The notes below the pieces were generated by a model. That model was not told the origin of the DNA, ran no database searches, and saw only the letters and a program-made list of their open reading frames with translations. A stretch of DNA of 64,000 nt, taken from contig BK006936.2 of the NCBI GenBank assembly GCA_000146045.2, forward strand, positions 96,001 through 160,000, in the 5' to 3' direction. This document shows, piece by piece, positions 1 to 64,000 of this stretch (its first letter is position 1; every line of letters starts with the position of its first letter). This DNA is from TPA_inf: Saccharomyces (taxonomy: Eukaryota). The position numbers and the translations under genes are program-made.

Positions 1-668
1 TCTGGTATAGGCAATAATAATATTATCCAAATGGAAAAAAAAAAAATGAACAGGTGAAAAAAAATCAATTTGAAAACCAAAGAAAAACTCTATTGATTCC
101 TTTGCTGTTGTCGACCTTCTTTCACACAATAGTTCAATTACGTTCTTTGGGTTCTTTATCTTTATAGTTATCTTGCCTCATCTCTATGTTCAACACTTTC
201 GGATCGATGTATTTTTCAGCCTTCCGCTAAAATTGACGACCGTCTCCAAACGAATAGGGATAAAGAAGCAAGGACTGAGCGTTGGAGAAAAAAAAAAAGT
301 TACCGGAATGGGAATAGATAGATACCTATAAGAAGCGTTATCGTTACTCATGAATTTTGGTAAATGCACACGGATAAATGCATGATATATAAAATATTAA
401 TAAGAATAAAATAAATAGGTAGTGAATAAATATTCTACTTTGGTGTGGTCATCATTTTACAAAGGAGGGAGGTCGTGATAACAAACTGATAAATAATCCT
501 TAAGTTGATCCATTCTTGAATATTGTTACATTGGAAATAATCCGAAAAAGAATATGTATAAATAAAAGGACTCGAAGTCCTATGTAGCCGTCTTTGCAAA
601 TTTTCTTTAATAAATTAGCAGAAAACAAGGGTAATAATATTTCTTAGAATATTAGAAGAATATAGGCG

Positions 669-3600
669 TTAAAAACCTTGTTCCATGTTCATATCGAACC
701 AACCAAAAAAGTCATCATTACTGGAGTTGCCTTCAATCCAGCCTGCACTTTGTTGCTGAAAAAAATCCGTTAGTTTGTTTCCAGGAGTCTTCACGTTGTT
801 TTCATTATCGATGGTTTGGAAGTTAGAAGAAGTTACAGTGTTAGTGCCCGTAGAAAATCGTTGGTTCGTTTTGTTGCTATTGATATCATTACTTTTGGAA
901 AACAAGCTCAGAGGTGGATATGCCGTGCTTTTAGAGGAGCCGGGGTCGGAAACGACGGAATGCAAATCTGTCATATTATTTGACTTCGAAGCAATCGGTG
1001 TACGTGAATGGGACATACTACTTTGTGATCTTCCAATCGCGTTGGCGTTGCTGAATTGATTATTATAATTCATGGTGACATTTTGTAAATTACTGTGCTC
1101 CCTTGGAATAGGGTGGTCTATTCCCAATGTAACATTATTAGATAAGTTGCCAACGGGGTGGTTCCTTAACCCTGGAACGGACGCAGGAAAATGATTAACG
1201 GGAGTGCTTACTGATCTTTTCATGGAGAGATCAGGAATTACACTAGGTCCGTTACTATAATAGTCTACCTTAGTACTTTGTGGATTGTTATTCGAAGCGG
1301 GGACAGAAGCCACTGGATAAATTGAATTAGAGGGAATTGATATGTCATTAGACGCATCCAATAACGTCCTATTATTATTATAATCGTTACTATTCGAGGT
1401 ATTAGCGAATAAACTTTGAAATTTTACGCTGCCTGTTTCCCCGAGCATGGAAAGAGGTATCCCGTTAATCTCCATTATAGAACCGTCAGAATCTCCGTTA
1501 TTTGTCTTGGCTAGCTTTTCTGCCTGCTTTAAGGCATTCTTAGTAGGAACTAAAGTGGTAACAGTGGTTCCACTTGGTGTTGTTTTTGTTACAGTTTCAA
1601 AGTCATCTCTGGAGATATGGTTATATAGTGGCAATGGATATAGTTTTCTGTCCGTTATGCCACCCGTAGACGAAGTGCCATTGTAGATACCATTTGAGGA
1701 AAATTTTCTTTTCTTAGCGGCTTTCTCTAAGGCTTGCTTGTTATATTCGGGATCCATTTCCCTTCTTCTCGCCTCGTGAACACACCAAACCAAATCATAG
1801 AATAGAGACCCTGTTAAATGTGATCTCATCCTAGAAATAATACCGTCTTCTTCCACAAAAACTTCTGGATGCATGATCAGTACGAAGTTCAGTTTTTCTA
1901 ACATACTTGCAGTTCTCGAAATATCATTCTCAACACTAGTGGCCCACGCAGTTAACTGATTTCTATAAAGTCTATGGATAGTGACCACGGATTGCCTTGC
2001 TGAATCAAAATATTTGTCAGGAAGTAAAGGAGTCAACTGCAATTTAAAGAGAATCAGTGCAGAAAATGTAGCAGCTTGTCTAATATAAATAGGCAGTTCA
2101 ATTAATTGGTGTGTTTCTAAAAGATTATTCAATAGAGTGACAATTTTAGTAGCTGTTAGATAGGCCTCTGTGACATATGGAATTTGATCGGTAGGAGGTG
2201 TTTCGGGTAGGAATGCAAAACAACAGACAGTTAATTTAACATAAAGAAAATAAATGTTGACAGTATCGTCACTCTGGAAATTTAAAGTTTTTGCTAATAA
2301 ATCTAACTCTTTTCCCAAGATGGACAGTGTCTCAGCACGATACTTTGGTTCCAATAAACCATCAGGACTGGAAGTGGAAGAACCAATGATATGAGACAAT
2401 TTTGCTTGGAAATTCGCCAGGCTGAGCAATCTTCTAAAACTGCCCGGTAGTTTGTATTTACTTTCAACGTGCGGCTCGTCTTTCTTGTTCCTTTTATCAT
2501 TGTTGTTATTGTCAATACTGTCATTGTTATCTTCTTCTGATTCTTCGTCACCACAGGATAAGGCTTTTTCTAATAAATAGTCTGTCTGTGAAGTTGGTGG
2601 CAAACCAAGGATACTCGCCCAACAAAGTTCGGCAAAAAATATTCCCAGCCAAGTCCTAGTTCTCCACTTTTCTGCATTTGGCATTGATGTTTGAGTTCTT
2701 GTGAATTCAGAAATGAATTCACCTCTGTGCAAACCTAATTGATAAGACAGTGACTTTGCTAATCCTACAAAACGGTAAGAACAATCATCTAGGACTTTTT
2801 GGTTAGGCAAAGGCCAAATGCACAATATTAACAAAGCTTGCGAAATATGTGTGGATCTAGGTGTTCTTATCCAGCAGGTCTCTATGGCAAGTTGCTTGAT
2901 CAAAGAGCTTAGCTTGCAATACATCGTCGGTTCAGGATCAGACAGACATGCCGTCAACATCACGGTCCAGAAAAGCAACTGAGATTGGGAGTATAATTCG
3001 GTGGCGTTATTGGAATACATAATAGGAAAATACGGCAGATACCTAGTCACGAAAATATGGTGTAATCTATTCGCTTTTTCAATGGAAATACTAATATCGC
3101 CCAGTACAAACTCATCTACATTTGCATGCGGCGAAGGCAATAATGGCATAGTCGTGGTGGTGGCTACTACCGGCGTCTTCGTCCTATCTGCATTGTTATT
3201 TGTTGCTACGTGGCTTGTTGCTGCAAATGGTGGTTGATTTGTTGTCGTTGTAACGGTGGTCGACGTAGTATGAGGGGAATATGTTTTTTGAATTGGAGAG
3301 AAGGGGCCGTTCGGAGTGTTACCTGCAGAGTTGTTCTTATAAAAAGCCATTTGCAAAGCAGGAGGTAAAGATTCTTTTGAATTATTAGGCAATGCTGAGT
3401 CATTTAGCAGCGGGGGCAGCTTATTTGGCTCTGTTGCAACCAAGCCTTTCGAATCTTGCGCTAAAGAAGATGCGCGCAACGTCATGTGAGAAGATGCTTC
3501 ATTATTTGCTTTAAATTTATTCGTATTGCTGCCCTGATTTGCTTGTAAGAGTTGGGGTTCCCTGGACAAATAAGTTTGAACTGAAACCTTAGAATCTCGT

Positions 3601-4115
3601 TGAGCCGCGGAAGAAGTTGGAGAACCTGAGGAAGGAGAAGAATCTGGGTTAGGGATAATAGTACCCGGAGTTGGAGTTGGATGCAGATTGAGCTTATTCA
3701 AAAGGCTATTGCCCATGGGAATCTGTTGTAAAAGATGAACGAAAACGCTGTCATTGGCCAGAAGAGTATCGAGTTTAGATTTGATTTCATCCACATCTTG
3801 TCTCAGTAGTTGCAACTGTGAGCCCTTCTTAGGCCTGAATTGAGGATTGATTTCACAGTGGAGACCAATTTTTTCGCATCTGGAGCAAGGATGAGGGAAA
3901 TTTTGACTAGCATCGCATTTGATTTTGTGCTGTCTACAATGTGTACATGAGGTAACTGGTCTATGGTTGATTTGATGACTGTCATCATGGTGAGATATTC
4001 GTTGTTTCTTACTTGGGAACTGGTGCTGTTGCAACTGTTGCTGCTCCGGTTGTCTTTTCATGTGAGCAGAACTAAAATCTTGGTCTTGGTCAGAATCTCG
4101 ATTATCCTTCACCAT
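669..4115 (-). CDS. SEF1: Zn(II)2Cys6 binuclear-cluster transcription factor. The first ATG is at 4115-4113 and gives a 1148-aa product. The ORF track extends 9 codons further to a TTG.
   Basis: Cys6 zinc-cluster motif CTHCRQHKIKCD...CSRCEKIGLHC near the N-terminus, with the fungal transcription-factor middle homology region. Long N/S/T-rich low-complexity tails. Position left of PRX1/KIP1 matches YBL066C. Confidence 0.85.
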   Translation of the reverse strand: MVKDNRDSDQDQDFSSAHMKRQPEQQQLQQHQFPSKKQRISHHDDSHQINHRPVTSCTHCRQHKIKCDASQNFPHPCSRCEKIGLHCEINPQFRPKKGSQLQLLRQDVDEIKSKLDTLLANDSVFVHLLQQIPMGNSLLNKLNLHPTPTPGTIIPNPDSSPSSGSPTSSAAQRDSKVSVQTYLSREPQLLQANQGSNTNKFKANNEASSHMTLRASSLAQDSKGLVATEPNKLPPLLNDSALPNNSKESLPPALQMAFYKNNSAGNTPNGPFSPIQKTYSPHTTSTTVTTTTNQPPFAATSHVATNNNADRTKTPVVATTTTMPLLPSPHANVDEFVLGDISISIEKANRLHHIFVTRYLPYFPIMYSNNATELYSQSQLLFWTVMLTACLSDPEPTMYCKLSSLIKQLAIETCWIRTPRSTHISQALLILCIWPLPNQKVLDDCSYRFVGLAKSLSYQLGLHRGEFISEFTRTQTSMPNAEKWRTRTWLGIFFAELCWASILGLPPTSQTDYLLEKALSCGDEESEEDNNDSIDNNNNDKRNKKDEPHVESKYKLPGSFRRLLSLANFQAKLSHIIGSSTSSPDGLLEPKYRAETLSILGKELDLLAKTLNFQSDDTVNIYFLYVKLTVCCFAFLPETPPTDQIPYVTEAYLTATKIVTLLNNLLETHQLIELPIYIRQAATFSALILFKLQLTPLLPDKYFDSARQSVVTIHRLYRNQLTAWATSVENDISRTASMLEKLNFVLIMHPEVFVEEDGIISRMRSHLTGSLFYDLVWCVHEARRREMDPEYNKQALEKAAKKRKFSSNGIYNGTSSTGGITDRKLYPLPLYNHISRDDFETVTKTTPSGTTVTTLVPTKNALKQAEKLAKTNNGDSDGSIMEINGIPLSMLGETGSVKFQSLFANTSNSNDYNNNRTLLDASNDISIPSNSIYPVASVPASNNNPQSTKVDYYSNGPSVIPDLSMKRSVSTPVNHFPASVPGLRNHPVGNLSNNVTLGIDHPIPREHSNLQNVTMNYNNQFSNANAIGRSQSSMSHSRTPIASKSNNMTDLHSVVSDPGSSKSTAYPPLSLFSKSNDINSNKTNQRFSTGTNTVTSSNFQTIDNENNVKTPGNKLTDFFQQQSAGWIEGNSSNDDFFGWFDMNMEQGF

Positions 4116-4307
4116 GACGAGAATGCGTATACGCAGAGCCAATATAATCTGTATACGGGACCTTTGACATTAAGGTTTCTGCAGAGAGTTTATTACATGC
4201 ATTTTCATATATATATTTTTAACGCCATTCCTTTACGGTATGTAAAGAAAAATGATCCAATGAGCGGCCCTTCGTACGAGATGAGATATAATAAGAATGA
4301 AAGATAG
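3963..4307 (+). other. YBL065W: Dubious ORF antisense to the SEF1 5' end (YBL065W-like); probably non-coding.
   Basis: 114-codon ORF that fully overlaps the SEF1 N-terminal coding region on the opposite strand. Low-complexity translation. Confidence 0.3.
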
Positions 4308-4370
4308 ATAAAAGTTTTAGTTAGAGATACTTCATATACCTGTATATAGTAAAGTCGTTTATTTCAAAGC

Positions 4371-5156
4371 TTATTTCGACTTGGTGAATCTTAAATAGGG
4401 TTTAATTTCATTAAATTGACCAAATTTAGCCTTCGCCTCATCATTGGAGACAGAGGGAGGAATAATGACATCGTCAGCTGGCTGCCAATTAATTGGAGTT
4501 ACTACGCCCTCCTTGTCAGTCAATTGCAAGGCGTCGATTACCCTTAACACTTCAGAAGTGTTTCTTCCGACGGTGGAAGGGTAGGTAAAAATCAGTCTAA
4601 TCTTCTTCTTGGGATCGATGACGAAAACAGACCTCACGGTCTTCAGTGACCCATCATTGATATTTTTGAATCCTTCGGCATCTACCATATCATATAGGAA
4701 TGCCACGTTTCTAAAAGTGTCACCAATTATTGGGAAACCAACATTTTTAACCTTTGCTATTTCCTTGATGTCTTGAATCCATTTTTCGTGGGACTCAACA
4801 TCTTCCACTGAAAGCCCGATCAATTTAACATTTCTCTTGTCGAATTCCGGCTTCAATTTGGCGAATGCGCTGACTTCGGTGGTGCAGACAGGGGTGAAAT
4901 CTGCTGGGTGAGAAAACAAGACCCCCCAAGAGTCGCCCAAGTAGTCGTAAAAATTGATTTTACCAACCGTTGTGTCAGCATCAAAGTTAGGAGCATCAGA
5001 GTTTATTCTTAGTCTTGGTTGATCACTTTGTTTGAATTGTTTGCACAGAATAGGTGCTGTGGCAAATGTTTTAATCGTCTGTGATTGCAAGTGAGCCTGC
5101 TTAGGAAGGGTCCATGCCGTCCTCTTTAATTGAGCGCTACAAATTCTACTAAACAT
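4371..5156 (-). CDS. PRX1: Mitochondrial 1-Cys peroxiredoxin, 261 aa.
   Basis: Peroxiredoxin motif FTPVCTTE with the peroxidatic Cys. N-terminal mitochondrial presequence. ATG confirmed at 5156-5154. Confidence 0.95.
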   Translation of the reverse strand: MFSRICSAQLKRTAWTLPKQAHLQSQTIKTFATAPILCKQFKQSDQPRLRINSDAPNFDADTTVGKINFYDYLGDSWGVLFSHPADFTPVCTTEVSAFAKLKPEFDKRNVKLIGLSVEDVESHEKWIQDIKEIAKVKNVGFPIIGDTFRNVAFLYDMVDAEGFKNINDGSLKTVRSVFVIDPKKKIRLIFTYPSTVGRNTSEVLRVIDALQLTDKEGVVTPINWQPADDVIIPPSVSNDEAKAKFGQFNEIKPYLRFTKSK

Positions 5157-5773
5157 CCTTTGCTTCCTGCTTCTTTGAAATTTATCTCATCCTACTGCGA
5201 GAATCTAGAAGCACAATTTTCTATATCTCTCCTTCTCTCTTTATATACCAATAGCAGCAACATCCGGCCCCTTGTTTCTTTACGTAATTAAAAATCTCCG
5301 GGGCTAGCTTTTGCCGGGGAACCCATCCCGAAAAAATTGCAAAAAAAAAAATAGCCGCCGACCGTTGGTCGCTATTCACGGAATGATAGAAAAATAGCCG
5401 CGCTGCTCGTCCTGGGTGACCTTTTGTATATTGTATAAAGATAAACATAGTGCTATCAGGAATATCTTTATATACACACGCATACTGAATGTGGTTGAAG
5501 TTCAAAAAATATCACAAACGTTAAGAAGTTTTACTGGTAAACATATAGACATAGTGGAGCGCTTGCTCGAGGTCAAATGCAGACGGATACGAGAGCGCGG
5601 GAGGGAAACCGGAGAAGGTCAATATGCCCATAATTCTTCTTCTTTGAGGTTGGCAATTATATATTGTATCTGAATTAGGCAAATAGAAAAGAGACCTTAC
5701 CATTAGCGCCATCGTAGAGTCCCATTTCACCTTTTCTTAGTTCTTTATATATGTCTGCGTATGGCCCACATAT

Positions 5774-5790
5774 GCGCGCACAGTGCGCGC
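5774..5790. promoter_or_regulatory. Perfect 17-bp palindrome GCGCGCAC-A-GTGCGCGC (two CGCGC cores) in the PRX1/KIP1 divergent promoter.
   Basis: Read directly from the sequence. CGCGC is the reported Rsc3/Rsc30 motif found in nucleosome-depleted promoter regions. Confidence 0.4.
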
Positions 5791-5885
5791 CACCCTCTAA
5801 GAACGATAAACATAAAATAAACACATAAACAATCAACGACAGTTCGCGCTTCCCTCACTAAATATGGCGAGATAGTTAAACAATC

Positions 5886-8800
5886 ATGGCTCGTTCTTCC
5901 TTGCCCAACCGCCGCACCGCCCAGTTCGAAGCGAACAAGAGGAGGACCATTGCACATGCTCCATCTCCAAGTCTTTCAAATGGGATGCACACTCTAACGC
6001 CGCCCACCTGTAACAATGGTGCTGCCACTTCAGACTCCAATATACATGTATATGTAAGGTGCAGATCGCGTAATAAGCGAGAAATAGAGGAAAAAAGTAG
6101 TGTAGTTATATCTACACTAGGCCCACAAGGGAAAGAAATCATTCTGTCCAACGGTTCTCACCAATCGTATTCGTCCTCGAAGAAAACTTACCAATTTGAT
6201 CAGGTGTTCGGCGCAGAATCTGACCAGGAAACAGTGTTTAATGCCACTGCAAAAAACTACATTAAGGAAATGTTGCACGGGTACAATTGTACAATATTTG
6301 CATACGGTCAAACGGGAACAGGTAAAACCTACACTATGTCTGGCGATATAAATATTCTCGGTGATGTGCAATCTACCGATAATCTATTATTAGGAGAGCA
6401 TGCAGGTATCATACCACGGGTTCTGGTCGATTTGTTTAAAGAATTGAGCTCCTTAAATAAAGAGTACTCCGTAAAAATATCCTTTTTAGAGTTGTACAAT
6501 GAAAATTTGAAAGATCTGCTCTCTGATAGTGAGGACGATGATCCTGCAGTCAACGATCCCAAGAGGCAGATTCGTATTTTTGACAATAACAACAATAATT
6601 CATCCATCATGGTCAAGGGGATGCAGGAAATCTTTATTAACTCTGCACACGAAGGCTTGAATTTGCTAATGCAGGGTTCGTTAAAAAGGAAAGTGGCCGC
6701 TACTAAATGCAACGATCTTTCATCAAGGTCTCACACCGTCTTTACAATCACAACAAACATAGTTGAGCAAGATAGCAAAGACCATGGACAAAACAAAAAT
6801 TTTGTTAAAATTGGCAAATTGAATTTGGTGGATTTGGCAGGCAGTGAAAACATCAACAGATCGGGTGCGGAGAATAAAAGGGCTCAAGAAGCTGGCCTAA
6901 TAAACAAATCGCTGCTAACACTAGGCCGTGTTATCAACGCACTCGTTGATCATTCTAACCATATACCTTACAGAGAATCTAAGCTAACAAGATTGCTACA
7001 AGACTCTTTAGGTGGTATGACGAAAACATGCATTATCGCAACTATATCACCTGCGAAAATATCCATGGAAGAGACTGCAAGTACGCTAGAATATGCAACG
7101 AGAGCCAAATCAATTAAGAATACTCCACAAGTAAATCAGTCTTTATCGAAGGATACATGTCTCAAAGACTACATTCAAGAGATTGAAAAATTAAGAAATG
7201 ATTTGAAAAATTCAAGAAACAAACAAGGTATATTTATAACTCAAGATCAGTTGGACCTTTACGAGAGCAATTCTATCTTGATTGATGAGCAAAATCTAAA
7301 AATACATAACCTGCGAGAACAAATTAAAAAATTCAAAGAAAACTACCTGAACCAATTAGATATCAATAATCTTTTACAGTCTGAAAAGGAAAAACTAATT
7401 GCCATAATACAGAATTTTAATGTCGATTTTTCTAACTTTTACTCGGAAATCCAAAAAATTCACCATACTAATCTCGAACTAATGAATGAAGTCATACAAC
7501 AGAGAGATTTTTCACTAGAAAATTCTCAAAAACAGTATAATACGAACCAGAACATGCAATTAAAAATCTCTCAACAAGTTTTACAGACTTTGAACACTTT
7601 ACAGGGCTCTTTAAATAATTATAACTCTAAATGTTCCGAAGTTATCAAAGGCGTCACCGAAGAACTAACCAGGAACGTAAATACCCATAAGGCGAAACAC
7701 GATTCTACTCTCAAATCGTTATTAAACATTACTACTAACTTATTGATGAATCAGATGAACGAACTGGTGCGTAGTATTTCGACTTCATTGGAAATATTTC
7801 AGAGTGATTCTACTTCTCACTATCGTAAAGATTTGAATGAAATCTACCAATCACATCAACAATTTCTAAAAAATTTACAAAACGATATTAAAAGCTGTCT
7901 TGATTCGATAGGCAGTTCAATTCTAACTTCCATAAACGAAATATCGCAAAATTGCACCACTAACTTGAATAGTATGAATGTTTTAATAGAAAACCAGCAG
8001 TCAGGATCATCGAAATTAATTAAAGAGCAAGATTTAGAAATAAAAAAACTGAAAAACGATCTGATCAATGAGCGCAGGATTTCTAACCAATTCAACCAAC
8101 AGTTGGCTGAAATGAAGCGATATTTTCAGGATCACGTTTCCAGGACGCGTAGTGAATTCCACGACGAACTTAACAAATGTATCGATAACCTAAAAGATAA
8201 ACAATCTAAGTTGGATCAAGATATCTGGCAGAAGACGGCCTCTATTTTCAACGAAACAGATATCGTAGTTAATAAAATTCATTCCGACTCAATAGCATCC
8301 CTCGCTCATAATGCTGAAAACACTTTGAAAACGGTTTCTCAGAACAATGAAAGCTTTACTAACGATTTAATCAGTCTATCACGCGGAATGAACATGGACA
8401 TATCCTCCAAACTGAGAAGTTTGCCCATCAATGAATTTTTAAACAAGATATCACAAACCATTTGTGAAACCTGTGGCGATGATAACACAATCGCATCAAA
8501 TCCAGTATTGACCTCTATTAAAAAATTTCAAAATATAATTTGTTCAGACATTGCCCTAACAAATGAGAAGATCATGTCATTAATAGATGAAATACAATCA
8601 CAAATTGAAACCATATCTAATGAAAACAATATCAATTTGATTGCAATAAATGAAAATTTTAATTCTTTGTGCAATTTTATATTAACTGATTACGATGAGA
8701 ATATTATGCAAATCTCAAAAACACAAGATGAGGTGCTTTCTGAACATTGCGAGAAGCTACAATCACTGAAAATACTGGGTATGGACATTTTCACTGCTCA

Positions 8801-9221
8801 CAGCATAGAAAAACCCCTTCATGAGCATACAAGACCTGAAGCGTCAGTAATCAAGGCTTTACCCTTATTGGATTATCCAAAACAATTTCAGATTTATAGG
8901 GATGCTGAAAATAAGAGCAAAGACGACACATCTAATTCTCGTACTTGTATACCAAACTTGTCAACTAATGAAAATTTTCCTCTTTCACAATTCAGTCCAA
9001 AAACCCCAGTGCCAGTGCCTGATCAACCTCTACCAAAAGTTCTTATACCGAAAAGCATAAACTCGGCCAAGTCCAATAGATCAAAGACCTTACCAAATAC
9101 AGAGGGTACTGGACGAGAATCGCAGAACAATTTGAAGAGAAGATTTACCACCGAGCCAATATTGAAGGGAGAAGAAACTGAAAATAATGACATACTGCAA
9201 AATAAAAAACTTCATCAATAA
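5886..9221 (+). CDS. KIP1: Kinesin-5 (BimC family) motor protein, 1111 aa.
   Basis: N-terminal kinesin motor domain with P-loop GQTGTGKT, switch motifs SSRSH and DLAGSE, then a long coiled-coil tail. Confidence 0.95.
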   Translation: MARSSLPNRRTAQFEANKRRTIAHAPSPSLSNGMHTLTPPTCNNGAATSDSNIHVYVRCRSRNKREIEEKSSVVISTLGPQGKEIILSNGSHQSYSSSKKTYQFDQVFGAESDQETVFNATAKNYIKEMLHGYNCTIFAYGQTGTGKTYTMSGDINILGDVQSTDNLLLGEHAGIIPRVLVDLFKELSSLNKEYSVKISFLELYNENLKDLLSDSEDDDPAVNDPKRQIRIFDNNNNNSSIMVKGMQEIFINSAHEGLNLLMQGSLKRKVAATKCNDLSSRSHTVFTITTNIVEQDSKDHGQNKNFVKIGKLNLVDLAGSENINRSGAENKRAQEAGLINKSLLTLGRVINALVDHSNHIPYRESKLTRLLQDSLGGMTKTCIIATISPAKISMEETASTLEYATRAKSIKNTPQVNQSLSKDTCLKDYIQEIEKLRNDLKNSRNKQGIFITQDQLDLYESNSILIDEQNLKIHNLREQIKKFKENYLNQLDINNLLQSEKEKLIAIIQNFNVDFSNFYSEIQKIHHTNLELMNEVIQQRDFSLENSQKQYNTNQNMQLKISQQVLQTLNTLQGSLNNYNSKCSEVIKGVTEELTRNVNTHKAKHDSTLKSLLNITTNLLMNQMNELVRSISTSLEIFQSDSTSHYRKDLNEIYQSHQQFLKNLQNDIKSCLDSIGSSILTSINEISQNCTTNLNSMNVLIENQQSGSSKLIKEQDLEIKKLKNDLINERRISNQFNQQLAEMKRYFQDHVSRTRSEFHDELNKCIDNLKDKQSKLDQDIWQKTASIFNETDIVVNKIHSDSIASLAHNAENTLKTVSQNNESFTNDLISLSRGMNMDISSKLRSLPINEFLNKISQTICETCGDDNTIASNPVLTSIKKFQNIICSDIALTNEKIMSLIDEIQSQIETISNENNINLIAINENFNSLCNFILTDYDENIMQISKTQDEVLSEHCEKLQSLKILGMDIFTAHSIEKPLHEHTRPEASVIKALPLLDYPKQFQIYRDAENKSKDDTSNSRTCIPNLSTNENFPLSQFSPKTPVPVPDQPLPKVLIPKSINSAKSNRSKTLPNTEGTGRESQNNLKRRFTTEPILKGEETENNDILQNKKLHQ

Positions 9222-9307
9222 GGGGATATAGCCATTGTAAAATATTTGTATCACTATATGCATTGAGTGTAAACTGTTGCACCTATAAAGAATGAAAACA
9301 ATCTAGT

Positions 9308-9688
9308 ATGTGTACTTACATAATTACACAGTCTTTTTTTTTTTTACCTTGTTTATCCTTCTTGTTCTTCAAGCTTGTAGGTTTTTTTGACTCAGTTTTT
9401 ACTGCAGGAAAATCTTTACGAATCATGTTTGAACTGCCCATATTTGATAAACTAACTTCTTGCTTTGCTGCCATCGACTGCTCAGCAACTTCCCTTGACA
9501 TTCCCTTTGCTGAGGAAGAACTTTTCCTGATGCTTGTATCAGAACCCGTTTTAATACCATTTCTATTCGTGTTTGAATTCATGTTAATTTGCAAACCTTG
9601 TGGCTCACGATCACGTTTTGGATTTCCAGTAAAGAATGTTTCAGATTTTGAAGAAACTCTTGAATTTGACCCTACGTTACTTGTTTGA
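9308..9688 (+). other. YBL062W: Dubious ORF antisense to the SKT5 3' end (YBL062W-like).
   Basis: 126 codons, entirely inside SKT5 on the opposite strand. Confidence 0.25.
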
Positions 9689-11406
9689 CTGTCCACAGTA
9701 GAGAATAAATTCAAAGTACTGATACTTTTATTTTTTTTATGCTGTTTTTTACCAATGCTGGCTAGTCCACCGTCCCTTGAGCGTAGCTTATTAATCGCCC
9801 TCTTGTCCTCGTTCCCTGCAGCTTTCTCGTACCATTTCCATGCGTATTCCATGTTACGATCACAGCCCTTGCCATGCTCATAGAAGTAGCCCAGAGTGAA
9901 TTGGGCCTTTGGCAAACCAGCATTAGCTGCACGCAAGGCCCATTGAAAAGCCTCATTTTCATCTTTTTCAAAAGCAGGTTCTGCTCCCAGTAAGTACCAT
10001 GCACATAAACCTAACATTGCCACAGAATCGCCTTTTAACGCTGCCTGCGTATAATAGTGTACAGAAAGTGATGTATCCTGCCCTACTGTATCATTACCTG
10101 TTTCATAAATCTGTGCCAACAAAGTTGCTGAAGGAACATGCCCTAAACTTGCTGCTTGAATATATAGTTCCATTGCATACTTTTCATCCGGAATGACAAC
10201 ATCTAAGAACCCTTCATGATAAATCTTAGCCAATTCGTATGGTGCTGCGGCCGTCAACTCATTAGCTCTTGCTGCAGCCCTTGATAACCATTTTACCCCA
10301 TTTAATTTAGTATTAACGTCGGTTGGAAGACCCATTCTGCCGTAGAATGAATAAAGTCCCAATTTATACATTGCTGAGGGATGATTCCTGCTAGCCGCAA
10401 ACTTTAAAAAATTGACTGACTTACGAGAATCTCTTGTTGTTCCTAGTCCTTCTTCTAAGCAATGCGATGCTCTGTAAGCACTTTCTATATGACCATGCTT
10501 TGCAGCTGCTTGAAATAAGACAAATGCTTCTTTATTTTCAATCTTCCCAAATGCTCCGGATGAGTAGCCGTCCGCTAATAAGTATTGGGCATCTGAATAA
10601 CCCTTTATGCTCAGTTTCTTCAAATAACTTTGCGCTTCTTTCAAAAACTGAAGTTTTAAGTCAGATTGGCTGACATTTCCTTCCTTGTCACTATCTTGAA
10701 CAAGAGCATTGGAAGATTCAATAGTCAGTGCGGTTTGTAACATATATTGCGCATACTGGAATAACACTTCAGGATCTTTAGATTTTTTAACGTTTTGTCT
10801 ATACATTTCTATTGTTTTTAGCCTTGGAACTAAGGAAGTATTATTTTTACCACCCAAATATCGACTGATCATCTGATGTGACAAATCTGCTACAGATTCA
10901 TTAGTAGCCGTTAATTGGGTATCACTGCTACCATTCAACAGGTACATGTGAGACAAATCTACAGAACGAGTTCTTTTCTTTATTTGCTCCTTCGTAAGAG
11001 ATGTACTCGAATTTGTCTGTCTTAATGCTCCCGGTGACGGAGAATTTGTAGGAGTACTTCCCAAAGAACTTAAGGAAGTATTATTTGAATTATTAAGATG
11101 AAGCTGTGGGGGTGGGACTGGAACGAAATCTTCCTCTTGACTATTGCCTATATCGTTTGATAGTAGAGGTACTGACGCAGCTCTAAGATGCTCATTGATA
11201 AGCGGTTGGTTTGCCGACCGCTTAGGAAGGTCTGCGGTACTGAAGTCTTCATTGTCCCTGTTTTCCCTATTCTCTTTATTATCTGAAAAATCTTGACCTA
11301 CCTTCAACGAACTGTTTTGAAACTGTAGGCCCCTGTTATCAAAATTTATATGCTGTGATTGCATTAAATGCTTCTTATATGGATGTACCTGCGGTGAACT
11401 TGCCAT
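9316..11406 (-). CDS. SKT5: Chs3 activator with Sel1 repeats, 696 aa, with a C-terminal CaaX prenylation box (CVIM).
   Basis: Multiple Sel1/TPR-like repeats (AQYLLADGY.., AMYKLGLYSFYG.., AQFTLGYFYEHG). The ORF ends ...KKKKDCVIM*. Confidence 0.93.
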   Translation of the reverse strand: MASSPQVHPYKKHLMQSQHINFDNRGLQFQNSSLKVGQDFSDNKENRENRDNEDFSTADLPKRSANQPLINEHLRAASVPLLSNDIGNSQEEDFVPVPPPQLHLNNSNNTSLSSLGSTPTNSPSPGALRQTNSSTSLTKEQIKKRTRSVDLSHMYLLNGSSDTQLTATNESVADLSHQMISRYLGGKNNTSLVPRLKTIEMYRQNVKKSKDPEVLFQYAQYMLQTALTIESSNALVQDSDKEGNVSQSDLKLQFLKEAQSYLKKLSIKGYSDAQYLLADGYSSGAFGKIENKEAFVLFQAAAKHGHIESAYRASHCLEEGLGTTRDSRKSVNFLKFAASRNHPSAMYKLGLYSFYGRMGLPTDVNTKLNGVKWLSRAAARANELTAAAPYELAKIYHEGFLDVVIPDEKYAMELYIQAASLGHVPSATLLAQIYETGNDTVGQDTSLSVHYYTQAALKGDSVAMLGLCAWYLLGAEPAFEKDENEAFQWALRAANAGLPKAQFTLGYFYEHGKGCDRNMEYAWKWYEKAAGNEDKRAINKLRSRDGGLASIGKKQHKKNKSISTLNLFSTVDSQTSNVGSNSRVSSKSETFFTGNPKRDREPQGLQINMNSNTNRNGIKTGSDTSIRKSSSSAKGMSREVAEQSMAAKQEVSLSNMGSSNMIRKDFPAVKTESKKPTSLKNKKDKQGKKKKDCVIM

Positions 11407-11931
11407 TTTTTATCCTTTTATTTTAACTTTATCACCAAAAAAGACGAGAACCTGGTAGTATACAATGGAAGGCTTATTAACAGCAAGTCTAAAGTCAAGT
11501 GCCAACACCTAGTTTGTCTCTACTCTTAAATCTTACATCATCCTCGAGAGGGTCTGCAGAAAGAATTTTTCGTTCTTTTTTTAGCAAGTCAAAACGCGAA
11601 GTGAAACGTGGGAAAATATAACGATGACCTTTCTTAAAACATGCATGAAGACTCGTGAAAGTCATATGTACATATGTCGTATAGATTTGCAGATAGTTGC
11701 AACAAATAATTAGCGATTAGTTATGGCCTATACATGGCAGCTAAGTGCGATGGCATGTTCAAATGTATTATATTAAATCAAATGAACTTAAAATGCGATG
11801 TTTGGGTGCAAAATATCTATAGATGATAGAGACGGTTCATTGATCTTACGGATCAACTTTGAGATCAGTAAGGCTGACTAGATGGTACAATTTTGTGCAG
11901 TCAATGGACTATTAAGGGATCGCAAAGAGGT

Positions 11932-13995
11932 ATGTGCGCCAGTTTAAACGAGGTAAAAAAGAATGACACCTATGGGGTCTCACAAAAGGGCTACAATGAC
12001 AATTTCAGTGAAAGTGAGGGCGTCCTTCATGGTAGTAAGTCGATGCCCACTAGCATGAAAAATATGCTACAGTCTCCCACGATGGTCAACATGTGTGATA
12101 TTTTACAAAACAAGGAAGCTGCTAATGACGAAAAACCTGTGATACCTACTACGGATACCGCCACTGCGGGGACTGGTACTGAAGATATTAGCTCCACTCA
12201 ATCCGAGGAAACTGATCAGAATAGTCATCTTATTGCCTCAGAGATCTTGGAAGGCACTTTCAAAGATGTATCTTACAAGGAATATGCAAATTTCTTGGGA
12301 AACGATAACAATAATCAAGTCTTGACTGAGTTTGTAAAGTTATTGAGTCCTTTGCCGTCGTCACTATTAGAAACGCTTTTCAATTTATCGAAAAGTATAT
12401 ATTTCATTGCAGAAGCGCAAAATATCGACCGGATACTAGAGTGCTTGAGCATAGAATGGATAGCTTGCCACCCGAACACACATTGGAAGTCAGGCTATAA
12501 GTCATGTCATATAGTCTTATTTTCCCTGTTGATCCTTAATTCGGATTTGCACAACAACTTTCAAGTTGACCATAAAAAGATTAAGTTTTCCATGGTTGCA
12601 TTTATCAACAATACACTGAGGGCACTAAGAGAGGAAAATGAATACGAAGAATTGAAAATATACTCCCGCGAACATTTGATCATCGAAGAACTTTCCGAAT
12701 ACTATAAAACGTTAAATGAAACGCCTTTACCGTTATGCACAGAATCTAGAACATCAATAAATATATCAGATAACCAATCTTCCTTGAAAAGGTTCTCTAC
12801 TCTAGGATCACGGGAATTTAGTACATCAAATTTACGTAGTGTTAACTCTAATTCTACTACACTATATTCAAGAGATGGTCAAGTATCTGTACGAGAAATG
12901 AGCGCAAAATCAAATAAAAACTTTCACAATAATCACCCCATGGATGCACTCTACCTTAAAGAGTCTTTTGATGACGGTTTAATTACCGAAAACGGCTCCA
13001 GTTGGTTCATGGACGATTTAATTCTTATAAGCAAGAAATCTTTACCACGTAAATATTCTAAAAGAGACAAAGATCAAGTGGCGGCACCAAAAATGACCTC
13101 TAAGAGAAACAAATCGTTCTTCGGATGGCTAAAACCATCTAAAACGACTACACTTATTGAGCACACATCTAGAAGGACTTCTTTATCGTATTTGAATAAG
13201 GATTCTGAATGGGAGAGGGTGAAAATACAGGTCAAGGAGGGCAGAATTTTTATTTTCAAAATTAAACCAGATGTTAAGGATATCATCCAATCAAGTGAAA
13301 CAGACAGTGCTACCATCGACTATTTCAAAGATATCAGTAGCTCTTATTTTGCTTACTCACTGCTTGAAGCTGAAGCACATGTCGTGCAAGATAATATAAT
13401 TATAGGTAGTGGAGCAATGAAATCAAATGTGTGTAACAAAAACACCAAGAGGAAAAGTGGCAACTTTACCGTTAGTTTTCCAGAGAATATCAACGGACCA
13501 AAGCTTGTTCTGGAGTTCCAGACGAGAAGTGTTGAAGAAGCCCACAAGTTTATGGACTGTATCAACTTCTGGGCAGGTAGGATTTCTCCAGTTCCTTTAA
13601 CACAATTCGAAGCCGTATCTAACGCAGAATATGGATGGAGTGACAAGATCTTGACAGAGCACGCTTCCCTCAATCTTAAAAATATTGTTGTAAGTGAATG
13701 GAAGCCACTATTGGGGCTAGAGCTACTATACGAAGATGCGAAAGATGTAGAGATGGTCGAACTAAAAGAAAGGCTAAAGGAATTGATGAACTTCACCAGA
13801 CAGCTTGGTATATGGATAGATAAACATAACGAAATAAAGGATAAGCTGGTCGAAATTTGGAGCTTTGACGATAACTATTTTGAAGCAGTCATGAATAATT
13901 GGAATTCGAGATATTTGTATATGAATAATCAATATAAGAAACGACTGAGCTACTTGAAAGCTTTGCAAAAAGCCATGGGTTCTGTTCAGTTCTAA
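11932..13995 (+). CDS. YEL1: Sec7-domain Arf3 guanine-nucleotide exchange factor, 687 aa. First ATG at 11932; the ORF track starts at TTG 11893.
   Basis: Sec7-like region followed by a PH-like C-terminus. The length matches when started at the first ATG. Confidence 0.85.
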   Translation: MCASLNEVKKNDTYGVSQKGYNDNFSESEGVLHGSKSMPTSMKNMLQSPTMVNMCDILQNKEAANDEKPVIPTTDTATAGTGTEDISSTQSEETDQNSHLIASEILEGTFKDVSYKEYANFLGNDNNNQVLTEFVKLLSPLPSSLLETLFNLSKSIYFIAEAQNIDRILECLSIEWIACHPNTHWKSGYKSCHIVLFSLLILNSDLHNNFQVDHKKIKFSMVAFINNTLRALREENEYEELKIYSREHLIIEELSEYYKTLNETPLPLCTESRTSINISDNQSSLKRFSTLGSREFSTSNLRSVNSNSTTLYSRDGQVSVREMSAKSNKNFHNNHPMDALYLKESFDDGLITENGSSWFMDDLILISKKSLPRKYSKRDKDQVAAPKMTSKRNKSFFGWLKPSKTTTLIEHTSRRTSLSYLNKDSEWERVKIQVKEGRIFIFKIKPDVKDIIQSSETDSATIDYFKDISSSYFAYSLLEAEAHVVQDNIIIGSGAMKSNVCNKNTKRKSGNFTVSFPENINGPKLVLEFQTRSVEEAHKFMDCINFWAGRISPVPLTQFEAVSNAEYGWSDKILTEHASLNLKNIVVSEWKPLLGLELLYEDAKDVEMVELKERLKELMNFTRQLGIWIDKHNEIKDKLVEIWSFDDNYFEAVMNNWNSRYLYMNNQYKKRLSYLKALQKAMGSVQF

Positions 13996-14124
13996 GTATA
14001 TTTAAAGATATAAATATAAAGACTGCGCTGAAGAAATATAAACTTGAAAACTGTACTCTGCCTTTTATTTACAAGGGATATTGAGATGATTTGTGTGAAT
14101 GAAGTAGCGACAGAAAAAAAGCTT

Positions 14125-14539
14125 TTATTTCGAGTTCGCATCATTGTCACTTTCCTGCTTTTTCTTGGCGTACTGTCTATCTAAGATAGTCTTTAATATA
14201 GCGTCCTCGCCATATTCTTCTTCCTCAATTTTCTTCCATCTCTTTTCTACATCAGCTCTCTTTATTCTACTTTCAATGACAGCACGTTTCTTGTTATTCA
14301 AACTTGCCTCCTTGAGACACTTGTTCAAAGCATCCTTTTCGTTGTTACAAAGGCCAAATATTCTCTTGTAATATTCCTTTTGATGGCATTTATCGAGTGC
14401 ATTGATGAAGTCCAAACAGGCTAAAATGAAGAAGGGGAGAATACAATGTTAGTAAGTCGGAGCACAGAAAAAGGCAAATATATGAAGTAAAATCTGGATA
14501 CTTACAATGAAAACGTTCAGCTTCTAACTGTGGATGCAT
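14125..14539 (-). CDS. CMC2: Cx9C mitochondrial intermembrane-space protein, 109 aa, spliced: exon 1 is 14539..14506, the intron is 14505..14421, and exon 2 is 14420..14125.
   Basis: Exon 1 reads ATGCATCCACAGTTAGAAGCTGAACGTTTTCATT followed by GTAAGT. The branch point is TACTAAC and the acceptor is TTTTAG. The spliced protein is MHPQLEAERFHSCLDFINALDKCH..., with twin Cx9C motifs. Confidence 0.88.
14421..14505 (-). other. CMC2: Spliceosomal intron of CMC2 (GTAAGT...TACTAAC...TAG).
   Basis: Canonical yeast 5' splice site, branch point and 3' splice site. The reading frame is restored across the junction. Confidence 0.85.
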
Positions 14540-14593
14540 GTTGTAGTACTTGTCTTATCTTGCTTTTGTTCAACTGCACTTGTAAATCAGTGA

Positions 14594-15244
14594 ATGTTAT
14601 TGGACGCGCAGCGATTTTTTAATAGGTCTTTCTCTATTAATGTAATATGCGAATTGAAACATAATGTAAACACAAGAAGAAAATTCGAAATAAAGGACTG
14701 GCCAACAATAATGTTAGTGAGCAGAAACGACAAGCCCAAAATCAGTAGTGAGGAAGTCACACATTTTATAGACGACTATAAAAAGAGGAGGAAAACTCAG
14801 ATGACACGATTCTTCGGAATCACTATTTTTACACTTATAACATGTAGAATTGCCATGAAGAAAATGATAACTGCAAAAGGTATGCATAGGCAATAACTTC
14901 GGCCTCATACTCAAAGAACACGTTTACTAACATAACTTATTTACATAGTGCCATTGAACACTTTTCAAGCAAACTACGCCAGCCGGACGCAGACAATAAC
15001 ACACACACAAAAGAGTCTTGCAGGTTCTCTTTTAGCGGCAACGGGCATGACACTAGGTATATTTGGTATGGGCATCACAGGGACATGTTGGAGCTGGGAT
15101 GTTTCATCATTTCAGGAACTAAAGCAACGTCTGGAAAGGCGTGCCAACAACGAATTTGTAGTGACAAACATGCCTCTGGATAAAAGAAGCCAGCAAGTAG
15201 TGGACAGCTTAGTTAAGACACACAATTCATCTCTTTGTAAATAG
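14594..15244 (+). CDS. IAI11: Small mitochondrial membrane protein, 193 aa, spliced: exon 1 is 14594..14879, the intron is 14880..14948, and exon 2 is 14949..15244.
   Basis: Two adjacent ORF-track ORFs (100 aa and 98 aa) are joined by an intron with GTATGC...TACTAAC...ATAG. The junction gives ...ITAK-V-PLNTFQ.... The total of 193 aa matches YBL059W. Confidence 0.85.
14880..14948 (+). other. IAI11: Spliceosomal intron of IAI11/YBL059W.
   Basis: GTATGC at 14880, TACTAAC at about 14925..14931, and AG at 14947-14948. Confidence 0.85.
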
Positions 15245-15436
15245 TGTTATACCATAGTAGTAGTTTCAATAATATATTCCACTACTTATATGTGTTACCC
15301 GCATTAGAACTCTTATTGGTGGCGAAAATCGATGGCAATAAAGAACGGAAGGGGTTTAATAGTTGTATGCTTAACATATTTCGATTTAAATATATAAGAA
15401 ACGTCGGTAGCACAACAATTAACTCATTATTTAGGT

Positions 15437-16708
15437 ATGGCGGAAATACCTGATGAAACCATCCAGCAGTTCATGGCATTGACCAATGTGTCGCATAACA
15501 TAGCCGTTCAATATCTCTCTGAATTTGGAGATTTAAATGAAGCACTAAATTCCTATTATGCTTCTCAAACGGATGACCAAAAGGATAGAAGAGAGGAAGC
15601 ACATTGGAACAGACAGCAGGAGAAGGCCCTCAAGCAAGAAGCCTTCTCCACCAACTCTTCGAATAAAGCCATAAATACGGAGCACGTTGGTGGGTTATGT
15701 CCAAAACCAGGATCCTCACAAGGTAGCAACGAGTACTTGAAAAGGAAAGGTTCTACCTCTCCTGAACCAACCAAGGGTAGTAGCCGCTCTGGAAGTGGTA
15801 ACAACTCCAGGTTTATGAGCTTTTCGGATATGGTAAGAGGTCAAGCTGATGATGACGATGAAGATCAACCGAGAAATACTTTTGCTGGTGGTGAAACATC
15901 CGGCTTAGAGGTTACAGATCCTTCAGATCCTAATTCATTACTGAAGGATTTGCTGGAAAAAGCGAGAAGGGGTGGTCAAATGGGCGCTGAAAACGGATTC
16001 CGTGATGACGAAGACCATGAAATGGGTGCCAATAGGTTTACTGGAAGAGGTTTTAGATTAGGGTCAACCATCGACGCAGCAGATGAAGTCGTAGAAGACA
16101 ACACTTCACAATCACAACGTAGACCAGAAAAAGTCACAAGAGAAATTACATTTTGGAAGGAAGGTTTTCAAGTGGCCGATGGTCCGCTTTATCGCTATGA
16201 TGATCCTGCGAACAGTTTCTATTTGAGCGAGTTAAATCAAGGGAGGGCTCCATTAAAGCTCTTAGATGTGCAATTTGGACAAGAAGTTGAAGTTAATGTA
16301 TATAAAAAATTAGATGAGTCTTATAAAGCTCCGACGAGAAAACTGGGCGGTTTTTCAGGCCAGGGCCAAAGACTAGGATCTCCTATCCCGGGTGAATCGT
16401 CACCTGCGGAGGTTCCAAAGAATGAGACACCCGCTGCTCAGGAACAACCCATGCCGGACAATGAGCCAAAACAAGGCGACACCTCCATCCAAATTAGATA
16501 CGCAAATGGCAAAAGAGAAGTTTTGCACTGCAATTCCACAGATACAGTAAAGTTTTTGTATGAGCATGTGACATCAAATGCGAACACTGACCCATCGAGG
16601 AATTTCACCTTGAATTATGCCTTTCCTATCAAACCAATAAGCAACGATGAGACAACATTGAAGGACGCTGATCTGCTGAACTCCGTTGTCGTGCAAAGAT
16701 GGGCATGA
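15437..16708 (+). CDS. SHP1: UBX-domain Cdc48 cofactor (p47 homolog), 423 aa.
   Basis: N-terminal UBA-like region, central SEP domain and C-terminal UBX domain. The length matches. Confidence 0.93.
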   Translation: MAEIPDETIQQFMALTNVSHNIAVQYLSEFGDLNEALNSYYASQTDDQKDRREEAHWNRQQEKALKQEAFSTNSSNKAINTEHVGGLCPKPGSSQGSNEYLKRKGSTSPEPTKGSSRSGSGNNSRFMSFSDMVRGQADDDDEDQPRNTFAGGETSGLEVTDPSDPNSLLKDLLEKARRGGQMGAENGFRDDEDHEMGANRFTGRGFRLGSTIDAADEVVEDNTSQSQRRPEKVTREITFWKEGFQVADGPLYRYDDPANSFYLSELNQGRAPLKLLDVQFGQEVEVNVYKKLDESYKAPTRKLGGFSGQGQRLGSPIPGESSPAEVPKNETPAAQEQPMPDNEPKQGDTSIQIRYANGKREVLHCNSTDTVKFLYEHVTSNANTDPSRNFTLNYAFPIKPISNDETTLKDADLLNSVVVQRWA

Positions 16709-16800
16709 GCATAAATATACAAAAACAGAAACGGGAAAAGACTTCAACTTAATATATAAATGCACGTATATCTATACCCGTAGTATATATCATTTGTACC

Positions 16801-17427
16801 TCAATACAATTTCAAATCACCTGTTATTTGATCCAATACTGCTTTTGGAGCAGGTCCTAAACCCAATACGGTGGCACTTCCCGCAGCAATCTGTGTTCTA
16901 CCAGCATCATGAATAACTGCTGCATTCACCCCAAGTGATATAGCCTTCGCATACAACTCGTCCATTGTAAACTTATCTGGACATTTCAACGTTATTTTAG
17001 CCTGTCCAGCATTTAGCCATCTTTGTGTCATAATTGGGTTGTATGAAGCACGCGCGGGGTTTGTAGCAATATGTCTAAAACATGACAATGCTGCGTGACA
17101 GCATTGTGCCGCTATTTTGCCCTTTGTCATGCCAAGATCTTGACGAATCACCAATGCCATCCTAACTTCTCCAGGTATATCATTCAATGAAGTGGACTCA
17201 ATATCTTCGTCCTCATCGCTCTCATCTTCGCTTTCACTTTCCTCCTCATCAGTGTCATTGTGTAGCTTTCCTTCCTTCATTTCTTTAGAACGCAGTAAAG
17301 TAGCTGAGGATTTCTTAGTTGATGATGCGTTCGACGTACCCAACTGGTAACCCACGGCAAAGGAGATTGCGGTGAAAGTAGCCCATAAAGCTATGGTGTA
17401 ATTCGAAGAAACTGTCATCTTTTCCAT
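16801..17427 (-). CDS. PTH2: Peptidyl-tRNA hydrolase 2 (PTH2 family), 208 aa, with an N-terminal TM anchor.
   Basis: PTH2 domain sequence (LVIRQDLGMTKGKIAAQCCHAAL...). Hydrophobic N-terminus. Confidence 0.93.
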   Translation of the reverse strand: MEKMTVSSNYTIALWATFTAISFAVGYQLGTSNASSTKKSSATLLRSKEMKEGKLHNDTDEEESESEDESDEDEDIESTSLNDIPGEVRMALVIRQDLGMTKGKIAAQCCHAALSCFRHIATNPARASYNPIMTQRWLNAGQAKITLKCPDKFTMDELYAKAISLGVNAAVIHDAGRTQIAAGSATVLGLGPAPKAVLDQITGDLKLY

Positions 17428-17761
17428 TAAAAAGACGTTATCATGTTACTCCGCTGTCAACAAGTAATATAGCAAGAAACAATTAGCTCTTATGCTTAAG
17501 AGCTTCTAGAAGAGTAGTAATAACCTTTAAACATTATTTTCGTCAGGCGTGATATCAGCGAGTTGAAGAAAAAACAACATGGGTTGTCCCTCAAGAGAAT
17601 AAACTCAAAGGAGTAAAAGGTGTTTAGAGCTTGTTGGCTCGATTGTTGCCACCGGAAGGCCCCTTTCTGTTTTTAGACTATATTCATTTTACTTTTTGAA
17701 GTTTCTATTATAGGCAGACGAAGAAGGCCAAGAAGACAAATCGAAGAAAGAGAGAGATAAC

Positions 17762-19168
17762 ATGGGTCAAATATTGTCCAATCCAATTATCGACAAAGAG
17801 CATCATTCTGGTACGGACTGTTTGACAGCGTTTGGACTATGTGCCATGCAAGGCTGGCGTATGTCCATGGAAGATGCCCATATTGTTGAGCCGAACCTTT
17901 TGGCTGAGTCTGACGAGGAACATCTCGCATTTTATGGTATATTTGACGGTCATGGTGGTTCTTCTGTAGCGGAGTTTTGTGGCTCTAAAATGATATCTAT
18001 ACTGAAAAAACAGGAGAGCTTCAAGAGCGGTATGTTAGAGCAGTGCTTAATAGATACCTTTTTAGCTACAGATGTTGAGTTGTTGAAAGATGAAAAATTA
18101 AAAGATGACCATAGTGGTTGTACAGCAACTGTGATATTGGTATCTCAATTGAAAAAGCTACTAATTTGCGCCAATTCCGGTGATAGTAGAACAGTTCTAT
18201 CTACTGGTGGTAATAGTAAAGCAATGTCATTTGATCATAAGCCCACATTGTTAAGTGAAAAATCTCGTATTGTAGCTGCTGATGGTTTTGTTGAGATGGA
18301 CCGTGTTAATGGAAATTTAGCGTTATCAAGAGCCATAGGTGATTTTGAATTCAAATCTAACACAAAATTGGGACCTCATGAGCAAGTCGTTACATGTGTT
18401 CCTGATATCATTTGTCACAATTTGAATTATGATGAGGATGAATTTGTTATTTTAGCATGTGATGGTATTTGGGATTGTTTAACTTCTCAAGAGTGTGTTG
18501 ACTTGGTTCACTACGGTATAAGTCAAGGTAATATGACGTTGAGCGACATTTCATCTAGAATCGTAGATGTTTGTTGTTCACCCACAACTGAAGGCTCAGG
18601 AATTGGCTGTGATAATATGAGTATTTCCATTGTTGCTTTACTAAAGGAAAATGAATCTGAGTCACAATGGTTTGAGCGTATGAGATCAAAAAATTACAAT
18701 ATCCAAACGTCTTTTGTCCAAAGAAGGAAAAGTATTTTTGATTTCCATGATTTTTCGGATGATGATAACGAAGTGTTCGCAATAACCACCAAAAAATTAC
18801 AAGACCGCTTGAATCGTAGTAAAGATAATGACGACATGGAAATTGATGATCTTGATACCGAATTAGGCAGCAGTGCTACTCCCTCAAAGTTATCAGGTGA
18901 GGATAGAACTGGCCCTATTGACTTGTTTTCGTTGGAGGCTCTATTAGAAGCCGGGATTCAAATAAGGCAGAGGCCCAGCTCCGACAGTGACGGCAACACT
19001 TCTTATTTCCATGGTGCTTCTTTATCAGATATGTTGGCATCTTTAAGCAATGCGGCTGCAGGAGAAACAGAACCTAATGATGCTGATGATAACGATGATA
19101 ACGACGGCGAAGAAAACGGCAAGAATGAAAATGCGAAGAAGGGTTCCAAGATTGAAGAAATTGAATAA
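17762..19168 (+). CDS. PTC3: PP2C-type Ser/Thr phosphatase, 468 aa, with an acidic C-terminal tail.
   Basis: PP2C motifs ([14 protein letters not shown]) and a D/E/N-rich C-terminus. Confidence 0.93.
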
Positions 19169-19437
19169 TAAATATTGTCGAACCGTACTTTGCAACGAAA
19201 GAGTAGTCAAACTTTGTTATCTTTATTTGTTATTCCTCTTCTGCCGATGGATTGTTTTTTACTGGATCATCTTTGCGGCCCATATTGAGGAGATGGTGAA
19301 ATTCATAAAAATCATTACGAGAGAATGATAAATTGTAACAGAATTTATAAATCCTATTCATATAGATACATCTGTTTTTCCTTACTCTGTTTTTATTTTG
19401 TTGGTAACCTTTGAATCCTTTTTGATGAAAAAAATAG

Positions 19438-19457
19438 AAAAAAAAAAAAAAAAAAAA
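19438..19457. repeat. Poly(dA:dT) tract of about 20 bp in the PTC3/YBL055C convergent 3' region.
   Basis: Read directly from the sequence. Confidence 0.9.
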
Positions 19458-19572
19458 TGAAAGCAATATCGACTGTATGTATATGCGCACCATAATTTTC
19501 CTATTAATAGTTTAAGCATAATTAGTGTACTTACTAAAAATAATGTAACTTTGCTCTTTGCACCAATAGATG

Positions 19573-20829
19573 TTACTCTCCAAATATCTTACAGGTCGTC
19601 TTCCACGTGGTATCTATCAAAGTAGCCAGATCCACGTCCTTGACTTCCGATACGACAATTGCTACTTGTTCCATATTACAAGGCTCATTACGGCCCTTGA
19701 CCATGTAAAGTTCTTCTGCATTCAACTTGTCAGCGAGCTTATTTTTCTTAACGGACTTGAATGCAGGGTATTCGAAATCCCTAACCTCCTGGTATTTGGC
19801 TAAGTACTGGAAAGATGCATGCGTTCTTTTAATCTCACACCACGGAGCATCTGTCTCTAATAACAACCTTTCTGTTGGTATTTGCTTTACAACAGCTAGA
19901 TTTTCCTCGGTTCTCAACGAGCAACCGTTTACTCCTATGAAGATGTTGGGTGATAAGTTCAGTAATTTCTGCAAATCTATCGCAGAACCAGTGAATGAAT
20001 GGACCACTAGTTTTCTATCTGGATGAAATTTGTAAAACCCGCTAGACGACGATGCACCTAACTTTTGTAGCTGAAAGGTATCCCTCTCATCAGTGAACCC
20101 GGCAATAAATCTTTCCAATATTTGAACAAAATCGTCACATGCGCTTCTCATATGCAGAAACAATGGATAGCTGCTGAGTTTATCGTTCAAACAACTTATT
20201 TTCAGTTGCTCTTCAAAAAAAACCTTTTGCATCTCTTTAGAACTATAGTGAAATCTGTCGTAGTCCAACCCGATCTCACCAATTGACCTGAAACTTGTAT
20301 CATGAGGTTTTGCTTGCTGATTCATCAAATCATAAAGCTCTTTCAGTTTACCCTGTGCAAAAGATGGATTACTAATAACTTTAGCATATAGAGACTCATT
20401 ATATGCTTCATCCATGGAAGGGTTATCAATAGAAGCGCTAGCCTTGTCCCCTTGACTAGCATCCGCAAACTCGTTAACGCAACATGGGTGAACACCTATT
20501 GTGTGATACAGCTTTAACGGGCTAAGATCTTTGACGCTGCTTACCAACTCAATGGCACTTTGAGACTCCGCTATGGATGATCCTGTAACAAGGGCATTTT
20601 TCACGTGCCTCTGAGCAGCACGCTCTAATAATTTTACATAATCTGCTGGATGGTACTGCTTACCATTGTAAATACCGTGAAACATAGGATCTGTCAGATT
20701 CAATCCAATATCATAGTATTTCAGCGGAGAATCCGTGGCAGTTGATGTCATGCTATAATATTGTGTCAAAATTGGTTTCCAGAGCCTAGAACAACTTTTG
20801 TTCGAGGATTTCAATAAGATGCCCCACAT
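19573..20829 (-). CDS. YBL055C: TatD-family Mg-dependent DNase, 418 aa. The first ATG (20829-20827) is at ORF-track codon 10.
   Basis: TatD hydrolase fold motifs (histidine-containing IGEIGLD...). The length matches when started at the first ATG. Confidence 0.85.
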   Translation of the reverse strand: MWGILLKSSNKSCSRLWKPILTQYYSMTSTATDSPLKYYDIGLNLTDPMFHGIYNGKQYHPADYVKLLERAAQRHVKNALVTGSSIAESQSAIELVSSVKDLSPLKLYHTIGVHPCCVNEFADASQGDKASASIDNPSMDEAYNESLYAKVISNPSFAQGKLKELYDLMNQQAKPHDTSFRSIGEIGLDYDRFHYSSKEMQKVFFEEQLKISCLNDKLSSYPLFLHMRSACDDFVQILERFIAGFTDERDTFQLQKLGASSSSGFYKFHPDRKLVVHSFTGSAIDLQKLLNLSPNIFIGVNGCSLRTEENLAVVKQIPTERLLLETDAPWCEIKRTHASFQYLAKYQEVRDFEYPAFKSVKKNKLADKLNAEELYMVKGRNEPCNMEQVAIVVSEVKDVDLATLIDTTWKTTCKIFGE

Positions 20830-21292
20830 ATAACTATAACAGTACTGGCGCCTCAAAAAAATGCCTTGGCAGCGAAAGTGTCCACCTTTAGTTGTCCATT
20901 GCTACCAGGACATCACCACTGGGCCCTTCCAGCATGCTGGAAAGATTGTTCTTAGAAGAGTGCTGTTCTAAGTAACCCGGCGTTAGTAGGGGCTAAGCCT
21001 TCTAGAAGGCCGGAAAAGGCTCAGAAATGCCTGCAGTGCAAAGCTTTTCAGGAACGTTACTAGCGCAAGTCTTCTGGCTGCTGTTTAGCAACCTCTTTGC
21101 AGGTATTTCGCAGCGGGATTTCGCAGGTGTCTTGCCTAGCGTATCAACACTTAGTAGCAGTTAGGTTCTAAAGTTAAACTCCACTTCCGTTCTTCTTCGA
21201 GTTCCTTTTTGAGCGGTTTGGCCTATCTTGTCTCATCATCTTGTTAGTGTGCGACGTTATCTGTGGGTGAGAGAGGCTATTTTTGGTCCGGT

Positions 21293-21380
21293 GAAAAAAA
21301 AATTTTTTCTCTGCTGAGAGCTGAAATTTGAAAATTGAGATGAGATGCGATGCGATGAGATGCGAGACCAATGCGATGAG
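21293..21380. promoter_or_regulatory. RRPE (AAAAATTTT, about 21296..21308) plus a cluster of PAC motifs (GCGATGAG at about 21352..21359 and 21373..21380, with two degenerate copies) about 210-290 bp upstream of the TOD6 ATG.
   Basis: Read directly from the sequence. PAC = GCGATGAG(CT) and RRPE = TGAAAAATTTT are the signature elements of the ribosome-biogenesis regulon. Confidence 0.55.
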
Positions 21381-21588
21381 ACACTTTTCTACTTCCTTAC
21401 ACAGAAGTCGTGTATAGTTTTTGTACGTTGATATTAATAAAGGCTTTTCATATCATTTTGTTTTCAGGTAAACAAATCTGGCAAATCTCCACTGCTTGAG
21501 TCATTAAAACTACTCACTCAAGAAGGCATATACACGACAGTGGGTAGAGAAAAGAATATATCACTGTTCTTATTGAAGTTCCCTCGCG

Positions 21589-23166
21589 ATGACGTTGCCG
21601 AAACTCAGTAGCGTTTCTGTTTCATCAGGACATGTTAGTGCCAACTCACATGGTTTCTCAATACTAAGCAAACACCCTCACCCAAATAATCTTGTCCATT
21701 CCCACTCACTTTCTCACACAAATGCGAAGAGCCACCTGCCTATCAGTAGCACTAGCACTAAAGAGAACAGCACGAACAAGGAGGAGGCGGAATCACTCAA
21801 AAAAAACAACCCCTCTTCTTGGGACCCTAGTGATGATATCAAGCTCCGCCACCTGAAAGAGATCAAGAACTTGGGCTGGAAGGAGATTGCACATCATTTC
21901 CCAAATAGAACTCCTAACGCTTGTCAATTCAGATGGAGGAGACTGAAATCAGGCAACTTAAAGTCTAACAAGACCGCAGTTATTGACATCAATAAGCTAT
22001 TCGGCGTGTATGCGACTGGTGATGCTACCCCATCCGCGGGTACTCCGTCTGCGGAAGAAGCCGTAAAAGAGGAAGCTGTTGAGGATGAAGATATTACTGC
22101 AGGTTCTAGTGCTATCGAGGATTCTCCACCGGATTTCAAGCCATTAGTTAAGCCTAAATACATGGACAGAAAACTGATAACTCAAAGATCTACATCAACA
22201 TTTTCGGACCATGAGCCACAACACACGAAACCAAGGAAACTGTTTGTTAAGCCAAGGTCCTTCTCTCATTCTATAACAACCAACACGCCTAATGTAAAGA
22301 CTGCTCAGCAGACAAATCTAAGCCTTTATAACACTACTTCAGCAAAGACAAATAAAGCTGTTAATTCCAATGATTATGAGAATATTGGTCTTGTGCCTAA
22401 AATTATTATCAGGTCTAGAAGGAACTCCTTTATTCCTTCAACTCAAATCCCTCATTCAACGACGAAGACTAGGAAAAACTCGCATTCCGTAATTTCTTCT
22501 AGAAGATCATCTTTTAACATGATGCATTCAAGAAGATCATCCTTCAACTCTCACGCTCCTACGGAGCCTATTTCTAGAAGAGCTTCCTTGGTAGTTAGCC
22601 CGTATATGTCACCCAGAAGGTTATCTACATCGCAATCCGTTCATTATCATCCACAGCACCAATACTATCTTAACCCCATAGCGTCTCCCAACTGCAAGAC
22701 AGACCACGCAAATGACAAAATCACGCACACGAGGACTTTCTTAGATATGCAAAAATTCGCTAATAAACACCCGTGGTCTAGAGAAGATGATGAAGTGCTA
22801 CTTAACAATACGAAGGACAAACAAAACCATTTGTCGCCGCTAGAAATTTCTATTGTTCTGCCTAATAATAGATCCGAGTTGGAAATCCAACAAAGAATGG
22901 ATTATTTAAAGAGAAAAGGACGTGTAAGTGGTTTTCATACAAATGAAGGATGCAAAGACGAGGAGGAGGAGGATGACATTGACCCACTGCACAAGGAGAA
23001 TGGCATTAACACGCCATCGCAGCAATCGCAAAATTACGGTATGTTAGAGGCTAAACATGATAATCCAAAGTCTAGTGAGCTTTCTTCTATGACCAGCGCA
23101 AATGACATACGCAATGAGCAAGATGAACTTCCAGGTATAAATTCTATCTTTAAAAATATATTTTAA
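21589..23166 (+). CDS. TOD6: Myb/SANT-domain PAC-motif-binding transcriptional repressor, 525 aa.
   Basis: Single Myb-like repeat (WDPSDDIKLRHLKEIKNLGWKEIAHHFPNRTPNACQFRWRRL). S/T/N-rich low-complexity flanks. Confidence 0.92.
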   Translation: MTLPKLSSVSVSSGHVSANSHGFSILSKHPHPNNLVHSHSLSHTNAKSHLPISSTSTKENSTNKEEAESLKKNNPSSWDPSDDIKLRHLKEIKNLGWKEIAHHFPNRTPNACQFRWRRLKSGNLKSNKTAVIDINKLFGVYATGDATPSAGTPSAEEAVKEEAVEDEDITAGSSAIEDSPPDFKPLVKPKYMDRKLITQRSTSTFSDHEPQHTKPRKLFVKPRSFSHSITTNTPNVKTAQQTNLSLYNTTSAKTNKAVNSNDYENIGLVPKIIIRSRRNSFIPSTQIPHSTTKTRKNSHSVISSRRSSFNMMHSRRSSFNSHAPTEPISRRASLVVSPYMSPRRLSTSQSVHYHPQHQYYLNPIASPNCKTDHANDKITHTRTFLDMQKFANKHPWSREDDEVLLNNTKDKQNHLSPLEISIVLPNNRSELEIQQRMDYLKRKGRVSGFHTNEGCKDEEEEDDIDPLHKENGINTPSQQSQNYGMLEAKHDNPKSSELSSMTSANDIRNEQDELPGINSIFKNIF

Positions 23167-23322
23167 GCTAAGAGACGAATTTAGTTTGTTTTGACTATTC
23201 GTTTAATGAGTACAAATTAATCGCACCCACACATGTACACACACACATATATATCTTTATATATACACATAAAATTTATTCGTAGGAGAATTCTGTAATA
23301 CTATTGACTACAAGGGTTCTTA

Positions 23323-23709
23323 TTGCTATTAATAATGTTACATGTATATGCTTATATCCAATATATACCCATCGCCGCTTATTCTTCGTCATCCTCTATT
23401 AGAGTTATTTTTCTTCTTTTTCTGACTCTCTCCTTCCTTATGTGGCTTTCTATATCGTTTTCATCCTGCTCTTGTCCTTTTCTCTTCCCATCCTCATCAT
23501 CATCACTGTCTTCTTCATATGTGTCTTCCTCCTCATCATTTTCTTCTGATATTTGCTCATCCTCAATGTCATCATCAAGGGTAAAGTCTTCGTCTTCGTC
23601 TTCATCTTCTTTGGCGTTTTCACCTACATATAATTCAGTATCTACATCGTTTTCTACTTCATCCTGCTCTAAACTTGATATTCCAGTATCGTTTCTCCTA
23701 GCTGCATGA
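23323..23709 (+). other. YBL053W: Dubious ORF antisense to the SAS3 3' end (YBL053W-like).
   Basis: Ser-rich low-complexity translation, opposite the acidic tail of SAS3. Confidence 0.2.
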
Positions 23710-25874
23710 TTTCCAAGTGGTGTTTCGGAGTTTTTAATAGTGAAGCAGAGCTCCCAATGAGTTTCTGTACTAAATTTTGATCTTGGTATCCCTTTGCGAT
23801 CATGGATGCTTTCCAGCACTCTTTTTTCCGCTTGATAGATTAATCTATCATTATTTGTGTTCTTATAATCACACATATACTCTGTTAAGGAGGAAACAGT
23901 GTCTTCAAAAAAATCAGTAGCAGGTACTTCCGGTTCTATGATATTGTTTACATGAAGCTTGGATGTTTTGTGCTCACTACTTCTTCTTCTTCTTCTTCTG
24001 CGTTTATTATGTGCTCTACTGTTGTTATAGTTTTCTATATGTGTGTTATTCGAAATTACCGGAGCCATAGTTTCATTTGTAAGAGCTTCGTCCGCTAATG
24101 CGGTGGGTTCTAAGTTCATCATCCCATTTATACCAAATGACGGCCCTAATATAATAGGTTCCCACAATAGTTTGTCATATTTGACGCGAGGATAGTTTTT
24201 TGAGCTCCAAGTTTTGTAAATATTTTCAATCCTGTTCCAAGAATCGATTTTAATAATATAGTTGAAATCATCCAAACTGGATAATGAGCGTGTTTTATGG
24301 CGATACAAAACTTGAAGTTGTTCCAATCCAAACACAACGTCTGTTGGTATCATTCCTGTTAGTTTAGCGATATCGTTTAGGCTAACCTGCTGAAAAGTAT
24401 CTTCATTTTTATTATTTGATCGACGTCTAGCACTGTCTCTTAATTTTAATAGCACTTCAGCACATTTTATCTTCCAAAACGTTCTGTAAGTCAATAATCC
24501 TAAATCCGACAATGGTTTTTCAGGAGTTCCAAATTTTGACTCCTTTCTGGATAATAAATATGAAAATTCCATCAAAAACTGACCATATCCTTTCCTCTGG
24601 TATATGGGTAGAGTTAAAATACAACTTAGGTTATAGTCATTGGAGTTGAATTTTTCCTTGGAGAAATAGCCTACGAAATGGAATTTGGCTGCGTTTTGAT
24701 AGGGATGGTTCTCTGTATCCTCTCTCTCCGTTAGAATATAGAATATAAACGGTTCAACATCGTAATACAAAGTCTTAGAATTGATAAAACATTTTGCCAA
24801 CAGGCAAAGATTTTGACAATACAAGACATTCTCCCGCCCATCAATTTCCCAAACAGACAGCTTACCGTCGCGATAAATTTCATTTCCGGGGGGCTTAAAA
24901 GTTAGACACTTTAGTTGGTGTCTATAAAAAGTATATCGAGAAGTCATATATTTTAGGCAGAACTCACATATAAAAACCATTTTATTTTGGTTGATGTGTT
25001 CCGGAAAAGGAGATGTATACCAAGGTTTAATTTCATAATTTCGAAGAACAATGTATTCTATCTGGGAAAACCACACTTTATTTTTGATTCTTGGTACTTT
25101 CCCTTTCCTTTTTTTCCTATCTTCGTTTTCTTGATCGGTTTCATTATGATTGCAAAGTGATACGTTACCATTAATGTACGTTGCAGACTTAGAGTTTTCT
25201 AAAAATGTAAGAAACTTTATTTTATCTTCCCAGGTGGGTAAAGTTCTTTTTGTACTGAAATCTTTCATTTTTTTTATTGTTCCGCCGTATGGTACGTACC
25301 ATTGCCAAGAATCGTTATCCCTGAATGGCGTATTATCAGAAGAATATGGGTACTCCATGTTTTCGGTTGCTAGATCCCATGTTTGCTTTAACCTGTTAAC
25401 TCTTCTTTGAAACCCGATTAGAGGACCGGATGATGTTATATTTTTGTTAACTAAAGGTGCTATGACTGAAGATTTAGATATTAGTCTTTCAAAATTGAAA
25501 AATTTGATAGAATCATACTTAATTCTAACCTTCAACTCCTCGCTGACTTCAATATTAGGTTCAATAATGGGGAAACTTACTGCTCCCATCTTATTGTCCC
25601 TATTAACGATATTTTGAGAAGAATTTTCTGACGCAAGTTTGGACTGCTGGGAAATCAACCCTTTTTTTATTTTATTAAGGCCTTTATCAGACCGAACACT
25701 TCCTCTTATTCGATGTGATATACTGGCATCGGAGTTGAATAGTCGTCTTGTAGTTCTATGTCCATTTGTATCGCTTCTGACAAATTGAGAATGTATCAGA
25801 TCATCGATCTCTAAGTTTTTCAATAATGCATTTTTTTTGGGTTTTGGCGATTCGTCGTTTGCTGTTAATGACAT
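23379..25874 (-). CDS. SAS3: MYST-family histone acetyltransferase (NuA3 catalytic subunit), 831 aa. ATG at 25874.
   Basis: MYST acetyl-CoA binding motif ([20 protein letters not shown]), C2HC zinc finger, and a poly-Arg plus D/E-rich C-terminal tail. Confidence 0.92.
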
Positions 25875-26598
25875 TATCTGCAAATTATACGGAGACTAAT
25901 TAATGAAGAAGGAAGAAGAGAGAGGGCGGTATGAATAACACCTATGAGAAAAGAATAGCAATGCTTTTCCTTTTTTACCTTTTATATTCGTTCTTTCTTC
26001 TTTTGCCTCTTTTAATATGCTTTGTTTCTGTGCTATTTTCCCGACTCTTTATTTCAAACAATGAAGCCCCCAATTAATCAAGAACCACCAAAATAGCATG
26101 TCAGTTGAACACTCAACGACTAAAAAAACGAATAATTTCTTGTTCAATTGGCCTGAACGTTTGACTATGAAACTTTCTGCTCTTCTCTGATCATTGTAAA
26201 CAAAGAAATGTCAATAAATTATTGTTACCCGACTTTCTATATACTACAAATACCGCCAATGATGCAGTGAGCAAGATATCAATTAATGCAAAAACAATAT
26301 CGAGTAAGGTAGAAACATCTCTGTGATTAAACATCGTACATATAAATACCATATATAAAAGTATGTGGGAAAAGAACGTTCAAAAAAAAAAAGTAAGTAG
26401 TAGGTTAAAAATAAAATCTCAAAAGAGGGAAAAAAAAAAAAGAGGGATAATTTTGGCTTGATTACATTGCGTTACTTAAAGTAGCCTCATCATTCATTCA
26501 TTATCATCGTTTCATCGACATTAGGTGACGTTTCTCAGTAAAAATTAACTTCATCATGATCATTAATTTCATATTCATATTCGGTTATTTTTTTTTTT

Positions 26599-26609
26599 TT
26601 TTATATTTT
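26599..26609 (+). other. Perfect 11/11 match to the ARS consensus sequence (TTTTATATTTT) inside a T-rich block of the SAS3/PIN4 intergenic region. This is a candidate only.
   Basis: Matches WTTTAYRTTTW. Lies in an 880-bp AT-rich intergenic region. ACS matches alone are poorly predictive. Confidence 0.15.
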
Positions 26610-26752
26610 TTTTCAATGGTGTTTTTGATGGTTTTTATTATATATATATATTTTTTTATCTTTTATCTTGTGTAAGCACCCCTCATTACTTGTATCGTGC
26701 GATATACAAATACCAAACAAACTCTATAATCATAGAATAATGGAAGTATATA

Positions 26753-28759
26753 TTACCATAGATTCTTCTTGTTTTGGTTTTGTAAATCCAGTCCGCTTAA
26801 AGAACGATTCAAGCCCTGTTCCAAGCCATCATCTAGTCCAGAGTGACTCAAAGATTTATAGATCAAGTCGGCACTATTCAAATTGTGTGCGGACAACATG
26901 GACTCATCGTGATAAGACTGATATGAGAAATTAGAATGTACTGAGCCATTTGTGTGCTGTGGAAGCAGTTGGGACTGTGAGTTTGCTGAAGATGGGCCGT
27001 TAAGGTTGTACAACTGCTGGGAAGACAATGAAGCATTTTGGTATGCCACTGGTACCCGTTGTTGAGTTTGGGACTGTGCTGGTGGTTGCGCTTGGGATAG
27101 GGTTTGGCTGTTGATTGGGATTTGTGAATTTGGAGGTGAAATTTGAGAATTTCTCAGTAAGGGATTAACGGAATTGATTTGATAATGGTTGGCAGAATAA
27201 CCGGATGGAATTCTTGAGGATGGTGTTAAAGTAGCTTGTTGTCTTAAAAAAGATTGTTGTTGTTGCGCAGCTGACTGAACATTTTGCTGTGTTTGTGGTT
27301 GAGGTTGTTGCGGTTGGTCTGCGGAATTGTATTGAGAACTATGGTGTATGTTCATTTTAGGTGAGGTTAGTGTTGGTTGCATGGAGAATTGTCCCTGTGA
27401 AGAAATTTTTGGTGTTGAGCTGGCGCTATTGTTATTAATGATGACATTGTTACCGTTACCGTTATTACTGTTAATAGTATTGCTGTTGGAAGAATTGTTA
27501 ACGGCCTGATTGCTAATACTATTCGCTGCAGCTGCTGCATGGGCCTGTAACAAACTTGTATAAGATTGTGACCTATTCATGGAGCCGCCAGTGGAGTTTG
27601 GCTGCAAAGGATGAGCAGATGTCATTTGACCTTGTTGTTGCAAATGAGATTGTAAATTAGCATGATCCAGAATCTTTCTTCTGATAATAATAAATCTTGG
27701 ATCATATACTTCTACTAGCCCTAAGTACGAGCACAAAACATTGATAATTCTCTTGTGGGAAGCGGATATACCCATGGGATAAGCCAACTCGTAATAATAC
27801 TTTTCTCTATCCTTAAATAACAATAATTGGGAATAAATTTCCAAAGTGTCAGGGTCATTGAAGTCCAGTTGTTGGGGTGGGAGAGGCAAAGTGGAAGTTG
27901 ATGGTAAAGGCGCATAAAATCTCTCAGTGGACATCTGGGCTTGATTATTAACGTTTGTTTGGTACAACGATGAAGAAGTATGTTGGGCAGAAAGTGAAGG
28001 TTGGTTCAGAATGATGTTACCACTATTGTTGTTATTAGAACTGTTATTGTTAATGGTATTATTCATTGGACTGTTCATCATGCTATTAGCATTAATGCCG
28101 TTCATTAGAGTCGAGAATAATTGATTGTTAGAAGTATTATTGTTTCCGCTTCCACTCATTTTAGATAAAGAATCCAAAGAAAGATTAGATGACGATCTGT
28201 GTTGTTCTTCTAATTGTCCTCTTTTCTCTCTCTTCTCCCTCTCGATTCTTTCTCTTTCAGCTTGGGGAAGCATTTTTTTATATTCCACTTTCAATTTCCT
28301 CCCGCTGATTTCCTTTCCATTCAAAGAAGTTATCACTTGAGTAGTTTCTTCAGGAGTGGTGAAATTCGCAAAGGCTAGTCCTCTGAAAATACCGTTATCA
28401 AAGTGGTAATTGAAGGCATAAGGAAGGGGAAGATCCATTTCTTCAATAATGTCTAACAATTGCTCTTTTTTAATAGCAAACGGAATGTTTTTAATAACAA
28501 TAGCATTTGGGATAACATCATCGTCCAAAGCACCATTGGTGGGGGCATTATTCAAATTTGTAGAAGAAACGTTTTGTTCGGCATTTTTTGCAGAGTTCTC
28601 ACCAGTTTCCGTTTGCACACCGTTTTCTTTGTCAATTGCATCTCTAGTTTCGATAGATTGCTGATTTGTTTCCTGGTCATTAGTCTCCGTATTTATATTA
28701 TTATCCTGAGCATCATTGATGGCTGCAGGAGGAGCATTCTCAAAAGAACTGGTCTCCAT
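26753..28759 (-). CDS. PIN4: RRM-containing protein with a long N/Q/S-rich prion-like region, 668 aa.
   Basis: Single RRM (AIVIKNIPFAIKKEQLLDII...GLAFANF) followed by about 450 aa of N/Q/S-rich low complexity. Confidence 0.92.
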   Translation of the reverse strand: METSSFENAPPAAINDAQDNNINTETNDQETNQQSIETRDAIDKENGVQTETGENSAKNAEQNVSSTNLNNAPTNGALDDDVIPNAIVIKNIPFAIKKEQLLDIIEEMDLPLPYAFNYHFDNGIFRGLAFANFTTPEETTQVITSLNGKEISGRKLKVEYKKMLPQAERERIEREKREKRGQLEEQHRSSSNLSLDSLSKMSGSGNNNTSNNQLFSTLMNGINANSMMNSPMNNTINNNSSNNNNSGNIILNQPSLSAQHTSSSLYQTNVNNQAQMSTERFYAPLPSTSTLPLPPQQLDFNDPDTLEIYSQLLLFKDREKYYYELAYPMGISASHKRIINVLCSYLGLVEVYDPRFIIIRRKILDHANLQSHLQQQGQMTSAHPLQPNSTGGSMNRSQSYTSLLQAHAAAAANSISNQAVNNSSNSNTINSNNGNGNNVIINNNSASSTPKISSQGQFSMQPTLTSPKMNIHHSSQYNSADQPQQPQPQTQQNVQSAAQQQQSFLRQQATLTPSSRIPSGYSANHYQINSVNPLLRNSQISPPNSQIPINSQTLSQAQPPAQSQTQQRVPVAYQNASLSSQQLYNLNGPSSANSQSQLLPQHTNGSVHSNFSYQSYHDESMLSAHNLNSADLIYKSLSHSGLDDGLEQGLNRSLSGLDLQNQNKKNLW

Positions 28760-29124
28760 TTCTTATTGTTGTTGAACACGCTTTCCCTAGTCTGTAGCCT
28801 GCCTCTATGAGTACTATATCACACTTCTTCTTGCGCTAATCTCCAAAGACCTGCTGGTAATCTCAGCTGAAAGGCTGCCTTTAATTGTTATTCTTTTCCA
28901 GGAAAAAATCGCAAAGTTGCAGCATCCGTGTTTCGTGACATCATTGAAGGTTACCCTAATCTATTACCTCGGATTAACTTGAATTAATAAGGACACACAG
29001 GTATAGGGAAGGTAAAGTTGAAGTAATGATAAGAAGTGGGCAGCACCGAAGCAGTTTATCTGAACTAACTTCTGTACGACTCGAGAATATAGTAAGAACA
29101 CCATCATTAACCTGAAAGTTAAAA

Positions 29125-30119
29125 ATGTCAGACCCTGTAGAGTTATTGAAAAGAGTATGTAGTAGGGAAATATATCAAAGGAACAAAATGAAAGCTATGT
29201 GATTCCGTAATTTACGAAGGCAAATTACTAACATTGAAATACGGGAATTGATATTTCCCGTTGTGTTAAGGCTGAGAAGAAGGGTGTTCCTTCATCGGGT
29301 TTCATGAAATTGTTTAGCGGTTCTGATTCATACAAGTTTGAGGAGGCTGCTGATCTTTGTGTCCAAGCAGCCACCATTTACCGTCTAAGAAAAGAGTTAA
29401 ACTTGGCAGGAGACTCGTTTTTGAAAGCTGCTGACTATCAGAAAAAGGCTGGTAATGAAGACGAAGCAGGAAATACCTACGTAGAGGCTTATAAATGCTT
29501 TAAAAGCGGTGGAAACTCTGTGAACGCCGTGGATTCATTAGAAAATGCTATTCAAATTTTTACTCATAGGGGGCAGTTCCGGAGAGGTGCTAATTTCAAG
29601 TTTGAGCTTGGAGAAATTCTAGAAAATGATTTGCATGACTATGCAAAAGCTATAGATTGCTATGAGCTCGCTGGTGAGTGGTATGCCCAAGACCAGTCGG
29701 TAGCATTATCGAATAAGTGTTTTATCAAATGCGCAGATCTAAAGGCTCTTGACGGTCAATATATTGAAGCAAGTGATATATATTCGAAGTTGATCAAGAG
29801 CAGCATGGGCAATAGATTGAGCCAATGGAGTTTGAAGGATTACTTCCTAAAAAAAGGGCTTTGTCAGCTAGCTGCTACTGATGCAGTCGCTGCTGCAAGA
29901 ACTTTACAAGAGGGTCAAAGTGAAGATCCGAATTTTGCGGATTCAAGGGAGTCAAATTTCTTGAAAAGTTTAATCGATGCTGTTAATGAAGGTGATAGCG
30001 AGCAGCTAAGCGAACACTGTAAGGAGTTTGACAATTTTATGAGACTAGATAAATGGAAAATTACCATTTTGAATAAAATTAAGGAGTCCATCCAGCAACA
30101 AGAAGATGATTTGTTATGA
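29125..30119 (+). CDS. SEC17: Alpha-SNAP, 292 aa, spliced: exon 1 is 29125..29154 ([10 protein letters not shown]), the intron is 29155..29270, and exon 2 is 29271..30119.
   Basis: GTATGT immediately follows codon 10. The branch point TACTAAC is at about 29226..29232 and the acceptor AAG is at 29268-29270. Exon 2 continues [15 protein letters not shown]..., with TPR-like alpha-SNAP repeats. Confidence 0.9.
29155..29270 (+). other. SEC17: Spliceosomal intron of SEC17.
   Basis: GTATGT...TACTAAC...AG. Joining restores the full alpha-SNAP N-terminus. Confidence 0.88.
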
Positions 30120-30827
30120 ACGGCATATACTTACGCGCACATACATATATACATATATATTATAAATGTAACACTTGTTTTACCCGAAACGGCGAAGTAA
30201 TTGTGTACCGCCGTGCACCTTTTCCTCGAGATAAACATATAGCGATGACTTAGAGAACAAAGTAGTATTAGTATCATATACTTCCAACGTTAATCAAGCG
30301 CAATAAACCTTTGTTCGTGTGTTTCAAAGTTATTGCAAGAGCGAAGTTGAAGCCATCTTTTCACGAGAAGTTAGCTGTGGTTCGAGTCTGTCGCACGCCG
30401 TGTAATGTAAGGATCTTCCCTTAGCTTTTCTGATCCGGAGCCCTTGAGGGATATTACGCATCGCGTATCTTCATACGATTACTGTACTTTGCTGACTTGC
30501 ATTCTTGATATTGGGCTATAGTTGGCACTTCGCTCGTTTCTTTTCTTTCGTTATATAACGTAACCTTTTTTTTTTTAACTTCCTTATCCTGCCCCTTATC
30601 ACTCTGAACCCCATAGATAAACAAAGACAGAACTCTGTCCTACTTTATCTATTACTAAACTCAACACATTACAGCCCAATATTATAAATACGTTCTTCTT
30701 CGTTACAAGAATAGGCGAGGTTGTACGAACTGCAAACTAGCTGCAAATTAATTGTAACACTTAAGTGGAGAGCAGAGAGTAGCAGCACTGAAGGAAAAGG
30801 GAGAAGCTTATCTTACTGTAGAAGAAA

Positions 30828-31244
30828 ATGGGATTGCGTTACTCCATATATATTGAAAATCCGTTATCTTCCCCATCATCATCGTATAAATCAATAAACG
30901 ACCCGTTATTCCACTCTCAGCATCGATCGCAAAAAAACGTGAGCTTCATCACCTACGGTTGTAGACATTGCAAGACACATCTTTCCAGTTCCTTCCAGAT
31001 TATTTCTAGAGATTATAGGGGTAGGACCGGAACTGCTTATTTAATGAACAAAGTTGTTAATGTCGTTGAAGGAAAGGTCGAGCAACGAAGAATGTTGACT
31101 GGCGACTACTTAGTCTGTGATATTCTTTGTCATTGGTGCAAGAGGAACGTAGGTTGGAAATACTTGCAGAGCAGCAATGATGATCAGCAGTATAAGGAAG
31201 GAAAGTTTATCTTAGAGCTGAAAAACATTTGTAAATGTACTTGA
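30828..31244 (+). CDS. MOH1: Yippee-like zinc-binding protein, 138 aa.
   Basis: Yippee family paired CxxC motifs (CRHCKTH...[12 protein letters not shown]). Confidence 0.88.
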
Positions 31245-31298
31245 TGTCTTCCTTTGTCTGCTATCTAGCACCTCTCGTCTTTTAGTGCTTTTTAGCGT

Positions 31299-31610
31299 AT
31301 GATTCTTTTTAAGAATCTGGTCTTTCTTCCTTCTATTTTGATTGGGTATATTTCTATTCGTGTTTCATTACTGGTCTGGGTTAATTGGGTTTTGGTTTGG
31401 TCCAGTTGTTTTCAAGTAGCCTTTATTTTTTCATTGTGGTATTTTATCTTATCGATTTATACTTTTTTTTATTCAAAGAAAATTAAACAGATAATCTCTT
31501 ATGAGCCTAGCTACTTTGTTTTTTCTTACAGGGCCATTGACTTATGCCCTGAACGAGTCTTACTTTACTTTTTTTGTATTTTCAATAATGTCGTGTTTCC
31601 CATGTTGTAA
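31299..31610 (+). other. RRT1: Dubious hydrophobic ORF (YBL048W/RRT1-like), 103 codons, in the MOH1/EDE1 convergent intergenic region.
   Basis: Highly hydrophobic, F/L/I/V-rich translation typical of an AT/T-rich non-coding region. Confidence 0.25.
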
Positions 31611-31894
31611 TACGCCCAAAGATTATGTGGTAGAGCTTTTTTTTTTTTTGGTTAGTGTATTTACCAAACTGGGATGATTTTCAAAACTTATGAAGCAGTT
31701 TCAATACATAACTGTCTAACGTAAAAATTTTATAAAATGGAAAAATAGATGATGATAACTATAACAATTTTAAAGTACAACATATTCTACTTTTAGAATA
31801 ATTCACAATATACAAGGACGATCCTGGAAAAGGGTAAATATGATTCAGCTTCGAGGAAGAAGTACAAAAAGAAGACGAAATGGTCCATTACAGA

Positions 31895-42340: not shown

Positions 42341-44260
42341 TTAGATATATCGTATCTTTTCATAGCCAGTGGAAACGCCGCCATATTCTTCAAAAGCTTC
42401 TCTTTCAGTTCCGAATTCTTCTACTTCGACCCACTCTTCGAGCCATTTACGGTCAGTTATCTTGGCATCGCCTGGAATACCCTTAATTGGGTAAAAATAC
42501 ACTAAAATGCAGTAACTCAATGCTGCAAGGAGATAACCAACGAAATAGTTTAGGTAGTAAACTTTCATAGCGCCAATAGGCACAGAAACTCCCACTGAAC
42601 CTAAAAAGCCTGCAAAATTAGGAGCAATACCAAATATATAAGCTACCACCGCCCTCCAGTTCGTACCATATTTATTGTACATGTAGTACGATCCTGGCTT
42701 GTCGGTGTAGCAATGGAAAATATTAACGTAACCCTTTCTGACAATGAAGTAATCGGCTGATATTACACCCGCAATAGCACTTAAGAAAACTGCATATGCC
42801 GCTAGTGCCGTAGTAAACTTTGACGATGATGATAATAAATCCCAGGGGCAAATCGCCAACGATATTAGAGCACAAATATAAGAACCGCGTCTGATATTGA
42901 TGAATTTAGGCAATAATGCAGTCAGATCGGTACCTGCAGGGATCGAGTTACCAGACAAGTTGGCACCCAGCTGGTCAAACGCAAAAATGAAAGATATTAA
43001 GAATACACCGGCTCTGTTCCCCGAAGTATAGTTATCCAAGTACCTGTTCAGAATGTCTAGGGGACTCCAATAATTTACTCCGTACAATGTATAAGCTGCG
43101 GAGACAGACAATATTCCGATTAAGGAAATAATGGCATAGCAGACGGGTAGCGCAATCAATTGCGAGTAAACAGATGACTTGTAGGTCTTACCGAATCTAG
43201 TGAAGTCAGGAGCGTTTAGGATTAAAGTAGAGAAGTTATCCAGAGCACTCATAATAGCTCTAATGACAGACCATGCTAAAACCGTCTTGCTGATTGCGCC
43301 ACCATTGTCATTTAGGGAACCCAATGCCAAATGACCTTTGGCCTTACAAAGAGTCCAAATCAAAAAACCGAAGGCCGCAAATGGAGTGATGGCGGATTTG
43401 AGTGCAAATATATGACGCAATTTGTCAGGTGGAAACCATAGGAACGGTAAACATGCGACCCAGAAGACCATGAAGCACATGAACTCGAAGTTCGTCAAAT
43501 TGGGGTTCTTTATGGTGTCTTTGATTCTAGTATTCAAATTAGTACCGAAGATAGCCTTTAGCATCAACTGAACACATTGACTACCGATATAAGCCAAAGT
43601 AGAATTCCAGACACATGCCATGACGACACGGTTGATGACAATCCAGATGGAGAAGTAGATACCAAATGATACTCTTGAGGAAATGGGGAAAGAGATATGG
43701 TAATTGTTCCCCACTTTGGAACCCAGTATCAAGAAAAATGCGACAAACGTGTATCCAACCCAAATACAGATCCAAGTCTGCCACCAGTTAAGCCCTAACT
43801 GTAGCCCAGTGGCTGAGATTTGCCATGTATTGACGTTAAAGGACCCAGAAATCCAAAAGAAAATGTACTGCTTCCATGTCCACGTTCTTCTTTTTGCCTC
43901 CACGGGCCGCAGATCTGTGTTGTACAAGTACGTCGAACGGAGGGACTCCTGTAAATCTTTAAATGTCCTAATTGGATTTTCGGGCTTATGATCGGCCAAA
44001 TCGGTAGAGTCATTCTTAACCTCAAAAAACTCGACAACTCTTTGCAGCCAAGACACCTTTTCGTCATCCTGAGCAATGGTTATATTGTTTTCTGAATCGG
44101 TATCTTTTTTTTCAATGACATTAGCATCAATCTTAGAAGTAATTTTAGTCGCATCACCCATCTCGGACTCTTTCGTGATTTCTTCGTAATCCTCCGTCGG
44201 TATAGTGTCGTCCTTCATTGTTTTTGAAGAATTATCGAATCCAGAATCAGATACCGGCAT
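42341..44260 (-). CDS. FUI1: Uridine permease (NCS1/Fur family, 12 TM), 639 aa.
   Basis: NCS1 transporter family with multiple TM helices and a hydrophilic N-terminal tail. Confidence 0.93.
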   Translation of the reverse strand: MPVSDSGFDNSSKTMKDDTIPTEDYEEITKESEMGDATKITSKIDANVIEKKDTDSENNITIAQDDEKVSWLQRVVEFFEVKNDSTDLADHKPENPIRTFKDLQESLRSTYLYNTDLRPVEAKRRTWTWKQYIFFWISGSFNVNTWQISATGLQLGLNWWQTWICIWVGYTFVAFFLILGSKVGNNYHISFPISSRVSFGIYFSIWIVINRVVMACVWNSTLAYIGSQCVQLMLKAIFGTNLNTRIKDTIKNPNLTNFEFMCFMVFWVACLPFLWFPPDKLRHIFALKSAITPFAAFGFLIWTLCKAKGHLALGSLNDNGGAISKTVLAWSVIRAIMSALDNFSTLILNAPDFTRFGKTYKSSVYSQLIALPVCYAIISLIGILSVSAAYTLYGVNYWSPLDILNRYLDNYTSGNRAGVFLISFIFAFDQLGANLSGNSIPAGTDLTALLPKFINIRRGSYICALISLAICPWDLLSSSSKFTTALAAYAVFLSAIAGVISADYFIVRKGYVNIFHCYTDKPGSYYMYNKYGTNWRAVVAYIFGIAPNFAGFLGSVGVSVPIGAMKVYYLNYFVGYLLAALSYCILVYFYPIKGIPGDAKITDRKWLEEWVEVEEFGTEREAFEEYGGVSTGYEKIRYI

Positions 44261-45159
44261 TTTCTCTTATATAGAATTAATGAATGAGAGGACTAGTTAC
44301 CGCCTTTTATTTCCGCAATGTGCTGCAAAGTAAAGCAAAGCTGTCCAATACTATGTTTTAAATTTTACAAGAAGGTCGAAGCAATACTACTGTTATATAA
44401 AAGATAGGATAGCATGTCATCGAGTAATTGAGCAAGAGAGGAAATGAAAAACTTTTCCGTTGGAGAATTGATCAAAAATTTTCAAAAATACGACATGTCC
44501 CTGTGTTGTCCAGGCTGACACAATAGTTTCAGTAGCGAGAACCGCCAAGTTTTATTGCAGCATCCTTTAATGGCAAAGATGGCGCGATAAGGACGAAACC
44601 GGCAAATCCCGAGCATCAACCACAGTGAACGCCGCGGAGAAACTCAAAGGCGAAAGGGGAGAAAAAAAGAAATTAATGGCACATACCGCTTTGTGGCATG
44701 GCTCAATCACATTTCTTTTTCTTCTTTCTGATCGCCCGCAGGAGAGGCAGCGCCGTTTGTGTCCCATCGCAAGGACAAACTAGCTAGGACATGAGACTTC
44801 TAAGCCGTTCAGTCGAAAGAGTTAGGGCATTAGTCTCTAAAGATAAGTGTGGGGGCTTGGTTGAGTCTTGATTTAAAAGCTTGGAGTAGGCATTTTACGA
44901 TCTATTTTCTCTCGAAATAAAGTAAAGGTATTGCTGCAAAGGAATTGCCGTAATATTTAAAACTTCTTGCTTAAGTGATGTAAAGGCAGTGAGGCGATAG
45001 CAATGTTTCGTAGAGCCTGTGACTAGTGAAGCATAGGCAATAAATTGTTTTTTTTTTCTGATTTTGTATTGCCGTCTCTGCGTCGCAGAGATTTGGTGTT
45101 CGTACGGAGCGATAATTGTTTTTATCTTTTCCAACTTAAAGGATCGAGGAAACTCAAAG

Positions 45160-45168
45160 GGTGGCAAA
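45160..45168 (+). promoter_or_regulatory. PACE (GGTGGCAAA), the Rpn4 binding site, about 80 bp upstream of the PRE7 ATG.
   Basis: Exact 9/9 match to the proteasome-associated control element, upstream of a proteasome subunit gene. Confidence 0.75.
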
Positions 45169-45246
45169 AACAAGCGGTATAATACAAGGTGAACTGAGTT
45201 GGAAAGAGAGTAGCCAAGACTATTGAACTATAAAGTTAAACAAAAT

Positions 45247-45972
45247 ATGGCCACTATTGCATCAGAATACTCTTCGGAGGCGTCAAATACACCCATTGAA
45301 CATCAATTCAATCCTTACGGTGATAATGGTGGTACAATCCTGGGCATTGCAGGTGAAGATTTCGCAGTGTTAGCAGGCGATACAAGAAATATCACCGATT
45401 ACTCAATTAATTCTCGTTATGAACCCAAGGTTTTTGATTGTGGTGATAACATAGTCATGTCGGCGAATGGATTTGCAGCAGACGGCGACGCTTTAGTAAA
45501 AAGATTCAAAAATAGTGTAAAATGGTACCATTTCGACCACAACGACAAAAAACTATCTATAAACTCTGCAGCAAGGAACATTCAACATCTTCTGTACGGG
45601 AAGAGGTTTTTCCCTTACTACGTTCATACGATCATTGCGGGTCTTGACGAAGATGGTAAGGGCGCTGTCTATTCGTTCGACCCAGTTGGCTCCTACGAAA
45701 GAGAACAGTGTAGAGCAGGTGGTGCTGCGGCATCATTGATCATGCCATTTTTGGACAATCAGGTTAATTTCAAAAATCAATATGAGCCAGGTACAAACGG
45801 TAAAGTCAAAAAGCCTTTGAAATACTTGTCCGTGGAAGAAGTCATCAAACTGGTGAGAGACTCGTTCACTTCTGCTACAGAAAGACATATACAAGTGGGT
45901 GATGGGCTGGAAATCCTTATTGTCACCAAGGATGGTGTAAGGAAAGAATTTTATGAGCTAAAAAGAGATTAA
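45247..45972 (+). CDS. PRE7: 20S proteasome beta-6 subunit, 241 aa. First ATG at 45247.
   Basis: Proteasome beta-type fold (GTILGIAGEDFAVLAGDTR...). Non-catalytic beta subunit. Confidence 0.92.
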   Translation: MATIASEYSSEASNTPIEHQFNPYGDNGGTILGIAGEDFAVLAGDTRNITDYSINSRYEPKVFDCGDNIVMSANGFAADGDALVKRFKNSVKWYHFDHNDKKLSINSAARNIQHLLYGKRFFPYYVHTIIAGLDEDGKGAVYSFDPVGSYEREQCRAGGAAASLIMPFLDNQVNFKNQYEPGTNGKVKKPLKYLSVEEVIKLVRDSFTSATERHIQVGDGLEILIVTKDGVRKEFYELKRD

Positions 45973-46111
45973 TGCATACATATCATAGTATAAAAAGAAA
46001 TAGACCAATATCAACATCAATTTTATGTATTTTTTTTTTCTTTTGGTATAGCATTGATATATTGAAATTTGTATATATTGCTGCGAACACTATTTAAAAC
46101 AGGTTTTTTTT

Positions 46112-46868
46112 TTATTTTGGCAGTTTGAAACCCTTTCCTCTGATGACTTTAGTGTAGTAAATGTAAAAGAAATCAGAGTACAACAGAGTTTGCAAAAGTC
46201 CCGCGAAGAAGGCAATCTTGTCCAATTTTTTATCTTCCGTGCTGTACCTCCAAATCCAGTTAGGAATATACAATGCTCTGTATAATCCCATGGCAAAAAT
46301 ATAATGAACAGTTAGACTTCTAGTCTTCCCACCCTTAGATAGCATGTACAATTGAGGTAGAATAGCCACACTCTCCAACCATACAGAAAAACTCCATGCT
46401 AATTCAAGAAAAGTGAACTTGTGATGGAAAAAAACACTCATTAGAGCACTCCCAATTAGTAAATGCTGGATCTTAAAGGTATCATGCATAAGCATTTCAT
46501 TATACGCAATGGTGTTGGTTCTTTTAGACCCTTGTAATAGCACTACAATGTAAGCGGTAGATACAATGAAAAATATTTTCATTAGAGCATTGTATAGGGA
46601 TACCCAGTGAAAAGTCAAGAGATCCAAGTATCGTGTTATGAAAACCAAAGCGTACAACGTTTGGGTCTTGAAAGAAATACCTTCAATGTACCTTGTGGTC
46701 TTGATATTATGAATCAGGATCAGTATACTGGTTAGATGTGATAAATCACCTGTCTTGATGGTCGGGAAAAAGCCCTTTCTCTGTTAGTAAGATTGGGTTC
46801 GATCTACGGCGGGAAAAGCCTCATGAAACTCCAAATAGTAACATACCTAAGATTCTAAACGGATTCAT
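46112..46868 (-). CDS. ERD2: HDEL/KDEL ER-retention receptor, 219 aa, spliced: exon 1 is 46868..46847 (MNPFRIL + G), the intron is 46846..46750, and exon 2 is 46749..46112.
   Basis: Exon 1 is ATGAATCCGTTTAGAATCTTAG followed by GTATGT. The branch point is TACTAACAG and the acceptor is GACAG. The joined product is MNPFRILGDLSHLTSILILIHNIKTTRYIEGISFKTQTLYALVF..., a 7-TM ER lumen protein-retaining receptor. Confidence 0.9.
46750..46846 (-). other. ERD2: Spliceosomal intron of ERD2.
   Basis: GTATGT...TACTAAC...CAG on the minus strand. The frame is restored across the junction. Confidence 0.88.
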
Positions 46869-47392
46869 TGCTTACTGATTATGCCTCAACTTGCGCGTAT
46901 ATCTCACTCTTGAACAAGTGCCCTCAGCAAATTCATCTGCCTCGAAATTTGAACTTATTTTTAACGTGTTCAATATTTAGCTAAAACGTCGTTTTCAGTC
47001 CGGGTACCGCAGATAAGCCATCCCGGATCTTTAAAGGAAAACGAGGAATTCAGTGGTGCAGACTACACTTTAATCTCAATTGACCAAAGTGAGTCCTCAA
47101 GTAAGACGAATATTATTTTTCTTTCACGACTCAATTGAATTCCTAATAACACTTTTGTTTGCTGTATTAGCTTTTAGCTTTGAGAGCGATGAAGCAAGAG
47201 AGAAAAATAAGGGTAGAAAAAAAAATTAGAAATTGAGGAGGGGAAGGTATTCTAACCTGGTGAATTCCCAGATACATAAGTATAAGAATTTCTCGGCAGA
47301 GATTATATACAATAAAGAATAAGGTTCAGTTGGACGATTGCGATAGTAGCGTGAATAACAATTTACTTTAATCAATCGTTAGGATACTTCTA

Positions 47393-47572
47393 ATGGGCTT
47401 TTTTAACAATAATCCGGTAATTGAATTCTTCCACAGAATAACGAGAAAACCCAGTACCATTGCGATGTGGGTGTTTGCTGGTCTGATTTGTTCAAGTACA
47501 TTTTATTTAATGTTCATGTCATCACCTACAATCGACTTCAACTCGAAGAGTAAGAAAAAAAATGATAAATAA
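47393..47572 (+). CDS. YBL039W-B: Small ORF of 59 aa with one predicted TM helix (MGFFNNNPVIEFFHRITRKPSTIAMWVFAGLICSSTFYLMFMSSPTIDFNSKSKKKNDK). It is below the ORF-track size cut-off.
   Basis: ATG to TAA is 60 codons. A hydrophobic stretch (IAMWVFAGLICSSTFYLMF) is flanked by charged residues. This matches the position of a known small annotated ORF between ERD2 and URA7. Confidence 0.5.
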   Translation: MGFFNNNPVIEFFHRITRKPSTIAMWVFAGLICSSTFYLMFMSSPTIDFNSKSKKKNDK

Positions 47573-47988
47573 TCTCCCTGTTCAGTACTTTGGTAAAAGC
47601 ACGCCATGGAAAATTATTTAGAACTTCCTTATACAAAACTAAATATTTGAGCATATTCTATATTCATACATAGATACATTCTTTGAATTTCAAGACTCTT
47701 ATTTCTCATTTTGAAAGCCAAGATTGGAGGAAAAATCGTAAATTTTTATCCAGTCAGTAACAACTGTTGGCCAGTCGAAAACTCTATCGAAACAGCTTCT
47801 ATATGTCAGATAAGATAGATTTATTAAATTAAATATATTCAGGAGAGGAAAGACAACATGAACGAAAAAAAAAAAACAGTGTAGAGAAGCACTACAAATA
47901 TTTTCTCTTCCAAAAAATATAATATACATAAAAAAATTAGAAATTTATCTTTGTTAATGCAGTAGACTTTTAATTCTAAAATTTTGAT

Positions 47989-49728
47989 TTAAAAGTTGAA
48001 TTTGTTTTCGCCGGCCTCAAGATCGTACTTACCTTCAATGACATCTTGAAGGATACCAGCGGAAGCAGCAACTAAACCCAAAAATGGTTTGGATGGATCT
48101 AAGACCTTTGATGTGTATTCTGGGTGATATTGAGTAGCAATATAGTATGGGTGATTCTTTAATTCCAAAATCTCACAACGCTTTCCAGTGTCGTCCTTAC
48201 CTACAAAGATCAACCCGTTGTTTTCCAATTCATCAACCATCTTTGGATTGATTTCGTAACGGTGACGGTGTCTTTCATGGACTTCGGAGACGTCACCGTA
48301 TAACTTCTTGATTTGACTCCATTCAGTTTCATTTTGGAAAAATGTTGGTCTCAAACCTAATCTCATTGAGCCCCCCATGGTTTCCTTGTCAATTTCAGGC
48401 ATGAAAACGACAACGTGATTTTTTTCATCAATGTCTGGATAAAATTCTGCCGAATGACTGTCTTTTCTTCCCAACACACTACGTGTAAATTCAATGGTGG
48501 CAATTTGTAAACCCAGGCAAACCCCTAAGAATGGAATGTGATTTTCACGAGCCCATCTAGCAGCCAAAACCATACCTTCAGTACCTCTAACACCAAAACC
48601 ACCGGGGATTAAGATACCGTCTGCGGTACTGACCATGTTCCATGCTTCATGAAATTTAGTTTTGTTGCTTTCTTGTGCTTCAGGTTCCAAATCAGTAGCT
48701 TCCACCCATTTAATGTCTAACTTACGACGACACTTCATGGATGAATGTTCCAATGCTTTTATCACTGATAGATAAGAATCTTTCAAGTTGGTGTATTTCC
48801 CAACCAAAGCAATCTTCACTGTTTCCATGGATTCATCGAAGTTACCTGTTGTGGCCTTCCATTTAGACAATAATTCCAGGCCTCTTTGTTTTTCTTCTTC
48901 TGTAAGTGATATTTCATCTAACTTTAATCTGGCGTGTAAGTAATCAATCATCTTTTGTTCCAGTAGCAACAATGGGACGTGATAAGTAGAATTAACATCG
49001 TGAACGTTAACCACCTGTTCAGGCCCCACATGACAAAACATGGCAATCTTATCGATTGTTGGTTTATCCAAAGTTTCACTACATCTACAGGCGATCATAT
49101 CTGGAACTAAACCAAGAGACCTCAAACCTTTGATGGCAGCTTGAGTTGGCTTAGTTTTTTGTTCACCGTGGATGACAGGAACTAGAGAAACGTGTATCAA
49201 GGCAAAATTTTCCTTTCCAACTTTAAATTGGAATTGTCTTAGTGCCTCCACAAAAGGAGCACTTTCAATGTCACCAACTGTCCCACCCAATTCAATGATA
49301 CAAACATCTGGTTCCATACCGGTGTCATCTACAGGAATTTTGGCCACGCGCTCAATCCAATCTTGGATAGCGTTGGTCAAATGAGGGACAATTTGCACGG
49401 TTTTGCCTAAATAGTCACCTTTTCTTTCCTTAGCAATAACGTGCGAGTATATTTTACCAGTAGTAATGTTATGATCTTTAGTCAAAGTAACTCCAAGGTA
49501 TCTCTCGTAGTTACCCAAGTCCAAATCTGTTTCACCACCGTCGTCAAGCACGAAACATTCACCATGTTCCAAAGGAGACATAGTACCTGCATCAATGTTC
49601 ATATAAGGGTCAATTTTAATTGACGTAACCTTTAAACCGAGGGTTTTCATTAGCATACCAGTTGAAGATGCAAGAACACCTTTACCGATACCCGAAATGA
49701 CACCACCTGAAACAACAACGTACTTCAT
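47989..49728 (-). CDS. URA7: CTP synthase, 579 aa. First ATG at 49728; the ORF track extends 12 codons further upstream.
   Basis: CTP synthase N-terminal synthetase domain ([16 protein letters not shown]) plus a C-terminal class-I glutamine amidotransferase domain (GVCLGLQ catalytic Cys). Confidence 0.93.
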
Positions 49729-49872
49729 TTTCTGTCTATAAGTTTCTTTTGTTCTATTGACCAATTCACTGAGAAACTGCCTGAAACTTTTTCGACCTTA
49801 GAATGGCAGAAAAATGGCAAATACTGTAAAATACTTAACATTTAACTAAATTTTATTCTATGCTTTTCCTCT

Positions 49873-49898
49873 CGATGAGATGAGCTGTGAAAAATTTT
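49873..49898. promoter_or_regulatory. PAC-like motifs (CGATGAG / GATGAGCT) immediately followed by a perfect RRPE (TGAAAAATTTT), about 150-170 bp upstream of the URA7 ATG.
   Basis: Read directly from the sequence. This is the typical PAC+RRPE arrangement of RiBi and nucleotide-biosynthesis promoters. Confidence 0.5.
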
Positions 49899-49899
49899 G

Positions 49900-49930
<31 letters not shown>
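49900..49930. repeat. Uninterrupted 31-bp poly(dA:dT) tract in the URA7/MRPL16 divergent promoter.
   Basis: Read directly from the sequence. Long homopolymeric dA:dT tracts exclude nucleosomes in yeast promoters. Confidence 0.9.
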
Positions 49931-49934
<4 letters not shown>

Positions 49935-50120
49935 TTATCACCAATAACGAGAAACCTAACTCTAAAACTTAGGGTCAAAGAACAGAACCCTAGGCTTTGT
50001 ATCCAGTTGAATCACTAATTACGAAAGAATGCTGGTGGAAATAATAATATCATATTGGTGCTCAAATAACAAGAAGACTTCTTTGGAAGAAATTATTACC
50101 AATTAACAGTCCACTTGTAG

Positions 50121-50885
<765 letters not shown>

Positions 50886-51208
50886 ACGGATTGAACACAC
50901 CATGTATACATGTATATAACTATTGAAAAATATCGATATTCACAATCAAGTAATCTAGCCATGGCTATGAGTTTATTAATTCTAGTATGCACTGTATACT
51001 CTCTGCGGAAGAATAGGAGTTTTTCCCCGGAGTGAGCGCTGAAGAAACACATGACGACGTGAAAAAACACTTGTTTGATCCAGCTGAGGTATAAACACTG
51101 AGAAATATTTGAGGGTCAAAGAAGCACTAGGAACGTTACAGTTGGAATTTGCTAGTCAATCGAGTTTCCAATTTCGCAACCTTTATTATAGTACTAATCT
51201 TATAAGCC

Positions 51209-54200
51209 ATGGATCGCAAAAAAACACTTATAAACTCAAGTGTTTCTAATAATAACAGTACCATCAAGGGCCTACAGTTATTCATTGCAGATCTTCGTTC
51301 TGCACAACAAGCACAAGAGCAGGAAAAGAGAATACAATCTGAAATTGTCAAAATTAAACAGCATTTCGATGCTGCAAAGAAAAAACAAGGCAATCACGAC
51401 AGATTAGGTGGCTATCAAAGAAAGAAGTACGTTGCCAAGCTAGCCTATATATATATTACTTCTAATACGACAAAACTAAATGAAATTTTATTCGGGTTGG
51501 AGCAAACGGTAGAGCTGTTGAAGTCCAGCATATTTTCTGAAAAATTCATTGGATATATGACCCTTGAGTTGCTTTATGAACGTAGTGAAGTTGTTGCCAA
51601 AGTTAACGATGAGGTGAATTATCAACTGATGAAAGATCTCTCTTCTTCCGATGATAATTTCGTAATGTTGGCGCTGAATTTTGTTGGTGTAGTAGGAGAA
51701 CTTACGAACCGTCTAGCGTACAACGATGATATCACAACAGGAGTATTCAAGATATTAAGATCACCGACCTCCTCCATTTATCTCAAGAAAAAATCAGCAT
51801 TGTCATTTCTAGCACTATTGAAAAGTAATCATTCTATACTGACCGAAGATTTACAACGTAAGCAACTATGGATACAAAGGATATTAAGCTTATTGGATGA
51901 TACGGAAAACTATAGGTTAACTTTAGCTACGATTCCGTTAATAGAATTCATTGCAAAATACATTGATCCCAGTTACTGTACGAGACTATTACCACAGCTA
52001 ACAGAAATTTTGTACAATTGTGTTGTTGTTGGTACTTCAAGATCTAGTGACAATCAGTTTCCGTTAGAATATACGTTCGCGAATATGCCAAATCCTTGGC
52101 TTATCACAAAAGTTGTCTCTTTGTTGAGCATATTGATTGCCTCACCAACTGAGAGGGATTCTGGCTCATTACTACAAACCAACAACATAGATAATGAATT
52201 ACTAAATAAACTTCGAAAGTGTGTTTCCGTTGCCATCGAATTAGGAACCAGACAAGCTCAAGATCCCATGGAACGTATCGTCCAAAACACAGTATTGTTT
52301 TCATTGATCAATTTCGCCTCTAAGCTAGATCCGTCGGATGAAGCTATCAGCAATTCTGTGACAGCCTTATGTTCCCTGCTAACATCTAAGGAAATTAATA
52401 TTCGGTATTTAACGCTAGATTCATTGGTCAAATTATGCTCATCAAGCGGGAAACCTGCAATTGATGCCGTTCGTTACAAGAATTTGGATATGATTTTTCA
52501 TCTTTTGAACACAGAAAGAGATTCATCTATTGTTAGGAAGGTTGTTGACTTGTTATATACCTTTACTGATGTTGAAAACGTTAAGATTATTGTGGACGGT
52601 TTACTGCAGTATATTTTATCTCCGAAAAATCTTGCTGAACCGCAAATAAAATCTGATATTGCAGTTAAAATAGCTATTTTGACCGAGAAATATGCCACGG
52701 ATATCAATTGGTTTGTAATTATTTCGTTGCAGTTGCTATCATTAACTTCAAATACAACTATTAACGATGATGAGATCTGGCAACGACTATGTCAAATTGT
52801 AGTGAACAATCCATCTTTACATAGAATAACATGTGAACGGTTGGTGGACTATTTATGTAAAAAGCAAGCATCTGAAGCTATTATTAAAGCTGCGGCTTTT
52901 CTACTAGGGGAGTACTCAAGTCTCATAACAGACAGGATTTCAAGCGCAAATTTATTTACTTTGTTTGCCGAGAAATATTTTAGTGCACCAAATGTGGCTA
53001 AGGCGATGATATTGACTACGATGATCAAGTTGTACAAGACCTCACCTGAGATCGGCTCCAACGTCATCAAATTTTTCCAATTGGAATTGAACTCTCTTGA
53101 TATTGAGTTGCAAACAAGATCCTTCGAATATCTCAACATTATTCAACTGGCTAAGGTGAACGGAAATACAGATATTTTGCAAATTTTATTTGAACCAATG
53201 CCGCCTTTTAACAGCAAATCTAATCCATTATTGAAGAGATTAGGGTCACTGCCGGCATCAGCGGGTAGCACAACTTTAATAAATACACCATCCGAAGCAT
53301 CCTCCTCCACGCCTGACTTACTATCAAAAAGAGCAAACTCTTCCAGGTCGATCATGGTTCCCATGCCCCCACCATCTCGTAGGAACACCATTGATGATGT
53401 AAATTCCAAAATTAGTTCATCTGAAGACTTTTCAGGAAAGGACTCTTATTATTCAAGGCAGATCCTCGCTCCAAATTGGAGGGAAGGTTTCACAAGAATG
53501 ATTTCGCATAAGCAGGGTGTGCTTTTCACATCATCTTTGATGAAAGTTTTCTATCGGATAACCACTCCTGATGCACAACAGCCATACGTGTTTCATATAT
53601 CTCTTGCCTTCATTAACCTGACTGAGTGGGAAATCACGGGATTATCCACACAGATTATCCCTTCAAAAACGCAAGGTAATCCTGAGTATTTAATTATGAA
53701 TATTAATACACCTTCTACTGCTACTATTGGGCCCCATAAAAGGGCAGAGCAAAGCTATGAAGTTTCAATAAGAAAACCTTTCGACGTTGAAGATAGTCCA
53801 ATTTTGGCAATTCATTTCAAATGTGGCGGTAGTACAAACACTATCAATTTGAAAACTGCCATAGGCATGACTACAACACTAATTAGCAGCGATGTCAATC
53901 CTAGCATGCATTTGAATTTGGCACAGTTCATCAGCCGTTGGAAGACTTTGAGCGATGCTTTGGGAAAAGAGGGAGAATACCAAAAATCTGGCATAAAGCT
54001 CAACAAGGATTTTAGAAAAGTTGAAACAATCAGTTTAGAAGACGGACTTCTACTATTGACGCAAACAGTGAAGAGGTTGGGCTTTGATATAGTCGATCAG
54101 ACCAGTGTTCGTAGTACATTGTTTGTCTCGGGTATTATTCATACGAAAAGTGAGGGAAACTTCGGTTGTTTAATGAAGATACAATACCAGGTAAATGGAA

Positions 54201-54286
54201 CAGTTAATGTTACCTGTAAAACAACGACGGCCGGTCCCCTGGCGAAGTACATTGTCGAATGTATAAAGAATGTGCTTACGAAGTAA
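51209..54286 (+). CDS. APL3: AP-2 adaptor complex alpha-adaptin large subunit, 1025 aa.
   Basis: Adaptin N-terminal HEAT/ARM region plus a C-terminal appendage. The length matches. Confidence 0.92.
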   Translation: MDRKKTLINSSVSNNNSTIKGLQLFIADLRSAQQAQEQEKRIQSEIVKIKQHFDAAKKKQGNHDRLGGYQRKKYVAKLAYIYITSNTTKLNEILFGLEQTVELLKSSIFSEKFIGYMTLELLYERSEVVAKVNDEVNYQLMKDLSSSDDNFVMLALNFVGVVGELTNRLAYNDDITTGVFKILRSPTSSIYLKKKSALSFLALLKSNHSILTEDLQRKQLWIQRILSLLDDTENYRLTLATIPLIEFIAKYIDPSYCTRLLPQLTEILYNCVVVGTSRSSDNQFPLEYTFANMPNPWLITKVVSLLSILIASPTERDSGSLLQTNNIDNELLNKLRKCVSVAIELGTRQAQDPMERIVQNTVLFSLINFASKLDPSDEAISNSVTALCSLLTSKEINIRYLTLDSLVKLCSSSGKPAIDAVRYKNLDMIFHLLNTERDSSIVRKVVDLLYTFTDVENVKIIVDGLLQYILSPKNLAEPQIKSDIAVKIAILTEKYATDINWFVIISLQLLSLTSNTTINDDEIWQRLCQIVVNNPSLHRITCERLVDYLCKKQASEAIIKAAAFLLGEYSSLITDRISSANLFTLFAEKYFSAPNVAKAMILTTMIKLYKTSPEIGSNVIKFFQLELNSLDIELQTRSFEYLNIIQLAKVNGNTDILQILFEPMPPFNSKSNPLLKRLGSLPASAGSTTLINTPSEASSSTPDLLSKRANSSRSIMVPMPPPSRRNTIDDVNSKISSSEDFSGKDSYYSRQILAPNWREGFTRMISHKQGVLFTSSLMKVFYRITTPDAQQPYVFHISLAFINLTEWEITGLSTQIIPSKTQGNPEYLIMNINTPSTATIGPHKRAEQSYEVSIRKPFDVEDSPILAIHFKCGGSTNTINLKTAIGMTTTLISSDVNPSMHLNLAQFISRWKTLSDALGKEGEYQKSGIKLNKDFRKVETISLEDGLLLLTQTVKRLGFDIVDQTSVRSTLFVSGIIHTKSEGNFGCLMKIQYQVNGTVNVTCKTTTAGPLAKYIVECIKNVLTK

Positions 54287-54337
54287 AATTTTCTCAAATT
54301 CACTATAATGAAAATCATCCGCATTGTACATATATAA

Positions 54338-54362
54338 ACACACACACACATATATATATATA
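54338..54362. repeat. Compound (CA)n(TA)n microsatellite in the APL3/YBL036C convergent 3' region.
   Basis: Read directly from the sequence (acacacacacacatatatatatata). Confidence 0.9.
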
Positions 54363-54446
54363 TTTGAGATTCTATTTATTTTCATTTTGTGTTGTAATGC
54401 TATAAAAAAAAAGATCTTCGTATAAAATCTCAGTTCATTCAACCTA

Positions 54447-55283
<837 letters not shown>

Positions 55284-55492
55284 TTATTATGCATTTAAGA
55301 GTAGTCTCTACTTATGAACATTTTCTCTGGCCTCTGATCACGTTACTTTATTACCCGGATACTGATCATGTTATGGTCTTTAATCAATAAGTAAGTTATA
55401 GAGCCAGTTTCAAGGTCGATAGTTCAGGTGTATAACAATACTTTTTGGTGCTACCTTGAGCTATTCCATTAGTTAAGTTTGAATTAAATATA

Positions 55493-57610
55493 TCAACTAG
55501 CAATCAAGTCAACTCTAGCGCGCTTCCACACGTTGTGTAGATAAACTGGCTCTTCACCTTCAACAAGCGTCAATTTCCCGTCTTCAAGATCAGGGCATTG
55601 GACAGTAATTTGTGCATAGGATCCCCTGTTACCTGTTGCTCTAATAAATCTTCCGGGATTTATAACAACTACGTTTTGGACAACTCTTGCAAAGTGTTGT
55701 AATTCACTGGGTATAATCATTATGTCAGGCGAGAACCCACCAACAAACTCTGTTAGTCCCAGATAACTCACGTCTAAATCTGCACCAGATATATGTTCAT
55801 AAACTTTTTCTTCTTTGCTTTCCATATCATTGGTTTCCTTCTTCGTAGATACGTCTTTTGGTTTTATTCTTGTACGAATACTACCTGGAAATATGGGGTA
55901 ATACCTGCGCTGTTGTAAAATATGCTCAGAAACACGATCTAATCTATATCTTGATGAGGTAGTACCGCCTTTTATGACTTCCTTTAGATCTTTGAATGTA
56001 TCAACGTTTGAGCAACCGAAGTATATCTCATTTATTTGAAAAGATGAAGGATTAGCCATGCATTTGAAGTTCCTTTTAGGCAGCTGTAAAGCCTTTCTAA
56101 TTAAAGAAGCTTGTGGATATGCGGCGTGATTAGAAATTGCATCTTTTGTGGAGGGTATCAATACGGTTTGGATATGTGGTGATATGGTTTTTAGAATAGG
56201 AGTAAATAACTTCAAAAAAAGCTCGTCCAATGTTTTGGGCTGTGTCTTGAACTGGGGAAAATTTGGCAATTTACCACTCGCTATCAGAGGATGGGTGATA
56301 TCTATAAATGGGCCAAACATTATCAAGACGTGAGGTTTTACCTCATTATTTATACTATCGATAAATTCTTGCAACAATTCGAGGGAGAAGTTATCATTTG
56401 CAAAGTATGGGCCACAGGTCACGATAACCTTCAAAGAAGAACCTTCCAAATTTGCTTGAAACTCCTGCAGTTCCTGCGATGTGGACACTGGGGAGTTTGG
56501 ATAAGGTAGCGGCAAAATAGAGTTAACGGTGAAGTAATCCCCATTAGCATTTTTACCTTTGAATGCCACAATTTGGCCTAAGAAAAACGAAAGCTCGTTG
56601 ACCTGCGATAGATCTAACCTTACCCTTCTTCCAACGCCGCCCATTCTTGAGGTCTCTAGGGAAAGCGATTCTGGATTCAAAAACTTGTCGTAGGTCGGCG
56701 AATCTGGAACTATCCTTCCAACAGCATAAATTTCGGACTGAGATTGAATAGTTGGATCAGCGAAGTCGTTTGGAGATAACTTATAGTGATTTTGAATAAT
56801 CTTAGTAAACGATTCAATTTGATCATCGAGGACATCAGACGCTTCCTGTAAGTTTTGCCTCATTGTTCTGAATTTATACTTTTTAGCATCATAAAATGGT
56901 TCTACTTTGACCTGGTTATATGATGGTTCTTCAGTCGAAAGAAGGCCTACATTTGGATTACCAGATGATATTTCAATATTTTCAGGGTTCAAAGAATCCA
57001 AAATTTCACCAGCAGGAACATTTTGCCTCGATGTGGTAGGAGTGTTTGTTGTTGGAGTTTGGAATGTCGACGAGCCGGGAGTCTTGGCATCCGAGCTTTT
57101 AGCGTGGGACAATGGAGCACTGTCACCCACAGCATCTTCTGCCATGCCTGGAGTAAACTCCAATTTTAAAGAACTATTTCCTTTTTCATTTGTTTCTGCC
57201 TCAGAGCCTACATTATATGTTTGCTTGGAATCACTGAGTGAAAAGGGACCATGTAACTTTCTTTTTTTTAAAGTCGGAGTCTTTGGAATACTAAGGCCAA
57301 ACAAGGGACTTGAATTCAAACTTTTTTTAATCACTGGTTTTTTTGTGGATGTGTTTACCTTAGAGGACGATGAAATTTGGTTAGCACGCTTTTCCATTTG
57401 TAATTGTAAAAATTGTTTAAACTCATCTATGTTCTTGGAAGTCAGATCTGTGTGAGTTTGACGCCTTTGATTGGAGAACTGCTCCCATTTAATGTATAGA
57501 TCCTCGACGGACAATGCATGCAGTTTAGTTAAATTCTCTAATGCAGTGATGATTTCCGGCTTGTCTGCATCAGGCCCAAAATGAGTGATGACATCGATAG
57601 ATCCGCTCAT
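55493..57610 (-). CDS. POL12: DNA polymerase alpha-primase B subunit, 705 aa.
   Basis: Pol alpha subunit B N-terminal domain plus a C-terminal calcineurin-like phosphoesterase-like fold. Confidence 0.93.
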   Translation of the reverse strand: MSGSIDVITHFGPDADKPEIITALENLTKLHALSVEDLYIKWEQFSNQRRQTHTDLTSKNIDEFKQFLQLQMEKRANQISSSSKVNTSTKKPVIKKSLNSSPLFGLSIPKTPTLKKRKLHGPFSLSDSKQTYNVGSEAETNEKGNSSLKLEFTPGMAEDAVGDSAPLSHAKSSDAKTPGSSTFQTPTTNTPTTSRQNVPAGEILDSLNPENIEISSGNPNVGLLSTEEPSYNQVKVEPFYDAKKYKFRTMRQNLQEASDVLDDQIESFTKIIQNHYKLSPNDFADPTIQSQSEIYAVGRIVPDSPTYDKFLNPESLSLETSRMGGVGRRVRLDLSQVNELSFFLGQIVAFKGKNANGDYFTVNSILPLPYPNSPVSTSQELQEFQANLEGSSLKVIVTCGPYFANDNFSLELLQEFIDSINNEVKPHVLIMFGPFIDITHPLIASGKLPNFPQFKTQPKTLDELFLKLFTPILKTISPHIQTVLIPSTKDAISNHAAYPQASLIRKALQLPKRNFKCMANPSSFQINEIYFGCSNVDTFKDLKEVIKGGTTSSRYRLDRVSEHILQQRRYYPIFPGSIRTRIKPKDVSTKKETNDMESKEEKVYEHISGADLDVSYLGLTEFVGGFSPDIMIIPSELQHFARVVQNVVVINPGRFIRATGNRGSYAQITVQCPDLEDGKLTLVEGEEPVYLHNVWKRARVDLIAS

Positions 57611-57803
57611 TTTTTTTTTTTTCAGTCACTTGCTCCTGCCTAAATTTACCTTCAAGCTTTGTTGAACCAATTGACAATCAATTATCTTGATATTTTTATA
57701 TGCAAATATATTATGTATATGAAACAAAATGTTATATGTGTCTACAAAGAGCTCATATTATTACAGTTTTAGAAAAGAGAAAGAACTAAGAAACTCTGGT
57801 GAG

Positions 57804-57832
57804 ACGCGTCACGGTAAAAAAAAATTACGCGT
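57804..57832. promoter_or_regulatory. Two MluI cell-cycle boxes (ACGCGT at 57804..57809 and 57827..57832) about 195-220 bp upstream of the POL12 ATG.
   Basis: Exact MCB hexamers 18 bp apart, each embedded in the extended sequence GACGCGTC. MCBs drive G1/S expression of DNA-replication genes. Confidence 0.75.
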
Positions 57833-57847
57833 CTACCACGCTATTCT

Positions 57848-60800
57848 CTATTCGTTTGAGGCGATGAACATGATCATTTTAAAGACATTCTTAGGCAAAC
57901 AATCGAATAATCGTTCGGTTTCTTGCTCAGTATAATCTGGAGTAGTTTGGAGGACTCTCAAACAACGAGCTAATACCACGGCACTGGTGAAGTTCCACGA
58001 AGTATTATCAGTCCCCATAATGAAATAGCTCATTGTTTGGATAATCTCTGATATATTAGATTTCTTGAATTGTTGGCAAATGGTAGGAGATTGCAGCATC
58101 TTCCATAAGGTCTCAATTAAAAATGTTTCTTTCACACCAGCGGTGTCAGGCTGAATTTCAGTAACCAACATGCTTAGAATTCTTGTTGCCGAATGTTTTT
58201 TGAAAAAGTGCGATAACATTAGACTGTCCCTGAACTCTTGCGCTAATTTATAGATTTCGTTTCCATAATCAGAAAATTTATTAAGCATTAAAAGGATCTG
58301 TTCCCATACTTCTTCGAAACACATTCTCACCGAAACGCCATCATCGTCGGCATTCTCGCTTAGTGTATTTAGAAACTTTTTCCAAACCAAAAGACAATGA
58401 ACGAGAATTATGGACTTACTGGATATTTTTGATGGAATTGAAGGCGTGTCATCAGTAGATTTCAAAAGCATAATAGCAACATCCAGTAGTTCATCAAAAC
58501 CATTTTCATTCGTCAACCAATCGGTCATTTTTTGATTTTGAAAACAAGTAATCAAGGGTTCGATCAGGTAATTTATATGTTTCATAGTGAACGATCCACT
58601 TTTTATCCTGTTTATTGCCTTTGACATGTGATTGAAATAGACATCAAAATCCATCAAAGTGTTGCCATTAGAATCAACCATTAAAAGATGACTAATTTCA
58701 TATACAGTCAAGGAATCCCTTGGGAAATTATCCATGATAAGCAAATGCATCTTCTCTGATTTTTTGTTATTAACTAGTTTCATCTTTTTGGAGTTTATGT
58801 CTTGTTCAGTTAGTGCTACGTCTCTTTCTCTCTTTACTGTGATCCTTTGCTTTTGACCCATATTCTCGTCCCCGTTTATTTTGATTGGTGACATTGTTTC
58901 CAAATCAGGCTTTTCATTCTCATTCCCATTTCCAATAAGTTTTTCTGGCTCATTTATTATCTTTGGAGGATCTGTACTGAATTTTACTGTTGGTTCATTA
59001 TCGTCCTTCAATTTCCTTTCGGTATTTTCACCACTGTTTTGAAAAATTTCACTTAAATTCAAATCAGATTTTTGAGAATTTTCCATATCTATATCATCTT
59101 CCTCCTTTGCTGGGTTTGGCTGGTCCAGTTGATAAACACTTACTATTTTCGTCATTTCTGAAAGCTTTTTATCTTTGTCATTATCATCATGAATAACTAC
59201 GCTGTCTGTGCTTGATGTTCTTTTTCCAACGTTATTCTTCAACTCTAGTGTTTTATCAGTTTCCAAGTTTTTGAAGGGATTAATCATTGTCATTTCCATG
59301 CATTTCTTAACATCATTTTCGTCTACAGCATCGTCGGATTCCTCATCCCCTTCAGATTTTTTATTGTCGATGGGAGTGAAGCTTACAGAACTTTCTCTAG
59401 AAATGATGTCTTCTACCTTAAAGTTGGCATCCTTCTTTTCAAGTTCATGACAGATTTTCATCTTGGTAGATACAATGTCAAAATCAGCTAGCAATTTATT
59501 AAAACGATTATTATCGAATTTATAAATTTCAAAAATTAGATTGAAATAACATGTGTAGTCAAACTCTTTACCGTAGATTTGAAAGAGTATCATTGATATT
59601 TTAGGCATGAGATCGTTCGTTCCTGACCTCAGAGTGTTATCATGTTTTATGTTCAAGTTACGGAAAATCTCTAAAAGTAACTTGAAATTATAATTGAAAA
59701 AAGTGGTTTTGTATTTCATATAGTATAGTTTGAAATCATTCGGACAATTATTGGCATTCAAGAAATTGAATAAATCCGCGATAGTTATAATCAAGTTAGT
59801 AAGCTCGTAGGGCTTTTCAGGATTCATTCTATTCTTTAAGATTTCCGCGTAATCAAAACTATTAATAGAATATAGCTCAATGAGGTAATTTAAGGGAACT
59901 CCATTTGTAAACTTCTCTATACTCAAAAATGGCTTGAAATCATTTGGTGACTTTATCATAATTTGGCGTAGCTTTTTCATAATCATGGGAAATTCAAATT
60001 TTGGGGCTGATGATGACTGTTGCGATGTCAACAGTAACTCCTTTTGTAAATACTGTAAAGCATCTTTGATCTGAGCTGGAAACGAAGCATCATTGAATTT
60101 TTTGTAAAGGGTTTCATATTCACCAAGTTTATTACTGCCTTTTAATGAGATTGGAGAAGATGACATCGAAACATCATTTTTATCCATATATTTCTTTATC
60201 AACGGGTTAGAGTAACTATTTGATAACTCATCAGTCAAGTCGATTTGGTTTGACGGAAAGTCATCAAAATTTGTGTAATTTTCAGATACTTTTGTGGCGG
60301 CAGTAGAAGAAGGAGGGGCACTAACTTTTCTTTTAGTAACATTATTATTATCTTTGGTGTTGCTGTTTGAAACAGAGTTCATACTGTCATGATGCCTTGC
60401 CCTTTTTTCATTTTCTTTACTTGAATATTCACTAGTAGACCTTAAGTTTGTTTTCAGCTTATTTGATAGTTTACTGGCTATGACACTTCCACCAGCTGTG
60501 ACTGCAGGAGCGTTGAGTAGGGAGGTGGAGGAAGATTGAGTCGGTTGGGCATAACTTGGATAGTTCCTTTTCTGCTCCAGTAAACTGGTTTTTCTTGAAG
60601 AATTATTCGAAGAGTGAGAGTACAATCGAGACGTTGCAGAGGAGGCGGAGGCAGTAGAGGACACCCTGGAAACTTGATAGTTTATATTCAAATGAGCAGG
60701 GATTGCCAATTCTGTTGCTTTTTTCAACTGTGGAGAAAAGGAAGAACTCAATAATCTTTTGGCATTTGTAGGATAACATTTGTAGAAATACCAAAAAGTT

Positions 60801-62389
60801 AACCTCATTGCCTCTCTAACGGTTGTCTGTGAATCTGAAATGCCCTTTTTTAGCCATTCTTCGATGTATATGATGTTATTCTCCAACTTTGAGGTTGGCG
60901 AAGTTGTATTTGAATTGTTGAGCGAAAGATTGGAGTCGTTGAACTTAATCAGGAAGCTACGCAGCAGTATTGCAGAGCAAAATCTCGGTGTTACGGTTTT
61001 CTCATTTATTAATAAAAAAGATAATTGGAATAGTTTATTATGGAAATGATTTATATCAATGATCAAAGTAATTAAACAATGAAATGCAGTTTGTGAAGAG
61101 ATTTTCTTGGTAGATGATAACAAGTTCTTGAAAATGACAAATATTTGGTCCAATATTGATAGGGGCAACTGATCGTTTAGGATATGGATTAGCCTCTTGA
61201 GGAAAAGTAATGCAGTTAATGATAACGTTGTCCTCAACGACGAGGTAGCTCTTGAAATCAACTCAATCAACTGCACCTCCTTTATTACAGTGACAAATTC
61301 CTCTGGATTATCTTTGGGAATGTTGCCGGATATAATGTTGTCTAATTCAATTATATTTGATTGCCTTAGCTTCCAATTTTGTTCTGTTTCCTTTACACTT
61401 TGGAACGGTGCCAACAAATTCTCCAAGTCTTGTTGTAATTGGTTCAAAGACTCATAGTTTTTTTTCATCGCTGGGTCTTTACTGCTCAAGTTGTTTGATA
61501 ACTGCGGCAATTTCGCTTCGGCTAATAGTAATTGAAACTCGTACTCTTCGTCAAACAAGGTCGATTTATCTTCTTGTGAACCATGCTGGTCCTGTGACTT
61601 TGCTAAACTTATGAATTTTTGCTTGAATTTCTCAACTTCTAAATCGTTAATAAATCCATCTATCAGATCCTGTGAATTTTCGTCATCCATTTTCAAATAC
61701 TTGTACATTATATCGAAAATAAGCTCTATTATTACATTATTGTTATCATCGTTTGCGTGTTCATTTAGGTTGTTATTTAAAAGGTTGGTGAAAGACAGCA
61801 TGAAAAACCTCAGTAGTTGCAAATGATTTGAATTATTTTTCTCGTTGATCTGGATCAACTCATCGATGGTCAATAATGTAGATTTTATCCTATTCAGGTA
61901 ATCTCCGTTTTGGTTTTCACTTGGTCTTCGCAAGAAATTTGCTAGAATAGCTTGGATCTTCGATGGATTAACCAAATAAATGGCTTCAATGGCTTTAATG
62001 GAAGCCAGCCAAAATTTCTTCTCATTAGGCAACTCGAAAATTAAGTGGTTTAGTAATTGCTCAACTAGAGTGTCATTGAATTGTACTGGAGACTGCATGG
62101 CCACACGTTTGATAAGGTAACAAAGCGAGGAATGTGATAGGAAGATTAACCGCGGGTACGAACGGTAAGCGTAATGGCCGGAGATGAACAGTAACGCAGC
62201 GAAATAAGCTTGGATCGACGATTCGTTAACTAGTTCCTTTTTTACATGTCCTTTGAACCGTGTAAGCAGTGCCATTTTTTCCTCGATGGGTACAGACTCG
62301 TCCTTGAATACGGTATACAAAGGGAAGGAATCGTCTGGATGTGTATTAGTGTTGCTGTTATTATTGGTCTCATTGTTGAAGGACGACAT
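57848..62389 (-). CDS. STU1: CLASP-family microtubule-associated protein (spindle), 1513 aa. ATG at 62389; the ORF track extends 6 codons to a non-ATG.
   Basis: N-terminal TOG/HEAT-repeat regions, a central S/N-rich basic region and a C-terminal CLASP domain. The length matches when started at the first ATG. Confidence 0.9.
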
Positions 62390-62655
62390 TATTTCTGAAG
62401 AATACAAGGTCTCTCCAAAAACCCTAATAATTACCGCTAAATATGCCTGTCAATCGGATGAAGGGAAGTTTCAACCTCAAATGTAAATAAATAGATGTTT
62501 AGCGTTTTAGAATAAATAAGTAAATAATTTGATTTTCTATAAAGATGTTAATGCGCCAATACGCGCCGACGGGGTAACGCATTAAAATAACATGGTATTT
62601 TCGTTTCATTACAAAAAAAGCACTATATGTACTAATAATTATGCTACACTTGTGT

Positions 62656-63693
62656 TTATATTGCCAGCGTCGATGTTGATGACAACGCAGAGTTCATACG
62701 GTTTTGGTTTTGGGCTTCACTTGTCTCAGTAGGTTGAGGGTTTGTATGAAGTTTCAGAGGCTCCGTTAGTAAATGACCCATTCTTTCTATCTTGGTCCTG
62801 AGATAACCTTCTATCTCCTTGGAGTCTATGCCTTCACTGGAGTTTGTCCAGTGTATGGGTACCATAGGCACTCGTTCAACGCACTTAAGGTAAGGCGCAT
62901 GATCTACCTGTTTTATCTTTTCCGGGTTATTTGTCAGCAGCCTGACATTACCGATGCCAAGATCCAGCAAAATAGCCTTACCCAGCGAGAAGTCCCTAGC
63001 ATCCACGGGATGTTTCAGCATTAAGTTGGCCTGCACTGTGTCAGCACCTAAGTCTTGCAGGTTGTAGGCCTTGAGTTTCTCACCTAACCCGATGCCACGA
63101 CCCTCTTGTCTTAGATACACGATAACACCATGGCCGTTTCCACCTTTGATGTTGCTTGTGGGTTCGTGGTCGCAAGCGATAAGCCTACCGGCCCTATCGA
63201 ATTGTTCACCACAATCACAACGGGCGCTCCATGCGTTTTCACCGGTGTAACATTCAGAATGGATCCGTACCAGCGTGTCGTTATGGGCGTCCCATGTAGT
63301 GGCTTTGGAAGCTAATAACTCACCTGTACTATCATCAAACTCCAGAGCTAATCCGAGTCTATCGTCTTCGTCTGCCACAGTTCTGCCGGGATACAGTTTG
63401 CCAATATAAGCGCCCCTGATCATTCTATCTTGTTGCGTCTCGCACTGTCTTCTACGGAATAGCGAGCGCGACCGTATGTCTTCACCAAACACAATGGCTA
63501 GATGTTCCTTGTTGTCCCTGTTGTTACTGTAAAGATGTAAAAAGATATCCGGACCCTGTGTGGTTGGGATACGAGCTCTTGCGACACATTGTACTAGAGG
63601 CAAGCCGCCATCGCCGTTCCTGCCATCACCCGTACCACTAACCTCGTATTTGCTGCTATCCTGTTTACTGTTGTCGTAGTTATCTATGGTCAT
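62656..63693 (-). CDS. RIB1: GTP cyclohydrolase II (riboflavin biosynthesis), 345 aa. ATG at 63693. The ORF track carries 66 in-frame, stop-free upstream codons starting at a non-ATG.
   Basis: GTP cyclohydrolase II zinc-binding motif (CDCGEQFDRAGRLIACDHE) and catalytic core (YLRQEGRGIGLGEKL). Confidence 0.9.
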   Translation of the reverse strand: MTIDNYDNSKQDSSKYEVSGTGDGRNGDGGLPLVQCVARARIPTTQGPDIFLHLYSNNRDNKEHLAIVFGEDIRSRSLFRRRQCETQQDRMIRGAYIGKLYPGRTVADEDDRLGLALEFDDSTGELLASKATTWDAHNDTLVRIHSECYTGENAWSARCDCGEQFDRAGRLIACDHEPTSNIKGGNGHGVIVYLRQEGRGIGLGEKLKAYNLQDLGADTVQANLMLKHPVDARDFSLGKAILLDLGIGNVRLLTNNPEKIKQVDHAPYLKCVERVPMVPIHWTNSSEGIDSKEIEGYLRTKIERMGHLLTEPLKLHTNPQPTETSEAQNQNRMNSALSSTSTLAI

Positions 63694-64000
63694 CCTGTAG
63701 GTTTGTTGTAGTTTTATGTACGCCACTTTTTGTAATGACTCAATTATTGTCCACGCCAGCACAGCAACTTCTTTATATATACTATAGCGGCGCTGGCGCT
63801 CACCCCACAAGAGCGTCCGACTAATTTCTGACAAATCGTAAAAAGAAAAAGAAAAACTCAAAGGAAAAAGAAAAAGTCTCACCCTACACAACTTGTTTTC
63901 AAAAACGGTATAGACCCTACTATTTCTGTTTTAGCCCTATGCTAAGTCTAGACATTACCCTATCCCTTTTAACGAAAGCCCTTTTGTTTTTTTTCTGTGT

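Follow-up and report, generated by a model that had tools for sequence, protein, structure and literature searches.

Dot6 and Tod6 repress PAC-containing genes via Rpd3L when TORC1, Sch9 or PKA is inactive, and a cluster of PAC motifs is found in front of TOD6 itself. The question raised by this locus is whether the gene encoding the repressor is controlled by its own product, is only co-regulated with the ribosome-biogenesis (RiBi) genes, or merely lies next to a cluster that serves its divergent neighbour, YBL055C. We analyzed the cluster in its 64-kb window (the whole stretch of Saccharomyces cerevisiae DNA under study, to which all coordinates below refer), in orthologous promoters and in published binding data.

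The observation is confirmed: the cluster is real, strongly selected and of an ordinary kind, and the reading given in the original prediction is supported. In particular, autoregulation or co-regulation with the RiBi regulon, as suggested there, agrees with the RiBi promoter grammar, with conservation, with Dot6 and Tod6 occupancy in ChEC experiments and with Sfp1 dependence. We consider it likely that the module is a functional Dot6/Tod6-responsive control region of TOD6 of the RiBi type. A contribution of Tod6 itself large enough to make this true autoregulation is favoured as well, somewhat less firmly.

Organization of the TOD6-YBL055C intergenic region

The open reading frame at 21589-23166 (+) encodes 525 amino acids with a Myb-like DNA-binding domain (residues 77-121), and its translation matches Tod6p of S. 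cerevisiae S288C exactly; it is TOD6 (YBL054W). The divergent frame at 19573-20829 (-), 418 amino acids long from its first ATG, is YBL055C and encodes a TatD-family nuclease (TatD DNase). Both genes had been identified correctly in the original prediction. They share an intergenic region of 759 bp (20830-21588), whose TOD6-proximal half contains, in this order, TGAAAAAAAAATTTTTTC, TGAAATTTGAAAATT, GAGATGAGATGCGATGCGATGAGATGCG, an 8-bp gap and a second GCGATGAG.

A motif scan of the S. cerevisiae intergenic region found no TATA, Abf1, Reb1, Rap1, Tbf1, Cbf1, MCB/SCB or Rpn4 motifs, and no tRNA was found in it. Two further candidates were rejected. The only Rfam match, considered as a possible non-coding RNA, is far below the threshold (E 0.91; 15 bits at a gathering score of 70), and a Gcn4-like TGAGTCA at 21497 was dropped, as it is missing from S. 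paradoxus.

All five other Saccharomyces species have the Reb1 consensus CGGGTAA approximately 590-620 bp upstream of TOD6 (positions 1530, 1881, 1904, 1913 and 1880 of loci L001, L002, L003, L004 and L005, respectively). The S. cerevisiae counterpart (window 20968-20982) reads TAAGTAA, and S. cerevisiae thus appears, judging from these sequences, to have lost this site.

The PAC array

The central feature of the module is a period-5 array, GAGATGAGATGCGATGCGATGAGATGCG, at 21337-21364 (+), formed by five overlapping GATGMG units. The units stand head-to-tail, five of them over 21339-21364, and a sixth follows at 21375; TRF describes the array as a repeat of period 5 with 5.4 copies. The array contains the first exact PAC core, GCGATGAG (21352-21359, +), at -237 from the TOD6 ATG. 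The second exact core (21373-21380, +) is located at -216, inside the run TGCGATGAGACA, which is invariant in Saccharomyces. Membership in the PAC consensus is supported by these two 8-mers and by the longer 10-mer consensus GCGATGAGMT (Bosio 2017), whose sole exact match in the 64-kb window is found in the array, at 21352-21361. Of the twelve matches to this 10-mer with at most one mismatch in the window, four fall in the array, one being exact and three having one mismatch. The sequence and coordinates of the PAC cores, and the distances of both the cores and the RRPE core (-291, see below) from the TOD6 ATG, had been given correctly in the original prediction.

The two cores upstream of TOD6 are the only intergenic GCGATGAG sites in the window. 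A third copy, at 17212-17219 (-), is a coding look-alike and not a promoter element, as it lies in the coding frame 16801-17427 (-), in an acidic stretch. Two further GATGAG motifs are found near it (window 17200-17255), in a segment encoding a stretch rich in Asp, Glu and Ser. Three GCGATGAG per window is not a remarkable number, being reached in 10 of 100 shuffles. The clustering of PAC sites is significant, while the counts of single motifs are not: six GATGMG units are found within 45 bp, where 300 dinucleotide-preserving shuffles never gave more than three, and none of these shuffles produced two PAC cores within 30 bp.

RRPE-like elements and the RiBi promoter architecture

Upstream of the array lies the RRPE-like element TGAAAAAAAAATTTTTTC (21292-21309, +; A9T6), which combines the palindromic core AAAATTTT with a Stb3-type TGAAAA half-site. 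The core agrees with the Sfp1 ChEC motif gAAAATTTTc, and AAAAATTTTT, at 21298-21307 (-291 from the TOD6 ATG), occurs once in the window; by itself it is not significant, since 1.38 copies are expected in the window. This element had been described as a perfect RRPE, which holds for the AAAATTTT core and for the TGAAAA half-sites, but not for the strict 11-mer consensus TGAAAAWTTTY, which has no match at 21292-21309 even with one mismatch, because the A-run is nine nucleotides long (the site being TGA9T6C).

A second A/T-rich RRPE-like stretch, TGAAATTTGAAAATT, occupies 21322-21336 (+). Its TGAAAAT (21329-21335), with the TGAAAA match at 21329, is invariant in six Saccharomyces species and directly adjoins the PAC array; by its sequence, it is a candidate short-motif site for Stb3.

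The distance of 50-80 bp between RRPE and PAC that was initially proposed is right when measured centre to centre to the exact cores (53 and 74 bp), but measured edge to edge the T-run and the array are only about 30 bp apart. The latter value may be compared with the published grammar of RiBi promoters, in which a general regulatory factor is followed after approximately 25 bp by an RRPE, after another 25 bp or so by PAC, and then by the start site, all without a TATA box (Bosio 2017). The RRPE-like element upstream of TOD6 is thus found close to where this grammar would place it, and it is conserved there: the A-run varies from 6 to 11 among the six species, while AAAATTTT is retained in all six.

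In these respects the TOD6 promoter resembles canonical RiBi/RRB promoters (e.g. NSR1, DBP7, LTV1, NOP genes), which are TATA-less and have an RRPE approximately 25-30 bp upstream of PAC. An extended tandem form of PAC, GCGATGAGATGAG, is known from canonical promoters as well, and the factors are the same, that is, Dot6/Tod6, Stb3, Sfp1 and Rpd3L. Still, several features differ. Where one or two sites are usual, TOD6 has six GATGMG units with two exact cores; its RRPE is the expanded A9T6 form that fails the strict 11-mer; the S. cerevisiae promoter has no Abf1, Reb1 or Tbf1 site; and the gene encodes not a ribosome assembly factor but the protein that represses the regulon. Moreover, the array of this TATA-less promoter is located 209-250 bp from the ATG, compared to the typical 75-125 bp, so that the module is approximately 100-130 bp further away than usual, implying a long ATG-free leader.

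Conservation of the module

The intergenic region of S. cerevisiae was aligned with those of S. paradoxus, S. kudriavzevii, S. mikatae, S. arboricola and S. eubayanus. Across the whole region, 34% of S. cerevisiae positions are invariant in this six-species alignment. The most conserved 45-bp stretch, with 87% invariant positions, starts at 21315 and spans TGAAAAT and the array through PAC core 1. The invariant runs of the module are TGAAAAT, TGAGATGAG and TGCGATGCGATGAG (both in the array), TGCGATGAGACA and TTTCTACTT. The spacer between the exact PAC cores has lost 11 bp in S. mikatae and 1 bp in S. arboricola, with both cores intact in both species; since these deletions spare the cores, selection acts on the PAC motifs themselves.

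At larger distances, PAC sites were found in the TOD6 upstream regions of K. naganishii (three copies of GCGATGAG) and Monosporozyma servazzii (one copy, in an inverted period-5 array with the reverse complement GCGATGCGATGCGATGAGATGAGATG), and upstream of the single gene of lineages that preceded the duplication: T. globosa (two copies), L. thermotolerans (one) and K. dobzhanskii (three). These promoters are too diverged to be aligned, and GCGATGAG is present in five of the five. PAC is therefore conserved as a discrete block in six Saccharomyces species and in all five distant TOD6-lineage or pre-duplication promoters examined. AAAATTTT, by comparison, is found among the five distant promoters only in T. 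globosa, being absent from the other four. Altogether, ten orthologous upstream regions contain 20 copies of GCGATGAG in 8.8 kb (2.27 per kb), compared to one copy in the remaining 57 kb of the same ten loci (0.017 per kb); the expectation from base composition is 0.011 per 750 bp, both strands considered.

The M. servazzii array, CATCTCATCTCATCGCATCGCATCGC, is located at approximately 2376-2406 of locus L007, at -125 to -95 from the TOD6 ATG, in the orientation inverse to that in Saccharomyces. Hence it is the tandem architecture, beyond the 8-mer, that recurs in this species, by either retention or convergence.

Occupancy and regulation of the TOD6 promoter

The check proposed along with the original prediction, occupancy of this promoter by Dot6 and Tod6, could be made in published ChEC-seq data, where the top 40 promoter targets are given for each pair of paralogues (Gera 2022, eLife, PMC9000951, Supplementary file 2). 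In the table for Dot6 and Tod6, YBL054W/YBL055C is listed third, with z 8.48 for Dot6 and z 3.66 for Tod6 (PMC9000951). The signal was recorded in rich medium, has whole-promoter resolution and is common to TOD6 and YBL055C, and the Tod6 value barely exceeds the threshold used in the paper (at most 3.5). As for specificity, other top entries of the Dot6/Tod6 table (ZRT1, FKS1, MTH1, HXT6, ZEO1, YBL029C-A, RHO5) recur in the lists of other factors, and TOD6 is listed in just 3 of the 30 tables (PMC9000951). Two features expected of an autoregulatory loop are thus observed, the factor's own motif in its own promoter and occupancy of that promoter by the factor, the latter just over the threshold.

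Activation has been studied as well. Sfp1 binds gAAAATTTTc, an RRPE-like motif, and TOD6 was described as a novel Sfp1-dependent 'RiBi-like' target, with a 'possible feedback' mentioned (Albert 2019, PMC6411004); Sfp1 dependence is thus provided by the literature at the level of the gene. The motifs, the RiBi-like behaviour, the Sfp1 dependence and the Dot6/Tod6 occupancy of the TOD6 promoter are all known; Gera 2022 in effect already covers binding of the promoter by its own product and by the paralogue, and Albert 2019 raised the idea of feedback. No paper explicitly dissecting the TOD6 PAC array was found, though an earlier explicit description is quite possible, key primary papers being outside the search. 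In the literature searched there was no experiment in which the TOD6 PAC sites were mutated or the output of the TOD6 promoter was read in dot6/tod6 mutants, and neither the TOD6 promoter nor TOD6 mRNA is discussed in a paper from the Gasch laboratory (EMBO J 2026).

The circuit resembles other cases in which paralogues bind their own and each other's promoters (Gera 2022, Figure 1E; e.g. Mig2/Mig3 and Nrg1/Nrg2), as Tod6 and Dot6 alike occupy the TOD6 promoter in the ChEC-seq data from which those circuits were defined. The Dot6/Tod6 pair differs from these cases by its asymmetry: the examined DOT6 promoters have neither GCGATGAG nor RRPE, and the DOT6 promoter of S. cerevisiae is instead bound by Msn2/Msn4.

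The stronger signal of Dot6 leaves room for co-regulation only, where TOD6 would be controlled by Dot6, Stb3 and Sfp1, and Tod6 would be negligible at its own promoter, with no real autoregulatory loop. Indeed, the Dot6 signal (z 8.48) far exceeds that of Tod6 (z 3.66), and either protein could occupy the array, their binding preferences being near-identical (Pearson r 0.83; Gera 2022, PMC9000951). Nevertheless, the Tod6 score is still above the significance threshold of the paper, and the pre-duplication gene, present in a single copy, has PAC in its own promoter, where repression is autoregulation by definition. On this balance we regard a circuit without a Tod6 contribution as rather unlikely, and retain the reading in which Tod6 acts on its own gene together with Dot6.

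The presumed transcription start region and the gene served by the module

The 208 nt that separate the last PAC core from the TOD6 start codon (21381-21588, +) are free of ATG, where 3.5 ATG triplets are expected in S. cerevisiae. Summed over the six species, this stretch contains two ATGs compared to approximately 21.6 expected, both being at most about 35 nt from the array. Going by its sequence, the stretch would be a long 5' leader, with the start site just after the array. It fits a start site directly downstream of PAC, and in TATA-less promoters PAC has been classed with the motifs found close to the start site (Erb and van Nimwegen 2011, PMC3170328). Directly 3' of PAC core 2 there is another conserved block, ACACTTTTCTACTTCCTT (21381-21398, +), holding the invariant TTTCTACTT (21386-21394), which may represent the core promoter or the region of transcription start.

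These features bear on the possibility that the array is chiefly an activating core-promoter element, a 'proximal promoter motif' positioning the pre-initiation complex, perhaps through an activator yet to be named. The start-site-proximal location of PAC in TATA-less promoters, described with the remark that binding of PAC by any activator in rich conditions is uncertain (PMC3170328), would agree with it, and so would the fact that the TOD6 promoter has neither a TATA box nor a site for a general regulatory factor. However, Dot6 and Tod6, the proteins known to bind PAC, repress via Rpd3L, and disruption of a PAC motif at an eQTL is reported to correlate with increased expression. A core-promoter role is, besides, compatible with that of a repressor site and does not exclude it. 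As the chief function of the array we consider it quite unlikely, and repression by Dot6 and Tod6 remains the preferred function.

The intergenic region being common to two genes, the cluster might also mainly serve YBL055C, as the original prediction had allowed, or both genes equally as a bidirectional element. The ChEC promoter scores assigned to the two genes are near-identical (8.48 and 8.46), and the intergenic region of T. globosa measures just 455 bp, with PAC 120-245 bp from the TatD ATG. Yet the PAC sites of S. cerevisiae are 209-250 bp away from the TOD6 ATG as against 508-551 bp from the YBL055C ATG (523 bp to PAC core 1), and YBL055C has a conserved block of its own (20986-21093), which begins and ends 140-260 bp from its ATG. 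The PAC sites of K. naganishii and M. servazzii are much closer to TOD6, and L. thermotolerans has PAC at -133 even though no TatD gene is present in the 2.5 kb fetched upstream. Finally, the order of RRPE, PAC and ATG-free leader reads toward TOD6. The distances, the separate block and the PAC site of L. thermotolerans make this alternative very unlikely, and TOD6 is the main target of the PAC/RRPE module, a minor bidirectional effect being possible.

The separate module near YBL055C (20986-21093) comprises AGGGG (20988), the palindrome AAGCCTTCTAGAAG (20995-21008), TAGCGCA (21061) and GTTTAGCAACC (21083). Since it is distinct from the PAC/RRPE module, the intergenic region is bipartite. AAGCCTTCTAGAAG is an invariant 14-bp palindrome with a heat-shock-element-like core, TTCTAGAA. 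By the binding motifs of Rgm1 and Stp3, AGGGG and TAGCGCA could be sites for these factors. Both factors have the TOD6/YBL055C promoter among their top targets (Rgm1 z 19, Stp3 z 16; Gera 2022, PMC9000951).

A neutral pentanucleotide microsatellite, or a short upstream ORF, of no regulatory meaning can practically be dismissed as an account of the array: although TRF detects a period-5 repeat and a 25-codon ORF starts within the array on the + strand, in six species the array stays invariant between diverging flanks, GCGATGAG recurs in the unalignable promoters of five distant genera, the shuffles together with conservation rule out an origin by chance or as a microsatellite, and the ORF is rejected because the 11-bp deletion of S. 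mikatae and the 1-bp deletion of S. arboricola break its frame and spare the PAC cores.

Proposed regulatory circuit

In the circuit that we infer, the A/T-rich RRPE-like element and a poly(dA) tract would keep the TATA-less promoter open during growth, and the same A/T-rich element would recruit Sfp1, the TORC1-dependent activator on which TOD6 has been shown to depend. TOD6 mRNA would then be produced in step with the RiBi regulon, the Tod6 protein being kept inactive by Sch9/PKA phosphorylation. When TORC1/PKA activity falls, dephosphorylated Dot6 and Tod6 would bind the GATGMG/GCGATGAG array upstream of the presumed start site, with Stb3 probably present on the adjoining TGAAAA sites too. 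By recruitment of the Rpd3L deacetylase, TOD6 would be switched off together with its targets. The expected outcome is negative autoregulation by Tod6 combined with cross-repression by Dot6. Synthesis of the repressor would stop during degradation of the protein, which would make repression self-limiting, and the standing pool of repressor would scale with growth.

The brake on ribosome biogenesis would, in such a circuit, be wired as a member of the regulon under its own repression. This predicts that the supply of the repressor tracks the growth rate and that repression limits itself, in agreement with the published rapid degradation of the Dot6 and Tod6 proteins in starvation. The amounts of DOT6 and TOD6 mRNA differ less than 2-fold between steady-state glycerol and glucose (Kunkel 2019); given this small difference at steady state, control through the module is likely transient.

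Divergence of the TOD6 and DOT6 promoters

Neither GCGATGAG nor AAAATTTT is present in the two DOT6 promoters examined, the S. paradoxus-type one (with the PTC2-DOT6-SBH1 gene order) and that of K. naganishii. The upstream region of S. paradoxus-type DOT6 (L008, 1756-2500) is unusually G+C-rich and has CCCCT/AGGGG elements at -569, -383 and -22, which fit the published control of DOT6 by Msn2/4. A single CGATGAG at -55 is a residual PAC-like site near the ATG of this promoter. YBL054W was reportedly mentioned along with ribosome biogenesis by Tirosh and Barkai in 2007, where the regulatory divergence of the paralogues may also be described. Msn2 and Msn4 are known to bind the DOT6 promoter and to sustain DOT6 mRNA in stress, and their ChEC scores there are 6.3 and 5.7, respectively (Gera 2022, PMC9000951).

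A tentative evolutionary reading, which we rate as plausible and somewhat short of probable, is that the PAC loop is ancestral and was kept after the whole-genome duplication by TOD6 alone, which would also have retained the ancestral gene order PP2C-TatD-TOD6-SAS3, while DOT6 lost PAC and RRPE and gained control by Msn2/Msn4, with a resulting division of labour. If so, Tod6 would be a growth-coupled, self-limiting repressor and Dot6 a stress-sustained one, and this division would explain why both copies were retained despite having the same binding sites. What this analysis may add to the literature is solely the asymmetry seen between TOD6 and DOT6 promoters in different species, and the addition would be modest.

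Other PAC and RRPE matches in the window

Matches to the same motifs were noted elsewhere in the window. An exact RRPE 11-mer, TGAAAATTTTT (-, at 44474), lies together with two near matches at 44445-44484, in the intergenic region that separates ORF 42341-44260 (-) from ORF 45223-45972 (+); no PAC core is close to them.

A second compact module containing both PAC and RRPE is located at 49872-49931, between an ORF ending at 49764 (-) and one starting at 50142 (+), presumably URA7 and MRPL16. It consists of CGATGAGATGAG, 6 bp, an exact TGAAAAATTTT and then poly(dA) of approximately 33 residues. Like the TOD6 module, it combines PAC and RRPE with a long poly(dA), and it is typical of compact RiBi-type modules. 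It is, however, far shorter than the TOD6 module and lacks an exact GCGATGAG core, and its PAC and RRPE almost abut each other.
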